From an uncultured bacterium (GTDB taxonomy: Bacteria > Bacteroidota > Bacteroidia > J057 > JADKCL01): DNA of 64,000 nt. Location of the stretch: positions 119 through 64,118 of the forward strand of contig CAWUKT010000031.1 of the NCBI GenBank assembly GCA_963923035.1, read 5' to 3'. Numbering within the stretch: position 1 is the first letter of the stretch; every line of letters begins with the position of its first letter. The notes beneath the pieces were generated by a model. The model had not been told where the DNA came from and did not search any database. It saw only the letters and a program-made list of their open reading frames with translations. Shown in pieces: positions 1 through 64,000 of this stretch. The translations under genes and the position numbers were made by a program.

Positions 1-125
1 GAGGCGGAACAAGCGACCTCTCAGGTGGACTGGCCAAGGTTAAAGCAAAATACACGGCTCTGGAAACGATCAATGGGGGCGGATCAGCTACCCACGGGCC
101 ATTGGGCAGCTGAAATTTCTCCGGT

Positions 126-1496
126 TTACATTTCTTCCCCGACCACATAATCCCGCAACTTGATCCGCAGCACGATCAGCAGGTACAATACCGTATTCAC
201 CGCCAGCAAACCGACGAAGAACCAGTAAAAATTGGCGCCTTCTTTCAGGATGGCCGCGGAACCACCGGCTTCGATCGCATTGTTCACCCAGACTGCGACG
301 AGATTGCCCATCGCGAGGGCCAGCAGCCAGACCGACGTGATCGTGCTTTTCATCTTGGCGGGGCTGTACCGGTAACCCATCTCCAAACCGGTGATCGACA
401 CCAGCAATTCGCCGAGGGTGAGGACAAAATAGGCCAGGAGCTGCCATGACACGTGGGGATTGAGGCCGCGGGAAATGTCTAGTTTGATCATGCCTTCCAG
501 CGCGGTGGCAATTCCGATGAGGACAAACCCAACGAGAATCTTCCGGGTGGCCTTGACTTCGATGTTCTTTTTCTCCAGCCACTTGAATACCCCCAGCAAG
601 ACCGGGATCAGGGTCAAAATCAGGATGGGGTTGAAGGCCTGGACCTGCTCCTGTTCCAGCTCGAAGCCCCAAATCGTCCGGTCCAATTGCGCCGCATCCA
701 GGACCCATTCCGCCCCACTCAATTCGTAGCTGCCCCACGCAATGGGAATGAAGGCAAAAAAGCCCATGATCCGCCACGTCGCCCGTACACCGTCGACGCT
801 TTCGGCCCCCCATTTCTGCTCGAGGCTCTTCCAGACTTGTTTTTCCCCCTGCAACCGAGCCTTCAATGCGGCCAGGTTCACGGTGAGGAAATTGTTGCGG
901 GGGTAACCGCCGGCGGGGACGAGGACATAGGTCTTGCGGCCGAGGAAAAGGACGACCGTCGCGACGCCCATGAGCACGCCGGGGATGGCAAAGGCGACCT
1001 CGTAGCCGAAGGCCTTGAGTTCGGGGATGAAGACCATCGCGAGAAAGGAGCCGAGGTTGATCGAGAAATAGTACCAGTTGAAGGCGCGGGTGAGGGCCTC
1101 GGAGGAATGCTGCTTGAACTGGTCGCCGAGGAGGGCGGAGCTGTTCGGTTTGAGGATGCCGGCGCCGAGGGCAATCACGAAGAGGCCGACGCGGAATCCG
1201 ACGAGGTCGTCGATGTAAATGGCCAGTAGTCCGTGGCCCACGCAATAGAGCAGACTCACCCAGAGGATGGTCCGGTACTTGCCCAGGAACCAGTCGGCGA
1301 TGAGGGCCCCGAGGACGGGCGTCGCGTAGGTCAGGACGATATTGGAGTGGGTGACGGCGGCGGCTTCCTCGTTGGACATGGCGAAGGCAATGACGAGGAA
1401 GGGCGTGAGCAAGGCGCGGTAGCCGTAGTAGGAAAAGCGTTCGGCGAACTCATTTCCCAGCACGAAATAGAAGGATTTTGGAAAGGCTTTTTTCAT
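126..1496 (-). CDS. POT/PTR2-family proton-dependent oligopeptide transporter (MFS)
   Basis: 456 aa, about 12 TM segments; N-terminal ExxERFxYYG motif (NEFAERFSYYG); PTR2 signatures LGALIADWFLGKYRTI and FNWYYFSINLGS. Confidence 0.95.
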   Translation of the reverse strand: MKKAFPKSFYFVLGNEFAERFSYYGYRALLTPFLVIAFAMSNEEAAAVTHSNIVLTYATPVLGALIADWFLGKYRTILWVSLLYCVGHGLLAIYIDDLVGFRVGLFVIALGAGILKPNSSALLGDQFKQHSSEALTRAFNWYYFSINLGSFLAMVFIPELKAFGYEVAFAIPGVLMGVATVVLFLGRKTYVLVPAGGYPRNNFLTVNLAALKARLQGEKQVWKSLEQKWGAESVDGVRATWRIMGFFAFIPIAWGSYELSGAEWVLDAAQLDRTIWGFELEQEQVQAFNPILILTLIPVLLGVFKWLEKKNIEVKATRKILVGFVLIGIATALEGMIKLDISRGLNPHVSWQLLAYFVLTLGELLVSITGLEMGYRYSPAKMKSTITSVWLLALAMGNLVAVWVNNAIEAGGSAAILKEGANFYWFFVGLLAVNTVLYLLIVLRIKLRDYVVGEEM

Positions 1497-1586
1497 GGGA
1501 ACCGGGTTTGTTGGTACTCAAATTGGTTCCCAAGATGGAGGCCGGAAAAGGGGGAATGAAGAGAAATTAAGGGGTTGGGAGGGAAA

Positions 1587-1664
1587 TTCAGAGGGGAGTT
1601 CAGACGGGTTCAGGGGACTTCAGAACCGTTCAGATCGCTTCAGAAGGGGACGCGGGAAGCTCAG
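1587..1664. promoter_or_regulatory. Helically phased TTCAG (CTGAA on minus strand) direct-repeat array, putative operator
   Basis: TTCAG starts at 1587, 1599, 1609, 1619, 1629 and 1639, plus CTCAG at 1660 (spacing 12,10,10,10,10,21); spacer bases differ between copies. The repeat is seen directly; the operator role is inferred. Confidence 0.65.
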
Positions 1665-2844
1665 ACATGATTTTGCGGAGGTCGTTGTCTTCGGAGAGGG
1701 TGGGGTGGTCCAGGGCAATGGCGGCGGGGGACAATGCGAGCCGGTACTGGCCCGATCCTTTGCCTTTGCTCTCGATGAATTCCGGCCAGTTCAGCGGCTC
1801 GCCCAATTCGGGGAGGGCCTTGTTGAAGGCTTCGGTCAGGGCGGCGTTGCTGGTGTGGATATTGCCGCCGTAGAGGTGGGCGGTATCCGTATTGCCGTGG
1901 ACATATTCTCCGTTCAATTTCCGCACCGCCGCCAGCAGCAGGTACTGGAATTTCTTCGCACTCAATTCGATTTCCTGTTGCTCGATCTCCCGCGACGGCC
2001 AATTCAACCGGGCGATGTAGCGTCCCTGCCGGTTCTTTCCCAGGAAGATCCGCGCATCCTCTTTGTCCACCGGGTCTCCATTGTCCTGCATTTGTCCACT
2101 ACTTTTCTGCCCCTCCTGGAACCGTTCCCGAATCCACGTAAAGGCCAGCGCAAAAAACAGCATCACCAACAAGGTATGCGTACAGACCCGCAGCAGGTAA
2201 ATCCAGCCGTCCCCATTGTCCCCGTCTGCTCCCCCCGAATTCAGGAAGGGCACCGCCCCCTGCACAACCAGCAAGCCCAGCAATACGATCGCCGTCAGCA
2301 CGGCCATCGAGGGGAGCCGCCGCCGCCAGAAGGACACCACTATGGCATAGCCCAGCGACATGATGCTGACCACCGAGAAAATCGTTTCGGGGAGGCCGGC
2401 CAGCCATTCGTCCTGCTTGTCCTGGAAAATCCGGAAGGTCAGGAGGGTCAATACGAGGGTTGTAGCCGCAGCGGGAAGGACCACGCGCCGCCATTTGGTG
2501 GGATTGTGAAAAAAATCGAGGCGCCCGTGCCAGCGTTCGAAGCCGTGCTCGAAGAGGGGCAGGGTCATGAGGAAGAGGGCCGAATTGGTGGTGGAAAGGA
2601 CGCGGCGGAGGAAGCGGTCGAAAAAGTGCCCCTGGTCAGCGGCTCCATTTCCCTGCGACGGAAATCCCAATTCCAGCGCGTACATGGTCGCCCACAGCAG
2701 GAGTCCCGCGCCGAGGTAGAGAAAGCCCTGGTCGCGGCCCTTGCGTTCGAGGTTGCGGACATGGACCCAGAACATGCACAGGATCAGCCCCGCGAAACCG
2801 GAGATGACCATGAGCGCACCATTGGCGAATTCTGGGATCTGCAT
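1630..2844 (-). CDS. Uncharacterised 7TM membrane protein with soluble C-terminal domain, putative winged-helix one-component regulator
   Basis: 404 aa; seven hydrophobic segments in about aa 8-238, then a soluble domain (EIELSAKKFQYLLLAA...IESKGKGSGQYRLAL) resembling OmpR/PhoB-type wHTH. Confidence 0.6.
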   Translation of the reverse strand: MQIPEFANGALMVISGFAGLILCMFWVHVRNLERKGRDQGFLYLGAGLLLWATMYALELGFPSQGNGAADQGHFFDRFLRRVLSTTNSALFLMTLPLFEHGFERWHGRLDFFHNPTKWRRVVLPAAATTLVLTLLTFRIFQDKQDEWLAGLPETIFSVVSIMSLGYAIVVSFWRRRLPSMAVLTAIVLLGLLVVQGAVPFLNSGGADGDNGDGWIYLLRVCTHTLLVMLFFALAFTWIRERFQEGQKSSGQMQDNGDPVDKEDARIFLGKNRQGRYIARLNWPSREIEQQEIELSAKKFQYLLLAAVRKLNGEYVHGNTDTAHLYGGNIHTSNAALTEAFNKALPELGEPLNWPEFIESKGKGSGQYRLALSPAAIALDHPTLSEDNDLRKIMSELPASPSEAI

Positions 2845-3007
2845 GGGGGAAATTACGCAATTCCGGCCATTGATGGGGCAGGGAATGGTGGAGGGAGCGG
2901 AATTGAGAAGGAGGAAGCGGGGCGGGAGAGAAAATGTCGGGAAATGGAGGGGCGACAGAAATGCCCCCAGAATCCGCAGGAGGGCTTTCAGGCTAGGAAA
3001 AAATTGT

Positions 3008-3015
3008 TATTTTTG
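3008..3015 (+). promoter_or_regulatory. Bacteroidota -7 promoter element (TAnnTTTG)
   Basis: TATTTTTG about 70 nt upstream of the ATG at 3088. Confidence 0.5.
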
Positions 3016-3087
3016 AGGGCTGAAACCCTCAAAAACGGTTCGGTAACCGTCGGGCGACGGGAATCAATACGGAAATTAACACCATAT

Positions 3088-3642
3088 ATGAAATCTTACA
3101 TCTGGTTACTGGCCATCCTCACAGTGCTTGCTTTACCCGCCTACGCCCAGCCGGATTCTACTCAAACAGCCCCCCCTTCAGGTTTTGAACCGGGCCCGTT
3201 GCTGGGACCCTACGAGTTGCAGGAAAAGCCTTTCTTCAACGATCTCCAGGAAGCGATGGCGGAACCGGAGAAGGTGTACAAACTCTCCCTCGCGGGCCAG
3301 GGCCTCAAAGATATTCCCGCTGAAGTCTTCGAATTGTCGAACCTTCAGGTATTGGTGTTGTCGGAAAACAAGATCAAAGAAATCCCGTCCGAAATTGGCA
3401 ATCTCAAGAACCTCCAGTTGCTGAGCTTGTACAAGAACAAGATCCGCTACGTCCCGGATGAGTTTCGGGAGCTGAACAACCTGAGTACGCTGTACCTGGG
3501 ACAAAACCGGTTGACGGAGTTTCCGGTTTGGATGGGCGGCATTGGGAACCTGCGGCGGTTGGACATTTCCCGCAACCGCATGACGCCGTACGAAGTAGAT
3601 GCAATCCGCCGCGTCCTGGCGCGGGTGGACATCACCTTCTAA
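3088..3642 (+). CDS. Secreted leucine-rich-repeat protein
   Basis: True start MKSYIWLLAILTVLALPAYAQ (signal peptide) at 3088 inside track ORF 1495..3642; LxxLxLxxNxI repeats (LQVLVLSENKI, LQLLSLYKNKI, LSTLYLGQNRL). Confidence 0.9.
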   Translation: MKSYIWLLAILTVLALPAYAQPDSTQTAPPSGFEPGPLLGPYELQEKPFFNDLQEAMAEPEKVYKLSLAGQGLKDIPAEVFELSNLQVLVLSENKIKEIPSEIGNLKNLQLLSLYKNKIRYVPDEFRELNNLSTLYLGQNRLTEFPVWMGGIGNLRRLDISRNRMTPYEVDAIRRVLARVDITF

Positions 3643-4106
3643 TTGCCTTCTCCCAAGGATTTCCACACTTCAGAAATGATTTCCAATTCGAATCCCTTGC
3701 TGGCAAGGGACCGAAATAACTTTTGACGGGCCGTAAAATCCAATTGGTAGTTTCCCCGGGCCTTTTGTTCGAGCAGGCGCTCGACCGTTTGCCAATAGTC
3801 CTCCTCTTTGATCTCTTCTTCCAGGGCCAATTGCACCAGATGGTCCTCCACGCCCTTTTCCCACAAGCCCTGCCGGATCTTCACCCTTCCCCAGCGGTTG
3901 TTTCGAAACTTCCCCCGCACAAAACTCCGGGCAAATCGCTCCTCGTTCCAAAATCCCTGTTCACCCAGCTCCTCAATCAGCTCCTCCTGCTTCTCCTCCG
4001 GACAGCCCAGTTCCCGCAGCTTCCGCACCAACTCCTTGCGGGAGCGGTCCTGGTAGGCGCAGTACCGCGCCATCTTCTGAAATCCAATGTCGATGCTCCA
4101 ATCCAT
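3639..4106 (-). CDS. recX: Regulatory protein RecX
   Basis: YCAYQDRS, NEERFARSFVRGKF, WGRVKI and LASKGFE motifs; ATG at 4106. Confidence 0.92.
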   Translation of the reverse strand: MDWSIDIGFQKMARYCAYQDRSRKELVRKLRELGCPEEKQEELIEELGEQGFWNEERFARSFVRGKFRNNRWGRVKIRQGLWEKGVEDHLVQLALEEEIKEEDYWQTVERLLEQKARGNYQLDFTARQKLFRSLASKGFELEIISEVWKSLGEGN

Positions 4107-4111
4107 GCGGC

Positions 4112-6097
4112 TCAATTCACCTCGACGATCCGACACTCCGTCCGCCGGTTCATCGCCCGGCCCTCTTCGGTTTCATTGTCGTCAATGGGGGTCGATTCCC
4201 CGTAGCCCTTGGCCTTCACCCGCTCCTTCGCAATTCCCCGACTCGCCAGATACTCCTTCACGGAACCGGCGCGGTTCTCACTCAGGACCGCATTGTCGGA
4301 GGTCGAGCCCACATTGTCGGTATGCCCGCCGATTTCCACCTTCACATTCGGGTTTAGCTTCATGAACTGAACCAGGTGCTCCAATTCCGCCTTCGATTCG
4401 TCGAGCAGCGCATACTTATTGGTTTCGTAGAACACATTGCTCATGACGATGGCGATGCCCGGCTTCAGCGGTTGCAATTCGATGTCGACATCGAAATACT
4501 GGTCGCGGCGTTCGCCCTCGCGGGGCTGGTCGAGGTCCTTCAGCGAGAAGAATTGAGAGGCGTAGAGGTAACCTTTCTTGTCGACAAAGGCCGCGTAGTC
4601 CTGTTCCAGGGGGAGGGTGAGCAGGAATTTGCCGGTCACCTTGTTGGAATAGACGGAGCGGATCGTATCGCCGGTTTGGAGGTTGATGAAGGTGACCTTG
4701 CTGGCGAGGGGCTTGCCGGTGCCTTCTTCCTTGACGTAGCCCCGGACATAGGTCGTGAAATCGGGGCGGATCTTGGGATCGAGTTCGAAGGAATAGATGT
4801 CGCTGCGTCCGAGGCCGCTCTCGCGGGTCGAATTGATATAGCCGAGGGTGCCCTTGGCATTGACGAAGATATTGCCTTCGTCGGCGCTGGTGTTCAGGGG
4901 ATTGCCGAGGTTTTCGGGCGGGGTCCAGCCTTCGGGGGTCTTTTTGCTCATGAAGAGGTCGAGACCGCCGTAGCCCAGGTGTCCGCTGGACGAGAAATAG
5001 AGGGTTTTGCCGTCGGCGTGGAGGAAGGGCGAGACTTCGTTGCCGGGCGAATTGATTTCGGGACCAAGGTTGACGGGTTCGGACCAGGAGCCATTGACAT
5101 AATTGGCTTTCCAGATGTCCTGGCCGCCCTGGCCGCCTTTGCGGCTGGAGGCGAAGTAGAGCGTCCGGCCATCGTTGGAGATGCAGGGCTGCGATTCCCA
5201 GGCGGGGGTATTGATGAGGGGGCCCAGGTTGCGGGGTTTGGACCAGGTCTTGCCATCGAGTCGGGAGACGTAGATGTCGCAGTCGCCGTAGCCGCCGCGG
5301 CGGCTGCACGCGGTGAAGAACACGAACTGGCCGTCGGGGGTGAAGCTGGCGGCGCCTTCGTTGCCTTCGGTATTGACGGGCGGGCCGAAGTTCTCGGCCA
5401 GGACCCATTCGCCGTCTTTCAGCTCGGCGTAGTAAAAGTCTTCGGTATAACCGCGGTATTCGCGGTTGAATCCGCCGGTGCACCCGGGCCGCCGGGTCGT
5501 GAAAAAGATCGTCTGCTCGTCGGCCGTGAGGTAGGGCAGGTACTCGTCAAAGGCGGTATTGATGTTTTCCCCAAGGTTCACGGGGTTGAAGGTGATCGTT
5601 TTCCCGCCTTGACTCACCGCAAATTGGGCACTCTTCCGGTGGCGCTCCGCATCCTTCAGCATCGGGGCGGGGATGGCTTTGTTTCCCTTCTTCTCAAAAA
5701 ACAGGTCGTATTGTCCCGCAGCGCCCTCAAAGTCTTCCCGGTAGAATTTGCACTCGGCGAGATAGAAATAGAGGAGGGGGTTGGGGAATGGAAGCAACTC
5801 ACTGGCCTTTTCCATTTGCTCCTCCGCAGGTCCGTAGTTCCGGAGGACGTAGTTGCAGGCGCCCCGGCGGAACCAGGCATCCCCGAAATTGGGTTCGATC
5901 TCGATGGCCTGTTCGTAGAAGTTGATGGCTTCCTGGTAGGCGCGGTATTTCTCTTGTTGGTTTCCCTGTAAATAAAGTTTGAGGGCCTTCTTGGAAGAAA
6001 TGTTGTAGTCGGATGGCTTGGGGTTTTGGGCCTTACAACTGGCGATCAGGAACACGAGGCAACTGACCAAAAAGAAGTGCCGGGGAAGTCGGTTCAT
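4112..6097 (-). CDS. TPR / PD40 beta-propeller / OmpA-C lipoprotein (PorE-like)
   Basis: Lipobox LIASC, TPRs, repeated NLG..IN(T/S) PD40 units, C-terminal GHTDNVGS...LSENRA...NRRTE. Confidence 0.9.
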   Translation of the reverse strand: MNRLPRHFFLVSCLVFLIASCKAQNPKPSDYNISSKKALKLYLQGNQQEKYRAYQEAINFYEQAIEIEPNFGDAWFRRGACNYVLRNYGPAEEQMEKASELLPFPNPLLYFYLAECKFYREDFEGAAGQYDLFFEKKGNKAIPAPMLKDAERHRKSAQFAVSQGGKTITFNPVNLGENINTAFDEYLPYLTADEQTIFFTTRRPGCTGGFNREYRGYTEDFYYAELKDGEWVLAENFGPPVNTEGNEGAASFTPDGQFVFFTACSRRGGYGDCDIYVSRLDGKTWSKPRNLGPLINTPAWESQPCISNDGRTLYFASSRKGGQGGQDIWKANYVNGSWSEPVNLGPEINSPGNEVSPFLHADGKTLYFSSSGHLGYGGLDLFMSKKTPEGWTPPENLGNPLNTSADEGNIFVNAKGTLGYINSTRESGLGRSDIYSFELDPKIRPDFTTYVRGYVKEEGTGKPLASKVTFINLQTGDTIRSVYSNKVTGKFLLTLPLEQDYAAFVDKKGYLYASQFFSLKDLDQPREGERRDQYFDVDIELQPLKPGIAIVMSNVFYETNKYALLDESKAELEHLVQFMKLNPNVKVEIGGHTDNVGSTSDNAVLSENRAGSVKEYLASRGIAKERVKAKGYGESTPIDDNETEEGRAMNRRTECRIVEVN

Positions 6098-6098
6098 A

Positions 6099-6731
6099 TC
6101 AGGGAATGTTGATGTACTTGTGGGTCTGAAGGCTGAGGTGCCATTGGGGATGCTTCAAGATGAATTGGATGACCTGGTCCACCCGGTCCCGCCGCGACCA
6201 CTCGGGCTGCAAGTACAGCTTGGTACGTTGGGGATCGCAGTGGGCTGCTTGCTCCACCGCCCAGGTGAGGTCGTGGGCATTGTACACGATGACCTTGAGT
6301 TCGTGGGCCTGGGAAAAGTACTCCTCGCGGGCGGCTTTGAATTTCTTCGGGGACAGGGTCACCCAATCGAAATCTCCGGTGAACGGATGCGCGCCCGAGG
6401 TTTCGATGTGCGTCCGCAGCCCGGCCGCTTTAAGAGAACGTGTCAAGGGGCCGAGATCGTACATGGTGGGTTCTCCCCCGGTGATCACGGCGATGGGGGC
6501 GCCCGATTCCCGGGCGATCTGCGTGACCTCCGAAATGGGCATCCACTGGTCCTCGCTGACGGACCACGATTCCTTGACGTCACACCAGTGACAGCCGACA
6601 TCGCATCCGGCCAGCCGGATGAAGTAGGCCGGCGTGCCCGCGTGGTGGCCTTCTCCCTGGAGCGTGTAGAAATGCTCCATGACGGGGATTTCCGTGTCGG
6701 TACGGACCATTGATGTTGTTTCCCGATTCAT
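6099..6731 (-). CDS. queE: 7-carboxy-7-deazaguanine synthase (radical SAM)
   Basis: EHFYTLQGEG, FIRLAGCDVGCHWCD, TGGEP, ETSG, LSLQTHK; start at 6731 or 6710. Confidence 0.95.
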   Translation of the reverse strand: MNRETTSMVRTDTEIPVMEHFYTLQGEGHHAGTPAYFIRLAGCDVGCHWCDVKESWSVSEDQWMPISEVTQIARESGAPIAVITGGEPTMYDLGPLTRSLKAAGLRTHIETSGAHPFTGDFDWVTLSPKKFKAAREEYFSQAHELKVIVYNAHDLTWAVEQAAHCDPQRTKLYLQPEWSRRDRVDQVIQFILKHPQWHLSLQTHKYINIP

Positions 6732-6922
6732 TTGACTGCCTTCATTATCAATTCCCCTGCGTAACAGGAAGGTCAAAAGTACGGATATTTTGACTGGAAT
6801 CAGCATCGCGAAAGAGCAAGGGAAAATGGAAGGGGAGCAGGAAAAAAATCTCCCCGCGATACTAAATCCTCCCCCGCCGAAGTTTTGTTTACTGAAACGA
6901 ACCCATAATCACTCATCTCAAT

Positions 6923-8182
6923 ATGAAAGTATCTCTACTCTCGGGCCTGATGGCCCTGGCATGCTATTTTGGCTTTGCCCAAACCAATCAAAACCTCGAT
7001 TCCCTGGCCGCGATCACCTACAATGCCTCTTTTGACATCGTGGCCTTTGACGAATTCGTGGTCACCACGAAGGGACAGGTTTACAACCTCGCGAATTCGT
7101 CCAGCCCCAACCTGGTCGGCTCTTTTTCCCCTCCCGCGGGCGTCATCACGGCCTATTTCTACCAAAGGCCCTATCTGTACGTAGGTTCGGGCCAGATTGC
7201 CGATTTCCTCATCATTGACATGACCTTCCCTTTTGCCCCCAATGCCATCGGAAGCATTTCCTTTGGATCGGCGAGCATCTTCGGGATTACCGTCACGGGA
7301 CAACATGCCTACCTCGCCCTCGACAACAGTTTGGTCAGCGTGGACATTTCCAATCCCACGGCTCCCGTTCTGGTGGACACCCTTCCTTTTCCGAACCAGA
7401 TACGGGACGTCGGTGCGAGCGGTTGCCAGGTTTTTGTCAGCGGTCCGGGCGGCCTGAACAATGTCGATATTTCCGATCCTGCGAACCTGAGCCTGATTGG
7501 CGGCTTTGGATCCGGCTTTGTGGACCTCGACAACTATGGCGATACGGTATTCGTCAGTGGCTCGACCGGAGCCCTTCAGGTGATCAGCTTCAGCAATCCG
7601 ACGTCTCCGCTGCCATTGGCCGGTGCGAGTACGGGAGCTCAGATGTGGGGCGTCGAGTTTCGGGACAATATGATTTATGCGTCATCTGATCCCGGGGCGC
7701 TGTACGTCTATGAATTGACCTACCCTTCCCTGACGCCCTTTGCCTTCTATCAGGCCAGCGGCGGGCAGGGCTTCGATGTCACGACCAGTGATTCCCTCGT
7801 CTTCCTTTCCAGTCTGGTCGACGGCGTCCGCATCTTTCGCCTCGACAGCATTTCTCCGGTCAGCGCCGATCTCCCGTTTCTCTTCAAGCCCTGTACCCCC
7901 ACTGTCAACGTAGATGCTTCCCTTTCGCGTCCCAGCCAGTGGTATCCCAATCCGGTGGGACGGGGACAAATGGCGGGGCTGCGCTTGAGTCCTGATTTGG
8001 ATCCGACGACGCCGGTGGAGGTGGTAGTGTGGAGTGGGGAAGGAAAACAAATGGGGATGTGGACAGGAAATGGAGGGGCGGAAATATCGTTGCCCGCCGG
8101 GAATTGGTCGGCAGGGCTGTACGGGTATGAAGTCCGGCAGAACGGAAGGCAGGTGGAGCGGGGAAAATTTGCGGTGCAATAA
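6923..8182 (+). CDS. LVIVD-repeat protein with T9SS type A C-terminal sorting domain
   Basis: Signal peptide; repeats such as LVSVDISNPTAP, VDISDPAN and VISFSNPTSP; C-terminal YPNP...GLY...KFAVQ. Confidence 0.85.
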   Translation: MKVSLLSGLMALACYFGFAQTNQNLDSLAAITYNASFDIVAFDEFVVTTKGQVYNLANSSSPNLVGSFSPPAGVITAYFYQRPYLYVGSGQIADFLIIDMTFPFAPNAIGSISFGSASIFGITVTGQHAYLALDNSLVSVDISNPTAPVLVDTLPFPNQIRDVGASGCQVFVSGPGGLNNVDISDPANLSLIGGFGSGFVDLDNYGDTVFVSGSTGALQVISFSNPTSPLPLAGASTGAQMWGVEFRDNMIYASSDPGALYVYELTYPSLTPFAFYQASGGQGFDVTTSDSLVFLSSLVDGVRIFRLDSISPVSADLPFLFKPCTPTVNVDASLSRPSQWYPNPVGRGQMAGLRLSPDLDPTTPVEVVVWSGEGKQMGMWTGNGGAEISLPAGNWSAGLYGYEVRQNGRQVERGKFAVQ

Positions 8183-8185
8183 GGA

Positions 8186-9073
8186 TCAGTCTTCCAGGCC
8201 CAGGTGTTGCTTGTAGAGCAGCATGGTATTGGAGAGGAGCATGGCAATAGTCATGGGGCCCACGCCACCGGGAACGGGGGTGATGAAGGAGCACTTGGGG
8301 GCGACGTTGTCGAAGTCGACGTCGCCAACCAATCGATAGCCCCGCTTGCGGGTCGCGTCATCGACGCGGTTGATGCCGACGTCGATGACGACGACGCCCT
8401 CGCGGACCATGTCCTCCTTGATGAGGCCGACGACCCCGGTGGCCACGACCAGGATATCCGCCTGGCGGGTGTGGTAGGCCAGGTCCTGGGTATGGATGTG
8501 ACAGGTCGTCACGGTCGCATTGCCGCCGCGGTTGTCGCGGGCGAGGAGCGTGCTCACGGGCGACCCGACGATGTTGCTGTTGCCGACGACGACGGCGTGC
8601 TTGCCCTTGGTCTCAATGCCGTAGCGCATCAGCATCTCCAGAATGCCCGCCGGCGTGGCGGGGAGCGGAGCCGGCAAGTTCTTGGCCATCCGGCCGTTGT
8701 TGATCGGGTGGAAACCGTCGACATCTTTTTCGGGCGCAATGGCCTCGATCACTTTGTCTTCGGAAATCTGATCGGGAAGCGGGAGTTGGACGAGAATGCC
8801 ATCGACTTCGGGATCGGCGTTGAGGGAGGCGAGCTTACGGAGCAGAAAGCGTTCTTTGAGATCGGCTCCGTAGAGCAATTCCGTGGAGCGGTAGCCCACG
8901 TACTCGCAGGCCTTGACCTTGTTCCGGACATAGGTCTGGCTGGCGGGGTTGTCGCCTACCAGAATGGCAATCAGGTGGGGCGGACGGTGTCCTTTTTCCA
9001 CCCAATGCGCGGTTTCGTCCCTGAGTTCATCCTTGATCTCAGTGGATAGCTTTTTGCCGTCGATCAATTCCAT
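8186..9073 (-). CDS. folD: Methylenetetrahydrofolate dehydrogenase/cyclohydrolase
   Basis: YVRNK, GILVQLPLP, KDVDGFHP, TPVPGGVGPMT. Confidence 0.97.
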   Translation of the reverse strand: MELIDGKKLSTEIKDELRDETAHWVEKGHRPPHLIAILVGDNPASQTYVRNKVKACEYVGYRSTELLYGADLKERFLLRKLASLNADPEVDGILVQLPLPDQISEDKVIEAIAPEKDVDGFHPINNGRMAKNLPAPLPATPAGILEMLMRYGIETKGKHAVVVGNSNIVGSPVSTLLARDNRGGNATVTTCHIHTQDLAYHTRQADILVVATGVVGLIKEDMVREGVVVIDVGINRVDDATRKRGYRLVGDVDFDNVAPKCSFITPVPGGVGPMTIAMLLSNTMLLYKQHLGLED

Positions 9074-9095
9074 AATGCTCTCCTTCCAAAATTGA

Positions 9096-9120
9096 AACAG
9101 CCGGGATCATCCCGGCTGTT
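9096..9120. terminator. Inverted repeat downstream of lepA, probable terminator
   Basis: AACAGCCGGGAT-C-ATCCCGGCTGTT. Confidence 0.5.
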
Positions 9121-9129
9121 GTTGTATGC

Positions 9130-10917
9130 TTAGTCCAGTTGGAGTACCGCCATGAAGGCGCTCTGGGGAATCTCCACCGAGCCCACCTGGCGCATCCGTT
9201 TTTTCCCCTTCTTCTGTTTCTCCAAAAGTTTCCTTTTCCGCGAAATATCCCCTCCGTAACACTTCGCCGTCACGTCTTTCCGCAGGGCCCGAATGGTTTC
9301 CCGGGCGATGATCTTCGACCCGATGGCGGCCTGCAACGCAATCATGAATTGCTGGCGGGGGATCAGTTCCTTCAGCTTCAGGCAAAGTTTCTTGCCCCAA
9401 TCGAAGGCGCGGTCCCGGTGGATGATCGCGCTCAGGGCGTCCACCTGTTCTCCATTCACCAAAATGTCCAGCTTGACCATTCTCGATTGGCGCATCCCGA
9501 TCATCTCGTAGTCAAAGGACGCGTAGCCCTTGGAAATGGTCTTGAGGCGGTCGAAGAAGTCAAATACCACCTCGGTCAGCGGCAACTCGAAGGAAAGCTC
9601 GACGCGGTCGGTGGTGATATAGGTCTGGTTCTGGAAAATGCCGCGTTTGTCGATGCAGAGGTTCATGATCGGCCCGATATAATCGGACTTGGAGATGATC
9701 TGCGCGCGGATATAGGGTTCTTCGATGAAGTTAGTGCGGGCGGGATCGGGCATGTCACTCGGGTTGTTGACCGGAATGACTTCGCCGTTGCTGAGGTGGG
9801 CGCGGAAGCCTACGTTCGGGACCGTCGTGATGACGCTCATGTTGAACTCGCGTTCTAGGCGTTCCTGTACGATCTCCATGTGGAGCATGCCCAGGAAGCC
9901 GGTCCGGAATCCGAAACCGAGGGCGGCCGACGTCTCGGGTTCCCACACGAGCGCCGCATCATTGAGCTGGAGCTTTTCCAGCGAAGTCCGCAGGTCTTCG
10001 AAGTCTTCGGTATCGACGGGGTAAATCCCGGCAAATACCATCGGCTTGACCTCCTTGAAGCCTTCCACGGCCTCCGCCGCGGGGTTGCTGAGGGTCGTGA
10101 TGGTATCCCCGACCTTGATTTCGCGGACTTCCTTGATCCCGGAAATGAGGTAGCCCACACTGCCAGTCGGAATTTCTTTCCGCGGCTCCTGCTTCAGCTT
10201 GAGCACGCCGATCTCATCCGCGCCGTACTCGGAATTGGTGGCCATGAATTTCAGGCGGTCGCCCTTGCGGATGACGCCATCGAGGATCCGGAAATAGACA
10301 ATGGTGCCCCGGTAGGGATTGAAAACCGAGTCGAAGACGAGGGCCTTCAGGGGAGCTTCCGGGTTTCCGGAGGGTGCGGGCACCTTCTCCACGATGGCCT
10401 TCAGGATATCGGGAATGCCAAGGCCTTCCTTGGCGCTGGCGAGGATGATGTCTTCATCGTCACATCCGATCAGGTCGATGATTTCGTCCTTGACCTCTTC
10501 GACCATCGCACCGGGGAGGTCGATTTTGTTGACGACCGGGATGATTTCCAGGTCGTGCTCGATGGCGAGGTACAGGTTGGAGATGGTCTGGGCTTCTACG
10601 CCCTGGGCGGCATCGACCACCAGGAGAGCGCCTTCACAGGCGGCAATGGACCGGGAGACCTCGTAGGAGAAGTCGACGTGTCCGGGGGTATCGATCAGGT
10701 TGAGGGTATATTCAGTGCCCTCAAAAGGGAACGCCATCTGGATGGCGTGGCTTTTGATCGTGATACCTTTTTCCCGCTCCAGATCCATATCGTCCAGGAC
10801 CTGATTCATCATTTCCCGCTCGGTAATCGATCCGGTGTATTCGAGCAAGCGATCGGCCAGGGTACTCTTCCCGTGGTCGATGTGGGCAATGATGCAAAAG
10901 TTGCGGATGTTCTTCAT
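9130..10917 (-). CDS. lepA: Translation elongation factor 4
   Basis: [48 protein letters not shown]. Confidence 0.98.
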
Positions 10918-11025
10918 AGTCTGGGGAACATTGGTTCAAGGGGACTCGAAAGGGGTCTCCTCTTCGTCCGGTACAAAATTAAGGGTTACCGTGCATTAAT
11001 CGATGATTTTTCTGTCCGTAACCGC

Positions 11026-12393
11026 TCAATTCTTCTGCCGTTCCAACCCGTACTTTTCGATTTTGTTGTACAAGTGGCTTCTTTGGATATCAATTTCTTC
11101 CGCGGTCCGGGTGATGTTCCAGCTGTTTTTCTTCAATTTCCGCTCAATAAACTCTTTTTCGGCGGCGTCCTTGAATTCCTGGAACTTGTCGTAGCGGTCA
11201 AAAAAGCTCTCTTCGGTTTTGCGGGTGTGACGGGGAATGGCAAAGGCTTCGACTTCGCTTTCGGTGATTTCCGCGTCACTCAGGATGATGAGGCGCTCAA
11301 TCACGTTCCGCAATTCCCGTACGTTCCCCCGCCAATCCAATTTGACAAGTTCTTCCATTGCCTTCTTGGTGATTTTGGTCGTCGGGACCTTGTATTCCTC
11401 GCAGATTTCCCGGAGGAACTGCTCGATGAGGAGCGGAATATCTTCCTTGCGTTCCCGGAGGGAGGGCACGTGAATCAGGATAACGCTGAGGCGGTGATAA
11501 AGGTCTTCGCGGAAATTGTTCTCTTCGATTTCGTGGAGCAAGTCCTTGTTGGTTGCCGCGACGATCCGAACGTCCACGTTGAGGTCTTTGTCGCCGCCGA
11601 CCCGGGTGATCTTGTTTTCCTGGAGGGCCCGCAACACTTTGGCCTGGGCGCTGAGGCTCATGTCCCCGATTTCATCGAGGAAAAGCGTTCCGCCATTGGC
11701 CTGTTCGAATTTTCCGATCCGCTGCTTGAGGGCTCCCGTAAAGGCGCCTTTTTCATGCCCAAACAATTCGGACTCGATCAATTCACTGGGAATGGCCGCA
11801 CAGTTGACTTCGATGATGGGGCCTTCCGCCCGGTTGGACTTTTCGTGGATCCACCGCGCGACCAATTCTTTACCGGTACCATTGGAGCCTGTGACCAGGA
11901 CCCGGGCATCGGTCGGCGCCACCCGCTCGATGGTTTCTTTGATCTTGGAGATGATGGGCGATTCACCGGTAATTTCCCGCACCTTGGTCACCTTCCGCTT
12001 CAAAATCCGCGTCTCGGTCACCAATTCGGTTTTGTCCATCGCATTCCGCACCGACACCAACAAGCGGTTCAGGTCCGGCGGCTTCTGAATAAAGTCATAG
12101 GCTCCTTTTTTGGTGGCATCCACCGCCGTTTCCACGTTCGCATGGCCGGAGATCATGATGAACTGAAGCTCGGGATTGTACTTGAGGGCCTCTTCCAGGA
12201 CTTCAAGACCATCTTTCTTGGGCATCTTGACATCACAAAGGATGGCGTCGTAATCCTTTGCTTTGATCTTTTTCAACCCATCTTCTCCATCTACCGCTGT
12301 TTCAACCTGATAGTCTTCGTATTCAAGGATGTCCTTCAGGGTTCCCCGAATCGCTTCCTCATCGTCGATGATTAATATTTTGGGCGCTTTCAT
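11026..12393 (-). CDS. Sigma-54-dependent response regulator (NtrC/NtrX family)
   Basis: Receiver domain, GSNGTGKE Walker A, ESELFGHEKGAFTGA, Fis-type HTH. Confidence 0.95.
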   Translation of the reverse strand: MKAPKILIIDDEEAIRGTLKDILEYEDYQVETAVDGEDGLKKIKAKDYDAILCDVKMPKKDGLEVLEEALKYNPELQFIMISGHANVETAVDATKKGAYDFIQKPPDLNRLLVSVRNAMDKTELVTETRILKRKVTKVREITGESPIISKIKETIERVAPTDARVLVTGSNGTGKELVARWIHEKSNRAEGPIIEVNCAAIPSELIESELFGHEKGAFTGALKQRIGKFEQANGGTLFLDEIGDMSLSAQAKVLRALQENKITRVGGDKDLNVDVRIVAATNKDLLHEIEENNFREDLYHRLSVILIHVPSLRERKEDIPLLIEQFLREICEEYKVPTTKITKKAMEELVKLDWRGNVRELRNVIERLIILSDAEITESEVEAFAIPRHTRKTEESFFDRYDKFQEFKDAAEKEFIERKLKKNSWNITRTAEEIDIQRSHLYNKIEKYGLERQKN

Positions 12394-12473
12394 TGTCTTT
12401 TATATCAGACGGAAAATTAGGGAATACGTATAGCTTTTCAAACAGAGGGGGAAATTTGTGGATTAAAAAATAA

Positions 12474-12503
12474 ACAGAGGGCTGACCAATGGCCAGCCCT
12501 CTG
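12474..12503 (-). terminator. Rho-independent terminator after the large T9SS gene
   Basis: CAGAGGGCTG..CAGCCCTCTG stem; T-rich tail on the minus strand. Confidence 0.65.
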
Positions 12504-12525
12504 CATGTAATAGGAGTTATGGGGA

Positions 12526-15500
12526 TCAATCGATGGTGACCCGGCGGGTGATGATCTTCGAACCGGAAGTAAACCGGAGGAAGTACATGCCGCGGCTGAT
12601 ATCGTTGATGCTAACTTTCTCATCGATGGTACCGCTGACTTGCTCGTAGAGCTTGCCATATACCTGCTGACCAGTTACGGTGAACATTTCGACGGTGACG
12701 TCGGAGAGGTCGTAATTGGTGAAGGAGTAGGTGAAGGTACCGTTGTTCGGGTTCGGGAAGATGGAGATGGACTCAGCGCGGAGACCGTCTTCAATACCGA
12801 CCACATCCAGGTTCTGGGTGATGGTGTCGCTTCCACAAACGTTGGTGACAATCAAGGTAACGGTGTAGTTGCCGTCAGCAGCATAGGTGTGGGTCGGGTC
12901 CTGACCGGTGTCCGTGTTGCTGTCGCCGAAGTCCCAATCAAAGCTGGTGGCATTTGCAGTACCCGTGTAGGTGAAGTCAAATACCAGACCGGTTCCGTCA
13001 ACGCTGAAGCTAAAGGCGGAAGTCGGGGTCGTTTCGGTGGCAACCGTAATGTCGTCTACACCCAGGCAGCCCAGGTTGTCAGTCGTCGTTACCGAGTAAG
13101 TACCAGCGGTAGAAACGTTGATCGTCTGGGTCGTGTCGGACGTGGACCATGCGTAGGTCACGGCGGACCCTGCATCCAGGTTCAGGGCAGCACCATCACA
13201 GAGGGTGGTATCTACACCGAGATCGACATTGTTGGTCTGGACACTGATCGTGATGTTGTCATCGCCCATACAGCCGTTCGCGTCGGTGACGGTTACGGCA
13301 TAGGCACCACCACCTACGGCAATGGTTTGAGAAGTATCACTGGTGTTCCAGAAGTAGGTGCTACCGGGGTTGCCGGCATCGAGGGCAGCCAGGGTACCGT
13401 TACAGATCGTGGTGTCGGGACCAAGGTCAACCGTCGGATCGGCGTTGATGGCCACGTTGATGGTGTCAGAAGCCTCACAACCGTTGGTGTCGGTTACGTC
13501 AACGAAGTACTGACCGGTCATCGTAACTACGATGGAAGCAATGGAATCACCGGTGCTCCAGTCGTAATCGAGGGTCGCACCGTTGGTGGCGTCCAGGGTT
13601 ACAGGAGTAGATCCACAAGTGGCGGTGTCTGCGCCGAGGTTGGCCACTGCACCTACACCTTGGATACCGGTTACAGGCGCACGCTCATCGCTACAGGGCT
13701 CGTTACCGAAGTGAACGTAGCCGTTGAAGTTACGCGGGGAGAAGGTGGAACCGGTGAAGAACGGAGTGCCTTTACCAACACCTTCATTGACCCGGAAGAT
13801 CGAGTTCTGTGCGAGGAGACCACCGACAGTAGTACCGTTGGTGTAGGAGTTACCGCCATCGGTTGCGACATAGAAGCCCATGGTAGAACCTGCGGCGATG
13901 AACTGGTTGAAGCTGGTCGGGATGTAGTAGATACCGGCCGTACCAACGGTGAAGTTCTGAACGGAGCCCAGGAGGGTCCAGCCAGCGTTGGAGCCTTCGT
14001 TGCCGACGTGGGAACCTGAAGTATAAGCCCAGATCTCAATGTTGGCGTGGGTGGTGGCATTGAGGAACATACTAAAGCCAGTGATGGTCACATCCTGGAA
14101 GGCCTCAATGTCAAACATGTTACCGTTGGAGCCGTTACCAGCTGCGTTGGTGGTGAACAGGGAGTCCGCTACCCCACCGTACTGAACGAAGTAGGTCGGC
14201 TGGGTGGTCACAGACGGGATGGTATAAGAGCTGCCGATTCCAACCGGAATGGTGTCGGTCAGGTTGGCATACCATTCGTAGGACACGCCAGGAATCTGGT
14301 CGCCGAAGATGTCGACGCTATCAGAACCACAACCATATCCACTAAATCCACCCGGGACGAACGGAATGAAGGAGATGTTGAAGGAACCGAGCAGGGTGTC
14401 GTTGCTGGCATCCTGGTCACCAGTAAGGGCCGTATAACCGGTGATGCTGATGTTGCCACCGTTATAGGTGTTGAGGAAGCCAGCGATAACCGTGTCATTG
14501 TTTCCGAAGAGGAGGGTATCGGAATAGGTATAGTTGATGGTCTGGTTGATGTCACCCGTTACTTCGATCACAATCGGGAGGTTGGTGAACGGATTCACAC
14601 CCAGGTTACCAATTACGATTTCAATCGGAGTCAAGCTGTCACCACAAACAGTTCCAGCCGGGGAGATAATGGCAATACCGACAGCGTCAGTGGTATTCGG
14701 AGTGTATTCATCCGCACCAATGTCCACGGTGGTAGAACCGGAAGCCGGGCGGGCATCGCCATCGGCATCAATGGTGATACCAACGGAGTTGTCACCAGCA
14801 TCGTTGGCAATAGCGCCACGTACGTGGAGGTCAGCTTTGCCGTTGACAAACAGCGGATCACCTTCAACAGAAGCCTGGTTATTCGTTCCAGAACCAGTCT
14901 GGAGGGCAAGCAGGTCAGCGTAGTTGTTGGCACCATTGCGGAACAGCACCCCACCACCATCGTTCCAGTAGACGTTGTAGTCAAACAGAACATTGACCAT
15001 GGTATTCAGGTCGTCCAGCGTGTAGGCGGCGTACAGCGTACCCGCGAAGATGTTGTTGACAACATTGACATTGACAATGTCATTGCTGTAGTAGCCAATG
15101 TTACCGTAGCAAGTATTGTGGTAGATGTTCGTTTCTTCGGTATCGTCCGTGTACAGGGCGTAATCGGTCAGAGAGGAAACGAAGTTGTTGATGATCGTAC
15201 TTTGGGTGGAAGGGTTGTTGCCGAAGTTACCATCGGAAATGTAGATGCCCCAGTCCGGGATTTCCAGTACGACGTTTTCTTCAATGTGGAAATTCGAAAT
15301 GTCCAGCAGGTAAATACCATCACCAAACGTGGCATCCGGAGCGTTGACAATGTTGCCAATGACATCCAGGCTGTCCTGAGCGGATACATAGATGGGATAT
15401 ACATACTGGTCATCAAATTCGTTGTCGATGATGGAGTTACCCACATCGTAGGGCTGAGCGGTGCTGATACCATTGAAACGGACACCGTAGTAACCACCAT

Positions 15501-16941
15501 TGATGGTCGAGTTTGAAACGGTACAGTTCCAGGCGTTGCGGCCAGCGGAAAAGACGGTGGAGGGGTCACTGGAAGAAACGACACCGGCAACGGTAGAAAT
15601 GGTCGTGACGATCATTTCGATCCGGCAGCTATCAATGTGGTTCCAGTCGGCGGAGTCATTCAGCATGACACCAGCCGAGGTTGCGGCGCCCGTGTTTTGA
15701 ATGGTTACATTCTTGATGGTTACGTAGTCCGTACCAATCAATTCAACTGTATTGCCTCCATTCGAAGCAATGGTTACCAAAGAGGTGTCGCCACCATTGA
15801 AGGTAATGGTATTGGCAGCACTGGCTCCGGGAACGGGGGCCGCAAAGGTAATGGGGCCATAGGTTCCGCCAATGATATTGAAGGTGACGGGTCCGGAGAT
15901 GCCACATTCTACAATTGCGTCAGCTGCTTCATCAGGAGTGGTAAAGGCTTGACCCGCGCCAACTGCAAAGGTGCCAGCGTAAGGCGTACAGAAGGATGCG
16001 AAGGTCGTGTCGTTACAGGGCTGCAAGTCGGTGGATCCATTCGGATCGGATACCCATGCGCGGGCAGTGGAGTTACCTACGGGGAGGTTGGCAGTACCCA
16101 GGAACACGTTCGTGATGGCTCCAGGCGCAAGGACGCCCGCGAAAGGTTGCGTCATGATCATACCATTGTTCACCTGCCAATTTACATTGAAGGAAGTCAA
16201 GGGCGTAAGGCCGAGGTTGACCACGTCAACTGCAAAGGTGTTGGAACCTACGTTAATGGGGTTGACCGGACTGGTAAATCCAAGTACAGCCGCATCAAGG
16301 GTGTTGAGCGTGATGAAAGAGACGTCATCAATTGCAATGTCACCGGTGAAGCTGTTGCCTGAGGTGGCGCGGAAGCGGAGCTGGAACTGAGAGCCGACGA
16401 AGGAGGCCAGGTTCAGTGTGTCCGCGAGCCACTGGTCAAGGTTGCCAGTGTAGGGAGGAACCAGGTCGGGAGCCCAGGGACTGGGAACACCCCCAACGAT
16501 GGTGCGGGAGTCGATGTGGAGGTTGTCGATGGTGGCACCAAACAGGTGCCGCCAGAAGATCATCGACAAGTTGGAAATACCAGTTGCGTCGATGATGGGC
16601 GTCTCTACGTGAGCAGAGTCGTCAAAGCCACTACATCCGCCGGAAGTTTCCAGGTAAATGTAGTTGCCGGAGCCTGTAGTGTGGTCGCCGGAAGGACCTG
16701 TACTACCGGATGTAGTACCGCCACTCCAGACTGTCCAGTCCTGTGTGTCGTCTACTCCTTGTGTCCAGCCATTGGTTAGCGGACAGGCAACTCCACAAGA
16801 GTTAGAGCAGCCGCCTTGGTCGTCAAAGTCTGTCACATAAGGAAAACAGTCGACGACTAACTGGGCATTGGCGGATTGGTTCCAGCCAACTACACCCAGC
16901 AAGAGTAGTAGTAATAATAGTGGTTGGTATCGTTTTTTCAT
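12526..16941 (-). CDS. Large T9SS type A cargo protein (MAM-like domain, beta-helix, Ig-like repeats, PKD, CTD), probable adhesin
   Basis: 1471 aa; signal peptide; MAM-like TGPSGDHTTGSGNYIYLETS and GDIAIDDV; beta-helix repeats; LGxDTTxC Ig units; PKD WDFGD; IFPNPN CTD. Confidence 0.88.
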   Translation of the reverse strand: MKKRYQPLLLLLLLLGVVGWNQSANAQLVVDCFPYVTDFDDQGGCSNSCGVACPLTNGWTQGVDDTQDWTVWSGGTTSGSTGPSGDHTTGSGNYIYLETSGGCSGFDDSAHVETPIIDATGISNLSMIFWRHLFGATIDNLHIDSRTIVGGVPSPWAPDLVPPYTGNLDQWLADTLNLASFVGSQFQLRFRATSGNSFTGDIAIDDVSFITLNTLDAAVLGFTSPVNPINVGSNTFAVDVVNLGLTPLTSFNVNWQVNNGMIMTQPFAGVLAPGAITNVFLGTANLPVGNSTARAWVSDPNGSTDLQPCNDTTFASFCTPYAGTFAVGAGQAFTTPDEAADAIVECGISGPVTFNIIGGTYGPITFAAPVPGASAANTITFNGGDTSLVTIASNGGNTVELIGTDYVTIKNVTIQNTGAATSAGVMLNDSADWNHIDSCRIEMIVTTISTVAGVVSSSDPSTVFSAGRNAWNCTVSNSTINGGYYGVRFNGISTAQPYDVGNSIIDNEFDDQYVYPIYVSAQDSLDVIGNIVNAPDATFGDGIYLLDISNFHIEENVVLEIPDWGIYISDGNFGNNPSTQSTIINNFVSSLTDYALYTDDTEETNIYHNTCYGNIGYYSNDIVNVNVVNNIFAGTLYAAYTLDDLNTMVNVLFDYNVYWNDGGGVLFRNGANNYADLLALQTGSGTNNQASVEGDPLFVNGKADLHVRGAIANDAGDNSVGITIDADGDARPASGSTTVDIGADEYTPNTTDAVGIAIISPAGTVCGDSLTPIEIVIGNLGVNPFTNLPIVIEVTGDINQTINYTYSDTLLFGNNDTVIAGFLNTYNGGNISITGYTALTGDQDASNDTLLGSFNISFIPFVPGGFSGYGCGSDSVDIFGDQIPGVSYEWYANLTDTIPVGIGSSYTIPSVTTQPTYFVQYGGVADSLFTTNAAGNGSNGNMFDIEAFQDVTITGFSMFLNATTHANIEIWAYTSGSHVGNEGSNAGWTLLGSVQNFTVGTAGIYYIPTSFNQFIAAGSTMGFYVATDGGNSYTNGTTVGGLLAQNSIFRVNEGVGKGTPFFTGSTFSPRNFNGYVHFGNEPCSDERAPVTGIQGVGAVANLGADTATCGSTPVTLDATNGATLDYDWSTGDSIASIVVTMTGQYFVDVTDTNGCEASDTINVAINADPTVDLGPDTTICNGTLAALDAGNPGSTYFWNTSDTSQTIAVGGGAYAVTVTDANGCMGDDNITISVQTNNVDLGVDTTLCDGAALNLDAGSAVTYAWSTSDTTQTINVSTAGTYSVTTTDNLGCLGVDDITVATETTPTSAFSFSVDGTGLVFDFTYTGTANATSFDWDFGDSNTDTGQDPTHTYAADGNYTVTLIVTNVCGSDTITQNLDVVGIEDGLRAESISIFPNPNNGTFTYSFTNYDLSDVTVEMFTVTGQQVYGKLYEQVSGTIDEKVSINDISRGMYFLRFTSGSKIITRRVTID

Positions 16942-17030
16942 ACCCCTAACAATTCTGTGATTAATTTAAAATGGAATAATGTTGACCCGTTAAGTAAATA
17001 TCAATTTCCTAATCATTTTCCAGAAAAACA

Positions 17031-17062
17031 AAAACCGGTAGCCAATCAGGGGCCACCGGTTT
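17031..17062 (-). terminator. Probable terminator
   Basis: AAACCGGT.GCC....GGCCACCGGTTT stem; T-run on the minus strand. Confidence 0.55.
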
Positions 17063-17085
17063 CGTGTATTTTATGGGGTTTCTCC

Positions 17086-17763
17086 TTAGAAGAAGTAACC
17101 GAGGTTCAGCGCGATGTAATTCAAACGGCTACTTACTCCGGTGCTCTGAGTGTCGGTATAGCTCAGCAATCCCCAGTGGTAAGTCGCGGCGAATTCAAGC
17201 ATTCCCCAGTCAAATTCCCAGTCCAATCCGGCCCCGGGAACGAAAGACATGGTGAAGAGATTGATGTCGTCTGAATCAACCGTTTCAGTGGTGGTGCTGA
17301 CACCGCCAATGGTGAGGGTGGATTTGGTGCGGTTTTGCAAGTTCAACTCCGGATTGACTCCAAAGTGGCCCACAACATACATTCCGTTGCCGATTTCCGG
17401 GGAGCGGAATTTAAGGCCCAACGGAATCTCAATGGCAGTAAAGGAGGTTTTGGCGCTCAGCTGAGTGCCGGCAATTTCATCGGTTTCGGTGCGAACACCT
17501 TTGGTGGCAATATTGACACCGGTGCGGATTCCAACGGTTTCGCTGAATCCGTAGGTCAGGACAAAGTCAAAGGAAAAACCAAGGGCAGCCCTTGTGTTCA
17601 AGCCTTCGGGCTTTGTTTTGGTGGAGTCATCCACAATGCTTCCCCAAGCGATCAGCGGGCTGGCCCGGAAGCCAATCTTGATCCCTTCCTGGGCCATGGC
17701 TGGTTTAACAGCGGCCAGAGAAAGTAGCAGCAACATGATCGTAAAGACGACGGTTCTTTTCAT
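17086..17763 (-). CDS. Outer-membrane beta-barrel protein (PorT/OMP_b-brl_2-like)
   Basis: Signal peptide, amphipathic strands, IEIPLGLKF motif, C-terminal LGYFF. Confidence 0.8.
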   Translation of the reverse strand: MKRTVVFTIMLLLLSLAAVKPAMAQEGIKIGFRASPLIAWGSIVDDSTKTKPEGLNTRAALGFSFDFVLTYGFSETVGIRTGVNIATKGVRTETDEIAGTQLSAKTSFTAIEIPLGLKFRSPEIGNGMYVVGHFGVNPELNLQNRTKSTLTIGGVSTTTETVDSDDINLFTMSFVPGAGLDWEFDWGMLEFAATYHWGLLSYTDTQSTGVSSRLNYIALNLGYFF

Positions 17764-17859
17764 AAGTTCTGGTATTGTGTTACTTATTTTTTTTAGCCTT
17801 TCCGAGCAAAAATCGTTCCGGCAACACCCTCAAAAATAAACATTTTGAAATTACAATCA

Positions 17860-17867
17860 TATTTTTG
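17860..17867 (+). promoter_or_regulatory. -7 promoter element for gldB
   Basis: TATTTTTG 26 nt upstream of the ATG. Confidence 0.5.
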
Positions 17868-17893
17868 CCGCCAATTCAAAGAGGATACACTGC

Positions 17894-18958
17894 ATGAATA
17901 AATTAAAAATCGGGTGGTGGTTTATGGCCTTGGTCGGGATACTTCTCGGATTCCAGGGCTGTGAAAATGATACCGGAGACCTTCCCCTTGACGAGATCGA
18001 GATTGATTTCCGAACCAATCGGTTGGATTTGGACATGCTAGAGGCTGCCCGCCAATACCAATCGAATCCCCAGGCTGACTCAAGTGTCATTTTTGACCAG
18101 TTTTTCAAGGATGACCAGGACTTTCTGGTGGACTGGTTCTTCTACGGAAATGATACCATTGGCACGGACTCAGCCTTAACTGTGATCATGTCCGATTTTC
18201 TCACCGATTCCAATGCCCTGGATTTATTGGAAGAAGTCGCAACTACGTTTCCCGCTTCGAATGAGGCTTGGTCCGAGGAGATTGAAAAGGTCTTCAAACG
18301 AATCCATTACTACCTCCCCAATCACCCCATTCCGGTGGTCGTCACCTTTGCCGATGGTTACCCAAGGAGCATCCAGCAGGGATTGGAGCAATTTGTGGTT
18401 ACTCCCAAATACCTGGGGGTGGGGCTACATTATTTGATGGGAGCCGATTACCAGTACTATCCCCCTGACTTGCCCCGCTACCTGAGCCGGCGGTTCAACC
18501 TGGAGCACCTCCCCGCCCAGGTCGCACACAAATACGCGGATCTCTATATCCCCGAACCAAGAATCGAAACAAATCCAGTATTGATTGACCGAATCGTCCA
18601 GCAGGGGCTGCAAATGCATTTTGTTGATTTGGTCATGGGGCCATCTGTTCCCGATTCCGTCAAGCTCTTTTACACCACCGCCCAAATCGACTGGGCCAAT
18701 ACCTACGAGGCACGGGCCTATAAGGATATCGTTCCGGTTTTGTACGATGTCAACTCAGATCTGATGCGGCGGTACATCGATGACAGCCCATTTACCAGCC
18801 AACTCAACCGGAAATCCGCCCCCCGATTGGGCCAATATTTGGGTTGGAAGATCATCCAAACTTACGTGGCCAAATACCCGGATGAACCCTTCAATGAGCT
18901 GATTCAGCGGACCGACTACCGCCAAATCTTTCAACAAGCGGGCTATCGGCCAGGGTAG
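17894..18958 (+). CDS. gldB: Gliding motility lipoprotein GldB
   Basis: Lipobox FQGC; LGVGLHYLMG..Y..Y, PRYLSRRF, PFTS...SAPRLGQYLGWKII, GYRP. Confidence 0.8.
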   Translation: MNKLKIGWWFMALVGILLGFQGCENDTGDLPLDEIEIDFRTNRLDLDMLEAARQYQSNPQADSSVIFDQFFKDDQDFLVDWFFYGNDTIGTDSALTVIMSDFLTDSNALDLLEEVATTFPASNEAWSEEIEKVFKRIHYYLPNHPIPVVVTFADGYPRSIQQGLEQFVVTPKYLGVGLHYLMGADYQYYPPDLPRYLSRRFNLEHLPAQVAHKYADLYIPEPRIETNPVLIDRIVQQGLQMHFVDLVMGPSVPDSVKLFYTTAQIDWANTYEARAYKDIVPVLYDVNSDLMRRYIDDSPFTSQLNRKSAPRLGQYLGWKIIQTYVAKYPDEPFNELIQRTDYRQIFQQAGYRPG

Positions 18959-19193
18959 AATCTGGACTCCCCAATTTTTCTTTTCCTCGTTTGCTGCCGA
19001 TAAGGCAAAGATCCTTTAGGATTTGATTGGTCGGAGCCGGGGAAAATGTCATCACTGATCCTGGCCTTTGCTCGGGGAATCAGTCACTTCGAAGAATCCA
19101 CACTCCCTTGATTTCTATTGCCCGGACCCTGATCCCATGCTGGTGGTATACGCGAATATTTCTTAATTTGCGCGGAAATTAGACCATCTTTTC

Positions 19194-20291
19194 ATGGATT
19201 CAGAAGTCAAAAAAACAACACTCAACGCAACCCACCATAGCCTCGGGGCAAAGATGATCCCATTCGCGGGCTACGAGATGCCAGTTCGCTATTCTGGTGA
19301 TAAGGCTGAACACCTCTGCGTCAGGGAGCGAGCAGGTGTTTTTGACGTTAGTCACATGGGCGAATTCATTGTCAGGGGTCCGAAAGCCCTGGAGTTGGTC
19401 CAAAAGGTTACATCGAACAATGCAGCCAAATTGGTGGATGGAAAGGCACAATATTCCTGCCTTCCCAATCACCAGGGAGGAATCGTCGATGATCTGATCG
19501 TGTACCGAATTGCGGATGACCAGTACATGTTGGTGGTCAATGCTGCAAATATCCAGAAGGACTGGGACTGGATTTCAGAATCCAATGCGTCCATTGGAGC
19601 AGAGATGGTCGACATTTCCGATGCGACGTCCCTGTTGGCTGTCTCAGGACCAAAGGCCGGTGAAATCGTTCAGAAGCTGACCCAAATGCCCGTGAGCGAT
19701 CTGCCCTATTATGGGTTCCATTACGGAGAAGTATTGGGAATTGACCGTTTTCTGGTCGCAACGACCGGCTATACAGGAGAACGAACCTTTGAAATCTTTT
19801 TCCGAAAACAACATTCTCAAAAAATCTGGGATGCGCTGTTTGAAGAAGGAACTCCGCTGGGTCTGGAGCCGACAGGACTCGGTGCCCGGGACACATTGCG
19901 CCTGGAAATGGGGTATATGCTTTACGGAAACGACATTGATGATACCACCTCACCGCTTGAAGCGGGCCTGGGTTGGATTACCAAGCTGAAAAAAGGTGAC
20001 TTCAACGGCCGTGAAGCGATCCAAAAAGTCAAAGAACAAGGTATCATCCGTAAGCTGGTGGGCTTTAAGATGATTGACCGGGGAATTCCCCGGAGTGGTT
20101 ACGATATTGCCTCCAACGGTGAAGTCGTCGGCAAAGTTACTTCTGGAACCATGAGCCCGCTTCTGGGATACGGAATTGGCATGGGGTATGTCCCCGTCGG
20201 TCTTGCCCAGCCTGGCACCAAACTGGAAATTTTGGTTCGAAACAAGCAATTGACTGCTGAAATCGTAAAACCTCCGTTTATCGAGAAGTAA
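19194..20291 (+). CDS. gcvT: Glycine cleavage system aminomethyltransferase T
   Basis: FAGYEMPVRY, FDVSHMGE, TGYTGE, GLGARDTLRLEMG. Confidence 0.97.
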   Translation: MDSEVKKTTLNATHHSLGAKMIPFAGYEMPVRYSGDKAEHLCVRERAGVFDVSHMGEFIVRGPKALELVQKVTSNNAAKLVDGKAQYSCLPNHQGGIVDDLIVYRIADDQYMLVVNAANIQKDWDWISESNASIGAEMVDISDATSLLAVSGPKAGEIVQKLTQMPVSDLPYYGFHYGEVLGIDRFLVATTGYTGERTFEIFFRKQHSQKIWDALFEEGTPLGLEPTGLGARDTLRLEMGYMLYGNDIDDTTSPLEAGLGWITKLKKGDFNGREAIQKVKEQGIIRKLVGFKMIDRGIPRSGYDIASNGEVVGKVTSGTMSPLLGYGIGMGYVPVGLAQPGTKLEILVRNKQLTAEIVKPPFIEK

Positions 20292-20301
20292 GCCCTGAAA
20301 T

Positions 20302-21102
20302 ATGATGAGACCTCCCAAAATTGATGGTTCCCAGAAATGGATCGGAGTATGCATGACTCCGGCATTGATAGATCAGTTTGATCTCTCGGGTGCCATTGTA
20401 GTCGTCATTGACATATTGCGGGCGACAACCTCCATGTCGGTTGCGTTTCACTTCGGAGCCCGCTCCATGATTCCCGTTGCAACGCTGGACGAAGCCCGCT
20501 CCCTTCAGGAACAAGGGTTCCTGGCCGCCGCCGAGCGCAATGGAGAGCAAATAGAAGGCTTTGATTTCGGCAATTCTCCTTTTTCCTACATGTCCCAGGA
20601 AATTGAGGGCAAAGACATCGCCATTTCTACTACAAATGGTACGCAAGCGATCAAAGCGGCCATTGAACACGATGCTGAAGAAATCGTCATCGGTTCTTTT
20701 TCCAACCTGAGTATTTTGGCCAATTACCTCATTGAGCAGAACAAAAACATTGTAATGCTGTGTGCGGGTTGGAAAATGAAGCCCAATCTGGAAGACACCA
20801 TCTTTGCCGGGGCCATGGTCCGCCGGCTAAAGGGTCAATTCAGACGGTTTCAGGACACTGCTTTGATCGCTGAGACGCTTTACCGCAACGCCAATCGGCG
20901 CAAAAGATATTTCATACGCAATTCCTCCCACTTCAATCGTTTATTTCATATTCTTCAGATTCAGAAGGACGTGAAATATGCCCTTCGTCCCGATACCCAT
21001 CCGGTGATTCCCAAACTGTACGGTGACAGATTGATCGAGATGAATCACCCCTTCGTCCAGGAATATCTCAGTCAGCAGAACCAAATTCGATCCTCATCCT
21101 GA
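20302..21102 (+). CDS. comB: 2-phosphosulfolactate phosphatase family protein
   Basis: VVIDILRATT, AAERNG, FDFGNSP, TTNGT, LEDTIFAG. Confidence 0.88.
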   Translation: MMRPPKIDGSQKWIGVCMTPALIDQFDLSGAIVVVIDILRATTSMSVAFHFGARSMIPVATLDEARSLQEQGFLAAAERNGEQIEGFDFGNSPFSYMSQEIEGKDIAISTTNGTQAIKAAIEHDAEEIVIGSFSNLSILANYLIEQNKNIVMLCAGWKMKPNLEDTIFAGAMVRRLKGQFRRFQDTALIAETLYRNANRRKRYFIRNSSHFNRLFHILQIQKDVKYALRPDTHPVIPKLYGDRLIEMNHPFVQEYLSQQNQIRSSS

Positions 21103-21326
21103 TCCCGGGCCAGCTGTTGTTCAAGGGCTAAGAATGACTTTTCAAAGAACGCTTCCCAAAATGGTGGTGGTCCTTGAACAGTGATTGGAAGATTGGAATT
21201 GAGTGCAAAAAACGGATCCCCTCAGTCTTCTTCTTCCGCATTTATCGTCATTTTTTGCTTTTTTGAATGGCGATACGCTGCAAATATAAAAAATATTTAG
21301 CGAACCGAAAATTTTTTGCTAATTTT

Positions 21327-22493
21327 ATGGCACAATTCCCAACAATGGTCCTGAAATCGGGCCGTGAAAGGAGCCTTAAACGGCGGCATCCCTGGATTTT
21401 TAGCGGTGCTGTTAAAGTTGCTCCCCAAGCCCAATCAGGTGACATCGTAGAAGTTCAGTCCAATAAAGGTGAATGCCTGGGTTACGGTCATTTTACCCCC
21501 AAAGCGACCCTTACTTGCCGGATGTTCCACTTTGGCCCTCTCTCAGGGGAGATTGATGCAGGATTTTGGATGCAGAAACTTTCCAGCGCTCTGAATTTCC
21601 GGCGCGATATCCTTGATCTTCCCAATACCACTGGTTATCGATTGGTGCACGCTGAGGGAGATGGGCTTCCAGGAATTGTATTGGATATATACGGCTCGGC
21701 GGCATCCCTTCAGTTGAGGTCAAAAGGGGCGGAGAAAATCCTGCCTGAGATCCAGGGTTTTTTAGAAGAGCACCTTCAGACCCAACATTTATTTGTTCGG
21801 TCGGGGAGTAAAAAGGAGCCTGTGCAGAAATGGGTGCAAGGGGGAGTAGAAAAAATCGATTTTGAAGAGTATGGCCTCAAATTCAGGGTGGATATTGAAC
21901 GGGGACAAAAGACGGGCTTTTTTATTGACCAGCGGGAAAATAGGGCCTTGGTGAGGTCGTATTCAAAAGGAAAAACCGTTCTGAATGCCTTTTCGTATTC
22001 AGGGGCATTCTCCATCGCTGCGCTGGCCGGAGGAGCAAAGTCCGTTGATTCAGTGGACATTTCCTCTTCGGCAATTTCCCAGGCCGAAGAACATGTCCAA
22101 ATGAACTTTGGGCCATTGGACCATCACGCTGGAATTGTGGCCGATTGCTTTGAATACCTCAAGACGATGGAAAGAGACCATTATGACTTGATCATTCTGG
22201 ACCCTCCTGCATTTACCAAGCACATCTCCACCGTCGACAAGGCAAGCCGCGGATACAAGGAAATCAACCTGAAAGCCCTCCGAAAAATTCGATCGGGCGG
22301 CCTTCTGTTTACCTATTCCTGCTCACAACACATTTCCAAAGATCTGTTTCGCAAGATCATCTTTGGAGCTGCAGCAGATGCTGGCCGGGAAGTGCAGGTT
22401 GTTTGTCAAATGGAACAATCACCGGATCATCCGGTGAGCATATTTCATCCCGAGGGCGAATACCTGAAGGGACTTATGCTCCACGTCAGATAG
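21327..22493 (+). CDS. rlmI: RlmI-family 23S rRNA m5C methyltransferase
   Basis: PUA domain HPWIFSG, AEGDGLPG, GQKTGFFIDQRENR, ILDPPAF, EGEYLKG; ATG at 21327. Confidence 0.85.
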   Translation: MAQFPTMVLKSGRERSLKRRHPWIFSGAVKVAPQAQSGDIVEVQSNKGECLGYGHFTPKATLTCRMFHFGPLSGEIDAGFWMQKLSSALNFRRDILDLPNTTGYRLVHAEGDGLPGIVLDIYGSAASLQLRSKGAEKILPEIQGFLEEHLQTQHLFVRSGSKKEPVQKWVQGGVEKIDFEEYGLKFRVDIERGQKTGFFIDQRENRALVRSYSKGKTVLNAFSYSGAFSIAALAGGAKSVDSVDISSSAISQAEEHVQMNFGPLDHHAGIVADCFEYLKTMERDHYDLIILDPPAFTKHISTVDKASRGYKEINLKALRKIRSGGLLFTYSCSQHISKDLFRKIIFGAAADAGREVQVVCQMEQSPDHPVSIFHPEGEYLKGLMLHVR

Positions 22494-22624
22494 CCTTCTG
22501 ATGGATATACTCACCGGAATTCTCCGATACTTTGATTTGGATTCGTTTGCCGCCTGATGGACGTTTCGGTACTGGCTATTCGTTCTTCTTAATTTGCTTT
22601 CCTGGGGAAAGTATTGCCAGTGGG

Positions 22625-22882
22625 TTATCCGTCGACCAAAACCGCAACTTCTTCCGGAAGTTTGATTGAATAAATAATCTTCCGGACGGTATCAAACTGA
22701 AGATAAGGATATTGCTCCAGCAAGGCATCGATGGCCTCAGCGGATTTCAATCCTTGCCGCCGTAGCAGCTTGTACTTCCGTTTGATCTCAAAATCTCTCA
22801 AGACCTTTCGGTTGATGAGATTGAGCTCAAGCAAGACTCGGAATAAATCGTCAGGTAGGATTTGACGAATAGGATTACTCAT
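22625..22882 (-). CDS. Small uncharacterised basic protein, possible HTH
   Basis: 85 aa ORF preceded by TAAGGAGG 8 nt upstream; YPYLQFDTVRKIIY helix-turn-helix-like end. Confidence 0.7.
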   Translation of the reverse strand: MSNPIRQILPDDLFRVLLELNLINRKVLRDFEIKRKYKLLRRQGLKSAEAIDALLEQYPYLQFDTVRKIIYSIKLPEEVAVLVDG

Positions 22883-22967
22883 AATAACACCCTCCTTATG
22901 GTTTACGCATTGCTAAGAATAAAAAGGGTATAGATGCGTCATCTAAAATATGTTTGGTTAAAAAATA

Positions 22968-24551
22968 TTAGAAGGTAAATCCTATTGTCATTGAGTAGAT
23001 ATTGGTTATTAAACGGTTAATAAGCTCAGGGGAAAATCCGTTGGGATCGGAGACGGTGTAGAATAAGCGTCGCTCCGAGGCGTATTCCCGCATATAAGCA
23101 AAATCAAGATAGAAATTTTTCTGCTTGATTCCAAGACCGCCTGAGTATATCTGGCGACCTCCATCAATATTATTGATGTTTCCAGTTTCGTAGTCCAGGT
23201 ACTGAAGGTACTCGGGTTTTACAATGGCTCCATAATTGGCATAACCCAATCTAAAACGTCCGGGTCCGAACCGAAGTTCGCCTCCCAAACGCAGGTTATA
23301 AGCCGAACTAAATATGTCCGAAATGGCCTGGTTCTCGTTTGCGAAGCTGTAATAAAAGGCGCTCACAGGAGAGACGTCAGAACTGAATCGGGAGCTCGTA
23401 TAGTCGAGGTATTCAAAGTCGGCCGAAATGAAGCCGTATTTACCGATCAGTCCCATGAGGCCGAGGGTTACCCGGTAGGGAGTCGTGTAGTTGTAGGTAA
23501 ATGTGGCCGCGAGCGGATTCTCGTAGCCGTAGGCATTGGGATCATTGTCCAGATAGCCCAGCAATTGGGTGGAGTAATTGTCCGTCATCGAAATCCACGT
23601 GGGAGACTGGAAGGAAACCCCAATCCGCAGGAAGTCCACCGGACGCCCAATGATGCCCAGGCGGATGTTGACGCCGCTGCCGCGGACCTCATATACATCT
23701 GAGTAAGTCAGCTGATTAAAGGGAGTGCTGTCAGCCGCCCAAACCCGATGGATATTGTTGACGTCCGTTTCATTGTAAATGAACTCCGAATTGTACCGGA
23801 GGCCCTGTACGCCCAGTGAAATACCAGCGTACAGCTTGTCATTCACATTGCCGGCAAAGCCGAAGTTCCATTCGTTGTTCCGACCCCGTTCCTCCTGGGA
23901 AAACTGCTGGCGGACACCGCCCCCTTGGGCAGCTCCAATCCAGTTGCCATCCACCTGGAAGGTATCGATTAACCAGCCGGCGGCCGCCATGCTGGGCAAG
24001 GTCTGCTCATTGAAGATTGTGTTGATACTCTGTCCGCTGGCCCAGTCCGAAAAATATTCGGTCATGCTGCTCTCAGAATTGTAAGTGTCAAATTCTGTGC
24101 GGCGATTGAAATTGTCCACTTGGTTATATCCAACCGCAAATGAGACCGAGGTCAATCCTGATTGGGCCGGTTCCCGGCGACGGGTTTCGGGGTTGTATTT
24201 GCGAACGGAGCTGTTGTAGACATACCCGAAGTTCCCCAGGTTGAAGGCCGTGCGGGTAGCATTGGAGTTGCTGACATCCAGGTATTGACTCTCGTTCCCG
24301 GTGATCCGCAGGACGGGAGTGAACATCAGGTCACTTCGGCGGTAGACACCGAGGCCCGCAGGATTCAGGGTAGTGGCAGAGAAATCTGCTCCCACCGCCG
24401 AAAAGGCATTTCCCATGGCATTGGAACGTGCCGTTCCAAAGGGAGTGCTTCCTGAATACCGGAAAGCATCCAGCTCATTCTGGGCAATAGCCCCTCCGCT
24501 TCCCCAGAGTACCATCAAGGGCAGGGCCCAAAATATGATCGTTCTTTTCAT
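22968..24551 (-). CDS. OmpP1/FadL-family outer-membrane protein
   Basis: DAFRYS...GTARSNAMGNAFSAVGAD...NPAGLG N-terminal motif; C-terminal Phe. Confidence 0.88.
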   Translation of the reverse strand: MKRTIIFWALPLMVLWGSGGAIAQNELDAFRYSGSTPFGTARSNAMGNAFSAVGADFSATTLNPAGLGVYRRSDLMFTPVLRITGNESQYLDVSNSNATRTAFNLGNFGYVYNSSVRKYNPETRRREPAQSGLTSVSFAVGYNQVDNFNRRTEFDTYNSESSMTEYFSDWASGQSINTIFNEQTLPSMAAAGWLIDTFQVDGNWIGAAQGGGVRQQFSQEERGRNNEWNFGFAGNVNDKLYAGISLGVQGLRYNSEFIYNETDVNNIHRVWAADSTPFNQLTYSDVYEVRGSGVNIRLGIIGRPVDFLRIGVSFQSPTWISMTDNYSTQLLGYLDNDPNAYGYENPLAATFTYNYTTPYRVTLGLMGLIGKYGFISADFEYLDYTSSRFSSDVSPVSAFYYSFANENQAISDIFSSAYNLRLGGELRFGPGRFRLGYANYGAIVKPEYLQYLDYETGNINNIDGGRQIYSGGLGIKQKNFYLDFAYMREYASERRLFYTVSDPNGFSPELINRLITNIYSMTIGFTF

Positions 24552-24598
24552 TGTGCTAAACCGTATTCAGGGTTTCCGGTGAATGATGCGGGAGTCTA

Positions 24599-26683
24599 TT
24601 AACGACGCCGGGAAGAGCCTGATCTCGACGGACTGCTCGAAGACCGGGAAGGACTGCTGCTCCGCGTACGGCTGGGGCTGCTGGAACTCCGGGAGGGAGA
24701 GCTGTAGCTGCGGGAAGGCTTGCTGCTCGATCCACTGCTCCGGGAAGGAGAGGAATAATTCCGGGACGGGCTGCTGGACGATCCGCTGCTGCGAGAAGGT
24801 TGAGAGTAGTTTCTCGACGGGCTACTGGACGACCCGCTGCTGCGGGACGGCCGGGTCGAGCTCGGACGGGAGCTTCCACTGTTGGAAGGCTGGACCGAAC
24901 GGGGCGTCGAGTAATTGTTGGACGGACGGCTGCTATTGCTGGGCCGGGTCGTACTCGGACGGGAGTTGCCGCTGTTGGACGGCTGGACCGAACGAGGCGT
25001 CGAGTAATTGTTGGAAGGCCGGTTGCTGCTGTTGCTGGGCCGGGTATTGCTCGGACGCGAGTAATTGTTGTTGCTCGGACGGGGAGTCGAATAATTCTGG
25101 CTGGGACGCTCCACATTGTTGTTGGGGCGTACATCGCTGTTGCTCGGGCGAACCGTGCTGGGGCGCGAGGTATTCGACGGCCGGGTATTGCTCGGCGTGA
25201 CCGTATTCGGGCGCGAAGTATTCGTCGGACGAGTATTACTCGGCGTAACCGTACTCGGGCGCGAAGTATTTGACGGGCGACCTACGCTGTTCGGAGTCGA
25301 GGTATTCGTCGGGCGGGTATTGCTCGGGGTAACCGTAGTCGGACGCGAGGTATTCGACGGACGGCCTACGCTGTTGGGCGTGGAAGTATTCGTCGGGCGA
25401 CCACCGGAACCGTTGTTCGAAGTATTCGGACGAGAGGTCACATTAGAAGGATTGCCATCGTCGCCACGGGGCGGGGGCGGATCGATCATCTGGTAACCTT
25501 GGTAAGGACGGCCGGTATTGTTGCCGGTATTTCCACCATTGTTGCCATTGTTTCCGTTGTTGCTGAGCGTAGATGTGCCATTGGCAGTATTGACATTGCC
25601 TACATTCGGGTTGCCAGCATTGGGATTCGGGCGACCGCCCGGATTCGGCGTGCCAGCGTAGGGAGAGTTGGCGGAAGTCGTATAATTAGCGGACTGGTAA
25701 GGACGGACCGGACGGGAATTGCCGCCGCTGCTTCCAGTCACACCACCATTATTGTTGTTGTTATTGATGTTGCCGCCTTGTACCACGTAACCGCCGCTGC
25801 CATTCGATGCGAGCGAACCGGGACGCGTGGTCGGACGGGTGTTTTGGCGAATGCCACCACCATTCCAGCCGCCGCTGGCCCAACCCGTCGGAGTCCCGGT
25901 TACGCATTGATTCCATCCGGGGCCGCCATTGACGAAGCCAGTATTGTAGTAGCCACCCCAGCCGCCACCGTAGTAGGTCGACCAGCCACTGGAATAGTAA
26001 TAGTTCGTCGTGCTCCAGGAATTCCAGGAGTTGCCACCCCAGCTATTGTTCCAGCCGTAATTCCAACCGCCGTTCCAGCCATTGTTCCACCCGTTATTCC
26101 ATCCGCCACCGCAGCAGCCGAAGGTATTGAACTGGGAGGGATAGTAATAATAGCCCGGACGACCCCAGGAAAGGGTCCAGGAGTAGGAGGGACCTGAGTA
26201 GAAGACCGGATCGTACCACCAGGGATCGTAGCGGTAAACATTCCACGTACGGGTTCCGATGGCATAATAGGGGTCGTAGGCAAAATAGGGATCGTAGTAG
26301 TTGAAGCCACGGGTATTGAACCGGCGAACCCGACGAGAATAATAATAGTCATCGTCGAAGTACGGATCCCAGTTCGGGTCGTCATAGTACCCGTAGTTAC
26401 GGGTATCAAAGCGACCGGTATTCCGGGCGGCAAATCCATCGTCAAAATTATTGCCGTTGCCATTTACACGAGGCTGATTGTTGACCGACGTAAACCGATC
26501 CTCAGCCCCCCCGTTGCCAATATTGGACGCATCCGAACTGACCGGAGGCTGCTGTACGGGGGCATCTTGAGAAGTATAGTAGACATCATCGTACTCTGGA
26601 GTAGACGCTGTGTACCGTCGGTTTGAGCAACTCGTCAGCCAGACGAGACTCAGAACAAGCATGGTGTAAATCGTGGTCTTCAT
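24599..26683 (-). CDS. Lipoprotein with long low-complexity, repeat-rich tail
   Basis: Lipobox LTSC, DDVYY motif, YYYSRRVRRF, W/Y/G/N-rich middle, S/R/P/N-rich C-terminus. Confidence 0.85.
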   Translation of the reverse strand: MKTTIYTMLVLSLVWLTSCSNRRYTASTPEYDDVYYTSQDAPVQQPPVSSDASNIGNGGAEDRFTSVNNQPRVNGNGNNFDDGFAARNTGRFDTRNYGYYDDPNWDPYFDDDYYYSRRVRRFNTRGFNYYDPYFAYDPYYAIGTRTWNVYRYDPWWYDPVFYSGPSYSWTLSWGRPGYYYYPSQFNTFGCCGGGWNNGWNNGWNGGWNYGWNNSWGGNSWNSWSTTNYYYSSGWSTYYGGGWGGYYNTGFVNGGPGWNQCVTGTPTGWASGGWNGGGIRQNTRPTTRPGSLASNGSGGYVVQGGNINNNNNNGGVTGSSGGNSRPVRPYQSANYTTSANSPYAGTPNPGGRPNPNAGNPNVGNVNTANGTSTLSNNGNNGNNGGNTGNNTGRPYQGYQMIDPPPPRGDDGNPSNVTSRPNTSNNGSGGRPTNTSTPNSVGRPSNTSRPTTVTPSNTRPTNTSTPNSVGRPSNTSRPSTVTPSNTRPTNTSRPNTVTPSNTRPSNTSRPSTVRPSNSDVRPNNNVERPSQNYSTPRPSNNNYSRPSNTRPSNSSNRPSNNYSTPRSVQPSNSGNSRPSTTRPSNSSRPSNNYSTPRSVQPSNSGSSRPSSTRPSRSSGSSSSPSRNYSQPSRSSGSSSSPSRNYSSPSRSSGSSSKPSRSYSSPSRSSSSPSRTRSSSPSRSSSSPSRSGSSRRR
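24620..25410 (-). repeat. Intragenic tandem peptide repeats
   Basis: RPTNTSTPNSVGRPSNTSRP(T/S)TVTPSNT x2, RPSNNYSTPRSVQPSNSG x2, SRSSGSSS(S/K)PSR(N/S)YS x3. Confidence 0.85.
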
Positions 26684-26806
26684 ATATTCTCCCTACAATG
26701 TTTTAACTGAGAGCGATTCTAAATAAATTGCCGGTCGTTGTGCAACCGCTGGATGTTGTGCAACCGAAGGATTATAAAAATAACCAAAATCCTTCAATTT
26801 GTTTAG

Positions 26807-26822
26807 TGCAAAAACCATACCA
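26807..26822 (-). promoter_or_regulatory. Sigma-54 -24/-12 promoter candidate for the lipoprotein-FadL operon
   Basis: Minus strand TGGTATGGTTTTTGCA matches TGGCACG-N4-TTGCW spacing. Confidence 0.6.
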
Positions 26823-26833
26823 TATATAAAGAA

Positions 26834-28309
26834 ATGGCCGAAAAACTTCCCACCCGAGCAGAGAATTACAGCGGATGGTACAATGATTTGGTTGTCAGGG
26901 CCGATTTAGCCCAACATTCCGCCACCAAAGGGTCCATGGTCATCAAACCCTATGGCTTTTCCATCTGGGAAAAAATGCAGCGACAATTGGACGACATGTT
27001 CAAAGAAACTGGACACGTCAATGCCTATTTCCCTCTGCTCATCCCCAAATCTTTCATGAGCAAAGAGGCCGATCACATCGATGGCTTTGCGATGGAGTGT
27101 GCCGTCGTCACCCACCACCGCCTCAAGAAAAATCCCGCCGGGGACGGGGTCGTCGTGGATCCCGATGCCCGCCTCGAAGAAGAATACATCATTCGGCCGA
27201 CTTCCGAAACCATCATCTGGAATACCTACCGCGACTGGATTCAGTCATACCGGGACCTGCCCCTGCTCATCAACCAGTGGGCCAACGTCATGCGCTGGGA
27301 ACTTCGCACCCGTTTGTTCCTCCGCACGGCCGAATTCCTCTGGCAGGAAGGCCATACGGCCCACGAGACCTCCGAAGAAGCCGTCGAAGAGACCCTGAAA
27401 ATCCTCGACGTCTATACCACGTTTGCAGAGGAATTCCTCTGCATCCCGGTAATTCAGGGAGTCAAGCCCGAGCACGAAAAGTTCCCCGGCGCCGTCGATA
27501 CCTATTGCATTGAGGCGCTCATGCAGGACGGGAAGGCCCTTCAGGCCGGCACCAGCCACTTCCTCGGCCAGAACTTTGCCAAGGCCTTCGACGTGACCTA
27601 CCTTTCCCGCGAGAACAAGCCCGAGCACGTTTGGGCAACCTCATGGGGGGTGTCCACCCGCTTGGTCGGTGCGCTCATCATGGCCCACTCCGACGACCAG
27701 GGACTCATCCTCCCGCCTTCCGTGGCGCCGCACCAGGTAGTGATCGTTCCCCTTGGCAATAAGCCCGCCGACAAAGAAGTCGTGGCGGCCGCCTCCAAGG
27801 AAATGATCGAGAAGTTCAAGGCCCTCGGCATCCGGGTCAAGCTCGACGACGATGACAAGCGTCGCCCCGGATGGAAGTTTGCCCAGTACGAACTTCAGGG
27901 AGTGCCCGTCCGCGTGGTCATTGGGCCGCGGGATTTGAAGGAAGGGAAAATCGAAGTGGCCCGCCGGGACACCAAGGAAAAAATGAGCCTGGAGTTGGAA
28001 GGGGCAGCGGACAAAATCAAAGACCTGTTGGACGAGATTCAGCAGAATATCCGCCAGAAAGCCCTCGACTTCCGCGCTGAGAATACCCACGATGCCAATT
28101 CCTGGGAAGAATTCCAGGACCTCATCGCCAACAAAGGTGGATTTGTCTACGCCCATTGGGACGGCACGACCGAAACCGCCAATAAGATCAAGGCCGAGAC
28201 CAAAGCGACCATCCGCTGCATTCCGTTGGATGGGGACAAGGAGCCGGGCCAATGTATCTTCACTGGCAATCCTTCCGCTCAGAAAGTGATTTTCGCCAAG
28301 GCTTATTGA
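26834..28309 (+). CDS. proS: Proline--tRNA ligase (eukaryote/archaea-like type)
   Basis: [38 protein letters not shown]-terminal AKAY. Confidence 0.98.
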
Positions 28310-28331
28310 TCCAAACCAATAGTCAGTTTTG

Positions 28332-28367
28332 ACCGCCCCAACTGGAATCTCCTCCGGTTGGGGCGGT
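28332..28367 (+). terminator. Hairpin after proS
   Basis: ACCGCCCCAACTGGA...TCCGGTTGGGGCGGT followed by TT. Confidence 0.6.
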
Positions 28368-28552
28368 TTGCATTGCCAGGTGTTGTATGGATTTGAATGC
28401 CATTCCGCCCCCATTTTTCCCCGTGTCATCCCGTTTTTTTTCTTTTTCCCGCCATTCCGTCATTCTTCCCCGCCAATCTGTCACCTTTTGGTCTCTGGCA
28501 TACTTTTTAGGGTAAATAGGACACGTAGAAAAATAACCGCATCCGAACTACT

Positions 28553-30382
28553 ATGGCCGAGACGAAAGAAAAAAAGCAGGACATCGAAAAAGGTAATATT
28601 TCTGTCCATACCGAGAACATTTTCCCCATCATCAAGAAATCCCTGTACAGCGACCACGAAATTTTCCTGCGGGAATTGGTCGCCAACGCCATTGATGCCA
28701 CCCGCAAGGTGAAGCACCTGGCCGCGATTGGGAAGTACAAAGATGAATTGGGTGACCTGACCATCGAAATTGAGCTGGACAAGGAAGCCAAGACGATCAC
28801 CATCAAAGACCGGGGGATCGGAATGTCAGGCGACGAAGTCCGGAAGTACATCAACCAGGTGGCATTTTCCGGAGCCGAAGAATTTGTCAAGAAATTCAAA
28901 GAGGTCAAGGACACCAAGGAAATCATCGGCCAATTTGGGCTCGGCTTCTACTCTGCATTTATGGTGGCAGACGAAGTGGAGATTTTCACCCGCTCCTACC
29001 GCAAAAATACTGGCGGCGTCCACTGGACCTGCGACGGTTCGACCGAATACACCCTCGAAAAATTGTCCCGCAAAGAGCGGGGAACCGATATTGTCCTCCA
29101 CGTAGGCGAGGACAGCGATGAATTTCTGGAAGCCAGCCGACTCAAGGGCATCCTCGACAAGTACTGCAAATACCTGCCCTTTGAGATCAAGTTCGATGGG
29201 GAAACCATCAATGAGACCAAGCCGATCTGGACCAAGCCGCCGGCCGAAATTTCCGACGAAGAGTACATTGAGTTTTTCAAACAAATGTATCCCTTCTCCG
29301 GCGAGCCCCTGTTCTGGATCCACCTCAACGTTGATTACCCCTTCGAACTCACTGGCATCCTCTATTTTCCCAAGCTCCGCAACGAAGTCGAGCTCAAGAA
29401 GGACAAAATCCACCTCTACAGCCGTCAGGTGTTCATCACCGACAACGTCGAAGACATCGTCCCCGAATACCTGGGCCTCCTCCAGGGCGTGATCGATTCG
29501 CCCGACATCCCCCTCAACGTTTCGCGCTCCTACCTCCAGACCGATTCCAACGTCCGCAAAATCAGCACCTATATTTCCAAGAAGGTCGCGGACAAGCTCA
29601 AAAATCTGTTCAAGGAAGACCGGGACAAGTACCAGGAAAAATGGAAGGACATCGAGGTCTTCATCAAGTACGGCATGCTCTCGGACGAGAAATTCTACGA
29701 TCGGGTGGAAGACGCTTGCTTGGTGGAAAATGTCAATGGTGAGTTCTTCACCCTGGACGAATACAAGCAGAAAATCGCCGACAACCAGACCGACAAGAAC
29801 GATACGCTGGTTTACCTCTACGCCAATGACAAGGTGGCGCAGGACATCTTTGTCCGGTCTGCCACCAACAAAGGCTACGACGTCCTGCTGATGAGCAGTC
29901 TGATTGACAGCCACTTCATTGGATTGATGGAGCGGAAGTTGGAGAAGACGAACTGGAAGCGGGTCGATGCCGATTCTGTGGACAAGCTGATCGAGAAAGA
30001 CGAAGCGCAAGTGAGCGTGTTGAGCGAGGATCAGGAAAAAGCCATCGAAGAGCTGTTCAAAGGCGTGGCCAAAGACGGCACTTCCGTCAAGACCGAAGCC
30101 CTCGGCAGCGAACAAATGCCGGTCGTCATTGTGCGGCCCGAGTTCATGCGGCGCATGCAAGAGCAGGCCATGCTCAGCGGGATGCGCGAGCAATTGCCCG
30201 AGCAGTACACCGTGATCGTGAACACGAGCCACGAAATCGCCGAGCAATTGCTGGCGACGGAAGGTGAACCCCAGGAATCCACGGCCAAGCACTTGTTGGA
30301 CCTGGCCCGCCTGTCCCAGGGCCTCCTGCAAGGGCCCGAACTCACGCAATTCCTGGAACGGAGCATTGCGATGATCAAATAA
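28553..30382 (+). CDS. htpG: Molecular chaperone HtpG (Hsp90)
   Basis: LYSDHEIFLRELVANAIDA, DRGIGM, IGQFGLGFYSAF, PLNVSRS. Confidence 0.97.
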   Translation: MAETKEKKQDIEKGNISVHTENIFPIIKKSLYSDHEIFLRELVANAIDATRKVKHLAAIGKYKDELGDLTIEIELDKEAKTITIKDRGIGMSGDEVRKYINQVAFSGAEEFVKKFKEVKDTKEIIGQFGLGFYSAFMVADEVEIFTRSYRKNTGGVHWTCDGSTEYTLEKLSRKERGTDIVLHVGEDSDEFLEASRLKGILDKYCKYLPFEIKFDGETINETKPIWTKPPAEISDEEYIEFFKQMYPFSGEPLFWIHLNVDYPFELTGILYFPKLRNEVELKKDKIHLYSRQVFITDNVEDIVPEYLGLLQGVIDSPDIPLNVSRSYLQTDSNVRKISTYISKKVADKLKNLFKEDRDKYQEKWKDIEVFIKYGMLSDEKFYDRVEDACLVENVNGEFFTLDEYKQKIADNQTDKNDTLVYLYANDKVAQDIFVRSATNKGYDVLLMSSLIDSHFIGLMERKLEKTNWKRVDADSVDKLIEKDEAQVSVLSEDQEKAIEELFKGVAKDGTSVKTEALGSEQMPVVIVRPEFMRRMQEQAMLSGMREQLPEQYTVIVNTSHEIAEQLLATEGEPQESTAKHLLDLARLSQGLLQGPELTQFLERSIAMIK

Positions 30383-30408
30383 GTATTTTAGGAAAGCATT
30401 TTTGGATA

Positions 30409-30438
30409 AAGAGCAGCCGCGGTCCCGTGGCTGCTCTT
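30409..30438 (+). terminator. Hairpin after htpG
   Basis: AAGAGCAGCCGCGG..CCGTGGCTGCTCTT. Confidence 0.55.
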
Positions 30439-30544
30439 GCATTATATATATAGGTAGTGCGACGATGGGGTGTTGTTCGGGAAATAAAGGGCGAAGAAAT
30501 GGATACAGTTGATTTTGGGTGGGGAAAAGTCGGAAATTGAATGC

Positions 30545-31930
30545 ATGAAGCGCATGATCATGATCTGGTGCTTGGCCATCGTTGCGATGTCCTGTGGCGA
30601 GTCGACTCCGAGCGCGGAGCCGATGGCAGCTCCTCAGGATACCCTGCCGGCCAAACCCAGCTTGGCACCCGACCAATTGCACCGGCAAGTGCCGGTCCCT
30701 GGGGCGGAGGACCTCCAGATGTCCATTTTCCTCCCCTCTCAACGCCCCGCCCAAGCTCCTCTGATCCTGGCCCTGGATGCCCAGGGTGATGGAGACCGCC
30801 CGGTCAAGGAGTATCAGGACCTCGCTGCGCAGCGAGGTTGGATCCTGGTGGGTTCCCACAACAGCCAGAATGGCCGCCCCGCCCAGCAAAATATCACGGC
30901 CGTTTCCCGCACCCTGGACCAGCTATTGGCCCATTACGAAGTCGATCCTGGGCGAATTTACCTCGCTGGATTCAGCGGAGGCGCCCGCATCGCCTACCTC
31001 ACCGCAGCCCAACGCCAGGAGGTGGCCGGGGTGGTGACCTGTGGGGCGGGAATGGCCCCCCAACCGCAGGAACGCGGCTTCTCGGTCTTCGGCATCGTCG
31101 GGGACGAGGACTTCAATTACCTGGAAATGGTCCAGGTCCACATGGCGCTGACCACCGGCGGCAAACCCAACTGGTTGGAGGTCGTGGATGGCGGCCATAC
31201 GTGGCCCCCCGCCGAAACGATGGGCGACGCATGGGATTGGCTGGATTTCCGGGCCATGGAATATGGGACCCTGCCAGTGGATTCGGCGCGCCTCGAAGCC
31301 TGTCAGAAGAAGATTCAGGCGGAAGGCGAGCCCAACGATCCCCGCAATGAAATGCAGCGGTTGGAAAAAGAGTTGAGCTGGTTGGGGGGCGATATAGAGG
31401 AGTTTCGTCCGCGACTTCAGGCCGCCCAACGCAAATTGGCGTATCGGCAGGCCGTCATGGAGGACCGCCAGCGAATGGAAGAGGAGGCCCGGTTGCGGCA
31501 GGATTTTCAGTTCAAGCTCCAGACGGAAGGCCTGGATTTCTGGGAAAAAGAAGCCCGGCGCTTGCGGAAGGAAGGAGAGCAGGACAATGAAGACGGGAAA
31601 ATGACCATGCGCGGGGTGAATTTGTTGAGCCTGCTCAGTTACAGCTATACCAACGAATTCCTCGCCCAACAAGACCTTATCAATGCCGAGAAATACGCCC
31701 AGATTTATGAGTGGATTGACCCGGAGAATTCCGAATGGGCGGTGCTACAAGCGAAACTGGCGGGCCGCCGCCAGAATGCCGATGAAACCTGGAGTCACCT
31801 CCAGACGGCGGTGAAATTGGGTTTTCTGGATGCGGACCGGTTGCAGTCCGATCCTGATTTCATTCTCCTGCACAGCCGCCCCGATTTCTTTTCCCTCGTC
31901 GATTCCCTCGCCCAATTGGAGGCCAACTGA
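30545..31930 (+). CDS. Lipoprotein with alpha/beta-hydrolase domain and C-terminal TPR-like domain
   Basis: Lipobox AMSC; nucleophile elbow GFSGG, GDEDFN, GGHTWP; C-terminal AVKLGF..DPDF..L. Confidence 0.75.
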   Translation: MKRMIMIWCLAIVAMSCGESTPSAEPMAAPQDTLPAKPSLAPDQLHRQVPVPGAEDLQMSIFLPSQRPAQAPLILALDAQGDGDRPVKEYQDLAAQRGWILVGSHNSQNGRPAQQNITAVSRTLDQLLAHYEVDPGRIYLAGFSGGARIAYLTAAQRQEVAGVVTCGAGMAPQPQERGFSVFGIVGDEDFNYLEMVQVHMALTTGGKPNWLEVVDGGHTWPPAETMGDAWDWLDFRAMEYGTLPVDSARLEACQKKIQAEGEPNDPRNEMQRLEKELSWLGGDIEEFRPRLQAAQRKLAYRQAVMEDRQRMEEEARLRQDFQFKLQTEGLDFWEKEARRLRKEGEQDNEDGKMTMRGVNLLSLLSYSYTNEFLAQQDLINAEKYAQIYEWIDPENSEWAVLQAKLAGRRQNADETWSHLQTAVKLGFLDADRLQSDPDFILLHSRPDFFSLVDSLAQLEAN

Positions 31931-31992
31931 TTCCAACAAGAAACCCCTTGCAACCACTGGTCACAAGGGGCCCATTTTAAATTAGCACGGTA

Positions 31993-33897
31993 TCAGACGA
32001 GTGCACCCGCTTTGATCTCGTCGACCACATCCGGGTCGAGCAAGGTCGAGGTGTCACCCAAGTTATCGGCCGTACCTTCCGCCACTTTGCGGAGGATGCG
32101 GCGCATAATTTTTCCACTTCGCGTTTTCGGCAACCCGCTCACAAACTGAATCTTCTCGGGCCGCGCAATTTTCCCAATCACATCCACCACCGACTCCACA
32201 ATTTCGCCGCGGACCGTTTCCGGATCCACATCGCCATCTTTCAAAATCACATACGCATAGATGGATTGGCCCTTGATCGGGTGGGGATAGCCCACCACCG
32301 CCGATTCGACGACCCGCTTGTTCAGGTTGATCGCATTCTCGATTTCGGCCGTGCCCAGGCGGTGTCCCGAGACGTTGATGACATCGTCCACCCGGCCGAT
32401 GACCCGGAACAGGCCATTGGCGTCGCGCTTGGCACCGTCACCGGTGAAATAGTGGCCATTGAAGGCGCTGAAATAGGTATTGCGGCAGCGTTCGTGGTCG
32501 CCCCAGGTCGTCCGCAGGATCGACGGCCAGGGATGCTTGATGCACAAGAGGCCTTCCTGCTCATTTTCGGTGATTTCATTGCCGTCCGGGTCGAGCAGGA
32601 CCGGCTGGATGCCCGGCAAAGGAAGTCCCGCGTGGCACGGATTCATGGGGCTATGCGCCCCCAGCCCGGACAGCATGATGCCGCCCGTCTCTGTTTGCCA
32701 CCACGTATCCACAATCGGACAACGCTCCTTGCCCACGTGCAGGTGGTACCAGTTCCAGGCCTCCACATTGATGGGCTCGCCAACGGTCCCCAAAACCTTG
32801 AGGGAATCCAGGCTATAACTCAGGACGTGGTCCAACGGATAGGCCATGAGGGCCCGAATGGCTGTCGGAGCGGTGTAAAACTGGTTGACGCTGTGCTTGT
32901 CGACGACCTGCCAGAAACGGCCGGGATCCGGGTAGGTCGGAACCCCTTCGAACATGACCGTGGTCGCTCCCGCCGCGAGTGGGCCGTAGAGGATATAGCT
33001 GTGGCCGGTGATCCAACCAATGTCAGCAGTACACCAGTAGATATCGCTTTCTTCGTATTGGAAGACGTTGGCGAAGGAATAGGTCGTGTAGACCATGTAG
33101 CCGCCGGTGGTATGGACGACGCCCTTGGGTTTGCCGGTGGAGCCGGAGGTATAGAGGATGAACAAGGGATCTTCCGAGTCCATTTCTTCGGCCGGGCAGT
33201 CCGATCCGATGCCTTCGAGGGCGTCGTGGAGCCAAACGTCCCGTCCTTCGACCATATTGGGTTCCCAACCGAGGTGCTGGGCGACGAGGACGGTTTCCAC
33301 CGAATCGCAGGACTTGAGGGCCTCATCGACGACCCGCTTTGCGGGAATTTGCTTCGCGCCGCGGGCGATGCCGTCGGCGGTGATGACCATCTTGCAGGTT
33401 GCATCCTGGATGCGGTCCGCGAGGGCTTTGGCGGAGAAACCGGCAAAGACCACCGAGTGGATGGCGCCAATCCGGGCGCAGGCCAGCGTGGCAAAGGCCA
33501 GTTCGGGGATCATGGGCATGTACAGGCAGACGCGGTCGCCTTTTTGGATGCCGTGGGCTTTCAGGACGTTTGCGAATCGTCCGACTTCAGCGTGCAGTTC
33601 CTTGTAGGTATAGCGGCGGACCTTGTCGGTCGGATCATTGGGTTCCCAAATCAGGGCGATCTTGTTGCCGCGGGTTTCCAGGTGTCGGTCCAGACAGTTT
33701 TCGGTGATGTTCAGTTTGCCGCCGATGAACCATTTGACATCGGGCCCTTCGAAGTCCCATTCCAGGACCTTGTCCCATTTCTTTCGCCATTGGAACTGGG
33801 AAGCAATGCCGCCCCAGAACTCTTCGGGGTTGTCGACGCTGTGTTGGTATGCTTCCTGGTACGCTTCGAATGATTGGAGTCGCAAATCCATAGCCAT
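31993..33897 (-). CDS. acs: Acetyl-coenzyme A synthetase
   Basis: YTSGSTGKPKG, TADIGWITGHSY, DTWWQTETG, PKTRSGKIMRR. Confidence 0.97.
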   Translation of the reverse strand: MAMDLRLQSFEAYQEAYQHSVDNPEEFWGGIASQFQWRKKWDKVLEWDFEGPDVKWFIGGKLNITENCLDRHLETRGNKIALIWEPNDPTDKVRRYTYKELHAEVGRFANVLKAHGIQKGDRVCLYMPMIPELAFATLACARIGAIHSVVFAGFSAKALADRIQDATCKMVITADGIARGAKQIPAKRVVDEALKSCDSVETVLVAQHLGWEPNMVEGRDVWLHDALEGIGSDCPAEEMDSEDPLFILYTSGSTGKPKGVVHTTGGYMVYTTYSFANVFQYEESDIYWCTADIGWITGHSYILYGPLAAGATTVMFEGVPTYPDPGRFWQVVDKHSVNQFYTAPTAIRALMAYPLDHVLSYSLDSLKVLGTVGEPINVEAWNWYHLHVGKERCPIVDTWWQTETGGIMLSGLGAHSPMNPCHAGLPLPGIQPVLLDPDGNEITENEQEGLLCIKHPWPSILRTTWGDHERCRNTYFSAFNGHYFTGDGAKRDANGLFRVIGRVDDVINVSGHRLGTAEIENAINLNKRVVESAVVGYPHPIKGQSIYAYVILKDGDVDPETVRGEIVESVVDVIGKIARPEKIQFVSGLPKTRSGKIMRRILRKVAEGTADNLGDTSTLLDPDVVDEIKAGALV

Positions 33898-33980
33898 TTA
33901 AGTTTTTGAGTTATTGCATTGGGTAAGGAAAATGGGCACGCTTCCGGGGAAGCGTATCCGGGGTGGCCGCTTGAGCGGCC

Positions 33981-34364
33981 TTATGAACCAGGTTGATCCA
34001 GGAGGACTTTTACTTTCTTCATCAGATCACGGGTCGAAAAGGGTTTGGGAACGTAGAGGTCAGCCCCCAGCGCCAATCCCTTTTCAATGTCCGCCTCTTT
34101 GCTCTTGGCCGACATGAAAACCACTTTGCAGGCTGCGAGCCGTTCCGTCGAGCGGACATATTCGCAGACCTCGTAGCCATTCACCTTGGGCATCATGATG
34201 TCCAGCAGCAGCAAGTCCGGAGAATGGTCATTCAGCAGCGCCAACGCTTCTTCCCCGTCCCGTCCCACAAACACCTCGTAGCCCTTTCGGCGAAAGAGGT
34301 AGTCCAGGGACATGACGATATTGGGCTCGTCGTCAACAATCAGCACCTTGTGGGGAGTCTTCAT
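33981..34364 (-). CDS. Stand-alone response regulator receiver protein
   Basis: 127 aa; LIVDDE, LLDIMMP, SA, KPF; no output domain. Confidence 0.92.
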   Translation of the reverse strand: MKTPHKVLIVDDEPNIVMSLDYLFRRKGYEVFVGRDGEEALALLNDHSPDLLLLDIMMPKVNGYEVCEYVRSTERLAACKVVFMSAKSKEADIEKGLALGADLYVPKPFSTRDLMKKVKVLLDQPGS

Positions 34365-34367
34365 GGG

Positions 34368-37084
34368 CTATTTTGAGGCTTGGAGGGGAATAAGAAACGA
34401 AAATTTAGCTCCTTTTCCCAACTCACTTTCCACCCACAACGTCCCTCCGTGCAATTCAACAATCTGCTTGCAGATTGCCAAGCCCAAGCCACTGCCGGGC
34501 CGGGGCGCATTCCCCCGGGACCGAACCTGGTAAAATTTATCAAAGATCGATGTTTGCTCATCCGGGGCCAGCCCCTCTCCATTGTCTTCCACATTGACCT
34601 TGATGCTGCGGTCGTAGCGGTACATGGAGACCTCAATGCGCCCTCCGGGCTGGCGGCAGAATTTCAGCGCATTGGTCAGCAGGTTCAACATGACCTGCTT
34701 GAGTTTGTCGGCGTCGCCCTGCAAACGGGGCGCCGAGAGTTGGAGATCGACGACCAGGTCGATCCCCCGTGATTCGGCCTGGGGCCGAATTTCAAAGCTG
34801 ACTTCCTGCACCATCTTCACCATATCCACCTCTGTCAGCAGCAATTTTTGTTTTCCCGACTCGTACTTCTCCAAATCCAACACCAGCGAAATCAGGCGTC
34901 CCATCCGCTCACTCTCCTGCATGATCGTATTCAGAAATTTTTCCCGCTCCTCATCCTCCATGTCTTCCACATCCAACAGCAGCTCGGACAAGGCCAGAAT
35001 GGTTGTTAGGGGAGTCCGCAGCTCGTGGGTGACCGTGTATAAAAATTCATCTTCAACACGTCCTGCTGCTTGAGTTGTTCGTTGACCTCCCGCAGCGCCT
35101 CTGTGGCTTTTTTCAATTCATCTGACTTCTCCTTCAATTCCCGGTTGGTCGTCCGCACCTGTTGGGACTCCCGCAGGATCAGGTATACATCTTCCATGGA
35201 CACCTTTTCTTCCTGCACCACCGTCGAAACCAGGACCCGGGCCGAAGCAGCCCCCACAATTCCCGTCAACAGCTTTTCCGCAAAGGTGATCAGGCGGGCG
35301 TCGGCTTCTTCGTATTGCTCCCAGTCGATCAGGTATTTGCGGGCAAAGACATCAAAAGCGCGCTCCACATACTCCTTTTGGTGAAAATCCTCCAGCAGAC
35401 TGCGGATGTCCGTGACCTTGGCCACCCCGCGCCGGGCAATAGAAGATTCGTAGTATTCCGCGTATTCAAAGATGTCCACGAATACCTCGGCCTGGTTGCG
35501 TTCGACCGAATCCTGCTTGGTAAAGAGGGAAACGCCGACGTAAAGAAGCGTATTGAACAACAGGCTCCAGAAGGTTCCGTGGGAAATGACGTCCAGTCCT
35601 TCCATGCCAAACAGTGCCGTGGGGCGCAGACCGGAAATTCCGCCGAGGCCATCACTGACCAGGGTAGAGGTCCCGAGCAACGAATCGGGCAGGGTAGGGA
35701 GGATCAGGGTGAAAAACCACAGGGCGAAGCCTGCGATGAGTCCGGTGACGGCTCCCCGGCGGTTGCCTTGTTTCCAGAAAATGCCTCCGAGGGACGCGGG
35801 AATAAATTGGGAGACGGCGACGAAGGAGATGAGGCCAATCTGGGCGAGGGAATAAGGCGCGGCGACGAATCGGTAGAACAGATAGGCCAGCAGAATGATG
35901 GCCGCGATGCTGAACCGCCGGGAGTATTGGGCGGTCTTGCCCAATTGGCGGACCCGGTTGCGCAACCGGGGGGCCTTGATCAGGGCCGGCATCAGGATAT
36001 TGTTGCTGAGAGCAAGTCCCAGGGCGATCGAGGAGACGATGATCATGCTGGTGGAAGCCGCAAAGCCGCCGATGAAGGCGATCAGCGCGACGAGGGGTTC
36101 TCCTGAGTCCAGGGGAATGGCCAGCATGAAGATATCGCCCGAGACCGATCCGTCTGGGAAGATAATATTGCCGCCGAGGGCCACGGGCATCACAAAGAAA
36201 TTGATCAGCAGGAGGTACAGGGGGAACATCCAGATGGCCTTGCGCAGGTGATTGGCGTCGGCATTTTCAATGACACCCACCTGGAATTGGCGCGGTAGGA
36301 AAAGAAAAGCGCCCATGGCCAATAATACGAGAAAGAACCATCCGCCGTAGCCTTCGCCCTGGTCGATGTGCAGCAAGCGTTCCAGTTCAGGGTTGTCGGC
36401 CGCAGTTTGGAAGATTTCCCCCAATCCATCGAATGAAAACCAAGCTACAAAGGCGCCCACAATCAGGAAGGCCAGCAATTTCACCACGGATTCGGCGGCG
36501 ACGGCGACTACCAGACCGGCATTGCGCTCGGTAGATTCAATTTTCCGGGTGCTGAACAGGATGGTAAAGAGCGTGAGGAGCAGGGCAAAGTAAAATGCGC
36601 TGTCCTGGAACATGCTGTTGGTTTCTCCATTTCCCCCACTCCAATGCGTCAGGACCTCAAAGCTGTCCGAAATGGCCTTGTGCTGGATGGAGATATAGGG
36701 AATCACCCCCATGACCATGAAGATGGTCACCAAAACCCCGACCCGGCTGCTCCGACCGTACCGGGTCGAAAGAAAGTCCGCAAAAGAAGAAATCCGTTGC
36801 GTCTTGCAGATGCGCATGAAGCGCCGCCAGAAGATCCACGCCAGGGGGATCACCAGGCTGGGACCGATGTAGATCGCAAGGAAGCTCATCCCGTTTCGGG
36901 AGGCATCCCCCACACTTCCGAAGAAGGTCCAGGCGGTGCAGTAAACAGCCAGGGAAAGGCTATAAATCCAGGGGCTCCGGGTCCATTTGCGGCCCCGACG
37001 CGCTTGTTTGTCACCCCAATAGGCGATTCCAAACAGGCCCGTCAGGTACAGGCAGGCTACCGCTATGACCCAGCCTTCATTCAT
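34368..37084 (-). pseudogene. Sodium:solute-symporter-fused histidine kinase (CrbS/CbrA-like), interrupted by a 1-nt frameshift near 35052 (real lesion or sequencing error)
   Basis: SSS domain (SLAVYCTAWTFFGSVG, LPRQFQV) in ORF 35006..37084; H-box DEFLYTVTHELRTPL and HATPase (NLLTNALKF, DNGEG, GSGLGL) in a shifted frame. Confidence 0.88.
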
Positions 37085-37286
37085 GCGCAGCGGACGAGGA
37101 TAAGGGTTTTCGGACGACCAGGAACAAGGTCAAAACGAGGATGGACCAAAAGAGGAAAAACAGCAGGTAGGATCGGGGGAAGGAAGAAGCGGGGACCTGA
37201 TCAAAGAGTTTTACCAAGGGAAAATTGAACAGGAGAAAAGCCACTCCCACCACAAACACGAATTTCCGGCCCAGTGACCGCTTCAT
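37077..37286 (-). CDS. Small 2-TM membrane protein (DUF3311-like partner of the SSS kinase)
   Basis: 69 aa with two hydrophobic segments (LLFNFP...YLLFFLFW); overlaps the kinase start. Confidence 0.7.
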   Translation of the reverse strand: MKRSLGRKFVFVVGVAFLLFNFPLVKLFDQVPASSFPRSYLLFFLFWSILVLTLFLVVRKPLSSSAAHE

Positions 37287-37510
37287 GTGCCGGCCTCCTG
37301 TTCGTTTTTCGGCCCAAACAGGAATTCAAAGTTCAGAAACCTTGCCCTTCCCAGGGCCCACAGGAAGACCAATCCAAATCCACCCAGCGCCACCGAAATC
37401 CAAATCGCGCCGCCCAGTTGGGGCTCGATCAGGAAGCGGAGGAAGAGGGTTCCCAGCATGTAAACAGTTACAAACAGGGCGGACATGCGAGAGGAAAGTA
37501 CCGTTTTCAT
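37283..37510 (-). CDS. Small 2-TM membrane protein
   Basis: 75 aa, two TM segments; 4-nt ATGA overlap with the next gene. Confidence 0.65.
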   Translation of the reverse strand: MKTVLSSRMSALFVTVYMLGTLFLRFLIEPQLGGAIWISVALGGFGLVFLWALGRARFLNFEFLFGPKNEQEAGT

Positions 37511-37563
37511 TGTAGTCAGAGATAAATTATGAAAAAGCAGCTAAAAAATGAGGGGAAAGAGAT

Positions 37564-37596
37564 AGGCCAGGCCGGGAGGAATCCCAACCTGGCCTT
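37564..37596 (-). terminator. Hairpin after the actP-like gene
   Basis: AGGCCAGG...CCTGGCCT stem. Confidence 0.5.
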
Positions 37597-37602
37597 CTGG
37601 GA

Positions 37603-39291
37603 TCAGTGGACGTGGGCATCACCAGCGCCACGCGGTACCCGGATGTCTTCCACCAGATTTTGAACATCAATGGGGGGAGCCGGGGTGCGTCGGGAGACGA
37701 TGTAGGAGACGGCGAAGTTCAGGAACATGCCGAGGGTTCCGATGCCAGCCGGGGAGATGCCGAACAGCCAGTAATCCGGATTGTCGTATTCGGGGAGGAT
37801 GAAACGGAACAGGACAATGTAGACCGTGGTGAAGGCCAGTCCGGTGATCATCCCGGAGACGGCACCCTGGCGGTTCATCCGCTTGTCAAAGATGCCCATC
37901 ACGATGGCTGGGAAGAAGCTCGACGCGGCCAATCCGAAGGCGAAGGCGACCACTTCCGCCACAAATCCAGGCGGATAGATGCCGAGGATACCCGCAACGA
38001 TGACGCCGAAGGCGGCGGCGATCCGGGCGATCCGGAGCTCTTGCTTGTCCGTCATGTTCGGTCGCAACTGCTTCTTGAACAAGTCGTGCGAGACGGACGT
38101 CGAGATGACCAGCAGCAAGCCGGCTGCTGTCGACAAGGCGGCGGCCAAGCCCCCCGCTGCCACAAGGGCCACGACCCAGTTCGGAAGCTGGGCGATCTCC
38201 GGGTTGGCGAGGACCATGATGTCCTTGTCAATGGTCAGCTCATTCTTTTCGGCGCTGCCCACATACTGGATCAGGCCGTCGTTGTTTTTGTCTTCGTATT
38301 TGATCAGACCGGTTTCTTCCCAGTTCACAAACCATTCCGGCATTTCAGAACGGGGCGCATTGTTGACCGTCGCGATGAGGTTGGTGCGGGCAAATGCAGC
38401 GATGGCAGGAGCCGTCGTGTAGAGGATGGCGATGAAGATCAGCGCCCAACCGGCCGACTTCCGCGCGTCCCGGACGCGGGGCACAGTGAAGAAACGTACA
38501 ATTACGTGGGGCAGACCGGCCGTACCGACCATCAGGGCTGCGGTGATGAAGAAAATATCAATGGTGGGTTTCGACCCATCTGTATATGACGCAAAGCCTA
38601 GTTCCTGGTGCAGGCCATCTAATTTGTCGAGGAGGAAGGTGCCATCGGCGACCTCAGACCCGAAGCCCAGCTGGGGGATCGGCGTACCGGTCATCATGAG
38701 CGAGATGAAGATGGCCGGGACCATGAAGGCAAAGATGAGGATACAGAACTGGGCGACCTGGGTATAGGTAATGCCTTTCATTCCGCCCAATACCGCGTAG
38801 AAGAATACAATTGCCATCCCGATGATCACTCCGACATTGACATCCACTTCCAGGAAGCGGGAGAAGACCACCCCCACGCCGCGCATCTGACCGGCGACAT
38901 AGGTAAAGGAGATGAAGATGGCAGCGACCACAGCCACGGTCCGGGCCGTTTGGGAATAGTAGCGGTCACCCACAAAGTCCGGCACCGTGAACTTCCCAAA
39001 TTTTCGAAGGTAGGGCGCCAGGAGTAAGGCCAGGAGTACGTATCCACCGGTCCAGCCCATCAGGTATACAGAGCCGTCGTAGCCGGAGAAGGAGATCAGT
39101 CCGGCCATGGAGATGAAGGAGGCCGCGGACATCCAGTCGGCCGCGGTGGCCATCCCGTTGGCGAGCGGCGGAACCCCGCCCCCGGCCACGTAGAATTCTT
39201 TCGAAGAGCCGGCGCGGCTCCACAAGGCGATCGCGATGTAGAGGGCAAACGTGACGCCTACGATGATATATGTGAGAGTTTGTACATCCAT
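37603..39291 (-). CDS. actP: Cation/acetate symporter (ActP-like, SSS family)
   Basis: NGMATAADWMSAASF, GTAGLPHVIVRFFTVP, AAALSTAAGLLL; adjacent to acs. Confidence 0.85.
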   Translation of the reverse strand: MDVQTLTYIIVGVTFALYIAIALWSRAGSSKEFYVAGGGVPPLANGMATAADWMSAASFISMAGLISFSGYDGSVYLMGWTGGYVLLALLLAPYLRKFGKFTVPDFVGDRYYSQTARTVAVVAAIFISFTYVAGQMRGVGVVFSRFLEVDVNVGVIIGMAIVFFYAVLGGMKGITYTQVAQFCILIFAFMVPAIFISLMMTGTPIPQLGFGSEVADGTFLLDKLDGLHQELGFASYTDGSKPTIDIFFITAALMVGTAGLPHVIVRFFTVPRVRDARKSAGWALIFIAILYTTAPAIAAFARTNLIATVNNAPRSEMPEWFVNWEETGLIKYEDKNNDGLIQYVGSAEKNELTIDKDIMVLANPEIAQLPNWVVALVAAGGLAAALSTAAGLLLVISTSVSHDLFKKQLRPNMTDKQELRIARIAAAFGVIVAGILGIYPPGFVAEVVAFAFGLAASSFFPAIVMGIFDKRMNRQGAVSGMITGLAFTTVYIVLFRFILPEYDNPDYWLFGISPAGIGTLGMFLNFAVSYIVSRRTPAPPIDVQNLVEDIRVPRGAGDAHVH

Positions 39292-39320
39292 AATTGACAG
39301 TGATTGAAAGTCAGTGGGAA

Positions 39321-39581
39321 TTATTGTTCGTCGACATCAAATTCGCGGTCAATGCGGTTCATGCGGACCACATACACGAAGACCAGGATGATGAAGGAAA
39401 AGATGGCTCCTTGTTGGGCAAACCAGAACCCGAGCTTGAACCCTCCGAAGCGGATGGTATTAAGGGGCTCGGCGAGCAGGATGCCAAAGCCGAAGGAAAC
39501 GATGAACCAGATGGTGAGCAGAATCGCCAGCAGCCGTAGGTTCTTCTTCCAGTAACGTTGGGCTTTTTCTTTGGATAACAT
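39321..39581 (-). CDS. DUF4212 small subunit of the solute symporter
   Basis: YWKKNL...LGFWFAQQG...MNRIDREFDVDE. Confidence 0.9.
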   Translation of the reverse strand: MLSKEKAQRYWKKNLRLLAILLTIWFIVSFGFGILLAEPLNTIRFGGFKLGFWFAQQGAIFSFIILVFVYVVRMNRIDREFDVDEQ

Positions 39582-39611
39582 AAGGCGGTGGTTGTGAAGT
39601 GGAAATCAAGA

Positions 39612-40835
39612 TTAGAGGTAGATCATGGCCTGGATGACAGCCTTGCCGGAGCGGTCGCCCGCCGGATTTTGGCTGTTTTGGTACTCAACCGTGACCTTGC
39701 AGTTGTGGCCGTCCAGGTACGCATTGGCACCGATCCCCAAGGTCGAAGACGCATTGGGATTGGCTTCCAGCATCCGGTGCGAGTAGGAGGCGTAGGGCTG
39801 GAGCTTGACCTTTTCGCTGAATTTCGGCGTCAGGTAGCCCAGCTGTCCGTAGACGATATTGCCCGTCCCAATGACGTCGCTCGTACCTTTGAGCAGGTAA
39901 TCGGGACCAAAATTGAAGTTGTAGAAGGCGCCATAGGCCGTGATTGCCGCGCCTTTGGTGCCGATCGGATTGTCGTAGAAGACATCCGCGGCGAGCAGGG
40001 CCACGTCGTTTTGGGCCATGGAGGAATCGGTTTGGAGGGTCGTGGTGCCTTCCGGGTGGTAATTGAAGCCGGCACCCACATTGAGGACCCGCTTGGTGCC
40101 GACATAGGAGCCGACATAGTAGGGGAGGGTATTGCCTTCGCGGTCCCAGAACTGGTAGCTGAAGTAACCGGCGTAGACCTTTCCTCCGTCGTTTTGGTAG
40201 AGGGTTTGGTTGGTTTCGAGCGAAATGCCATCGTCGAGGGTGGTTTGGATGGCTTCGTTGATCGAAACGCGGTAGTCGAGGCGGCCCAGGTTACCCTTGG
40301 CATATACGCCCAGGTGGCGGGCAAATTGGTCGGTCAGGCCCAGGGTGGCCCAGTTGAAACGGGGGGCATCCAGGGTCATCATGTTCAATGTGGATTGGTT
40401 GGTCAGGCGGGAAATGCCATTCCAATAGTGGAGTCCCGCGCCCACGTAGAGTTTCTTGGGGACCACTGTATATTCGGCCCAGGCGTCGTGCATGAAGAGC
40501 TGCGCCTGTGAAGACTGCCCGGTCGGGTGCATATTGGCGGCCGTAAGGCTATTGAGGCCGAAGTGGGTCAGGATGAGGAAGCGGGGAGAAATTTTGGCAA
40601 ACATGAGCACGCGGGAGCGACGCAGCATGGGAATGGACCTCAGGTCGTCATTGGCGTCATTCTGTACGGTGAGCCAAGCCTGGTGCCAGGTGATGAAGCG
40701 GGCGAATTTAGAGCCCTCATCGTTGAGCTTCAGGGTGAGGCCCTTGCCGTAGGTGTCGGAGCCTTGGGAAAAAGTCGGGTAGGCGAGGAAAAGCATGACG
40801 CATCCTATCGCCATTGCCATTGCAATGCGTTTCAT
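39612..40835 (-). CDS. Outer-membrane porin-like protein of the acetate locus
   Basis: Signal peptide, beta-strand pattern, LRRSR and GLHYWNGISR motifs, C-terminal QAMIYL. Confidence 0.75.
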   Translation of the reverse strand: MKRIAMAMAIGCVMLFLAYPTFSQGSDTYGKGLTLKLNDEGSKFARFITWHQAWLTVQNDANDDLRSIPMLRRSRVLMFAKISPRFLILTHFGLNSLTAANMHPTGQSSQAQLFMHDAWAEYTVVPKKLYVGAGLHYWNGISRLTNQSTLNMMTLDAPRFNWATLGLTDQFARHLGVYAKGNLGRLDYRVSINEAIQTTLDDGISLETNQTLYQNDGGKVYAGYFSYQFWDREGNTLPYYVGSYVGTKRVLNVGAGFNYHPEGTTTLQTDSSMAQNDVALLAADVFYDNPIGTKGAAITAYGAFYNFNFGPDYLLKGTSDVIGTGNIVYGQLGYLTPKFSEKVKLQPYASYSHRMLEANPNASSTLGIGANAYLDGHNCKVTVEYQNSQNPAGDRSGKAVIQAMIYL

Positions 40836-40966
40836 AAGCCGTCAAATCTTGTTTTAAGTGAATCAGTGACCCAAGCGGGGTACGAGATGTTTCGCAGAGG
40901 AAATCTGGGGAAAAGGAATTAGGCTACGAAATACGGTATATATATATGCAAACTAAATATATATAG

Positions 40967-41389
40967 CTATCGGAACCGGTCCCAGCGGATCACCATGAAC
41001 TTGTCTCCCAGTTCGGTGATGAGGGCCCCTTTTCCGGCCAAAAACTCTGGCTCAGCCAGATATTCGACCAATTCACTTCGAGAGAGGATACGGTAAGACG
41101 GGCGGTAATTAAAGTCCTGGAGAAACCGCCGAATGCCGTGTTGACGGACCCATTTGCTGACCGTGACGTGACTCACCCCAATGATCCGCTCGATTTCCCG
41201 GTAGCTCAAGCCTTCCAAATAGAGTTGAAGCGCCTTCGTGACGTAGTAAGGGTCGATTTCTTTGCCCTTTTTTTGGACGGTAAAGTGATAAACGCAGCTT
41301 TTACACTTGTAGCGCTGGCGGCCACTGACCTGCCCAGCCTTGACGGTTTGGGGGGATTGACAACGGGGGCAAACGGGATTTTTATTTAT
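40967..41389 (-). CDS. InsA-like Zn-ribbon + HTH protein with extra C-terminal domain, probable transcription regulator; only ATA available as start
   Basis: Frame reads (I)NKNPVCPRCQSPQTVKAGQVSGRQRYKCKSCVYHF...ALQLYLEGLSYREIERIIGVSHVTVSKWV...DKFMVIRWDRFR*; in-frame TAG at 41390-41392; the track shows only the last 83 aa. Confidence 0.8.
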   Translation of the reverse strand: MNKNPVCPRCQSPQTVKAGQVSGRQRYKCKSCVYHFTVQKKGKEIDPYYVTKALQLYLEGLSYREIERIIGVSHVTVSKWVRQHGIRRFLQDFNYRPSYRILSRSELVEYLAEPEFLAGKGALITELGDKFMVIRWDRFR

Positions 41390-41403
41390 CTATATCAATT
41401 TTG

Positions 41404-41411
41404 CAAACATA
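41404..41411 (-). promoter_or_regulatory. -7 promoter element for the InsA-like gene
   Basis: TATGTTTG on the minus strand, 14 nt upstream of the ATA. Confidence 0.55.
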
Positions 41412-41713
41412 TATCAAATTAGCAATAATTGCGTTTAGCTTATTTGTTTTTGTCCTCAACAATAAGTATTAATTGATTGTTTTTCAGTTGTTTGTGGGGT
41501 TTTCAAATTGTTTGCCCTTCCCCCCTGAAAAAACTCCGCTCCCCTTTCGTACCCCTCTATTTTTCCTGACAACCATCAGTTTTGGAAATGACCAATGTCC
41601 TTAAAGGGGCGGAACTCCAATTGAGGGTGCATTGGAATTGACCAAACTCATCTGGGTGGAATTGTGGGATTTATTGTATTTTGAGTTGTTGCTGTATTGA
41701 AAATCCATTGATT

Positions 41714-42445
41714 ATGTCAGATTGGAAGCCCGTTTACGTGGTGAAGGATGGAAATTCCAAGCCGCTACCCCCTCCTGCCTCTCCTCCTAAGCGTCCCCGC
41801 AAGAAACGTCGTTGGGGCCGTCGCATCTTGGGTTACTCATTTGTCATTGTGGTCCTGTTTGGGAGCGGACTGGCGATTGGTCTGGCGGAAGACAATGAAG
41901 CGGAGGAATATTTTGAGGAAGCGGGGGTACGGATTTTCTCTGATGCCTTGGGGGGGAAGGATGAAGGAACTGGAGGGGATATGGAAGTGAATGGGGTTGG
42001 GAGCAACATCGAATTGAAAAATGCCAGCGCAAGTCTACCCATTGATACGGTTTTTCTGGATTCAAGGCTCTTAAAAGAAAGAAACCAGCCTATTCAATAC
42101 CTTTTTGATCCCAATTATACGTTTTACCCAGATTGGAGAAGTGTCATCGAAAAGAGTAGCTGGCAAAAGGATCCTCACTTTGTGAAAAGAATGGAAGAGA
42201 GAGATATATCAATGTCTGAAATTGAAAGAGTGCTCAGTGCTGGTTATATATCTCGTTTCAGTTGGGAGTTTTTCAATGATTCTTCGAGGGCATATCGACC
42301 CAGATATACTTTAAGGCTTGATCAAGGAAGAAAGAACTCGTTGGCAGTAGTATTTGAGATTTCCCAGAAGTTGGATGAAATTCTATTGATAACAACGTTT
42401 AGAAGCCAAAATAAAAACAAGCGAAATATGAAGAACTGGCCATAA
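41714..42445 (+). CDS. Single-pass membrane protein with C-terminal DUF4258-like domain
   Basis: Pro/basic N-terminus, one TM, C-terminal HFVKRMEERDISMSEIERVL...LITTF; AT-richer than neighbours. Confidence 0.65.
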   Translation: MSDWKPVYVVKDGNSKPLPPPASPPKRPRKKRRWGRRILGYSFVIVVLFGSGLAIGLAEDNEAEEYFEEAGVRIFSDALGGKDEGTGGDMEVNGVGSNIELKNASASLPIDTVFLDSRLLKERNQPIQYLFDPNYTFYPDWRSVIEKSSWQKDPHFVKRMEERDISMSEIERVLSAGYISRFSWEFFNDSSRAYRPRYTLRLDQGRKNSLAVVFEISQKLDEILLITTFRSQNKNKRNMKNWP

Positions 42446-42470
42446 AAAAACCACCCCTCCCGGGGTGGCC
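42444..42470. terminator. Hairpin between convergent genes
   Basis: A-run then CCACCCC-TCCC-GGGGTGG. Confidence 0.55.
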
Positions 42471-42496
42471 AATTATCTAAATCCTTTCTATCAGTT

Positions 42497-43162
42497 CTAC
42501 TTTCCAATGAGTTGCAGGAACTCGGCGCGAACCTTCGGATCGTCCTTGAATGCTCCATTGTACTCACTCGTGACGGTGACCACACCTTGGTCTTCCACCC
42601 CGCGGGTGCTGACACACATGTGTTCCGCCTCGATCACCACGGCGACATCGTCTGTTTCCAGGACGCGCCGGAGATGTTCTGCAATCTGCATGGTCATCCG
42701 CTCCTGGACCTGCGGCCGCTTCGCATAATAATGCACGATGCGGTTGATCTTGGAGAGGCCGACAACCTTGCCCTTCGAGATATAGGCGCAATGGGCCTTC
42801 CCTACAATCGGGACAAAGTGGTGCTCACAGTTGCTGTAAAAGGGGATGCCGCGTTCGACGAGCATCTCATTGTAATTGTACTTGTTGTCGAAGAGTTTAA
42901 CGTTGGGTTCATTCTTGGGGTTCAAGCCGCTGAAAATTTCCTTGACGTACATTTTTGCGACCCGGTGCGGGGTGCCACTCAGACTATCGTCTTCGAGGTC
43001 CAGCCCCAGGATCAACATGATTTCGCGGAAATGCTTTTCAATCAACTCTACCTTCAGGTCGTCATCCAATTCAAACGCATCGGGGCGAAGCGGAGTTTCC
43101 AGCGACGTTCCCACATGCATGTCACCAAGCTCTTCGTGGTGGACGTGATTGTTATTTACCAT
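42497..43162 (-). CDS. folE: GTP cyclohydrolase I
   Basis: TPHRVAKM, SNCEHHFVP, GLSKINR, RPQVQER, HMCVSTRGV. Confidence 0.97.
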   Translation of the reverse strand: MVNNNHVHHEELGDMHVGTSLETPLRPDAFELDDDLKVELIEKHFREIMLILGLDLEDDSLSGTPHRVAKMYVKEIFSGLNPKNEPNVKLFDNKYNYNEMLVERGIPFYSNCEHHFVPIVGKAHCAYISKGKVVGLSKINRIVHYYAKRPQVQERMTMQIAEHLRRVLETDDVAVVIEAEHMCVSTRGVEDQGVVTVTSEYNGAFKDDPKVRAEFLQLIGK

Positions 43163-43562
43163 CGTATTCGACAAAATTTCTTTCAGTTTCGTAGAGAATC
43201 ACCGACAATTCTTTTGATTCATCGATATGTGACCTCAATTTATTCCAAATTACTATTACGATATTTTCAGCCGTAGGGTTCAGGTCTTTGAACTCGTCGG
43301 TGTCAAGGTTGAGATTTTTGTGATCAAACCGGTCCTCTACTTCTCGCTTGATCAGGTCCCTCAGCACCTTCATGTCCATGAGATAGCCCGTCTCGGGATC
43401 AATTTCCCCTTTCACCTTCACAATGAGCTCATAATTGTGTCCGTGATAATTGGGGTTGTTGCACTTTCCAAAAACTTCCCGGTTCCTTTCGTCCGACCAT
43501 TTTGGATTATGCAATCGGTGGGCTGCGTTGAAATGTGCCTTGCGGCAAACAGTTACTTTCAT
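43152..43562 (-). CDS. queD: 6-carboxytetrahydropterin / 6-pyruvoyl-tetrahydropterin synthase
   Basis: FNAAHRL, CNNPNYHGHNY, DHKNLN, TAEN, YET; ATG at 43562. Confidence 0.9.
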   Translation of the reverse strand: MKVTVCRKAHFNAAHRLHNPKWSDERNREVFGKCNNPNYHGHNYELIVKVKGEIDPETGYLMDMKVLRDLIKREVEDRFDHKNLNLDTDEFKDLNPTAENIVIVIWNKLRSHIDESKELSVILYETERNFVEYDGK

Positions 43563-43607
43563 CACGGTATCTTTAACAAAGCGGGTATTATTTTGTTTAA
43601 ATCCCAG

Positions 43608-45098
43608 ATGGCAAAAGCTAAACAACAACACTTCGCATCATCGAAATCCGACGTTCTGATCATCGGAAGTGGCATGGCGGGGCTGACCGCCGCCGCCCTC
43701 CTCGCTCAGCGGGGGCTAAAGGTACGTATTTTGGAGCAAAACTGGCTCCCGGGAGGGTGTTCCAGCTCCTATCCGCGCCACCACTACGTTTTTGAAGCTG
43801 GTGCCACCACCCTGGTCGGACTCGATGAACACATGCCATTGCGCTACCTCGTCGACCAGACCGGCATCGAAATCGATGCCTGGAAATTGGACCTGCCCAT
43901 GCAGGTCCACCTCGCCGACGGCTCGGTCCTCACCCGCTACCAGGATCTGGACCGGTGGATCGCCGAAGCCGAACAGCACTTTGGCCCAAAAGGCCAGCGG
44001 CCCTTCTGGGAAGAGGCCTTCCGCGTCTCCCAGTTTGTCTGGGAAAATTCGTTGAAACAGCTCGCGTTTCCTCCGACCCGATTCCGGGACCTCGTGGCCG
44101 CCGCCAAAAATGCCAGTCTCAAGCAGGTCCGAAACCTGCCGGCCGCTTTCCGCTCCGTCGAGGCCATGCTCCGCAAGTATGGATTGGACCAGGACCAGCG
44201 CTTCCGTGCCTTCGTCGACGAACAGCTGTTGATCACCGCCCAAAATTTCGCCCCGGAGGTCAATGTCCTGTTCGGTGCTGCGGCACTTTGCTATACGAAT
44301 TACAGCAACTACTATGTTCCCGGTGGCATGGTGAACCTCGTCAATCCCATAGTGAACTACGTCAAATCGCAAGGGGGCGACGTCATGTTGCGGACTCCCG
44401 TGACCGCTGTGCACCACGATGGCGACCACTATCAGGTCGACACCAGGAAATCGGGATCCTTCCAGGCCCGCTACCTCATTTCCGCCATCCCCCTCAACAA
44501 TACGCTGCCCCTGTTCAACGGCCAATTGGAGGGGAAATTCCGCAATAAGCTCATGAAATCGGATCAGCTCCGGTCGGCCTTTCAGATGGGGATTGCCTTC
44601 AAAAAGCACCAGGACCACCCAGTCATTCACCACCAGATCCATTTGTCTCCCAAACTGCCCGAAATCGACGCCTCCAGCATTTTCCTGAGCCTCAGTCACC
44701 CCGATGACACGACCCGCTGCGGAGAAGATGAAGCCGTGGCGAGCATCAGCACCCACGTGTTCGATCCCGAAGGCACTTTGATTCAGAACAAGCAGTTGTT
44801 GGAGGAGAAAGTAGTGGAAGTGCTGGAGGAAAAGGGCTTTTTGAAGCGGGAGAATATCCTCTACCAGCACAGCAGCACCCCGGGAGGCTGGCAGAAGTGG
44901 ACCGCGCGGGAATGGGGATTTGTCGGCGGTTATCCCCAGTACCTGTCGATCAAGCCGTGGATGATGAAGGATGCGCGTTTGGATGGACAAAAGGCCTATA
45001 TATGCGGGGATTCGACCTATCCGGGGCAGGGCATTCCCGGAGCCTGTCTGAGTGGAATCATCGCCGTAGAGAAGATGCGCCTGGACCACCGCATCTGA
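43608..45098 (+). CDS. Phytoene desaturase/CrtD-like FAD-dependent oxidoreductase
   Basis: IIGSGMAGL Rossmann motif, PGGC, FEAGAT, C-terminal CGDSTYPGQG; start MAKAK at 43608. Confidence 0.8.
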   Translation: MAKAKQQHFASSKSDVLIIGSGMAGLTAAALLAQRGLKVRILEQNWLPGGCSSSYPRHHYVFEAGATTLVGLDEHMPLRYLVDQTGIEIDAWKLDLPMQVHLADGSVLTRYQDLDRWIAEAEQHFGPKGQRPFWEEAFRVSQFVWENSLKQLAFPPTRFRDLVAAAKNASLKQVRNLPAAFRSVEAMLRKYGLDQDQRFRAFVDEQLLITAQNFAPEVNVLFGAAALCYTNYSNYYVPGGMVNLVNPIVNYVKSQGGDVMLRTPVTAVHHDGDHYQVDTRKSGSFQARYLISAIPLNNTLPLFNGQLEGKFRNKLMKSDQLRSAFQMGIAFKKHQDHPVIHHQIHLSPKLPEIDASSIFLSLSHPDDTTRCGEDEAVASISTHVFDPEGTLIQNKQLLEEKVVEVLEEKGFLKRENILYQHSSTPGGWQKWTAREWGFVGGYPQYLSIKPWMMKDARLDGQKAYICGDSTYPGQGIPGACLSGIIAVEKMRLDHRI

Positions 45099-45102
45099 TC
45101 CA

Positions 45103-45161
45103 ATGAAACATTTTTCATTTCTCGTCGTTAAACTACAAATGAAGATATTTTCATATATTTG
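45103..45161 (+). promoter_or_regulatory. Two ArsR/SmtB-type palindromic operators next to a -7 element
   Basis: ATGAAACATTTTTCAT (45103-45118) and ATGAAGATATTTTCAT (45139-45154); TATATTTG at 45154-45161. Confidence 0.7.
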
Positions 45162-45178
45162 ATTCTGTCCAGCCCTTT

Positions 45179-45478
45179 ATGAGTACCCCCAGCACAGAAC
45201 AATTGGAACAAACGGCGTTCATCCTCAAGACGATCGCCCACCCCATGCGCTTGCGGATTGTTTGCCTCCTCGGTCAGCATGAGCAGCTCACGGTATCCGA
45301 GATCTGTGCCAAGGTCGAATGCGAGCAGTCCCTCGCCTCCCACCACCTCAATATTTTGAAATTGAAAGGCGTACTTGTCAGCGAGCGCAACGGCAAGAAT
45401 ATCCACTATTCTCTGGCCATGCCGCAAGTATTGGGCGTATTGGATTGCGTCGGCAATTGCAATGGCTCCGACGACTAG
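45179..45478 (+). CDS. ArsR/SmtB family transcriptional repressor
   Basis: LKTIAHPMRLRI, TVSEI, QSLASHHL, RNGKNIHYSL. Confidence 0.93.
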   Translation: MSTPSTEQLEQTAFILKTIAHPMRLRIVCLLGQHEQLTVSEICAKVECEQSLASHHLNILKLKGVLVSERNGKNIHYSLAMPQVLGVLDCVGNCNGSDD

Positions 45479-45539
45479 AATTCTCCATTTCTTTTTCCCT
45501 CCTCTGGAAAATTTACCCTGCCCCTCTTAACTTGAGGCA

Positions 45540-46382
45540 GTGATCGATTATATCATCAATAAGGAATGTGACGTCAAAGCCGAACTGGGCATCCAGGGCC
45601 TGATCGACCTGGTGAAGTCCCGGAACCAGGCGGTATTGGTTTTTCGGAGCTTGTTGGAGCAAGGGAAAACAGAAAAGGAAGCGATGGACACCACTTTTGT
45701 GAGTCAAACGGTGGTGGTGGAGGGAGAAGATCAAATGCGGGAGATCAAAGTGCGGGACCTTTTTACCCAAACTAACCACCTCAAGCAGCTGGCTCCGATC
45801 TGCGCCGATTGCCCGCTCAACGCGGGCCGCGAGGCATTCGGTTGCTACCGCACCGTGCGCTACCCCATTTCTTCCGAAGCCGAACGCTGGCTCTCCGGCC
45901 TCGTCCACCAGGCCACCGAGCAGGGGCTGCCCCGCAGCATCCTCATCAAGTTCATCCTCGACGAGGAGATTCCCGGCGAATTTTTCCAGCGCCTCCGCCA
46001 GGATCCGCACCGCCGGTTCCTGGAATCCCAGGAGCCCTACGAAATCACGGTGGAGAAGAAATTGTTGAAGAAAACCAAGGTGACCACCGACCAGATCCTC
46101 GACATGATGTTTGCGTTGGGGACGATGGAACGGACCCACCAGATGTTCCTGATATTTTTGAGTGGCGCGGTGGTGATCAGCGATATCGAGCCCGATCCCC
46201 GCCTGTACACCAGCGATTTTCAGGCCGCTGCGATCAGCGGACAGGACGGCAAGGTGGACTATTGGCTGTTCCACCTTCCGCTCGCGCCGTCGGACGACGA
46301 GAGCATTGGCGACATTAAGGAATTCTTCCGCAATGTGTTTTCGGCCTTTGCCACGGCCCAGACCATCAGCATCGACTACTGA
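45540..46382 (+). CDS. Hypothetical protein with Cys cluster (possible metal-binding)
   Basis: 280 aa, coding-like GC3; an N-terminal Cys plus CADCPLN...FGC. Confidence 0.7.
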   Translation: MIDYIINKECDVKAELGIQGLIDLVKSRNQAVLVFRSLLEQGKTEKEAMDTTFVSQTVVVEGEDQMREIKVRDLFTQTNHLKQLAPICADCPLNAGREAFGCYRTVRYPISSEAERWLSGLVHQATEQGLPRSILIKFILDEEIPGEFFQRLRQDPHRRFLESQEPYEITVEKKLLKKTKVTTDQILDMMFALGTMERTHQMFLIFLSGAVVISDIEPDPRLYTSDFQAAAISGQDGKVDYWLFHLPLAPSDDESIGDIKEFFRNVFSAFATAQTISIDY

Positions 46383-46385
46383 GGT

Positions 46386-47162
46386 TTATTCGAAGCTGCG
46401 GAGTTTTTCCATTTTCACCTTGTCTTCCGTCTTCATGTCCAGTCGCTTATAATCGTAAAGCGCGCTCTCCCACGAACCGTAGCAGGGATTGGGGATGATG
46501 ATAAAGTCCACTCCGAAGCGGTGGGCATTTTCCTCGACCAGGTTGTGCCGTTCACTCACCGATTTCCCTTCAAAATCTTCACTAAAGTCGTTCATGTTGT
46601 CCCCAAAGAACATGATGATGGTATGGTCTTCCTCGATGGCCTGGCGCCGGGCTTCCTTGTTGGAATCGTCGGTGCGGAGGTAGAAATGATCGGCATCGAC
46701 CTGGGGAAAATCCAGTTTCTTCATATTGGCCATGGTCGGTTCCAATTGAGCAGCCTTGCGGTTGGAGACATAAAAGATGTCCACGCCCTGTTGGTCGGCG
46801 TACTTGAGGAATCCCACGCAGCCGGGAATCGAATCGGCCTCTTCCCGTTCCACCCAGCGCTTCCAATCTTCACTCGAATATCCTTTGTCTTCCTTGATTT
46901 GGTAGCCGGAATAGGGGCTGTTGTTGAGGCAGGTCTCGTCGAGGTCCAGGACAATGCAGGGCGGCTGCACATAGCGGTAGCGGAGCTTGACTTCGAGGCT
47001 CACGCGGGCCACATTGTACGCCTGGAAGGCCAGCGCGCGGTATTCGGAGGCACTTTGGTACCAAATGGCCGATTGCAGCAGGTCCTTTTGGTAATTGGTC
47101 TTGCAACTTCCGAGGGCGATCAGCAGACCAAGGGCAAACAGGAAGGGTTTTAGGTGTTTCAT
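46386..47162 (-). CDS. 5'-nucleotidase lipoprotein e(P4) family (class C acid phosphatase)
   Basis: Lipobox LGSC, DLDETCLNN, SNR, FGDNMNDF, PNPCYGSWE. Confidence 0.93.
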   Translation of the reverse strand: MKHLKPFLFALGLLIALGSCKTNYQKDLLQSAIWYQSASEYRALAFQAYNVARVSLEVKLRYRYVQPPCIVLDLDETCLNNSPYSGYQIKEDKGYSSEDWKRWVEREEADSIPGCVGFLKYADQQGVDIFYVSNRKAAQLEPTMANMKKLDFPQVDADHFYLRTDDSNKEARRQAIEEDHTIIMFFGDNMNDFSEDFEGKSVSERHNLVEENAHRFGVDFIIIPNPCYGSWESALYDYKRLDMKTEDKVKMEKLRSFE

Positions 47163-47326
47163 CGTGGGGAAGTGGTTTCGGTGCTTGGATAAATCGGGGG
47201 GAAATTACGTTTTTCTTGTGAGTTGGGTGTTAAAGGAAAGGGGGAATTGGATGAATTCTAATCAATCTCATCCGGATATTCTTTGATTTCCCGCACAAGT
47301 CCCACCCAAACCAATATCTTTGTGGT

Positions 47327-47959
47327 ATGGAAGAAAAAGCGAAGTTGATCCAGGCCTACAAAGACCTGACCCTCGAAAAAGGTCAGTTTCCCGTGTCCAT
47401 CTTTGCCGTTTGCGAAAAGGCAGAGGTGCCCCGCCCTCAATTCCAGCAGCACTTTGGAAATTTTGGCCAAATGCAGCAAGCCATCTGGGAGGATTATTTT
47501 TACTCCACCATCCGGACGATTGAAGGGGCCGACCAGTACGCCGAGTACATGGTCCGGGAAAAACTGCTCGCTTTTTACTTCACCTTTCTGGAAGTCCTCG
47601 GCCAGGACCGCGAGTTTGTGAAGATGTTTGAGAGGCAAATGGGCGTTTGGAACTACAATCCCGAGTGCCTGGAAGCCATGAAACCACTCTTTCTGGCCTA
47701 TTTGACGGAGTTGGTGGAGGAAGGAAAAGCAACGGAAGAAATCGCGGAGCGCTATGTATTGGGCGGGGATTATCCTGGCTGGCACTGGCCGCAGTTCCTT
47801 TACCTCATCAATTTTTGGATGCGGGACAAAAGCAGTGGCTTCCAGCGGACCGATCAGGCCGTCGAAAAGGCAGTCAACATGGGCTTTGACATCATGGGCC
47901 GAAATGTGCTTGACTCCGTATTTGACTTCGCCCGTTTCGCATTCACCAACAAGCGTTAA
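47327..47959 (+). CDS. TetR-like regulator (Bacteroidota type)
   Basis: PVSIFAVC, REKLLAFYFTFLE, FWMRDKSSGFQRTDQAVEKAV; TATCTTTG at 47315-47322 implies a very short leader. Confidence 0.8.
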   Translation: MEEKAKLIQAYKDLTLEKGQFPVSIFAVCEKAEVPRPQFQQHFGNFGQMQQAIWEDYFYSTIRTIEGADQYAEYMVREKLLAFYFTFLEVLGQDREFVKMFERQMGVWNYNPECLEAMKPLFLAYLTELVEEGKATEEIAERYVLGGDYPGWHWPQFLYLINFWMRDKSSGFQRTDQAVEKAVNMGFDIMGRNVLDSVFDFARFAFTNKR

Positions 47960-48066
47960 AACCGACTTTTTCAGATTCAAAGGTTGGTTATTCAACCGTT
48001 ATTGGCTAAATTTCATCTAATTCTGCCTATTTGCAGACTACGGAACACGTTCGAAATCAAGTTTTT

Positions 48067-48966
48067 ATGAAGTCCACTCGACGAAACGTTTTTTTGGGGC
48101 TATTCTTTTTAATCACATTTGCCACCCTCAATCTCGGTTTGAAAGGTCAAATTCTGAAAAATGTGACCGATCCGATCAAGAAAGCCGGCAATACCGTCAC
48201 CCAACCCATCAAAGACACGCGGGAATCCGTCAAAGAAATTTCCCAGCCTGTCAAAGATGTCCGCAATGCCAAGCGTGAAGTGACCCAGCCGGTGACAGAT
48301 GTCAAGCGCGAAGTCGACGGCTTGCAAAGCGATGTCAAGCGGGTGGAAAGTGATGTGGATCGCCTTAAGGGCGATGTCAGCAATACCCGGAGCAATGTGC
48401 GCAACCGTACCCGCAGCAACAAAGACGATGGTACTTCGGCCGCCTCCGGCGCCGATGATTCCGCCCGCGACAAGGCCCGGGCCGATTCGGTCTACAAGAG
48501 CCGCATGCGGACCGGGACCAAGGTCAAAAATGACCAGGCGACTCCGCCGCCCACCCGTACCGTCGAGGCCGACAAGTCCATCTCGGGATCCAGAACCGTT
48601 TTGCTGCCGCCGAGCACCATCAAGGCCCGGCCCCGCCAGCCCGACTATACCTACAACCAGATTGGGGAGTCGCGTCCGGCGACCATGCGGCCCGGCTACC
48701 AAAGCAGTCCCGCCAAATCTGCGATTGACCGCGCGGAATTTGACATCGAAACCATCGAAGAATTGTTCTCGGCCGCGATTTGGACCGGCCCGGACAGCGT
48801 TCATACGGCCCGTTCCATCGACTATATGCTCGGCGAATTGCGGACCGACATCAACGACATCAAGCGGCGCGATCCTGATTGGGATACCATCTTGTACGAA
48901 GACAAGTACCGCAAGTGGCGGGCCCTCTACCGCCGCAATACCGAACCCGAAAGCATTTTCGAATAG
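48067..48966 (+). CDS. Hypothetical secreted protein with amphipathic/coiled-coil repeats
   Basis: Signal-like N-terminus; (V/I)(T/S)xP(I/V)K repeats followed by heptads. Confidence 0.7.
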   Translation: MKSTRRNVFLGLFFLITFATLNLGLKGQILKNVTDPIKKAGNTVTQPIKDTRESVKEISQPVKDVRNAKREVTQPVTDVKREVDGLQSDVKRVESDVDRLKGDVSNTRSNVRNRTRSNKDDGTSAASGADDSARDKARADSVYKSRMRTGTKVKNDQATPPPTRTVEADKSISGSRTVLLPPSTIKARPRQPDYTYNQIGESRPATMRPGYQSSPAKSAIDRAEFDIETIEELFSAAIWTGPDSVHTARSIDYMLGELRTDINDIKRRDPDWDTILYEDKYRKWRALYRRNTEPESIFE

Positions 48967-48984
48967 GAAAATTCACTTTCCAAT

Positions 48985-49016
48985 CAATCCCGGCTGTGAC
49001 CGCACAGCCGGGATTG
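48985..49016 (+). terminator. Perfect 14-bp hairpin
   Basis: CAATCCCGGCTGTG-ACCG-CACAGCCGGGATTG followed by TTATTTT. Confidence 0.65.
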
Positions 49017-49028
49017 TTATTTTGGGGC

Positions 49029-49382
49029 ATGTTGCTCCACCAGGAACTCAATTGGCCGGAGGCTTGGAAGCCCTTGCTGCGCGCCCTCGACGAGGCCGGC
49101 TGGTGGCCCGAAGCAGAGCTCGATGCTCCTGACTGGGCCGTCAGGCCCATTCTTCGCTTGCGCAACGAGTTGGGGCATTGCTGCCACCTGGCATTTTTTC
49201 GGGAGCCAATTTGGTGCGGAAATTCCCGGCAGCAAGCCGGGTTGACCATCGCCGGACTCAGCCGAGAGTACCCGGAGAGCCGTGCTGCTGCCGAACAGAC
49301 CACCTTATTGCTCACGACCGACTGGGAAAGCCAGGTAGAAGAGTGGATTGGGACGCTTGCGGTCCACCCTTTTGAAACTTGA
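49029..49382 (+). CDS. Hypothetical protein
   Basis: 117 aa from the ATG at 49029 (MLLHQELNWPE...); fills the gap between flanking genes. Confidence 0.5.
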   Translation: MLLHQELNWPEAWKPLLRALDEAGWWPEAELDAPDWAVRPILRLRNELGHCCHLAFFREPIWCGNSRQQAGLTIAGLSREYPESRAAAEQTTLLLTTDWESQVEEWIGTLAVHPFET

Positions 49383-49450
49383 CAAGATGTTCATAAACAA
49401 TCCTTTCCACTTTCATTTCCTTTATCGTATTTTCGCCGCAAATCAGTAAC

Positions 49451-50308
49451 ATGAACAAGGTCACTTCGATCGCTGAATTGCAGGAAATCTCCACCCAGGT
49501 CCGCCGGGACATCCTTCGGATGGTCCACGCCGTCCAGTCTGGCCACCCAGGCGGCTCCCTTGGATGCACTGAATTCTTCGTCAGCCTTTACTTCAACCAA
49601 CTGGACCACGACCCCACCAACTTTGCGATGGACGGAGTCGGCCAGGACGTTTTTTTCCTCTCCAATGGCCATATCTCCCCGGTTTGGTACAGCGTACTGG
49701 CCCGGTCGGGATACTTCCCCGTGGAGGAACTCGCCACTTTCCGCAAGATCGACTCGCGGCTCCAGGGGCACCCCGCCACGAAAGAAGGGCTGGAAGGCGT
49801 CCGCGTCGCTTCGGGCTCGCTGGGACAAGGCATGAGCGTGGCATTGGGAGCGGCCCTCGCCAAGCGTCTGAACAAGGACGACAAATTGGTCTACTCCCTC
49901 CACGGCGACGGTGAATTGCAGGAAGGGCAGATCTGGGAGGCCGTCATGTTTGCTGCCCACCACAAGGTCGACAACCTCATCGCGACCATTGACCGGAACA
50001 ACCAACAGATCGACGGGAATACCGAAGATGTCATGGCCTTGGGTGAATTGCGGCCCAAATTCGAGGCCTTTGGCTGGGAAGTGCTGGATATGGACGGGCA
50101 CAATTTTGAAGACATTTTTGCAACGTTGGAAAAAGCCCGGAGCCTCACCGGCCAGGGCAAGCCGATCTGCATCATCATGAATACCGTGATGGGTCAGGGA
50201 GTCGATTTCATGTCGGGGACCCACAAATGGCACGGAAAAGCTCCCAACGATGAACAATTCGCCACCGCAATGGCACAACTTCCCGAAACCAAATTGGGTG
50301 ATTACTGA
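49451..50308 (+). CDS. Transketolase, N-terminal subunit
   Basis: SGHPGGSL, LSNGH, LQGHP, GSLGQG, GDGELQEG TPP motif. Confidence 0.95.
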   Translation: MNKVTSIAELQEISTQVRRDILRMVHAVQSGHPGGSLGCTEFFVSLYFNQLDHDPTNFAMDGVGQDVFFLSNGHISPVWYSVLARSGYFPVEELATFRKIDSRLQGHPATKEGLEGVRVASGSLGQGMSVALGAALAKRLNKDDKLVYSLHGDGELQEGQIWEAVMFAAHHKVDNLIATIDRNNQQIDGNTEDVMALGELRPKFEAFGWEVLDMDGHNFEDIFATLEKARSLTGQGKPICIIMNTVMGQGVDFMSGTHKWHGKAPNDEQFATAMAQLPETKLGDY

Positions 50309-50314
50309 TAGAGG

Positions 50315-51277
50315 ATGATGAAAAAATACGAATCCATCGGAAAGAAAGACACCCGCTCAGGATTTGGGCAGGGCTTGTTGGAGTTGGGGCGGAACAATGA
50401 AAATGTCGTGGCCATGTGTGCGGACCTGACGGGTTCGCTCAAGATGACCGACTTTCAAAATGAGTTCCCCGATCGCTTTTACCAGGTCGGCATCTCCGAA
50501 GCCAATATGATCGGCCTCGCGGCCGGTCTCACCATTGGCGGGAAGATTCCCTTCACGGGTACCTTCGCGAACTTCGCGACCAGCCGCGTCTACGACCAGG
50601 TCCGTCAGTCGGTCGCCTACTCAGGCAAAAACGTCAAAATTTGCGCTTCCCACGCGGGCCTCACCCTCGGGGAAGACGGTGCCACCCACCAGGTGCTGGA
50701 AGACATCGGCATGATGCGGATGTTGCCGGGCATGGCCGTGATCGTTCCCTGCGATTACCACCAGACCCGCCTCGCCACCCTGGCCGTGGCCGAACACCAG
50801 GGGCCGGTTTACCTCCGCTTTGGCCGTCCGAAATGGGATATTTTCACCCCGGCCGAGGACCCCACCTTTGAGATCGGCAAGGCCCAATTGCTGGCCGAAG
50901 GGACGGACGTCTCGATCTTTGCCTGTGGCCACCTCGTTTGGAATTCGTTGAAGGCCGCCGAGGTCCTGGCCGAAGAAGGAATTTCCGCCGAAGTCATCAA
51001 TATCCACACGATCAAGCCCTTGGACGAAGCCGCCATTCTGACCAGCGCCCGCAAGACGGGAGCCGTCGTATCGGCTGAAGAGCACATGCGCAACGGAGGT
51101 TTGGGAGATGCAGTGGCCCAGGTATTGGGACGCTTTGCCCCGACCCCGCAGGAATACGTAGCGGTGAATGACAAGTTTGGGGAGAGCGGAAAGCCCGTGG
51201 AACTCCTCGACAAATACGGTCTGAGCGTCGCCCACGTCGTGGAAGCCGCCAAAGCTGCGATCGCCCGGAAGGCCTGA
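50315..51277 (+). CDS. Transketolase, C-terminal subunit
   Basis: ADLTGS, GISEANM, GEDGATHQ, GPVYLR, IKPLD, AEEH. Confidence 0.95.
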   Translation: MMKKYESIGKKDTRSGFGQGLLELGRNNENVVAMCADLTGSLKMTDFQNEFPDRFYQVGISEANMIGLAAGLTIGGKIPFTGTFANFATSRVYDQVRQSVAYSGKNVKICASHAGLTLGEDGATHQVLEDIGMMRMLPGMAVIVPCDYHQTRLATLAVAEHQGPVYLRFGRPKWDIFTPAEDPTFEIGKAQLLAEGTDVSIFACGHLVWNSLKAAEVLAEEGISAEVINIHTIKPLDEAAILTSARKTGAVVSAEEHMRNGGLGDAVAQVLGRFAPTPQEYVAVNDKFGESGKPVELLDKYGLSVAHVVEAAKAAIARKA

Positions 51278-51280
51278 TCG

Positions 51281-54200
51281 CTAGCGTTTCAAAATCACAT
51301 ATCCGGAATAATTGCCCTCTTCCCCCAGGTCGAGGGTATAGTAGTAGGTGTCATCGGTCAGATTGTCACCGTCCCACTCATTTTCGTAGCTGTTCGAAGC
51401 ATACACCTGGTTGCCCCAGCGGTTGAAGACCGTGAAGCGCCGGGTGCCATAATCTTCGATGCCCCGGATGACGAAGCGGTCGTTGACTTCATCGCCATTG
51501 GGAGAGAAGCCCGTAGGGATAGCCAACGCATTGACAATGAGGAGGACCTCGTCCGATTTGGTGGGGCAACTGCCATTGGAGGTGGTCCAGGTGAAGGTAT
51601 ATTCGCCGGGGAGGAGGTTGTCGAGGGAAGAGGAGGGAGCAGTCGGGGAAATGATCGTTGGACCGGCCGGACTTACGGTCCAGAGGCCCGTGCCCACGGC
51701 GGGTGCATTGCCGCTCAGGCTGACTTCCGCGCTGGCGCTGACGACCATGTCAGCCCCGGCATCGGGGTCCGAAGGGGCCGCGTCGATGTCAAAATCGACT
51801 TGCGCCGTGTCCCGACAGCCGTTGCTGTCGGCATAGGCATACGCAATGGCGTACGTTCCCGCCCCAATTTGGGCCGGATCGAGCACGTTTCCGGTCAGGG
51901 GCCCGCCAATGAACTGGCCACCGCCGGGACTGATGACGAGGAAGTCGGCCCCATCGCTTTCGCAGTAGAGGGAATCCACACCATTGATGCTAACAGTGGG
52001 AATCGGGAACATGTCGATGGTGATGCTCGTGGAATCCGAGCAACCCGCGGCATTGGAGAGGGTCACGGAATAGGTTCCGCTTTGGGTGGCCGAGAAGGTC
52101 GGGTTTGTGGAGCCATCCTGCCACAGGTAACTGGTGGCGGTTCCGGGATCGAGCATCAGCGTCTGAGATCCGCAGAAGCTGGTATCGGCGCCGAGATCGG
52201 CTGTGGGAGGAGCCACCTGGGTGACCAAAATGGTATCGCTGCCACTGCAATTTCCTGCGACCATGTCCACGGTATAAATCCCGCCACTGCTGACAGTGGT
52301 GGCATTACCCGTATCCCCATTCGACCACACATACGACTGCGCAACTACCTGACTCACCAATTCCACCGAATCTCCCACGCAAAACCCCGTATCCGTAGCC
52401 AGGGCCACCGAAAACACGGTTTCATCCACCCAAATGGTATCAAATTCCGAGCAAACGACTCCTGACATGGCTTCCGGGAAGGAAAATGTTTCCAGCACGT
52501 ATTGGCCGCCGCTGGTGACGAAGGTCGAGGCGCTGGTATCGCCGTTGGACCAGAGGAAGGTCGCGCAATCCATACACGAACTGGGGGCGAGGGCAAGGGT
52601 ATCGCCTTCACACAATTCGCCGAGGCTGTCCAGGGTTGCATTCGGTGGGAACCACACTTCGATAACGACGGTATCCGAAGCGGTACAGCCAAATTGGTCC
52701 TGGACCTTGACCAGGTAACTGGAGGCGGAATTGACGGTGATGGTGGGATTGGAGCCCAGGGAGGTCATGCCCACCGACCATTGGTAGCCGGAAAAATTGC
52801 CGGGTGAGAGGGTATAGGGAAGGTTTTCGCAGATCGTGGTATCGGGGCCTAAGTCCGGTTGAGGAGCGGAAATGAGGGCAATGGGGAACGAAACGGGGTA
52901 TATTTCTCCGCAACTGGGGGAGCTGAAATACTCGACCAGAATGGTCATTGAGTTAGAAAATGGCCCTGCCTCAAGTTGGAGGAGCCCCGCATTGCCGGGA
53001 ACCGGATTGCCTAATGGGTTGCCGGTGGCGCTGTCGATCAGGGCGTAGGAAAATGCGGGGTCGGAATTGGGAATGGAAAACACGACGGTGTCCTGCCCAC
53101 AAATCGAGGTGGCGGAAGTCGTCACCTGGCCAACGGTAGTGGTCGGGCAGCTCAATTTCCCCATCCAGATATTTTGCTGTCCACTTGCCGGCAATTGGAG
53201 GCCGGCAGCGTTTTGGAAATTGACGAGGTTGCTGGAATAATTGCCGCCGGTATACACCCCGTCGCTCTCCACCTCCAGACCGCGGGCTCCCATGCTCTGC
53301 GAGTTATAGGCAAATGTGAACCACCCCAAATAGCTTCCTTGCAGGTCGAAACTGGCGACCACACTCAATACATTCCCCGGGTTGGCGGCGGAGCTTCCCG
53401 GTGCGAAATGCAGGGAATCCTCGGCCTGGGCCGAGACGTAGAGCAAATCGTCGGGTCCAAGGTCGATTTCCAGGAAACCATCCCGGCTGCTGCCGTTGGC
53501 GGTGCCCCCGTAGGCGTACGCCCACTGACACTGGCCATTCGCCCCGGAAAAGCTGGCCATCCAGCCATCTTCCGACCCGGTCGTCCCCAATTGCCAGTTG
53601 TTGCCGAAGTCGACCGAGTCGGCGAGGGTGCCGACCGCGTAGACGACGCCATTTCGGGCCACGAGGTCGGAGGGAAACTCGTCACCGGGCCCGCCGTAGC
53701 TTTCCAGCCAAAGTGGAGTTCCCGAAAGGTCGAGGGCCGTTAGGAAAATGTCCTGCATTTGGGCGGGTGCCGTGATGGCAGGGCCGAGGGGGAGGTAATT
53801 CGCGGTGGAATTGTCCAAGGTCCCCGAAAAATAGATACGGTTGGCATCGGTGGTCATCCCTGAGACCGTCAGCGGGCCGGGGCTGAATATTCCCCGCAAC
53901 CAGACGGGGTTTCCGGATTGACGGGCCAGGGCCAGAACAAAGACGTTTTCCTGCGCTGGAGATGAATTGATGGTCTGGGAACCCGCCGTCAGCGTGCCCT
54001 GGAAGACCCCGGCGACGATCACGAGGGTGTCCCGGACTTCAATCTCGCGCACCTCGCTGGAATTGTTGCCGGCGGGCTTGAAGTTCCACTGGTGCTGGAA
54101 ATTGGAGTCGAGGCAAGTCACCCACGCAGAAACCCCTATATTGGAATTTTCCATCCAAATGGGCGCGACCAGGCTGCCGGAGACATCGAGTGAATCTTCG

Positions 54201-54556
54201 AAGCTCCCCCCGATAAAGATATTTTCATTGTCATCAATGGCCACATCTTCGGCGAAACTCTCCTCAGAAGCGGGGAAACTGGCGACGTTCAAAATATTTC
54301 CCTGGGGATCGAATGAAAAGACGAAAGGTTCTATTTGGCCGGGAGAATAGGGGACCGGACCATTCGCATTCAGACTGAGGGGTTGAGAAAAAGACCCTGC
54401 GGCCACACCAAATCCACCTTGGTCCGTGAAATCCAAGCCGGAAATTGTTTCCGTACCATTGCTACTGGCAGAAAACGTCCAATCCCATTCCTGACCCTTC
54501 GCTTTTTCCACAAGCAACGAAAGCGCCAGGACCAGTATGATCCGTGCAGGCCACAT
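51281..54556 (-). CDS. T9SS type B (CHU_C) cargo protein with beta-propeller and Ig-like repeats
   Basis: C-terminal IPTGFSPNGDEVNDRF...FNRWG...TYYY...ILKR; LGxDTxxC repeats. Confidence 0.9.
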   Translation of the reverse strand: MWPARIILVLALSLLVEKAKGQEWDWTFSASSNGTETISGLDFTDQGGFGVAAGSFSQPLSLNANGPVPYSPGQIEPFVFSFDPQGNILNVASFPASEESFAEDVAIDDNENIFIGGSFEDSLDVSGSLVAPIWMENSNIGVSAWVTCLDSNFQHQWNFKPAGNNSSEVREIEVRDTLVIVAGVFQGTLTAGSQTINSSPAQENVFVLALARQSGNPVWLRGIFSPGPLTVSGMTTDANRIYFSGTLDNSTANYLPLGPAITAPAQMQDIFLTALDLSGTPLWLESYGGPGDEFPSDLVARNGVVYAVGTLADSVDFGNNWQLGTTGSEDGWMASFSGANGQCQWAYAYGGTANGSSRDGFLEIDLGPDDLLYVSAQAEDSLHFAPGSSAANPGNVLSVVASFDLQGSYLGWFTFAYNSQSMGARGLEVESDGVYTGGNYSSNLVNFQNAAGLQLPASGQQNIWMGKLSCPTTTVGQVTTSATSICGQDTVVFSIPNSDPAFSYALIDSATGNPLGNPVPGNAGLLQLEAGPFSNSMTILVEYFSSPSCGEIYPVSFPIALISAPQPDLGPDTTICENLPYTLSPGNFSGYQWSVGMTSLGSNPTITVNSASSYLVKVQDQFGCTASDTVVIEVWFPPNATLDSLGELCEGDTLALAPSSCMDCATFLWSNGDTSASTFVTSGGQYVLETFSFPEAMSGVVCSEFDTIWVDETVFSVALATDTGFCVGDSVELVSQVVAQSYVWSNGDTGNATTVSSGGIYTVDMVAGNCSGSDTILVTQVAPPTADLGADTSFCGSQTLMLDPGTATSYLWQDGSTNPTFSATQSGTYSVTLSNAAGCSDSTSITIDMFPIPTVSINGVDSLYCESDGADFLVISPGGGQFIGGPLTGNVLDPAQIGAGTYAIAYAYADSNGCRDTAQVDFDIDAAPSDPDAGADMVVSASAEVSLSGNAPAVGTGLWTVSPAGPTIISPTAPSSSLDNLLPGEYTFTWTTSNGSCPTKSDEVLLIVNALAIPTGFSPNGDEVNDRFVIRGIEDYGTRRFTVFNRWGNQVYASNSYENEWDGDNLTDDTYYYTLDLGEEGNYSGYVILKR

Positions 54557-54850
54557 GTTTTACTACTCAAATTTTAAATACTAGAGCTTTTTCTTCTGTA
54601 ACTCTAACCAATGATGCTAATTCAAAATAGCGAAAATATCTTCGCAAATCGAGCCCCGAACGATAGAAAATTTTACGAGGAGGGATGTTGGGGGGCAAAA
54701 AAACAGAATCACCTGCTCCATTGACCGACGAAAAGGGGAAGAAACCTGTAATTCTCCCAGATTTATTATCTTGGTAATGATTCGATTCCGATCATTATTG
54801 TAGTGCCTGGGACATTCTTTTAAAAATCACTCATTATCGCTCGCGCGTTT

Positions 54851-56746
54851 ATGAAAAGTCAGCTTATACCCCTGTTGATCGGACTTATTGTCAGCATATT
54901 GGGATTCAACCAGCCACAACTCAAGGCCCAAAGTGGTGGGCCCGACGACTTTGGCTATACCTGGTTGACTTCTGATGCCCCTACCGGTCCTGAATTCCGA
55001 TGGGTGGACCTTCCCAGTCTGCCCAATGCCGTCCTTCAGTCCGGACTCGACGATGAAAATTCAATCGGTCCCATCCCCTTGGGCTTTGATTTTCGGTATT
55101 TCTGGCGGGATCAGAACTCCATTACCGTGGGCTCCAATGGCTGGCTGGGATTTGACTATGTCCCCAACCTCAGCTGGTGTTTTCAAAGCCTCCCTTCTGC
55201 GAACAATACCCCCAACAATATCCTGGCGCCTTTGATGGTCGACCTCAACTTTGGCACCAAGTACCCCACTCTCCCCAATCCGGGAGAAGTCTGGTTTTGG
55301 ACCAACCAGGCCGATTCAGCCATCATTTCTTACCACGACGCGCCCTTTTGGAAGGACGACCAGAGTGGCACGGCGCCGCCCGACTGGGGCGGGGGAAATA
55401 CCTTCCAGATCATTCTGGACGCCTCCGACAGCAGCATCACTTATCAGTACCTCCATCTCGACGATGCCCTGTTCATCAACTACGCCATTTGCCCGCGGGA
55501 CCTCATTGTCGGATACGAAGGGCCGACCGGGAAAATTGGGGACGAAATGTTCCGGGAAGTGGTCCCGGACGACAGCTTTACGATCCGGATTGTCCATCCG
55601 ACGCAGGACACCTTTCAAGTCCAGGATGCTGCCCCCTTGTGGACCCTCACGCCCGAAAGCAAGGCCAAGTTCGTCCTGGCCAATACCCCGGTGGACATCG
55701 AAACCCAGGTCTCCAACCTCGGCAATGCACCCCTGGACTCCGGCACGATCGTCACCCACCGGATCTTTGACCCCCAATTCAATTTCATCTGGTTCCGCCG
55801 CGACACCCTGGAATCGGTGGCCCCGGGCACAGTTGTCCCAGTGGAGCCCACGTATTCTTCCGGCCTGACCAAGACCGGAGGGCATTTTGTCCGAACCTCC
55901 GTCCAGGCCGCCGCCGATCCCAATACGCTCAACAACGACCTGTTTACGGAGTTGAACGTGGTGGCAGATACGGGAAATCAGTTCCAGCTCAGTTATGCCA
56001 CGGGTGGTCAGCCCATTACAGAACTGGCGTTTCCGGGCAGCATCGGGGACTATGGCGCGGGTATTTTCATCGATTATCCCTACCACGACATCAAAATTCG
56101 GGCGGTGGAAGTCTTCATTGCGGGTGATGGAAACGTCAATACCCCTATGCCGGTCGGCTTTCGGCTGGACCTGTACGCAGATGGGTTGAATGGCCCCGGT
56201 CCCCAGTTGGCATCTGAATTGGTGCCGTCCACGTCGGTGATCGAAGAGGATTGGAACCTGATCGAGTTTGACCCGCCCGTCGCGGTGGATTCCGGCCGCG
56301 TATTTGTCGGGTGGATCCAGGGGGGAGATGGCGTGGGCATCGGGGTGGAAACCGAATCGCCGATTTCCCGGCGGAGTTATGAGATCATCAATGGGCAGTG
56401 GGCGCCTTTTCGGAGGAATAATTTGGAGGAACTGCTCCTAAAGGTCCACGCCGAGCGGACTTTGGTGGGGAGGGAAAAGCCGGTGGAACGCGGTTGGTCG
56501 GTGGAAATCACTCCGAATCCCAGCCGGGGAGAGGCCGTGGTGATTTGGGACCAGAAGCGGGCAGGTGCCATGAAAATGGAAGTTTTTGATATGCAGGGGA
56601 AAAGGGTGCTGGAAAAAAAGTGGCCCCAAAGAGGCCCGGGAATTTACCGGGAGAAACTATCAGCTGAACTGTCGCCCGGAGTCTTCACGGTGATTTTTTC
56701 CAATAAATGGGGACGATCCTCTCAAAAGTGGGTACTAATGGATTAG
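54851..56746 (+). CDS. T9SS type A cargo protein with NIDO-like N-terminal domain (paralog 1)
   Basis: GGPDDFGYTW, LDDENSIGPIPLGFDF, GSNGWL, APLMVDLN; TPNP CTD. Confidence 0.8.
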   Translation: MKSQLIPLLIGLIVSILGFNQPQLKAQSGGPDDFGYTWLTSDAPTGPEFRWVDLPSLPNAVLQSGLDDENSIGPIPLGFDFRYFWRDQNSITVGSNGWLGFDYVPNLSWCFQSLPSANNTPNNILAPLMVDLNFGTKYPTLPNPGEVWFWTNQADSAIISYHDAPFWKDDQSGTAPPDWGGGNTFQIILDASDSSITYQYLHLDDALFINYAICPRDLIVGYEGPTGKIGDEMFREVVPDDSFTIRIVHPTQDTFQVQDAAPLWTLTPESKAKFVLANTPVDIETQVSNLGNAPLDSGTIVTHRIFDPQFNFIWFRRDTLESVAPGTVVPVEPTYSSGLTKTGGHFVRTSVQAAADPNTLNNDLFTELNVVADTGNQFQLSYATGGQPITELAFPGSIGDYGAGIFIDYPYHDIKIRAVEVFIAGDGNVNTPMPVGFRLDLYADGLNGPGPQLASELVPSTSVIEEDWNLIEFDPPVAVDSGRVFVGWIQGGDGVGIGVETESPISRRSYEIINGQWAPFRRNNLEELLLKVHAERTLVGREKPVERGWSVEITPNPSRGEAVVIWDQKRAGAMKMEVFDMQGKRVLEKKWPQRGPGIYREKLSAELSPGVFTVIFSNKWGRSSQKWVLMD

Positions 56747-56825
56747 GGAAAGGTTGAATTATACCGGTCAAGTCTTAACTTTGTTTCTTTGGATCAATTC
56801 AGAGATTACAAAAATCCATTTCGGT

Positions 56826-58700
56826 ATGAGAAAACCTTTACTATTTGCACTTTGCCTCCTTATCTGCAGTGCGTTCACGATGCCGGTCTTCGCAGGCCAG
56901 GGCGGTCCTGACACCTACGGATACACATGGAAAGATTCTAACGAGCCAGACGTGAGCTTCACCTGGCTGGACATTACCCAGGTCAGCGGAGCCGTCAACG
57001 TTTCTGGTCTTGCTGACGACAACGCTGTTGGCCCCTTCGCAATGGGCTGGGATTTCCACTACTACTGGACCGATTACGACATGATCAAGATCGGATCCAA
57101 CGGTTGGTTGTCTTTCGACAACGTAGGTAACATTGCCGCCTGTTTCCCGACCATTCCTGCTCAGGGTGGTGCTGGCGACAACATCATCGCTCCGTTCATG
57201 TCCGACGTGAACCTCTCTGACGCTACGGGCAACAACCCGGCTGAAGTTTGGTACTGGTCCAACGGGGTCGATTCCTTCATCGTTCAGTACCGCGATTGCG
57301 GTTGGTGGACGAACGCCAACCCCGACTTCGTCGGTGACAACGACTTCCAGGTAGTATTTGATGGAACCGACTCTTCCATCACCTTTAACTACCTGAACGT
57401 AGATGCAGCTGCCTTCCCCGGCGGCGCGGGTTGCCCCACCTTCATGGAAATCGGTATCGAAAACCTGACCGGTAACTTCGGCCTCCAGGTCTTCAGCGGA
57501 ACCACCGTTCCCCCGAGCAACTTCTCCATCAAGTTCATCTATCCCCCGACCGTTAGCTTCCAGGTTCCCGACGCCACGCCGGTATGGAACGCCAACGCCG
57601 AAAATGGCGGTCAGTTCTTCTTTACCAATGCCCCCATTTCCCTTGAATCCAACATTGGCAACGTAGGTAGCGCCTCCGTAACGTCTTCGATCAACGTCAC
57701 GGCTACGGTTGACTCCACCTCGAATGCCTCCTCGAATATCTTTACCGATGCCATCACCCTGGACAGCTTGTCCTTCGGAGATGATACCACGGTAGCATTC
57801 CCCACCACAGCCGTCCTTCCCGATGCCCGCTCTTATTTCTTCAATGTGGACCTGTCCTCCACGGGTGATATCAACCCGTCGAACAACGGCAATACCACTG
57901 AGATTGTTGGGGTCGACCAAGGTCCGGCCGGTGGATACGTGCTGGATTACACCGAAGGCGTACCGAACACGGGTCAGTTTACCTTCCTGAACTGGGCCGG
58001 TGGTGGCTCCGACGAAGGTGCTGCAGTTGAGTACGTGCCTCCGGGCTACCCCTTCACGATTGACTCAGTGCGCATCTGGCTGGCCCAGGACGGTGACAAC
58101 AGCACCCCCTACCTCCACGGATGTACCATTGAAATCCTCGACGGCCCCGACGGCAACGTTTTGGCTTCCGACTCCTTCCCCCCGAGTGCCCTGAACGATA
58201 ACTCCTTCTCCAGTCTCGCCATGTCCACTCCCGTTGTCATTTCCTCGGGTGGATTCGTCGTCTCCTGGTTGCAAGGTGGTAGCGACATCGCTCTCGCCCG
58301 TGAAGCGGACGGTCCGATTTCTCAGCGTACCTACGAAATCCTCGGTGGTGCTTGGGCTCCCTTCCGTGACAACACCGCTGAAGACCTGATCATCCAGGTA
58401 GTTGGTGGCAGCCCCGTTGCCATTGACGCTGGTGAAGTTGCTGGCATCGAGATGACCGCTTACCCGAACCCGGTAACCGGCGCGCTCCTGAACGTTGATT
58501 ACAGCGTAGAAGCCCTCTCCGATGTTGACTTCCGCGTCACCAACCTCATGGGCCAGACGGTTTGGGCCAAGACCCACACCCAAATCCCTGCCGGTCAGTA
58601 CCGCTTCAATATCCAGACTGAACAACTCACCGATGGCGTTTACTTCCTCTCCATGGAGCAAAATGGTCAGCGTGTAGTTCAAAAAATCGTGGTTGAATAA
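56826..58700 (+). CDS. T9SS type A cargo protein with NIDO-like N-terminal domain (paralog 2)
   Basis: Start MRKPLL at 56826; GGPDTYGYTW, ADDNAVGPFAMGWDF, GSNGWL, APFMSDVN; YPNP CTD. Confidence 0.85.
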   Translation: MRKPLLFALCLLICSAFTMPVFAGQGGPDTYGYTWKDSNEPDVSFTWLDITQVSGAVNVSGLADDNAVGPFAMGWDFHYYWTDYDMIKIGSNGWLSFDNVGNIAACFPTIPAQGGAGDNIIAPFMSDVNLSDATGNNPAEVWYWSNGVDSFIVQYRDCGWWTNANPDFVGDNDFQVVFDGTDSSITFNYLNVDAAAFPGGAGCPTFMEIGIENLTGNFGLQVFSGTTVPPSNFSIKFIYPPTVSFQVPDATPVWNANAENGGQFFFTNAPISLESNIGNVGSASVTSSINVTATVDSTSNASSNIFTDAITLDSLSFGDDTTVAFPTTAVLPDARSYFFNVDLSSTGDINPSNNGNTTEIVGVDQGPAGGYVLDYTEGVPNTGQFTFLNWAGGGSDEGAAVEYVPPGYPFTIDSVRIWLAQDGDNSTPYLHGCTIEILDGPDGNVLASDSFPPSALNDNSFSSLAMSTPVVISSGGFVVSWLQGGSDIALAREADGPISQRTYEILGGAWAPFRDNTAEDLIIQVVGGSPVAIDAGEVAGIEMTAYPNPVTGALLNVDYSVEALSDVDFRVTNLMGQTVWAKTHTQIPAGQYRFNIQTEQLTDGVYFLSMEQNGQRVVQKIVVE

Positions 58701-58723
58701 ACCCGAAATAATTTATCCTGAAG

Positions 58724-58753
58724 AAAGGCTGCCCTGCGGGGTGGCCTTTTTTT
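58724..58753 (+). terminator. Rho-independent terminator
   Basis: AAAGGCTGCCC-TGCG-GGGTGGCCTTT followed by a T-run. Confidence 0.8.
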
Positions 58754-58885
58754 ATACCGGGAAATGAAAAAAGAAGGGTATGGATTTTTGATGGAAGGTA
58801 AAGGGATTCTTGCATTCAATTTCCCACCTTTTATCTTTGTGAAGCGGCTTCGAGTTTTAATTGCCATCCCATTCAGAATGATCTT

Positions 58886-60358
58886 ATGAGTTCCCCCGCC
58901 GAATTCGATGTATTGGTCCTGGGCGCTGGTCCAGCCGGAAATTGCGTCGCCCTGCGTCTGTTGATGCTGGGACATTCTGTGGCGTTGGTGGAATCTCAGG
59001 CTTTTCCCCGTCCCCACGTCGGAGAATCCCTTTCCCCCGGAGTATGGAAACTTTTCCAATACATGGATGCGATCCCCCTGCTCCAAAACCAGACCTATAT
59101 CCAGGGTTTGGGGGCCAAGGTGATCTGGGAAGACCATTCGATGCGGGACCTCAGGCCGGAGGATCGGGGACCCGGTGTTTTGGTCAACCGTTCCAAGCTG
59201 GACAAGGACATGCTGGAGTTGGGACAAAAAAGGGGGCTGAAGGTCTGGCAACCGGCCCGGGCGGAAGGAATGGAGTGGAAGGGAAATGAATGGGTGGTCC
59301 AGGTGCATCAGGAAGGAGAGCGGCACGAGGTTCGTGCCCGTTTCGTCGTAGACGCCACCGGTTCCAATCACCCGCAGGATTCCCAACTCATGGGCCTGGC
59401 CCCTTCCATGGTGGCCATCTGGGCCGACCTGCTCCTCGATCCGGGTTTCCGGGAGAACCGGGTAGAAGCCCGCCCCGAAGGCTGGCTGTGGGGGAGTCCC
59501 CTCTTGGGAGGGCGGACCCGCCAAATGGCCTTGACCGACCCGTCTGCCCTGCAGCAGCAACCCCCGGCCCAAGTGCTGGCCGGCATGCTGCGGAAAAGCC
59601 AACTGTTCCGGTCGACGACCCTGCCCGCCTACGCGGTCCAAACGACGCCGGTCCACATCTACGCCCATACGAGCCCCTGGAAAGACAACTACGTTCGGAT
59701 TGGAACGGCGGTCCTGTCACTGGACCCCCTTTCCGCGACCGGCGTGGAAAAGGCCCTGCGCCAAGCCATGCAGGCCGCCATCGCCATCCATACCGTCCTC
59801 ATTGGAGGAGACGGGGACATGGCCCAGGAATACTTTGAAGACCGCTTGGTGGAAGCGGCGGTCTCCCATACCGGCTGGGGCCGGAACTATTACGGAATCG
59901 CTTGGCCGGGACAGGAGAAGACCTTTTACCGCGATCGGGCGGCCTATTTCTCCGATTCCTCTGCCCCCTCCACGCCTTTTTCCCAGCTCCTCCAGGAAAA
60001 CCTGAAGTCGAGCTATGAATCACCGGGGCCCATCCCGCTGGAACCGGTCGACATCAACCAAGCCCTCGCCGAACTCTGGGGCAAGTCCATCGGATTGTCC
60101 CCGCAGACCCTGCTGCTGGAGACGCCCTGCGTGAAAGACGATCGATTGGTGCGGCGAACCGTCCTGTCCCACCCGGGATTGGACCGGAAATTTGCATTTT
60201 TGGGCGAAATTGAGGTGATTCCCCTGATCGAAAAGGTCTCTCCGGCGGCTACGCTGGGAGAATTGGTTCAGGCCTGGAGCAAAGACATTCCCTTCGAGAT
60301 GGCCTCCAAAGTGGCCATTTGGCTCTGGCAAAAGGACATTTTGCAAGAAACTTCCTGA
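58886..60358 (+). CDS. FAD-dependent oxidoreductase (halogenase/LodB-like fold) with C-terminal extension
   Basis: LGAGPAG, FPRPHVGESL, VDATG, GWLW, DPLSATGV; TATCTTTG promoter element at 58832-58839. Confidence 0.8.
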   Translation: MSSPAEFDVLVLGAGPAGNCVALRLLMLGHSVALVESQAFPRPHVGESLSPGVWKLFQYMDAIPLLQNQTYIQGLGAKVIWEDHSMRDLRPEDRGPGVLVNRSKLDKDMLELGQKRGLKVWQPARAEGMEWKGNEWVVQVHQEGERHEVRARFVVDATGSNHPQDSQLMGLAPSMVAIWADLLLDPGFRENRVEARPEGWLWGSPLLGGRTRQMALTDPSALQQQPPAQVLAGMLRKSQLFRSTTLPAYAVQTTPVHIYAHTSPWKDNYVRIGTAVLSLDPLSATGVEKALRQAMQAAIAIHTVLIGGDGDMAQEYFEDRLVEAAVSHTGWGRNYYGIAWPGQEKTFYRDRAAYFSDSSAPSTPFSQLLQENLKSSYESPGPIPLEPVDINQALAELWGKSIGLSPQTLLLETPCVKDDRLVRRTVLSHPGLDRKFAFLGEIEVIPLIEKVSPAATLGELVQAWSKDIPFEMASKVAIWLWQKDILQETS

Positions 60359-61468
60359 TTACATGAATCCGTAGCGCTGACGGAGGCGCTCGACGATCCG
60401 CTGGGTGGATTTTCCATCCCAGTAGGGCGGAATTTCGCCTTGTTTGAAGGTGCCCGCCTCGATCTCATTGATATGAAGTTCAATCTTCGGCAGGTCAAAA
60501 TCGAGCAGGATATTGGTGCCGAGGGTGATCGTGCTGGGGCGCTCCGTGTTCGGGCGGATGGTGAGGCAGGGAACCTGACGGAAAGTGGTTTCCTCCTGGA
60601 TGCCGCCGGAGTCGGTCACGACGACCTTGGATTTGGCGATGAGCTTTTGGAAGCTCAGGTAGTCCATGGGGCCGGATTGAACGAGGTTCGGAATGGCATT
60701 GAATTCGTCGATCAGGCCAAATTGTTCCAGGCGCTTGCGGGTCCGGGGGTGGACCGGGAAAACGACGGGAAATTTTCCGCCAATGAAGGTGATCATCTGG
60801 ATCATCTTCCGCAATTGGTCTTCGAAATCGACGTTGCGGGGGCGGTGCATGGTGAGGAGGGCATATTCGCCTTCCGAGACGCCGAGGTCTTCCAGGACGG
60901 GAGCCGCTTCGATGTCGGGGGTAAAGGCGACGAGGGCATCGATCATGGTATTGCCCACAAACTCGATGGCGCCGTCTCCGTGGCCGTCGGCGTGGAGGTT
61001 GTCGAGGCCGGATTGCTCAGTGACGAAGAAGATGTCCGTGATGCGGTCGGTGAGGAGGCGGTTGATCTCCTCGGGCATGGCGAGGTCATTGCTGCGGAGG
61101 CCACTCTCGAGATGGGCGATGGGCACGCCCATCTTGTTCGCGGTGATGGCCGCCGCAAAGGTCGAGTTCACGTCGCCGACCACAAAAATGAGGTCCGGTC
61201 GCCACTCGTTCATGACTTCGGTGAGCTGGACCATGATCTGGCCCATTTGGACGGACGGCTGTCCGGCCCCGATGCCGAGGTAATAATCGGGTTCGCGGAG
61301 TTGCAGCTGTTCGAAGAAGACCTTGGACATGGCCCGGTCGTAGTGCTGGCCGGTGTGCAGGAGCCTGAACTCGAACTCATTCGGGTACTTGGCAAATTCC
61401 TTCTCGAACTGGGTGATCTTGATGAAGTTGGGTCGGGTTCCGACCACTGTGAGGATCTTTTTCTGCAT
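60359..61468 (-). CDS. wecB: UDP-N-acetylglucosamine 2-epimerase (non-hydrolysing)
   Basis: VGTRPNFIK, HTGQHYD, GDVNST, HLESGLRS, MPEEINR, TDSGGIQEE, TERP. Confidence 0.95.
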   Translation of the reverse strand: MQKKILTVVGTRPNFIKITQFEKEFAKYPNEFEFRLLHTGQHYDRAMSKVFFEQLQLREPDYYLGIGAGQPSVQMGQIMVQLTEVMNEWRPDLIFVVGDVNSTFAAAITANKMGVPIAHLESGLRSNDLAMPEEINRLLTDRITDIFFVTEQSGLDNLHADGHGDGAIEFVGNTMIDALVAFTPDIEAAPVLEDLGVSEGEYALLTMHRPRNVDFEDQLRKMIQMITFIGGKFPVVFPVHPRTRKRLEQFGLIDEFNAIPNLVQSGPMDYLSFQKLIAKSKVVVTDSGGIQEETTFRQVPCLTIRPNTERPSTITLGTNILLDFDLPKIELHINEIEAGTFKQGEIPPYWDGKSTQRIVERLRQRYGFM

Positions 61469-61566
61469 GGTTCTCCGTCGTTTTCGCCGAATTTAAAACA
61501 AATGGTTGGGAAGGCCACATGCACGGGCCTTCCCAAGGAGATTTTGCAATTATTTAATGAATGGGC

Positions 61567-61656
61567 AGGTGGGCGGTCCCGGCGCTTCCGCGCCGGGCGG
61601 TCCCTCCGGCAGTCGCTCCGCTCACGCAGGAGCTCCACAATCGCCTCCGACACCTA
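61567..61656. other. GC-rich multi-hairpin intergenic element (candidate REP-like repeat or ncRNA)
   Basis: CCCGGCGC-TTCC-GCGCCGGG hairpin; GGGCGGTCCC twice; GCTCC...GGAGC hairpin. Confidence 0.35.
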
Positions 61657-61807
61657 CTAAATAAAAAATCACCCAACAGTCACACCGTCCGCCACTGGCA
61701 GTATGGCACGGTTTTTCCATGATTCTCACTGTAAAATTTGCTGTCGATTGTTATCGTAAATGCAGTCCACGGCAAGTAAATGGTTAGAAATAAGCTAGAA
61801 TTACATT

Positions 61808-62515
61808 ATGGAAAAACCTACGAAAATGAAGCAGAATGTAGACCGGATGTTGGCCCGATTGGAAGGGCGAACTATCCATGATCCACTGGTGAAGATGGTT
61901 CTGAAAGAGGTCTCGGAAATGTATGGGAGTGTTGAAAATCCGGACTTTGAAATGGACTATCTGGAGAGCCCGATGGAGTTCAAATATCGGGTCCATTTTT
62001 CGACCTCACTCTTCTACCAATACTACGCTACGATGCTGGCTCAGATTTGCCGGAACATTGGAGTGGATGCCTTTCGGAGGAAGCTGGAAGAGGCGGTCAG
62101 GTTGAGGGGGATTGTGGCGGAATTGAATGACGGGGAAATTGCCGCGCTCCTGTTTGCTGAACTTTGGGAGACGGAGGTGCCCTATGAAGTCGGGATTCAG
62201 ATTGCGGGGGTGAATTATCCCGAAGCTGAATTGAGGGAGTTAGAGGATAAACTGAGCGAGGAATTCAGGTTCGACTTTTCCCAGACCTATGAATATGGCG
62301 ATCCCGATTTCATTCAGGAACTGGTATCGAAGATTAAGACGGCCTTCAAGGAGGGCAATCCCGAAGTCTTCCAGCCCCAATTTCGGGTGGTGATGTTCAA
62401 GCGAATCTTGGATCGGAACTATCCCGACCTGTTTTACCGGTGGATTGTGATCGGTCACAAGCCAAAGTTCAAGGGCATTGTCCCATTTTCTGATTACCTC
62501 TTCGGCGATTACTAA
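61808..62515 (+). CDS. Hypothetical protein (acidic, helical)
   Basis: 235 aa ORF with A-rich leader; no motif recognised. Confidence 0.65.
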   Translation: MEKPTKMKQNVDRMLARLEGRTIHDPLVKMVLKEVSEMYGSVENPDFEMDYLESPMEFKYRVHFSTSLFYQYYATMLAQICRNIGVDAFRRKLEEAVRLRGIVAELNDGEIAALLFAELWETEVPYEVGIQIAGVNYPEAELRELEDKLSEEFRFDFSQTYEYGDPDFIQELVSKIKTAFKEGNPEVFQPQFRVVMFKRILDRNYPDLFYRWIVIGHKPKFKGIVPFSDYLFGDY

Positions 62516-62613
62516 ACAAACCTAGATCCAACAACGGCAATGGCTCTTTCTAAAACCTGCATTCGCAGGACAGGATTTCCATTGCCCTTTTTCCCACCCC
62601 AAACCCATTAAAT

Positions 62614-64000
62614 ATGACCTCTCAAGCAAGGAATTACGGAAAATCCCACAACGTGGGGTTTCATTTCGACAACTATCCGAACAAAAAGAAGGAGGGCCGC
62701 GTGAAGATTTCGCTGGTCGTCAACCTCACCGGCAAGAAGGAATATTACCCTATTCTCCCCGCGCCTTTCATGTTCCGCAAGTACTGGAAGGAAGCCGTCG
62801 ACGCGGAAACGGGGCAAAAGCTCGGCCACAATTTTATCCAGTCCAGAGGAAACCGCGACTACGAATCGATTTTCCCGGTCATTGCGGAGGCGAAATCGGA
62901 GATGGAAGCATTGATTCGGAAGCTGTTGCGGAAAAAAGAAGCTCTCACCCATACGACTTTGCGGCGGCGCTGGAACCGGGAAAGTGATCTGCTCGGTGAC
63001 TATTTGGAAATGTACATCGACAAACAGGTCCCGCAGCGGAAGTGTTCCACCCATCGAAACTATTTGCAGATGCTGGAGAAAGTGAGGCTGTATGACCCGG
63101 AGTTGAAATTGGCGGAGGTTTCGTGGGAATGGTTTCAGGAATTTCAGTCGTGGTTGGTGAACGATTTCCAGAGCCCGCGCAAAAAGGAACGGGGCATGGA
63201 GGAAACGACCGTGGCGAAATACCTGCACCAGTTGGGGAAGATTTTCCGGTGGGCCAAGACGCAGGGCGATATTGAGGAAGACCCTTATTATCACTTCAAG
63301 GGGTTGCCGAACAATGTAAAATGCCGTCGCCCCCGCCCCAATCCGCTGACGATGGCCGAGGTGCTTCGGTTGGATGAAGCCTACCACAATGAAGAACTGA
63401 TGAATTGCACCCTGACCTCGCGCAAGGGGCGGCAATATTCAGTGGGCGATAGCTGGCACCGCTACCTCCAGATGATCATGGTGTCGCTTTATTCGGGCGT
63501 TCGCTATTCGGACCTTAAACGGTTCGGTGATCCCCGCAATTTTAAGATTGTGGAGAATCCGACCGGAACGCGCATCCATTTCAAGATGCAGAAGAGTCAA
63601 CGGGACCACGCTATTTTGATCACAGAGCGCCTTCGTTCGGTGATGACAGAACGTAAGGATGGCGGGATATTGATGGGCAAAGTCGCCTCCAATGCTACCC
63701 TGAATCTGAAACTCAAAGCGATTCTGGCGCATTTGGGATTGGACCCCGACCACAAATGGCACGATCTACGGGCGACTTTTGCCAACCTGATCCGTGACCT
63801 GTCCGAAGATGAATTTGGCGCGTCGAAGGCTTTGGGGCATTCGAAACTGGCCACGACCCAGGCCCATTACTTTGACAGTTCCAATCCTCAAGCCGACAAG
63901 GCTGTCGCAGCCCTGGACAAGTTGGGCAAAACCGATCCCAACCGACCGGACCCGGACGAAGTAATTTATGAATTGCAACTGCTGAAGATGCTGAATCCGG
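62614..64000 (+). CDS. Tyrosine recombinase/integrase, truncated by the window end
   Basis: Manual translation from ATG 62614, open to 64000; SAM-like TTVAKYLHQLGKIFRWA; catalytic SGVRYSD, MQKS, HDLR, LGHS, TTQAHY (Tyr at 63868). Confidence 0.93.
   Translation, partial: MTSQARNYGKSHNVGFHFDNYPNKKKEGRVKISLVVNLTGKKEYYPILPAPFMFRKYWKEAVDAETGQKLGHNFIQSRGNRDYESIFPVIAEAKSEMEALIRKLLRKKEALTHTTLRRRWNRESDLLGDYLEMYIDKQVPQRKCSTHRNYLQMLEKVRLYDPELKLAEVSWEWFQEFQSWLVNDFQSPRKKERGMEETTVAKYLHQLGKIFRWAKTQGDIEEDPYYHFKGLPNNVKCRRPRPNPLTMAEVLRLDEAYHNEELMNCTLTSRKGRQYSVGDSWHRYLQMIMVSLYSGVRYSDLKRFGDPRNFKIVENPTGTRIHFKMQKSQRDHAILITERLRSVMTERKDGGILMGKVASNATLNLKLKAILAHLGLDPDHKWHDLRATFANLIRDLSEDEFGASKALGHSKLATTQAHYFDSSNPQADKAVAALDKLGKTDPNRPDPDEVIYELQLLKMLNP

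Follow-up and report, generated by a model that had tools for sequence, protein, structure and literature searches.

Eukaryotic transcription factors such as FHY3/FAR1, THAP/ZBED, and CENP-B originate from transposases: the host has reused the DNA-binding domain of the transposase, in some cases together with sites derived from the ends of the element. Transposon-derived regulators are also already known in bacteria, and the available text of PMC10705468 describes TldR, transcription factors derived from TnpB of IS200/IS605 elements that find their targets by RNA guidance. Two other described systems are close to the locus studied here. The InsA protein of IS1 binds the ends of the element by means of a zinc finger plus a helix-turn-helix (HTH) and represses the promoter with which the left repeat overlaps (PMC12428005, available part), and IS1-family elements with the slippery site in the DDE domain are found, e.g., in plasmids NZ_CP091425.1, NC_019972.1, and CP116298.1. 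The CrbS/CrbR (MxtR/ErdR) system serves Vibrio and Pseudomonas as an acetate switch (PMC5715377, PMC5436829, PMC7918813), in which CrbR activates from its own motif, located a short way upstream of the core promoter, according to the available sections of PMC5715377. The accessible text of PMC5715377 and PMC5436829 does not mention Bacteroidota, and that of PMC7918813 notes only SSS kinases there. Our literature search, with subscription papers mostly outside its coverage, found no paper on the protein family described below or on acetate regulation in Bacteroidota.

Within a 64,000-nucleotide stretch of Bacteroidota DNA, in the following called the window, the first-pass annotation had proposed an InsA-like protein as a regulator of an acetate operon. 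Comparisons of the sequences suggest that the product of this IS-derived ORF-A is probably a transcription factor dedicated to the acetate cluster and binding boxes derived from the terminal repeats of the element. The gene and the parts of its protein are:

40967..41389, reverse strand: domesticated IS1-family ORF-A (InsA-like) product, 140 aa, ATA start
41294..41371, reverse strand: C4 zinc ribbon, residues 7–32 (Pfam/NCBIfam; four Cys invariant in 52 aligned rows)
41141..41251, reverse strand: three-helix HTH, residues 47–83 (predicted helices 47–58, 63–70, and 74–83)
41045..41083, reverse strand: residues 103–115, relic of the first DDE motif and slippery site (gap-free alignment to ELDEMHTYIGxKK)
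41006..41044, reverse strand: residues 116–128, going back to the tail that the IS ORF-A has in the unshifted (out-of-frame) reading (frame scoring)

The open frame of 140 codons contains CPRC..GRQRYKCKSC and LYLEGLSYREIERIIGVSHVTVSKWV, and the zinc ribbon and HTH of the InsA type recognized in the first pass are confirmed by matches to Pfam Zn_ribbon_InsA (E 1.2e-5) and HTH_23 (E 9.4e-6) as well as to the NCBIfam IS1 transposase model (residues 7–91, E 3e-22, below cut-off). Structure comparison of the HTH gave middling scores, with Tc3 and IstA chains at Z 5.4 and GcrA at Z 6.0; Lrp/AsnC rows were rejected, as they rest on the HTH only with an rmsd of about 12. The recognition helix region is invariant among aligned family members. 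The first codon of the gene is ATA and is immediately preceded by an in-frame TAG. A 98%-identical strain retains the ATA, and 10 of its 11 differences in the gene are synonymous and 1 nonsynonymous, so the gene is maintained; non-ATG starts are found in 6/82 family loci. The C-terminal domain could be modeled as strand-helix-hairpin at pLDDT 85, but its fold found no clear counterpart in structure comparison (best Z 5.0), and the whole-protein model had no Foldseek match at E ≤ 0.001. A profile search with the C-terminal domain gave 38 matches among 1.84 billion representatives, the 10 inspected being family members, fragments, or one repetitive protein, and the 12 matches of a search for longer proteins containing the family included no informative fusion. 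An atlas search returned a DDE_Tnp_IS1 cluster at 0.92, which we treated as a lead only.

The gene is almost certainly of IS origin on the evidence of its sequence. IS1-family transposases that turned up in a search of plasmids match 94% of the protein length, and over positions 4–134 the family profile aligned with the ORF-A of two IS1 elements from plasmids (E 1e-31 to 1e-33). The likeness to InsA and these elements comprises the C4 zinc ribbon and HTH, a near-identical QALQLYLEGL..R.I.R.LGVSHV segment, and the ORF-A tail. Related IS elements have an A6–7 run just 3′ of the first DDE motif, from which the –1 frame reads on as YCWIWIAVDR in 69/75 parsed loci and the unshifted frame gives a short tail. 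The C-terminal domain of the family can be aligned gap-free, first with the beginning of the DDE domain and from there on with this unshifted tail: the domain that the first-pass annotation had placed instead of DDE is present but itself IS-derived. When 39 family sequences were compared with 22 IS sequences, the mean BLOSUM sum for the 13 columns after the slippery site was +25.7 in the unshifted frame, –0.7 in the transposase frame, and –15.2 in frame +1; the unshifted-frame score was reached by none of the 2,000 column shuffles (null maximum 18.9). The last 12 residues of the family protein match every IS frame poorly.

The reading frames also indicate the direction of the change. Nucleotide entropies by codon position are 0.41, 0.15, and 0.51 in the IS and follow the transposase frame, so the tail is a by-product there; the corresponding values in the family are 1.70, 0.81, and 0.28, the highest one falling on the unshifted frame's wobble position. 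As the constraint lies in the transposase frame in the IS and in the unshifted frame in the family, the direction is fixed from IS to host gene. Asp occupies the catalytic column in 73/75 IS and in 2/82 family members (Ser105 in the window protein), the slippery A6 run is seen in 22/22 IS vs. 1/39 family sequences, and the –1 frame is interrupted by stops in 32/39 family sequences. In agreement with the earlier report of no DDE (InsB) frame, a DDE-like motif was found in none of the 84 oriented family loci within 1.2 kb. A tree inferred with a quick method from 107 columns, leaving the tail out, placed the 39 family rows in one clade (SH-aLRT 99), with the near IS group as its weakly supported sister (support 80 only). 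The IS loci (L133–L216) form an IS1-family subgroup of about 730–755 bp in which the slippery run falls within the DDE domain; they come from archaeal, gammaproteobacterial, and Bacteroidota records, and have an unshifted product with a 30–40 residue tail. In the family, unlike in these elements, the tail has been shortened and folded into a conserved domain selected in its own frame. In this family, part of a folded domain would have originated in the frame that a programmed frameshift leaves as a by-product, and the family differs from FHY3/FAR1, THAP/ZBED, and CENP-B in being bacterial and operon-local and in having a domain partly from an alternative reading frame.

The gene is directly upstream of the acetate cluster and co-oriented with it, as described in the first pass, and lies 131 nt before the porin gene that opens the cluster:

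39612..40835, reverse strand: porin-like outer membrane protein, encoded at the head of the cluster (NF040900 porin E 6e-18, below cut-off; cluster of 71 loci)
39321..39581, reverse strand: DUF4212 small symporter subunit (Pfam/NCBIfam)
37603..39291, reverse strand: VC_2705-family sodium/solute symporter, ActP-related (TIGR03648 above cut-off; ActP models below cut-off)
37077..37510, reverse strand: two small membrane ORFs of 75 and 69 aa (comparable small ORFs before the kinase in relatives)
34368..37084, reverse strand: CrbS-like histidine kinase fused to SLC5, interrupted in the assembly by a frameshift near 35050
33981..34364, reverse strand: single-domain response regulator, receiver only, without output domain
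31993..33897, reverse strand: acetate-CoA ligase, acs (TIGR02188 above cut-off)

The kinase of the relatives is one ORF of about 900 aa, and as the contig of a related strain has one extra base at the frameshift site, the split reflects either an assembly error or a recent loss. As in CrbS/CrbR, a histidine kinase fused to SLC5 is encoded next to acs and an ActP-related transporter, and the operator, as predicted below, is just upstream of the core promoter. In contrast to CrbS/CrbR, the kinase lacks PAS and receiver matches (the intact kinase of relative L001 matches SSF, HisKA, and HATPase only, with no PAS or C-terminal receiver), the receiver forms a single-domain protein of its own, the conserved cluster genes within 10 kb include no LuxR-type CrbR, and the box motif is unrelated to ACTU. 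By analogy, the system resembles CrbS/R logic built from different parts. The transporter swaps among three families (SSS with DUF4212, MFS with DUF6814, and a SatP-type acetate transporter), the gene still being first. Upstream of the gene, at window positions 41681–42445, there is a divergent, AT-richer gene with a DUF4258 domain, the position of which is not conserved in relatives.

A protein search gave 1,925 matches among 1,932 candidates. The best 120 matches listed have 96–100% query coverage and 57–99% identity, and all named ones are from Bacteroidota. The expectation that annotation pipelines would mislabel the gene was borne out, as database labels of the members read IS1 transposase or IS1/IS1595 zinc-binding domain protein, including “Transposase IS1 family” in Flavobacterium psychrophilum; an estimated 1,900 or so genome stretches labeled as IS1 transposase probably represent a host gene. 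The gene is single-copy in the source genome, and a full-length match was found in 21/401 sampled genomes of the phylum, with one copy in each of the 21 carriers. Its presence is patchy: only 3 among 41 close genomes carry it, and it is absent from 2/2 congeners searched. For the locus comparisons, we used the 80 best of at least 592 confirmed GTDB loci; being the closest ones and many of them from Flavobacterium, they do not give independent counts. The acetate cluster (porin, transporter, CrbS-like kinase, lone receiver, and acs) is directly downstream in 78 of these 80, the exceptions being a contig end and a F. psychrophilum locus with another gene. The median dN/dS is 0.02 (36 nonindependent pairs, dS 0.05–1) and that of the C-terminal domain 0.034, in comparison with 0.04 for the receiver and 0.06 for acs. 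The mean identity across orders, computed from 30 dereplicated loci, is about 65% for the gene, 56% for the receiver, and 45% for the kinase. The single-copy orthologs, the synteny with acetate genes, and the low dN/dS that the first-pass annotation had anticipated were thus all found and support the exaptation of a transposase module, the role as a transcription factor being the probable interpretation. Vertical inheritance stands in part: the distances of the gene and the kinase are correlated, if modestly (Mantel 0.36), but the presence is patchy.

The earlier statement that terminal inverted repeats are missing did not hold. An imperfect inverted pair of 28 nt, 79% complementary, flanks the gene at 40938–40965 and 41387–41414. 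To score boxes, we built a matrix from positions 5–21 of 19 dereplicated IS terminal repeats, using no family DNA. The elements around the gene are:

41409..41425, reverse strand: box 1, upstream copy of the inner IS terminal repeat without the GG tip, candidate operator (IS-only matrix)
41404..41411, reverse strand: predicted sigma-A –7 box at the junction of boxes 1 and 2, fitting TAnnTTTG
41390..41406, reverse strand: box 2, the other tandem copy, next to the start codon and 19 bp past box 1
40946..40962, forward strand: box 3, inverted, in the region of the porin promoter just past the stop codon, candidate activator site

Box 1 is identical to an IS left repeat at 15/17 bases and has the top score in the 7.39-Mb genome, and box 2 matches a single IS repeat at 15/17 bases. 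Box 3, in the right-repeat orientation, matches IS right repeats at 13/17 bases; its score of 14.4 is tied fourth in the genome and was exceeded in 0/30 shuffles. Box 3 lies within TA dinucleotide runs (window 40936–40969) in which a related strain has two bases fewer, and its spacing to the porin promoter may therefore vary by slippage. We scanned the 100 nt before the zinc ribbon in 82 loci, including the window and one duplicate. The best upstream match is in the left-repeat orientation in 80/82 loci, the two best matches are exactly 19 bp apart in 71/82, and the upstream box beats all 30 dinucleotide shuffles in 66/82 (mean 13.0 vs. 1.1 bits). The octamer at the box junction fits TAnnT[TA][TC]G in 73/81 loci and the strict TAnnTTTG in 17, the –7 consensus being taken from the available part of PMC9723704. 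None of the 82 loci has a GG tip on the upstream boxes or a tipped repeat near the gene (5/82 have a match, all >1.7 kb away, vs. 55/75 IS loci), and with the tips lost, the element ends cannot be defined at the gene. By the tested features, the family is not an IS, as it has no DDE domain, slippery site, GG-tipped repeats, or multiple copies; the doubling of the box at 19 bp is a further difference from the IS1 elements, with which it shares the inner terminal-repeat sequence and a promoter overlapped by the box (binding predicted here).

The signal is weaker downstream. The best downstream match is in the right-repeat orientation in 66/82 loci but beats all 30 shuffles in 16/82 only, and a matrix trained on the upstream boxes is significant downstream in only 21/82 loci, reflecting the varying spacing. 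An unguided motif search of 51 dereplicated spacers recovered the inverted box (information 11.7 vs. 7.5–7.7); a regular expression composed after viewing the data, which misses the window, counted it in 35/51 (shuffle maximum 3). In a global test, tracking of the next start by the downstream box could not be told apart from tracking of the stop codon; the box is often directly adjacent to the stop codon and has low scores. In split clusters, where porin-kinase-receiver-acs is inverted 7–9 kb away, boxes are found before the porin in 4/4 cases, in tandem in three, and seven long spacers have the inverted box 104–172 nt before the porin start; these cases suggest that the inverted box behaves as a promoter element. 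TT[TC]G is found 56–60 nt past the inverted box in 26/44 loci, with the consensus TA in just 1, and in the window there is no clear –7 box at the usual distance from box 3.

The boxes accompany the gene. Tandem boxes are absent from 8/8 loci having the sensor but not the gene (best score –5.6) and present in 4/5 held-out carrier loci, with scores of 26–41. The tandem pair is unique in the source genome; among five genomes, the pattern occurs once in three, twice in one with a split cluster, and as one two-mismatch match in G441. The source genome has 15 single boxes scoring ≥11, three of them local, and the 9 inspected among the 12 nonlocal ones, several inside genes, show no link to acetate. 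Taken together, the comparisons support that the whole unshifted ORF-A product and the terminal-repeat boxes were taken over, beyond the DNA-binding module. As in TldR, a transposon protein without catalysis would have turned into a host transcription regulator; unlike the RNA-guided TldR (PMC10705468, available text), this one derives from a DDE element, is predicted to bind DNA by protein-specified recognition, and has its own DNA sites co-taken. The locus is a traceable bacterial case in which a DDE-transposon protein and its DNA sites would have become a host regulator together, with the direction given by reading-frame evidence.

The sensor kinase is present in 35 of the same 401 genomes and lies within 5 kb of the gene in 20/21 carriers. 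Genomes of the same class with the sensor have the gene in 19/20 cases, and those of other classes lack it in 14/15. Neither requires the other everywhere, as carriers G374 and G441 have no sensor match and 15/35 sensor genomes lack the gene. In classes without the gene, the same sensor is found with different outputs: downstream of the sensor and lone receiver there is a 717-aa protein with a DEDDh exonuclease domain (L094:4440–6593 and L100:14049–16208) or a sigma-54 response regulator (L097).

The protein is very probably a regulator of the acetate cluster, and in the simplest mechanism it would be the unshifted ORF-A product of a frameshifting IS1-family element that became a host protein while the catalytic part was lost. 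Its zinc ribbon and HTH would bind the boxes as InsA does the IS1 ends, and the tandem boxes over the gene's own –7 box would provide autoregulation; both are the simplest inference given that the InsA protein parts, the boxes, and the promoter overlap have been kept. At the operon, the inverted box 56–60 nt before a weakened –7 box has a fixed upstream position that points to activation, and an activator role is, over all the readings, likely. The least sure step is the signal route, which may run from the CrbS-like kinase via the lone receiver to the C-terminal domain. With a CrbS-like kinase, a receiver without an output domain, and no conserved LuxR gene nearby, the protein would be the natural output, standing in for the missing CrbR output domain and offering its C-terminal domain as a candidate input surface. 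Co-occurrence makes a link between the protein and the receiver conceivable, and we propose it tentatively; complex predictions of the two gave 0.49, 0.01, and 0.01 and were counted neither for nor against interaction. A broader, also tentative scenario is that the whole IS1 control circuit, the repressor and the boxes of both ends, was domesticated once, in the ancestor of Bacteroidia or in a mobile acetate cluster, as the output of a CrbS-type two-component system in which the kinase-phosphorylated lone receiver docks on the domain born from the out-of-frame tail and turns the repressor into an activator of acetate uptake. The family provides a candidate regulator and a candidate operator for acetate use in many aerobic Bacteroidota, in which a CrbS-like sensor has no evident output.

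Expression data touch on the F. psychrophilum ortholog. At this locus (L061:9950–14163), the gene and both box sets have been kept before a T9SS-secreted protein, and the genome has no sensor match. The ortholog has an ATA start and is annotated from a later GTG, which removes part of the zinc ribbon. According to the available parts of PMC9723704, the expression of the ortholog rises from log2 of about 5.5 to 11–12 in stationary phase, on plates, and in water, its downstream neighbor rises along with it in stationary phase and starvation, and acsA, located elsewhere, stays near log2 11–12; Table S2, as available, has no start site under the locus tag of the ortholog or of the neighbor. These data show a regulated, transcribed gene, not acetate control, and simple autorepression fits them poorly; the gene may have been rewired at this locus.

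Other readings of the same features can be weighed against a cluster activator. With the same origin and binding, the protein could repress the operon until a metabolite or the receiver in its phosphorylated form lifts the repression. InsA itself is a repressor (PMC12428005, available part), the tandem boxes overlap the gene's own –7 box, and G374 showed no inverted box past the gene, whose own promoter may also serve transcription of the transporter and acs. Yet, the operon box is about 50–65 nt upstream of the inferred start and at a fixed distance from a TA-less –7, the usual layout of activators, and CrbR activates from just upstream of the core promoter (PMC5715377, available sections), for which we consider repression of the operon unlikely. 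Less likely still is that the protein controls only its own IS-derived promoter, captured for read-through into the operon, and that the downstream box is left over from the right repeat. The frequent position of that box next to the stop codon and its weak scores would fit this, as would the joint expression of the F. psychrophilum gene and its neighbor in the supplements of PMC9723704 and the lack of a start site under either tag in the available Table S2. A relic, however, would not persist across orders, and inverted boxes are found again at promoters set apart from the gene and at positions distant from the stop codon, with a constant spacing to a –7-like element.

The protein–box binding is a prediction, and being AT-rich, the boxes could suit other proteins; if they were bound by another host factor, the protein would have some other role in the cluster, e.g., as a partner of the receiver or kinase. 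We regard this as very improbable, as the boxes correspond to the terminal repeats of precisely that IS subgroup from which the protein descends, they co-occur with the gene, and the recognition helix region does not vary. The database labels, the patchy presence with the absence from both congeners searched, and the ATA start and frameshifted kinase in the window could suggest an ordinary decaying IS fragment or a still-mobile nonautonomous element that carried the cluster. For the family, this is refuted, with a negligible chance left to it: the gene is single-copy at a fixed position with a dN/dS of 0.02, its mean identity across orders is above those of the kinase and receiver, and tipped repeats are rare and distant, in contrast to the IS loci. 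The reading as a host regulator of the acetate cluster, likely an activator, is the one we favor.

Some loci show related sequences in other states. L109:6400–7120, in a genome without a sensor match, has a decayed copy of the gene and one strong box before an intact porin. Two short zinc-ribbon/HTH genes of 117 and 99 aa, both in genome G362 (L101:6293–6646 and L102:5711–6010), have no DDE or boxes and are remnants or another domesticated family. At L104:6054–7238, an IS1-type zinc ribbon is fused to a full LacI-family regulator, possibly a second, independent reuse of the ribbon.
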